In this document: piece after piece, positions 1 to 13,402 of the stretch
How the letters are laid out: the number at the start of each line of letters is the position of its first letter
How positions within the stretch are numbered: position 1 is the stretch's first letter
Assembly (NCBI GenBank): GCA_048938855.1
Contig: JBHLLT010000042.1
Coordinates: 5,877-19,278 of the forward strand
Origin: Promethearchaeota archaeon
Lineage (GTDB): Archaea > Asgardarchaeota > Lokiarchaeia > Sigyniarchaeales > SOKP01
DNA length: 13,402 bases
Direction: 5' to 3'
The notes under the pieces: model-generated
What the model saw: the letters and a program-made list of their open reading frames with translations, nothing else
What the model was told of the DNA's origin: nothing
Databases searched by the model: none
Position numbers and translations under genes: made by a program

Positions 1-154
1 TGGCTCTGGTTCAGGCTCATATACCGGTTCAGGTTCATATACCGGTTCAGATTCAGGCTCATATAGTGTTTCTGGGATAGGTTCATATACTGGCTCTGGT
101 TCAGACTCATATAGTGTTTCTGGGATAGGTTCATATACTGGCTCTGGTTCAGGT
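1..154 (-). repeat. Coding tandem repeats: 48-nt (16-aa) units at 43-90 and 91-138, 18-nt (VYEPEP) units at 7-24 and 25-42
   Basis: ctcatatagtgtttctgggataggttcatatactggctctggttcag occurs twice 48 nt apart; ggttcaggYtcatatac occurs at an 18-nt period. Confidence 0.9.
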
Positions 155-714
155 TTGTATACTTGTTCTGACTCATATATTGGTTGAGTTTTGGGTTCCG
201 GTTCAAATTTAGGTACTAATGATGCTACATATAACGGTTCTGGTTCGATTTCTTTTAATTGACCTTTTGCGTTTAAATCTAGTTTTCTTTTTATCTCCTT
301 TTCATTTATTTCTTCATCAGCAATTTGAATAACATGAAAGGGATTATTCTCTGGATTTATCATTTCGGATCCAATTAAAATTGTTTTTGGTTTTGCTTTT
401 TTTTTATCTATTCTCAATTCTATTGTGAAATTTCCAGTTGTAAAAAAATCTATTCCGTTTAATTTATCTTCCTCCAAAGAATTCCAATGAATTAAATTTT
501 CTCCCATATCATATATTTTAAGTTCAGTTTTAGGATCAACAATTCTAGTGATTTTCAGTTTATCCTGATGCAAAATTTTTCCTTGAAAGTTATGCGATTT
601 TCCTTTTTTAGTCGCCCATCTCAAATGAAAACCATCTGATTGCTTCCATAAATAATATCCTAAAAGTTGTTCTGATTCAAATTTTGGACGACCCTTAATG
701 TCCCATATATTCAT
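1..714 (-). CDS. Hypothetical protein (3'-truncated by the window edge): N-terminal beta-rich domain followed by Pro/Glu/Tyr-rich repeats
   Basis: Manual translation from ATG at 714 is open for 238 codons to the window edge: MNIWDIKGRPKFESEQLLGYYLWKQSDGFHLRWATKKGKSHNFQGKI...NGIDFFTTGNFTIELRIDKKK...NPENNPF...EPEPVYEPIPETLYESEPEPVYEPIPETLYEPESEPVYEPEPVYEPEPEP. It is absent from the ORF track because no stop codon lies in the window. Confidence 0.85.
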   Translation of the reverse strand, partial: MNIWDIKGRPKFESEQLLGYYLWKQSDGFHLRWATKKGKSHNFQGKILHQDKLKITRIVDPKTELKIYDMGENLIHWNSLEEDKLNGIDFFTTGNFTIELRIDKKKAKPKTILIGSEMINPENNPFHVIQIADEEINEKEIKRKLDLNAKGQLKEIEPEPLYVASLVPKFEPEPKTQPIYESEQVYKPEPEPVYEPIPETLYESEPEPVYEPIPETLYEPESEPVYEPEPVYEPEPEP

Positions 715-987
715 ACTTTTTACAAAATTGTTTTATTTAATTTTTATAAATTAATGACACAACTTGTTATTAAATATTATTATATAAACCTTTATTTTAA
801 AACTAAAGGCTCGAAAATTGGCAAATAATACAGAATGTAAATTATTTAAAATTTTAAAAAAAAAGATTTGTTATCTTTATATAATCGTTTACCAAATAAT
901 CCTTATTCAAAATTTTTATAAATTTAATTAATGAATTTTAAGTAATAATCCTAAAAGATTAATAGAAATACCCTAAAGAATAATCTT

Positions 988-1371
988 CTAAAGATTCATT
1001 AAAATTTTATCCACTTTTTCTTGAATATCTAACTTAGCTGTTGAAGGATCTTTTAAAACATGTTTAGTTTCAATAAAAATGTTGGTGCTTAACCTTCTCA
1101 TTAATTTAATGTCTTTCTCTCCTTCAACTACAAAAACAAAATATATTGATTTTTCGTCACCGAATAATTCCTTTGTAATGATAACAACCTCGTATTTTTC
1201 ACCATAAGAAATGGTTGCAATATCCTCTTTAAATAATTGTTTTCCTATTGCTCCTATAGCTGATAAAAGGCCACTAAAAATAGTAGGATCTATTTCACCC
1301 ATATCTTTATCTAATGCCTTAGAATAGAAAGGATATCCTTGAGAATCACAGATTAATACTGATTTTATCAT
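988..1371 (-). CDS. Stand-alone longin-like domain protein (Asgard eukaryotic-signature type)
   Basis: 127 aa with a beta-beta-alpha-beta-beta-beta-alpha pattern: 'MIKSVLICDSQGYPFYSK', helix 'DPTIFSGLLSAIGAIGKQLF', strands 'IATISYG-EVVII-IYFVFVVE' and a C-terminal helix. This is typical of longin/profilin-like folds. Confidence 0.7.
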   Translation of the reverse strand: MIKSVLICDSQGYPFYSKALDKDMGEIDPTIFSGLLSAIGAIGKQLFKEDIATISYGEKYEVVIITKELFGDEKSIYFVFVVEGEKDIKLMRRLSTNIFIETKHVLKDPSTAKLDIQEKVDKILMNL

Positions 1372-1549
1372 AATTATTTAAAACCCTTAATTTTTGTATT
1401 TATTCTAATATATAAATTAACGAATACCCATTTTTAACTTTCAACTTATGACTTATTTACGTTGCTGTTGAAAGAAGATTTAAAAAGATTATTAGTGTTT
1501 GGATTATATCAATTCTTATAACAAATTACAATATGTATGAACGTTTGGT

Positions 1550-2431
1550 ATGTTAGAGAATTCCAAAATAATTGTAGATATTGAAAATTGCACTAAATGT
1601 AAAGCTTGTGCTAATGAGTGTAGTTTTTTCATTTTTGATTCAGGTACTATAAATTTTGCTGATACAACGGAAGAAGAGTGTATTGATTGCGGAAAATGTG
1701 TTGCTGTTTGTCCCGAAAACATTATAAAGCTCAAAATCCATAAAGAAGAAAAACTCAAGGATGTTCCCTCAAAAGATGAACTGCCATCGTTTAATTCTCT
1801 TACTAATCTTTTCCAAACAAGACGATCTCGTAGACAATTTAAAAAAACCCCCGTTCCTAATGAATTAATTGAAAATATTCTAAATCAAGCAGTTAAGTAC
1901 TCTCCTACTGGACATAATCAAGAAAATGTACATTTTATTGTTGTTCAAAATCAAGAGGTCCTAAAAAGATTGTCTGAAGAATGTACAAATCAAGTTAAAA
2001 ATCTGATAAAGACGTTTGAAGATCCTCAGGCACGAAAAACCCTGACAGCTGCGTTTACTCCAGCATTGATAAAAAAAGTGGAAGAGGTTCTACCAGCATT
2101 TAAAAATGCTCTAAAAGAAATAAAAAAAGGGAGAGAAGTTTGGCGAAGGGATGCTGAAATTATCATTATTCATTCACCTAAAGATGCTTTAACAGGAATG
2201 GAGAATTGCGCATTAGCAGCTTGTCATATAATGTTGGCTGCAGAAACATTAGGATTAGGGACTTGTTCTTTAGGTTATATTACTAATTTTTTTAATGAAT
2301 TCAAACCAGTTGCAAAAATTGTGAAACTACCATTAAAACATTTTGTGGGATATACTCTAGCAATAGGATATCCAAAAGCTCAATATTATCGAATACCGGC
2401 TCGAAAACCTATTAAAGTAAAATGGATGTAA
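1550..2431 (+). CDS. Nitroreductase family protein with N-terminal 2[4Fe-4S] ferredoxin domain
   Basis: CTKCKACANEC and CIDCGKCVAVCP motifs; FMN-binding RRSRRQF, SPTGHNQ and LAAETLGLGTC...GYP motifs. Confidence 0.93.
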   Translation: MLENSKIIVDIENCTKCKACANECSFFIFDSGTINFADTTEEECIDCGKCVAVCPENIIKLKIHKEEKLKDVPSKDELPSFNSLTNLFQTRRSRRQFKKTPVPNELIENILNQAVKYSPTGHNQENVHFIVVQNQEVLKRLSEECTNQVKNLIKTFEDPQARKTLTAAFTPALIKKVEEVLPAFKNALKEIKKGREVWRRDAEIIIIHSPKDALTGMENCALAACHIMLAAETLGLGTCSLGYITNFFNEFKPVAKIVKLPLKHFVGYTLAIGYPKAQYYRIPARKPIKVKWM

Positions 2432-2561
2432 GTAAATATCTTAAATAAATAGTAGGAAATTATGGAAATTAGTAATAATTGGGAAAATTTAGATTGGACA
2501 TCACAATCTCATTATCTTATTGAAAATTTAGATAAATTTCCAAAAAATAAAAAAGAGAAAA

Positions 2562-2930
2562 TTATTTTGCATTACGATCTTGTTGCATTACTCCAGTTAC
2601 AATACCTTCAGTGTCCTTAAAATAAGCTAACCAACCGATACCAGGTACCGCATGTTTTGGATTAATAATTTCTCCTCCATTGTCTTCGATTTTCTTGATT
2701 ATTTCATCAACGTCTTTCACATCGATAGTATTCACTACGCCTGGAAATCCTTCTTCTTCAAAACCAAGTCCTCCATCAATACCTGGTTCACTCTCATCGC
2801 CAGTCATAATAAACCAGTAATCTATTGGACCATCCCATTTCTCTATTTTCCAGCCAAATACATTTTCATAAAATTGTATAGTTTTTTCCACATCTTTTAC
2901 ATTTAATTCAAAATGTACAATTCTGGGCAT
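2562..2930 (-). CDS. VOC / glyoxalase-bleomycin resistance family protein
   Basis: RIVHFEL...FYENVFGW...GIDGG...GGEII.PK.AVPGIGWLAYFKDTEG. Start moved from 2954 to ATG 2930 because SD GGAGGTG lies just upstream (2937-2943). Confidence 0.92.
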   Translation of the reverse strand: MPRIVHFELNVKDVEKTIQFYENVFGWKIEKWDGPIDYWFIMTGDESEPGIDGGLGFEEEGFPGVVNTIDVKDVDEIIKKIEDNGGEIINPKHAVPGIGWLAYFKDTEGIVTGVMQQDRNAK

Positions 2931-3024
2931 TTTGGACACCTCCATTAATATCAATTAATGAAGCTTAGTTATAATTTAAATTTTTTTTTTTTAAATTAAA
3001 TCAAAAACCTATGAGATTAAGCTT

Positions 3025-3246
3025 TCAGATAAGGCGTTCTGAGACAACAACAATCTCTGTTAATGGAATATAATAACGACATTCAGAAAAATCTGTTTCC
3101 TCTCGTATTTCAACATTATCATCAGTAATATGTTCTAATAGCCCTGAAAACCAACTTCTTTCAGCTACATCTTTCACATAAACAGAGATTTTTTTATTCT
3201 TCAACTTTTCAAGAATTTCTTTTAGAATTATGATTACCTCCTTCAA
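3025..3246 (-). CDS. Small hypothetical protein, probable Sm/LSm-like beta-barrel
   Basis: Helix (LKEILEKLKNK), ISVYV, FSGLLEHITDDNVEI and YYIPLTEIVVV follow the Sm1/Sm2-like pattern. The start is uncertain: TTG 3246 overlaps SD AAGGAGGT, so ATA 3231 or ATT 3228 are alternatives. Confidence 0.6.
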   Translation of the reverse strand: MKEVIIILKEILEKLKNKKISVYVKDVAERSWFSGLLEHITDDNVEIREETDFSECRYYIPLTEIVVVSERLI

Positions 3247-3497
3247 GATATTAATTCAAATTATTGAGCTTATTTTCATTAAATCTTATTCATTCCTACT
3301 TAATTAATTTCTACTTCTTGGAAATTGATCTACTATTCATTAATATTCAATGATGTGCTAATAATACCTTTTTTCAAAAATAATAATCATTTTGCTCATA
3401 GATAAATAACTCCACGATATATATCCTTTTCTCATAAAAAATGATGAAGAAGTAAAGGAAATTGAACTTGAGAAACATTCAGAATAAGAAAGGAAAA

Positions 3498-3558
3498 AAG
3501 CCAAAAAGGGAATATCTCTATCTAATATTAGAATACAGTAATATTCCTTTTTTTGCTT
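3498..3558. other. Long imperfect inverted repeat / hairpin
   Basis: aagccaaaaagggaatat (3498-3515) pairs with atattcctttttttgctt (3541-3558) at 16/18 positions; inner perfect palindrome tctaatattaga (3521-3532). Confidence 0.6.
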
Positions 3559-3600
3559 AACTATAATATATGTTTACGTTAAAATTCTGGATAATAAGTT

Positions 3601-3615
3601 AAAAAAAAAAAAAAA
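3601..3615 (-). terminator. Oligo-T (T15) archaeal-type intrinsic terminator for the Lys-rich microprotein gene
   Basis: Run of 15 A on the + strand (T15 on -), about 40 nt downstream of the stop at 3654. Confidence 0.55.
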
Positions 3616-3641
3616 GTATGATTTGGTGTAAGTTTTCTTTA

Positions 3642-3749
3642 TTTTTTAGCAGGTTATTTTTTTTTAGGAGCTGCTTTTTTAGCAGGCGCTTTTTTTTTTG
3701 GACCTGCTTTTTTAGCAGGTGCTTTTTTTTTAGGAGCTGCTTTTTTAGC
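3642..3749 (-). repeat. 33-nt tandem repeat, about 3.3 copies (AKKAAPKKKAP unit)
   Basis: Units at 3749-3717, 3716-3684, 3683-3651 and partial 3650-3642; consensus GCTAAAAAAGCAGCTCCTAAAAAAAAAGCACCT. Confidence 0.92.
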
Positions 3750-3752
3750 CAT
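3654..3752 (-). CDS. 32-aa Lys/Ala/Pro-rich microprotein resembling the histone H1 tail (MAKKAAPKKKAPAKKAGPKKKAPAKKAAPKKK)
   Basis: ATG 3752 preceded by SD AAGGAG (3770-3765). All A-runs keep frame. Repeat variants include synonymous changes (GCA/GCG, CCT/CCA) and one Ala>Gly. TAA at 3656-3654, T15 downstream. Confidence 0.8.
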   Translation of the reverse strand: MAKKAAPKKKAPAKKAGPKKKAPAKKAAPKKK

Positions 3753-3764
3753 TTTGTTTTACGT

Positions 3765-3839
3765 CTCCTTTAATTTTTTTAACTTTTTATTATAATTAGA
3801 TACTTGATAATAAGTTTTTATTTTATTTTTAAATGTTTC
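3765..3839 (-). promoter_or_regulatory. SD (AAGGAG) and candidate BRE/TATA (GAAACATTTAAAAA) for the microprotein gene
   Basis: ctcctt at 3765-3770; tttttaaatgtttc at 3826-3839. The TATA call is tentative in AT-rich DNA. Confidence 0.4.
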
Positions 3840-4041
3840 TCTTTTAAACTATTCGTAACATAATAATTTTGTAATTTCGCGTTATCACATAAATCAAAAA
3901 TAACTTCTCCTTTATTTCCTCCAACCATCTTAATAATCGAATCTAAATGTCAATCCATCAAGTACATTTTCAAAAAAATAATCTTTGTTATTTTTTCTAT
4001 GAGATTTACTAAAATGAGAGTAAAATAAAATAAATTATATT

Positions 4042-4290
4042 TTAAAGATTCAAAAGAACATTTGATTTATCTACTTTTTTAATTCTTACTACTATTTTTA
4101 GGGTGTCATTTTGGCTATCTCTGGAGACATACCTCCGTTTCAATATCAGGAAGAAAAAAGAAAAATCACACTACGACACATTAGTGTTCATATCTTCTGA
4201 TCCTATTGTTGCATAAATTCTTGGTTCTGTACTAGGCTACTTAATTTCATCAAAAATAGGAATAAGAAATTCATTAATATTATCCAACAT
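4042..4290 (-). pseudogene. Possible decayed or amber-interrupted small gene
   Basis: GGGAGTG-CTA-ATG (4290) opens an 82-codon frame interrupted by TAG at 4239-4237 and 4173-4171 and ending at TAA 4044-4042. No family recognised. Confidence 0.25.
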
Positions 4291-4378
4291 TAGCACTCCC
4301 TTTTATATTTGCTCAAATGATATTTTTTGCTCCTTGGATTTTTCTAGTGAAATTCATCGAGATTAAGCTTTACCAATT

Positions 4379-5623
4379 TTATTTTATTTTCTCCCTTAAT
4401 TCCCTTTGTTTTTGTCGTATAATTTGTTTGTCTTTTTTTATACTGTAAATATAAGCATTTTTACTCATAACGCAAGAATCATTTTGGGTTAACTTTTTAA
4501 TTAATTCTATTCTTAATTTTAATGCTTCAATGTTCTCAGGTTCTGATTGAATAATTATATCTAATAATTCAAGTGCTAGTTGATATTGCTTCTTTTCAAA
4601 TAAATTCTTAATTCTAGAGAATATTTTTTCTTTATCTCCAATAAGATCATAAATCTCTCTCATAATCTCCTTTTCTGGTCTAGGTATCAGATGTGCTGGA
4701 TTATGATCATAATAACCATGATACCATCTATATACATTATATACAAAAAATTCTGGTCGAGAATAGACTTGTTTTAGAAATGGACTATTAATTAAATGAT
4801 CTGGAACTTTTACCGTGTGAATCATCTCTGTAATATGCATTCCTTCATTGATTAATTTTACCACTTGATCATGTAATGAACGTATGACTTTGATATTATC
4901 ATTTAAAACTTGTTTTGTGTCTTCTCCCTTAAATAAATATCCACCACCACTACAGAAAATGTTTTCTGGCTCTAACATACTTATTCTCTCTAATTCTTTA
5001 GCCCATTCTAAAGCAAACCGAGTAGGCTTCCATGGGTTTCCAACATTTGGAAACCAACGACCCATTATAAAATCACCAATACACACGGTCTTAAGCTCAG
5101 GAATGTACACCCAGACAGCATCATCAGTTTCACCACGACCAGTGTGAAGTTCAAACGTATATCTCCCAAGCCTAAATGTGTAATCTCCTAGAAAAGTTTT
5201 TGTTGGATACACATAATTCTTAACACCTTCCCCAAAAGCAGATGGTGGGACATTAAATTGCATAGCAGAAATTAAATTCCTATATGGTTCAAGCATTTTG
5301 TACCTATCAAATCTTTCTGGTAAAAATTTACTTGCGATTATCTCTGGATTATTCGCCGTGAAGACTTTTGCTCCACCTACATGATCAGCATGACCATGAG
5401 TATATATTATGACTTTGATCTTTTCATTAATCTTATTTAATACTTTCATTGCGGAAGGAATATTAATTAATGTATCTATTACTACAGCCCCTTCACCAGT
5501 TTCAACCCAAACCATTCCAGAAATTAAAGTTGACGCATAGTATACTCCATCTATATGCTTTTTTATAATCGGGTTCATTCCATCAGTTATTATATTTAAA
5601 GATTTTATCTCTCTTTCCGACAT
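4379..5623 (-). CDS. MBL-fold metallo-hydrolase, alkyl/aryl-sulfatase (BDS1/SdsA-like) with dimerisation domain
   Basis: THGHADHVGG metal motif, GETDD, GDF...FPNVGNP, and C-terminal YRWYHGYYDHNPAHL, characteristic of alkyl sulfatase-like MBLs. Confidence 0.88.
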   Translation of the reverse strand: MSEREIKSLNIITDGMNPIIKKHIDGVYYASTLISGMVWVETGEGAVVIDTLINIPSAMKVLNKINEKIKVIIYTHGHADHVGGAKVFTANNPEIIASKFLPERFDRYKMLEPYRNLISAMQFNVPPSAFGEGVKNYVYPTKTFLGDYTFRLGRYTFELHTGRGETDDAVWVYIPELKTVCIGDFIMGRWFPNVGNPWKPTRFALEWAKELERISMLEPENIFCSGGGYLFKGEDTKQVLNDNIKVIRSLHDQVVKLINEGMHITEMIHTVKVPDHLINSPFLKQVYSRPEFFVYNVYRWYHGYYDHNPAHLIPRPEKEIMREIYDLIGDKEKIFSRIKNLFEKKQYQLALELLDIIIQSEPENIEALKLRIELIKKLTQNDSCVMSKNAYIYSIKKDKQIIRQKQRELREKIK

Positions 5624-5653
5624 TTTTATATCTTTTTTAACTTTCTTTAACGT

Positions 5654-6127
5654 TTAAGACTTTAATATGACTAAATTCCTTGCTTTTTCTGGATTTCTCA
5701 TTTTAAGAAGTGGTATTCCTACTCCATAAGTAGATATTCTCTTAAATGGTGTTATTTTAATCCAGACATTTTCTTCTTGAGAGTCTACATTTTCCTGATA
5801 TTTCAAGTATTTTGAAAAAATAGTTCTAGCTTCTTCATTGTCGAATGATTTAATTTCTGCTTTTGCTGTAAAATGTAATTCAGCAGGTGGTGCGGGTATA
5901 ATCTTGTGGAGAAAATTTTTTCTGAATGGTAAAGTTACAGACACTTTATTATTACTTCTGATATTTCTTGCCTTTAATGTGTCTTTACCCGTCATGCAAT
6001 ATATAACATAACCATCACTCTGGTAAAGTACGACAGAACTGTGAGGTACATTATTATTCGAAGTACCCAAGACTAACCAATTCTTTTTTCTTAATATTTT
6101 CCTAACTTCATTTTCCAAATCTTTCAT
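5654..6127 (-). CDS. Pyridoxamine 5'-phosphate oxidase-like flavin-binding split-barrel protein
   Basis: VLGTS-NNVPHSSVVLY...YCMT..DTLKARNIRSNNKVSV and terminal WIKITP pattern. Confidence 0.85.
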   Translation of the reverse strand: MKDLENEVRKILRKKNWLVLGTSNNNVPHSSVVLYQSDGYVIYCMTGKDTLKARNIRSNNKVSVTLPFRKNFLHKIIPAPPAELHFTAKAEIKSFDNEEARTIFSKYLKYQENVDSQEENVWIKITPFKRISTYGVGIPLLKMRNPEKARNLVILKS

Positions 6128-6226
6128 GTTATTTAATTATTAAATTTTTACTGTAAAATAGTTTTATAAAATTAGATAAATAAGTATTGTTCAATCAATA
6201 ACCTCTACAGATTTAATCTTCTTTCA

Positions 6227-6967
6227 CTAAAATTTATTTCCGATTACACCTACATATATTGCTGTCTCATGGATTCCATCTATCTCTAGTAATTCATTTA
6301 TCTCGTCATCATATATTGCTCCAATTGTACATGCCCCTAAACCTAATGCTTCAGCAATTAAATAAAAGTTTTGACCAATATGTCCTGCATCTATATAGAT
6401 ATAACGATAACATCTTTGGAGATATTTCCACTTGGATCTTTCTATAATCGCCGTCCATACAAAATTAACTGCTGAATTAAAAGCCATTTGTTGATCTAAA
6501 CACGCCTTAGTAATGTTTATACGAAAATCACCTTCTTTTAATAATTCAAAGGAATGTTGTGAAATATTATAATGATAAATCCCTTGTTCCAGATTATTAA
6601 CTTTATTTATTACTGCATACACTTCTATTGGATATAGACCCCCCGCGGATGGCACTGTTCTAAAAGCATATTGGGGAAAAATACGAGTCAGTCCATTCAT
6701 TCCAAATAAAAATAGACTTAATTGTGAAAGCGTTATTGGCTCATCTTTAAACTTCCGAGTAGATTTCCTATTCAAAATTACATTCCAAAATCGTATATCC
6801 TTATTAAACTCAGGATCAGGCAATTTTACTACTTTTAAAGCATTTGGATATGTTTTAAAAGTTTTAGGTTTTTTTAACCAGTTTAGTTGATGGCGTGGTA
6901 AACTTCCTCTAATATATTTAGACATTTGTTGAAAATTGTCTCCATAAGTCCCAAAATGATTATTCAT
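6227..6967 (-). CDS. SagB/ThcOx family FMN-dependent dehydrogenase (nitroreductase fold)
   Basis: RKSTRKF, RTVPSAGGLYPIEVY, GIYHY, KYLQRCYRYIYIDAGHIGQNFYL.AEALGLGAC.IGA motifs. Confidence 0.92.
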   Translation of the reverse strand: MNNHFGTYGDNFQQMSKYIRGSLPRHQLNWLKKPKTFKTYPNALKVVKLPDPEFNKDIRFWNVILNRKSTRKFKDEPITLSQLSLFLFGMNGLTRIFPQYAFRTVPSAGGLYPIEVYAVINKVNNLEQGIYHYNISQHSFELLKEGDFRINITKACLDQQMAFNSAVNFVWTAIIERSKWKYLQRCYRYIYIDAGHIGQNFYLIAEALGLGACTIGAIYDDEINELLEIDGIHETAIYVGVIGNKF

Positions 6968-7021
6968 ATCACAATTTGATTAAGGTATGTTTAAAAAATG
7001 TTTTTTAATAATTTAAAAGTC

Positions 7022-7810
7022 TTATTTCTGTTTTACAATATCCTTAATTGAAATTTCAGGATGATAATACCTCTGTGTGTTCTGTGTTTGATTTCCAAAT
7101 TGAATCGCTTTTTCAGGACAGAAATTAATACAAGCTAAACATTGTTGACATTTATGTTGCCATTCTGGAATCCCATTTTTTAAAATAATATTATTTACAG
7201 GGCAAACTTTCTCACATATACCACAACTATTGCAATTCTCATTTATATGAAAAGCTTTGTCACTTTCATTTACAGAATCGCGAAAATTTTTATTGATTTT
7301 TGCACTTCGGGCTACATCCTTTCCAAGAATCTCTTGAGTGAGATTATCTTCTTGATTAGTCACAATTTCAGAGATAATTTTAATTTCTTTAGTTGAATTT
7401 TCAAAAAATTCTTTTTGACGTTCCTTTGAATGGATATCAAAGCCAATAATATAATTATTAGGCATATTAACATAAAAACCTGCATTTAACTTTTTTGACT
7501 TCTTTTTAAGAAGCTTGTCTAACTGTTGTAAAGGTTGTTCATTGATATCTCCTGTACTTGTAACAACCGTAAAAAAGTATTTTGTTTTACTTGTATTCAA
7601 TTTATCTATAAAATCGTAAACTAATTTTGGCAAGCCGGAATAATATAATGGAAAAATAAAACCAATTTTTTCACTTTTTGATTCAAGGTTTTCCTCATCC
7701 CATATTCTAGCAATTGGTATAAGTTCAGTATCTTCTAATCTTTCAGCAAGATCTTGCGTAACTTTTAAAGAATTACCTGTTCCGGAGAAATAATAAATTG
7801 TAGTTTTTAT
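7022..7810 (-). CDS. EFR1-family flavodoxin-ferredoxin; extends 59 codons upstream of the ORF-track call, apparent ATA start
   Basis: In-frame upstream translation gives (I/M)KTTIYYFSGTGNSLKV...IGFIFPLYYSGLP, the conserved flavodoxin N-terminus. C-terminal CNSCGICEKVCP and CQQCLACINFCP. SD GAGGT at 7824-7820; in-frame TAA at 7819-7817. Confidence 0.9.
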   Translation of the reverse strand: MKTTIYYFSGTGNSLKVTQDLAERLEDTELIPIARIWDEENLESKSEKIGFIFPLYYSGLPKLVYDFIDKLNTSKTKYFFTVVTSTGDINEQPLQQLDKLLKKKSKKLNAGFYVNMPNNYIIGFDIHSKERQKEFFENSTKEIKIISEIVTNQEDNLTQEILGKDVARSAKINKNFRDSVNESDKAFHINENCNSCGICEKVCPVNNIILKNGIPEWQHKCQQCLACINFCPEKAIQFGNQTQNTQRYYHPEISIKDIVKQK

Positions 7811-7956
7811 ATGAAATTAACCTCATTCGATTATAGTTCTAAAAATGAATTAATCTTATTAATAGTTTGAATATATGAACTCCAATTGGCGTTTGAATTT
7901 TAAAATTAATTACAATTTAGCCAAAATAGCATTGACGACTAAGGAAAGTGTTATGG

Positions 7957-8352
7957 TTATTTATTTTGAATTGATTTTAATTCTTTTTCTAATGTTTTAA
8001 TTTGCTTATCAATATCTTTTGATTTTGTCTTCTTTTCTTTTTCAATCGCCTTTAATTTCAAATTTAGACTTCTCTCTTTTTCTTTTTTCAAATTACTAAA
8101 TTCGTTCTCTAAATTCTTTACAATAGGTAATAAATCTCTCTTTTTTGAAGTCAGTTCATCAATTTTCTGATTAAGCTCATTTAAAATTGTTTGATGATGC
8201 TTTAATTTTCCCTCAACATCATTAATTTTTGGAACAAATTCCTCATTTACTTTATTTGTGATATAATATACCTTTTGTTTTGCTGTTTGCTCAATTTTTT
8301 CAATTTGAACTGCTATCTGATTAATTTGATCTCTTAGTTCTTCATCTGACAT
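7957..8352 (-). CDS. Hypothetical all-helical coiled-coil protein
   Basis: 131 aa, K/E/Q/L/I-rich heptad pattern throughout; no catalytic motif. Confidence 0.75.
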   Translation of the reverse strand: MSDEELRDQINQIAVQIEKIEQTAKQKVYYITNKVNEEFVPKINDVEGKLKHHQTILNELNQKIDELTSKKRDLLPIVKNLENEFSNLKKEKERSLNLKLKAIEKEKKTKSKDIDKQIKTLEKELKSIQNK

Positions 8353-8540
8353 TTTGATTTTGAGAAATTCTTTGTTTTAATTTAAATACAGTTTTTTTGG
8401 TTAAAAATGTTTAATATTACAAATTTGTATGATGGTTTTTTTACTTATAATATAATAGTTAAAATCTATATAAATAAATGTAGTTTAATTCTGATTTTTG
8501 TTAATTAGAAATTCAATATTTTAACGCTAGATATGATTAA

Positions 8541-8686
8541 CCTATATTTAATAAATGCGGATAGGAATGCGGAGAAGAGCTTGATATTTCTGAACAAATA
8601 TGTCCTAATAGGGTAATGTCCTTTCTGTTGAAATATACTTGGTTTTTCAGAATAGAATAGCAATTAATTTAAAACAAAATAAGTAA
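8541..8686 (+). pseudogene. Decayed zinc-ribbon gene remnant
   Basis: Frame reads PIFNKCG*ECGEELDISEQICPN, then after a 1-nt shift GNVLSVEIYL...; this resembles C..CG-x(7-8)-CPxCG with a stop and a frameshift. Confidence 0.4.
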
Positions 8687-8985
8687 TTAAGATATTTGGT
8701 TGTTACTATAGCGGATAAAAAATTATTTTAAAGGATTATGTTAAATGCTCTATATTATTTGAGATAAAATTCGAATAACCTACATAGATATTTCTATTAA
8801 AAGGCGTTTTATCTAATGTCGCATCCACCTCTATAAATTAAAGTGCAAATAGGGATAAGAGCAAGACAAAGAAAATAAATTTACTCCAGAAATATCAATA
8901 AATTCAAATTAAACAAAATAGATTAAATATTTCTTTCATAATTCATTTTTTCTAATTAATATTTTAAAAAATTACGAGTTAAAAA

Positions 8986-9375
8986 ATGACACAGAATAAT
9001 GAGAATACTAAAAAATTTAATCCAAATGAAGTAATAGGTAAATTTTTTGTTTTAAATGGAATAAAAAATAATTATATTCAAGGATGGATACCTATTGAAA
9101 GAAGTTTTAAACAATTTGTTAAAGATATCAAGGAAGAAATTGAATATGAATGGGATTCAGAGATCTTAGTAATTGAGAAGTATTCAATTTATTTTATTGA
9201 TCCAAATACTGGTATATTGAGTGAGATCAAAGATGATAGGACTTTGAATTCAATTAGAAGGAATGACAAAATATTAATTGTTCTACTAGATAAATTGAAA
9301 AAGTTGCATAAAATAGAGGATATTCCAATGTTAAATCGATGGTATCTGAACAATCTTACCAATTATGAAGTATAG
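8986..9375 (+). CDS. Hypothetical protein, possible beta-grasp (ubiquitin-like/PB1-like) domain
   Basis: 129-aa ORF with ATG start. The fold guess rests on the secondary-structure pattern and the 'EIKDDRTLNSIRRNDKILIVL' segment. Confidence 0.65.
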   Translation: MTQNNENTKKFNPNEVIGKFFVLNGIKNNYIQGWIPIERSFKQFVKDIKEEIEYEWDSEILVIEKYSIYFIDPNTGILSEIKDDRTLNSIRRNDKILIVLLDKLKKLHKIEDIPMLNRWYLNNLTNYEV

Positions 9376-9500
9376 ATAAATAGTTGATTTTTATGAATAT
9401 AAGAAGAATATTTCTTTTAAATTAGTAAATTCATTAATTATGGTTAATATCTTTTTTCCTTTTATAAGAATATCCCTATTGAATTAAGGTGATAATTTAA

Positions 9501-10874
9501 ATTTCAGCTCCAGAAGATGATATTGAATTTCACATTGAACAAAAGCTTAAAAAAAAAACAATGCAAATTTCAATTGCCGAAGGATCTTTTGGAGTATTTA
9601 GTAGTGTTGTAGCTGATAATTATATTGTCCCGTTTTCTCTAAGTATCAATTCCTCATTGTTTCAAATAGGTCTTATCTCTTCCTTAGGAAATTTAGTTTC
9701 ACCAATTGGTCAAATGGTTGGTTCTCAGCAAATAGAAAAAAAAACAAGAAAATCGATTATATTAAGAGGGATTCTAGGACAAGCTTCCATGTGGCCTTTA
9801 TTTATAGTTATTGCTCTTTTCTTTCAATTTAATGTTTTTCGTTTATCTCTAACTTGGATTTTGATTTTATTTTTCCTAATATATATGTTATTTGCAGGTA
9901 TTATGACTCCTCCGTGGTTTTCACTAATGGGAGATATAGTCCCCGAAGATAATAGAGGTAAGTATTTTGCTAAAAGAAATCTAATCACACAATCTATTGG
10001 TATACTTGGAATTATATTATTATCGTTTATTTTAGATTGGTTTGAATTTCAAGATATCCTATATTATGGATTTATTTTAATTTTCTTATTTGGTTTTATT
10101 GCCCGTTTAATTTCAGCGTTTCTTTACACTAAACATTATTATCCTCCTTTCTATTTTGAAAACACAGATCATGTAAAAACTAACCAGTTCATTAAAGAAA
10201 TCCCTAAAAGTAATTTTGGAAAATTCACATTATTCATATCGCTATTAACATTTGGACAGTGGATTGCAAAACCATTCTTCTCAGTTTATATGTTAACTCA
10301 ACTTGATTTCGAATATTCACTTTTTATGGTAATAAATTTATCTTCCACTTTAGTAGGCCTTCTTTTTTTCCCTCTCTTAGGAAGATTATCTGATCGATTT
10401 GGAAATGTACTATTACTCAAAATTGGATCAATTATCATTCCTTTTTTACCACTTTTTTGGATCATTTATATCTCACCCTTACAAATTTTTCTAGGGATTC
10501 AAATTCTTAGTGGGATAGGTTGGACTGCTTTCAATTTAGCTACATCTAATTTTATTTATGATAACATCCCTTCAAAACAAAGAAGTAAATCTCTCGCAAT
10601 TTATAATTCGTTGATTGGGTTAGCTATGATAGGAGGTAGTTTTCTGGGGAGTATACTTATTAGTGTTATTGAATTCTCTTTTATGAATTCATATCATTTT
10701 ATTTTTCTTATTTCAGGGATTTTTCGATTATTAGTTGTTCTTGGATTCATAAGAAAGATTAAGGAAGTAAGAGTGGCCACAAAACCTATCTTGAATGTAA
10801 AAAATTTGAGTATTTATAAATGGTTATATGACATTACATTTCGAAATAAAAAAGCAAACAAGCTTAATTCTTAA
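9501..10874 (+). CDS. MFS transporter (start ATT 9501 or ATG 9561)
   Basis: About 12 hydrophobic segments; motif A GRLSDRFG; WFSLMGDIVPEDNRGKYFAKR. The frame is open 20 codons upstream of ATG 9561, with SD AGGTGAT at 9487-9493. Confidence 0.92.
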   Translation: MSAPEDDIEFHIEQKLKKKTMQISIAEGSFGVFSSVVADNYIVPFSLSINSSLFQIGLISSLGNLVSPIGQMVGSQQIEKKTRKSIILRGILGQASMWPLFIVIALFFQFNVFRLSLTWILILFFLIYMLFAGIMTPPWFSLMGDIVPEDNRGKYFAKRNLITQSIGILGIILLSFILDWFEFQDILYYGFILIFLFGFIARLISAFLYTKHYYPPFYFENTDHVKTNQFIKEIPKSNFGKFTLFISLLTFGQWIAKPFFSVYMLTQLDFEYSLFMVINLSSTLVGLLFFPLLGRLSDRFGNVLLLKIGSIIIPFLPLFWIIYISPLQIFLGIQILSGIGWTAFNLATSNFIYDNIPSKQRSKSLAIYNSLIGLAMIGGSFLGSILISVIEFSFMNSYHFIFLISGIFRLLVVLGFIRKIKEVRVATKPILNVKNLSIYKWLYDITFRNKKANKLNS

Positions 10875-10954
10875 AAATTAATATATTGCTTTTCAAAGAC
10901 ATTTAAAAAAAAAGCATATTTCGCTGATAAAGAGAAGATCTATAAGAGATTTAT

Positions 10955-11938
10955 CTAATTGTTATTTCTTAAATCGTCTAAAACATGCTCGAAATTATGG
11001 TATAATTCTGGATAAATTTTAGCAAATAATCTATACCAATCTAATCCTACTATTCCTCCAGCAAAAAAGCTAAGTATAATTCCAATCACCACAAGTGTTT
11101 CATGATTTAGTGTGAATATTTCTTCAGGGAAAAAATCAGTTCCATGAATGAAAATATTAACAGCAATACTGCTGAGTAAAACTCCAAAAGGATATAATAT
11201 GACTTTAGGTGGCTTAAAGAATTTAATCGAATCAGGAGTAAGAGGGTAAAAAGTTGATGAGGAATAGTTGGTATCTACTTGTTCCCGTTTCTGGATGAAT
11301 TTCAATTTTATTAAATCTCTCCAATCTCTAAAAATTAAGAAACTTCCGAAAAAAAGAAGGAGATAAAGGAGAACCATATCTACAGCTAATAATATTCTTA
11401 AATCTGTTCGAAAAACTTCATATTGTATCAAGCTATATCGTATCATTATTAGGAGACCAGAAGTGAAGATAAAGATTATCCCCACAAATCCCTCATGAAT
11501 ATGATAATTATGGAATAATTTTCTTGAATTTGATTTATTAGAATTATTTTTAATATAGTTTATAACAATTAAAGTCAAACCTGGTGATAAAATGGAAAAA
11601 CTTAGAATTGCTGAAAGATGTCTTATAACTGTTAGAAAAGGAGACCAAAATCCGGTCATAAAGGTTTCTAACGCATAAATTATTATCCAAGCTGGAGTTC
11701 CTAATGTTGTAATTATGCTAAAAGTGATAATATATGTTTTAATACCAATTAAGAAAACCAATATATAGAAAAATAAAATAAAATAACTAATGGTAAACAT
11801 CCAACTTAAAGAGACCTCTGGAGAACCATCAGGATAAAATAAATTATAGTAAAAGAAATAATAAAGGATAAAAGTGCTTATAATGACTAAAAAAATTAAA
11901 ATAACTATTTTAAAAATCAAATAATATTTTCTCATCAA
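10955..11938 (-). CDS. Hypothetical polytopic membrane protein
   Basis: About 8 hydrophobic segments; HNYHIHE motif just before a TM helix. Start TTG 11938 or ATG 11935. Confidence 0.8.
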   Translation of the reverse strand: MMRKYYLIFKIVILIFLVIISTFILYYFFYYNLFYPDGSPEVSLSWMFTISYFILFFYILVFLIGIKTYIITFSIITTLGTPAWIIIYALETFMTGFWSPFLTVIRHLSAILSFSILSPGLTLIVINYIKNNSNKSNSRKLFHNYHIHEGFVGIIFIFTSGLLIMIRYSLIQYEVFRTDLRILLAVDMVLLYLLLFFGSFLIFRDWRDLIKLKFIQKREQVDTNYSSSTFYPLTPDSIKFFKPPKVILYPFGVLLSSIAVNIFIHGTDFFPEEIFTLNHETLVVIGIILSFFAGGIVGLDWYRLFAKIYPELYHNFEHVLDDLRNNN

Positions 11939-12069
11939 TAAAAATTTAAAATTTTAATAAGAAATTAAGCTTTTGGCTTTACTATTCTTTTTTAATTAAT
12001 AGATTAACGACATAATGATTTTACTTACAAAATATTAAAAGAAAAAATATTGACTAATAATAATTAAAG

Positions 12070-12630
12070 TTAAATCTTATTGCTACAAAAATAAGCATTT
12101 AAATATCTACTTTCTTTAGTTTTGACCTCAAGATCAAATTCTTTTACAAGATCTTCAGCATTAACTGCATCAGGATGATGAATATGACGTTTTCTAATTT
12201 GTTCAACTCCCTTCTTGGTTAATTCAATTATAATCAAGAAACCATCATGCTTCATAACACGTAGCATTTCATTTATAGCAGCGATTTTATCTTCAATATG
12301 ATGTAATGAAGTATAGAGAAATATGGCATCAAAACTATAATCTTCAAATGGTAGATTTTCGGCATAAAATGGTTTAAATGTGATCTTATCCTCTACATTC
12401 ATTAATTTTGCTCTTGATTTCCAATCTGCCCAATTCGCATTCTCAGGTTCACCGGTAATAACATTATATCCATGAAGAGCCAATGTTATTGCCATAAAGC
12501 CCCATCCAGTACCTACATCTAAGATTTTTGACTTTTCATCTAAATTTAAACTTTTTATAATAGAGTCCAAAAAGTTAGCATCTCGATTAAACTTTTCCCC
12601 TAATGTCTCCTTAATCTTTTCTAAGCTCAT
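12070..12630 (-). CDS. Class I SAM-dependent methyltransferase (UbiE/Methyltransf_11-like)
   Basis: ILDVGTGWG motif I; AENLPFEDYSFDAI; LHHIED..AAINEMLRVMK..G. Confidence 0.93.
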   Translation of the reverse strand: MSLEKIKETLGEKFNRDANFLDSIIKSLNLDEKSKILDVGTGWGFMAITLALHGYNVITGEPENANWADWKSRAKLMNVEDKITFKPFYAENLPFEDYSFDAIFLYTSLHHIEDKIAAINEMLRVMKHDGFLIIIELTKKGVEQIRKRHIHHPDAVNAEDLVKEFDLEVKTKESRYLNAYFCSNKI

Positions 12631-12641
12631 TATTTTTAATT

Positions 12642-13292
12642 TTAGTTAATTTTTTTAAATACATAAGCACTTGAAGTTTTTGTATATCCTACTCCCCGAT
12701 TGATTTTCTTTATGTATTCTTTAGAAATTTCCAATTCTGGCTTTTTTGGGATGAAATATTTGTCCAAATTTTTTTCGGTTAGCCGATATTGACTATTACT
12801 TTTGTAAATTGCTGCTATAAATTCAAAATCATCATCTAAAAATGCTATACCTGCATCTCCATGACTATTATTCACCAATAGCATACCATTCTTTTTAAGA
12901 TATTTCTTGAAGCGTTCAGACACAAGACCAGCGTATAATGATATCAGTAAATCAAATTCCTCAACTTTTTCTCCAAAATCCAGATTGTAATCAGAATAAT
13001 AATACCTTATTATTGGTGTTTTTATATAAGCTCGATTTTTAGAAATAAAATCCATAAAATCATTAGCTCCAAAGAACTTGTTAGCTTTTTTGAAAGAATC
13101 GATATATACAGTTATTGGAATATAAAATGAAGGGGCAATATCGATAAAGTTTCCAGGATATATAGCACTTTGTATTCCATATCGTTCTACCAATAACCGA
13201 AATATCCCTCTTCTATCTCCATTGCGAAAGTACTTCTTATACTGTTGTTCAGCACTCAAATCTTTTTTGGGCATAAAATTATATGACATCAT
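12642..13292 (-). CDS. Conserved hypothetical protein, possibly SAM-methyltransferase-like fold
   Basis: 216 aa; AIYPGNFIDIAPS, FDLLISLYAG and YLKKNGMLLVNNSHGDA resemble degenerate MTase motifs. The start may be ATG 13274. Confidence 0.7.
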   Translation of the reverse strand: MMSYNFMPKKDLSAEQQYKKYFRNGDRRGIFRLLVERYGIQSAIYPGNFIDIAPSFYIPITVYIDSFKKANKFFGANDFMDFISKNRAYIKTPIIRYYYSDYNLDFGEKVEEFDLLISLYAGLVSERFKKYLKKNGMLLVNNSHGDAGIAFLDDDFEFIAAIYKSNSQYRLTEKNLDKYFIPKKPELEISKEYIKKINRGVGYTKTSSAYVFKKIN

Positions 13293-13300
13293 AATAATAT

Positions 13301-13402
13301 TTACTTTTTCTCGAAATCTAGGGAGATGGAGTTAATACAATATCTACAACCCTTGTTCTCCGGGACATCATCAAACACATGTCCTAGATGTCCACCACAA
13401 TT
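13301..13402 (-). CDS. msrB: Peptide-methionine (R)-S-oxide reductase MsrB, C-terminal 33 aa (5'-truncated by the window edge)
   Basis: Translation [33 protein letters not shown] contains the MsrB signatures HLGHVF and RYCINS. Confidence 0.92.

Follow-up and report, generated by a model that had tools for sequence, protein, structure and literature searches.

The window examined here, a stretch of 13,402 nucleotides from a Promethearchaeota contig, contains a very short open reading frame whose product consists almost entirely of lysine, alanine and proline. It raises the question of whether this is a gene at all, where its repeats came from and what such a peptide might do in an archaeal cell. 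The original prediction gave the ORF 32 residues, an ATG at 3752 and a composition of 15 K, 10 A, 5 P, 1 G and 1 M, and this was borne out exactly. The encoded peptide (3.3 kDa, pI 11.2) has an 11-residue period, with KKKAPAKK present in two exact copies at residues 8-15 and 19-26, and the underlying DNA is an 18+15-nt (11-codon) repeat whose units differ synonymously. It has no hydrophobic core; Ser and Thr are absent from the 32-aa peptide of the window, and acidic and aromatic residues from the whole family of free peptides described below.

The gene is the sole occupant of a 1,132-nt gap between neighbor genes, flanked on one side by an alkyl-sulfatase-like metallo-beta-lactamase gene (4379-5623) and on the other by a 73-aa ORF followed by a glyoxalase gene. 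Further away, on the minus strand of window positions 1-730, an ORF that runs off the window end encodes a product ending in acidic Pro-rich repeats of the EPEPVY type (18- and 24-nt units), and in relatives, N-terminal domains akin to that of this ORF are again found close to the peptide gene. The features of the locus are collected in Table 1.

Table 1. Features of the peptide locus, in window coordinates
Feature	Position	Strand	Basis
T15 tract, putative archaeal-type terminator	3601..3615	minus	Inferred
PAKK-then-TAA in-frame remnant past the stop	3639..3653	minus	End of the 37-aa form of sister genomes
Coding sequence, 32-aa K/A/P repeat peptide	3654..3752	minus	ORF list and translation, ATG to TAA
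SD-like motif AAGGAGACG	3762..3770	minus	Kept genus-wide; partial complementarity to host 16S 3' end
Archaeal BRE (3840-3835) and TATA box (3833-3826)	3826..3840	minus	81 nt 5' of ATG; orthologue alignment

The locus had been proposed to be a complete small gene with a Shine-Dalgarno sequence, AAGGAG, and a run of 15 T, and both signals were located. AAGGAG lies at 3770-3765, 12 nt upstream of the ATG, and the 3' end of the host 16S rRNA that is partly complementary to the SD-like motif reads GATCACCTCCT. A BRE-TATA element was found about 80 nt upstream in 44 orthologues (exactly 81 nt in 22 of them), and when a promoter matrix was built without the host genome, the site in the window ranked 1st of 3,395 upstream regions. 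Transcription is predicted to start near 3805. Past the stop, a tract of T6 or longer occurs within 70 nt in 45/45 orthologues. A strong promoter common to the peptide and the histones was not detected with the peptide matrix, as only one histone ranked high (ranks 10, 295, 706 and 1174). The gene was also expected to be unannotated and overlooked by gene callers. The former holds in that neither Pfam nor NCBIfam contains a family matching the free peptide, whereas the latter does not, because the ORF is called at 32 aa.

This is a real protein-coding gene. Five separate Logan run assemblies contain an ORF for the identical 32-aa protein, and in each it is called as a gene, so that neither its A-runs (the longest is 10 nt) nor its stop can be attributed to assembly errors. 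In a six-frame translation of the 3.95-Mb host genome, the ORF was the only segment that passed a filter for K/A/P richness, and control searches of 400 genomes with reversed patterns returned 0 matches; the ORF is therefore not a chance occurrence. In 13 collinear 37-aa orthologues, compared pairwise and hence non-independently, differences at first, second and third codon positions numbered 83, 195 and 994 and dN/dS was 0.051, and identity was 85% in the coding part and 51% downstream. Protein-level selection, previously argued from the synonymous differences between repeat units, is supported by this dN/dS value and by the excess of third-position changes. A search for in-frame orthologues in relatives, suggested at the same time, yielded 45 distinct full-length members with the frame kept and no frameshifted member among them. 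A microsatellite, an assembly artefact or a non-coding element might still be suspected from the low complexity, the A-runs of up to 10 nt and the absence of the peptide from a clustered protein collection that includes a neighbor protein from the same contig. However, the dN/dS value, the conservation of frame, promoter, SD-like motif and T tract in relatives, the identity among five assemblies and the lack of any Rfam match for the locus make this extremely improbable, and on such evidence it is effectively refuted.

The substitution pattern indicates that the peptide is under purifying selection, and comparison across the family indicates that what is selected is the pattern of charge and a minimum length, and not the exact sequence. 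The members are 27-38 aa long and contain about 49% K, 27% A and 17% P. Prolines are mostly spaced every 5-6 residues, lysines come in twos and threes and the net charge is +12 to +19, while changes in unit order and in length (27 to 38 aa) are tolerated. Earlier stops arose several times, never before residue 27, and the gene in the window is one such case: sister genome G007 carries the 37-aa form, and the remnant in Table 1 is the end of that form, removed by an earlier stop. Read-through of the TAA into the remnant was considered and rejected, since such remnants decay in relatives.

The contig had been assigned to a probable Asgard archaeon, with a call to check its taxonomy, and it proved to belong to Lokiarchaeia (Promethearchaeota). 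The host genome has an archaeal 16S gene, five canonical archaeal histones and three Alba genes, and histones in genomes of its order bear the names Ca. Lokiarchaeum ossiferum and Promethearchaeum syntrophicum. When 185,579 species genomes were searched, 31 of the 32 pattern matches were to archaeal MAGs named Promethearchaeota, other Asgard or 'uncultured archaeon'. In a tree of tailed-histone loci the host is sister to G007, which also has the closest peptide locus. Taken together, the 16S gene, the histones, the taxa of the pattern matches and the kinship with G007 assign the contig to Lokiarchaeia and to its host. As for a Planctomycete match (L118), it may be the end of a 97-aa ORF.

All occurrences lie in three genera of a single taxonomic family: the gene was found in 29 of the 54 genomes of the host genus (g1; one of the 29 copies is cut by a contig end), in 16/42 of a second genus and in 1/10 of a third. 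These counts are the union of pattern and profile searches plus locus read-outs; the genome profile search was insensitive and missed the gene in the window, and the patterns were derived from known members, so frameshifted or divergent copies may be missed. An occurrence in genus g15 (G184) was left out because its contig is 100% identical over 2,044 bp to a contig of G229, a genome of a different genus; this is probably a case of mis-binning (contigs L092 and L113). Metagenomes contributed 30 further copies on similar low-GC contigs, and viral contigs gave 0 matches. Pattern and profile searches did not find the gene in the sister family, to which MK-D1 and B35 belong, nor was it found in other Asgard genomes among the 400 searched. 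RNA-seq of cultured Lokiarchaeia, once proposed as a test of expression, is thus of no use with MK-D1 and B35, which lack the gene in the searches made. Peptide types match the clades of the tree, which indicates vertical inheritance. The gene was lost in some lineages, and in G003 (97% complete) the flanking genes are in order with the peptide unit cleanly absent, so the gene is dispensable. Two loci show additional variation. In G225 (L130:2415-2837) two paralogues of 38 and 31 aa stand in tandem; both have a BRE-TATA of their own, and divergence is greater in the upstream copy. In G245 an 80-aa K/P/T/R-rich repeat ORF with a MAKK start lies near a contig end (L132:30-272) and may be a longer, diverged family member or an assembly artefact.

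Where the peptide came from is suggested by the histones of the same organisms. Lokiarchaeia possess a tailed histone of the HLoB type, whose tails are abundant, nucleoid-localised and lysine-methylated (bioRxiv 10.64898/2026.07.02.735847). This one paralogue is tailed in 119/154 genomes of the order, and in the two main genera its tail usually starts with MAKKKAPAKK. The octamer KKKAPAKK of the peptide is identical to residues 3-10 of the tailed histone of the host, and in a six-frame translation of the host genome KAPAKK-type motifs are restricted to the tailed histone and the peptide gene, apart from two frames that match by chance. Peptides of some clades are nothing but tandem copies of the first six residues of the tail, and in a subclade of the second genus both tail and peptide have shifted to PAPK/AAPK units. 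Shared 5-mers between peptide and tail were more frequent for a genome's own tail (0.57) than for other tails (0.48), with a clade-level p of 0.02-0.07. Sister pairs gave 5 cases for co-variation, 1 against and 14 uninformative, and the G225-G222 clade contradicts it; this co-variation is therefore modest, weakly established and dependent on few independent events.

The free peptide and the HLoB tails thus share a lineage, a MAKK start, units of two to three lysines with Ala/Pro, and APAKK/APKK motifs. They differ in that the tailed histones (MK-D1 QEE14984.1, B35 UYP47653.1) carry the histone fold PF00808, whereas the peptide ORF ends after 32 codons with no histone fold near it; in addition, the peptide (27-38 aa, against 7-28 aa for the tail) is a separate gene with its own promoter and terminator. 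No free tail was found by a term search of the HLoB preprint. The suggestion of a detached histone-tail module agrees with the match between the repeat unit and the HLoB-type tail of the host, and we regard it as rather likely, from the shared motif, that the peptide originated from such a tail. Low-complexity convergence is possible as well, since lysine-rich tails arise readily (PMC10919886). MAKK starts are frequent in the host proteome (33 ORFs), so the likeness at the N-terminus is weak evidence of descent. No synteny of the peptide gene with any histone gene was found, and an apparent shared neighbor cluster with the tailed histone was rejected, the neighbors being paralogous small GTPases. 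Compensation, with the peptide present where tails are short, was also rejected within genera: tail lengths with and without the peptide were 14.4 vs 14.8 aa in g1 and 16.1 vs 13.0 aa in g22. As tails are no shorter where the peptide is present, the peptide does not replace the tail. In four loci (L071, L043, L052 and L083) the tailed histone itself lies in a conserved block, in which the gene of a TrmB-like regulator lies divergently on its upstream side and a HIT-like gene points towards it from downstream, both identified by eye. In genome G000, truncated histone-like ORFs of 64 and 66 aa with MAKKA starts occur near C60:70514-71195 and near C70:62168, and one of the two adjoins an Alba gene.

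The composition of the free peptide matches that of the C-terminal domain of canonical H1, and relevance to the origin of H1 had been proposed. Reviews note that no linker histone homologous to H1 is on record for archaea (PMC6136690), and that a bacterial origin is assumed for the H1 family (PMC9239181). The peptide gave no match to the winged-helix globular domain PF00538, for which the host genome has nothing above the cut-off (best E 0.25, with a stop inside). Canonical H1 has a long K/A/P C-terminal domain with S/TPKK motifs, whereas the free peptide has 27-38 aa and APKK/GPKK/PAKK units. As judged from these features, namely the lack of a winged helix and, in the window peptide, of S/TPKK, the short length, the narrow range and the existence of similar micro-ORFs in probable bacteria, the free peptide is not a member of the H1 family. 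A contribution to H1 by descent does not fit a peptide that occurs in only some members of a single Lokiarchaeia family and has no globular domain; given this confined range, the missing domain and the K/A/P ORFs of probable bacteria, convergence is the simpler explanation.

The closest likeness is to single-domain H1. The H1 of T. brucei, which compacts chromatin, has just one domain, of K/A/P type and containing AAPKK units (PMC3486875), and the kinetoplastid proteins, like the free peptide, consist of one unfolded K/A/P domain with AAPKK-type units and no globular domain. The resemblance is in composition, and a function in common would be an analogy. The peptide is about a third as long as TgH1-like, which has 91 aa (PMC9769792), and its host is an archaeon with histone stacks, whereas kinetoplastid and apicomplexan hosts have octamers. 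The AlgP C-terminal domain (PMC9239181), chlamydial Hc2 and mycobacterial PAKK tails also have K/A/P repeats in variable number but, unlike this bare 3-kDa peptide, they either far exceed it in length or are joined to a folded domain. In NCBIfam nothing came near the cut-off (Rv3852 family, E 0.15-2.4), and a profile search of 1.84 billion proteins returned 6 weak compositional matches of 213-486 aa. The narrow range favors an origin independent of the known single-domain H1-like proteins. An H1-like cluster defined by structure is listed for Asgard in a 2026 preprint; such a protein would be folded and hence distinct from the free peptide. In our searches of the literature, no account of a free tail-like peptide from Asgard archaea came up.

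The same motif is also attached to other proteins. In a member of another Asgard family (G065, L137:1995-2393), a Thorarchaeia-type Alba (PF01918) has an N-terminal extension that is acidic and then consists of PKKKAPAK repeats. K/A/P- or K/T/P-rich extensions were detected on Rpo5, Topo VI A, an L32e-like HhH protein, a MoxR-type AAA ATPase and ClpP (L136, L085, L086, L124 and L072); the ClpP may come from a bacterial contig inside the bin. The tails on Rpo5, the MoxR-type AAA ATPase, ClpP and the probable L32e imply that the motif is not DNA-specific. Free K/A/P ORFs of 39 and 29 aa (L198 and L211) were found on metagenome contigs of 49% and 64% GC, without archaeal promoters. They are probable bacterial analogues, and the free K/A/P type therefore probably arose more than once.

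What, then, does the peptide bind? An unfolded chain with about 16 lysines set apart by Ala and Pro, lacking catalytic residues and selected for charge pattern and length, fits sequence-independent binding of a polyanion. Among polyanions DNA is the strongest candidate: the motif comes from a histone tail that is localised to the nucleoid, it also extends an Alba and a Topo VI A subunit of other Asgard genomes, and it matches T. brucei H1. By analogy, the free peptide probably binds DNA. An RNA- or ribosome-associated polycation (an accessory ribosomal peptide, a hibernation factor or an RNA chaperone) would be of suitable size, since eL41 and bS22 show that ribosomal-type polycations fall in this range. 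The K/A/P linkers on the Asgard L32e-like HhH protein and Rpo5 point in the same direction, as does the additional association of TgH1-like with the nucleolus and ribosomal proteins (PMC9769792). However, ribosomal proteins are fixed, whereas the peptide varies freely in unit order and length and has no aromatic or arginine anchor; its gene is patchy (29/54 genomes of g1), is absent at the syntenic site in G003, has no ribosomal neighbor genes and matches no Pfam or NCBIfam family. We consider such a role unlikely.

The remaining alternatives accept the histone-like chemistry but place it elsewhere. The peptide might mimic the tail: instead of binding DNA, it would act in solution as a decoy or buffer towards the proteins that write, erase or read lysine methyl and acetyl marks on HLoB tails. 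It does hold exact copies of the tail octamer of the host, weak co-variation with the tail exists and Loki tail-acetylation writers and erasers are present, but a +15 peptide would be expected to bind nucleic acid anyway, and a decoy should track the tail more tightly than the mismatched clades allow, which makes this improbable. It is also doubtful that the peptide is a convergent micro-protein whose target is a different polyanion (polyphosphate or a storage granule, for instance), in the manner of AlgP and PhaF tails and with only a compositional likeness to histone tails. The KPAA repeats of AlgP influence how polyP granules are spaced (PMC9239181), same-size K/A/P ORFs without archaeal promoters exist (L198 and L211) and AT-rich DNA easily yields lysine-rich tails (PMC10919886). 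On the other hand, PPK1 was not found when searched for in the 97%-complete host genome, the peptide has no second domain of the kind that tethers AlgP or PhaF to granules, and its motif is shared specifically with the host histone.

We therefore favor, with modest confidence and by analogy with globular-domain-less H1s, a repeat-expanded copy of a histone tail that acts as a diffusible accessory DNA-binding polycation. According to this explanation, an HLoB-type lysine-rich N-terminal tail would have expanded to some 5-6 units, each of 2-3 lysines with Ala/Pro spacers, and the monocistronic gene would encode a small unfolded polycation. Once expressed, the peptide would bind the DNA backbone with no sequence preference and might neutralise or bridge DNA, either on the stretches wrapped by histones or between them, in the way of the H1 C-terminal domain and of single-domain H1 in kinetoplastids. 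Lysine methylation of the kind reported for HLoB tails may tune it. It would be a non-essential accessory chromatin factor beside the five canonical histones and three Alba proteins. A stronger version, in which the tail split off as its own gene, acts in trans as a linker-histone analogue on or between histone stacks, is switched by modification of the same lysines and co-evolves with the tail, is conceivable but tentative.

If the peptide were such a linker analogue in trans, archaea would have their first H1-like chromatin compactor, and a living organism would illustrate how a globular-domain-less H1 can arise from a core histone tail; the peptide would then represent a convergent route to H1-like chemistry and not an H1 ancestor. 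In any case the family represents a class of Asgard micro-proteins that lacks annotation and would probably escape standard tryptic proteomics. A conserved free K/A/P peptide beside abundant tailed histones offers a cheap test of chromatin compaction in trans by tail-like polycations.
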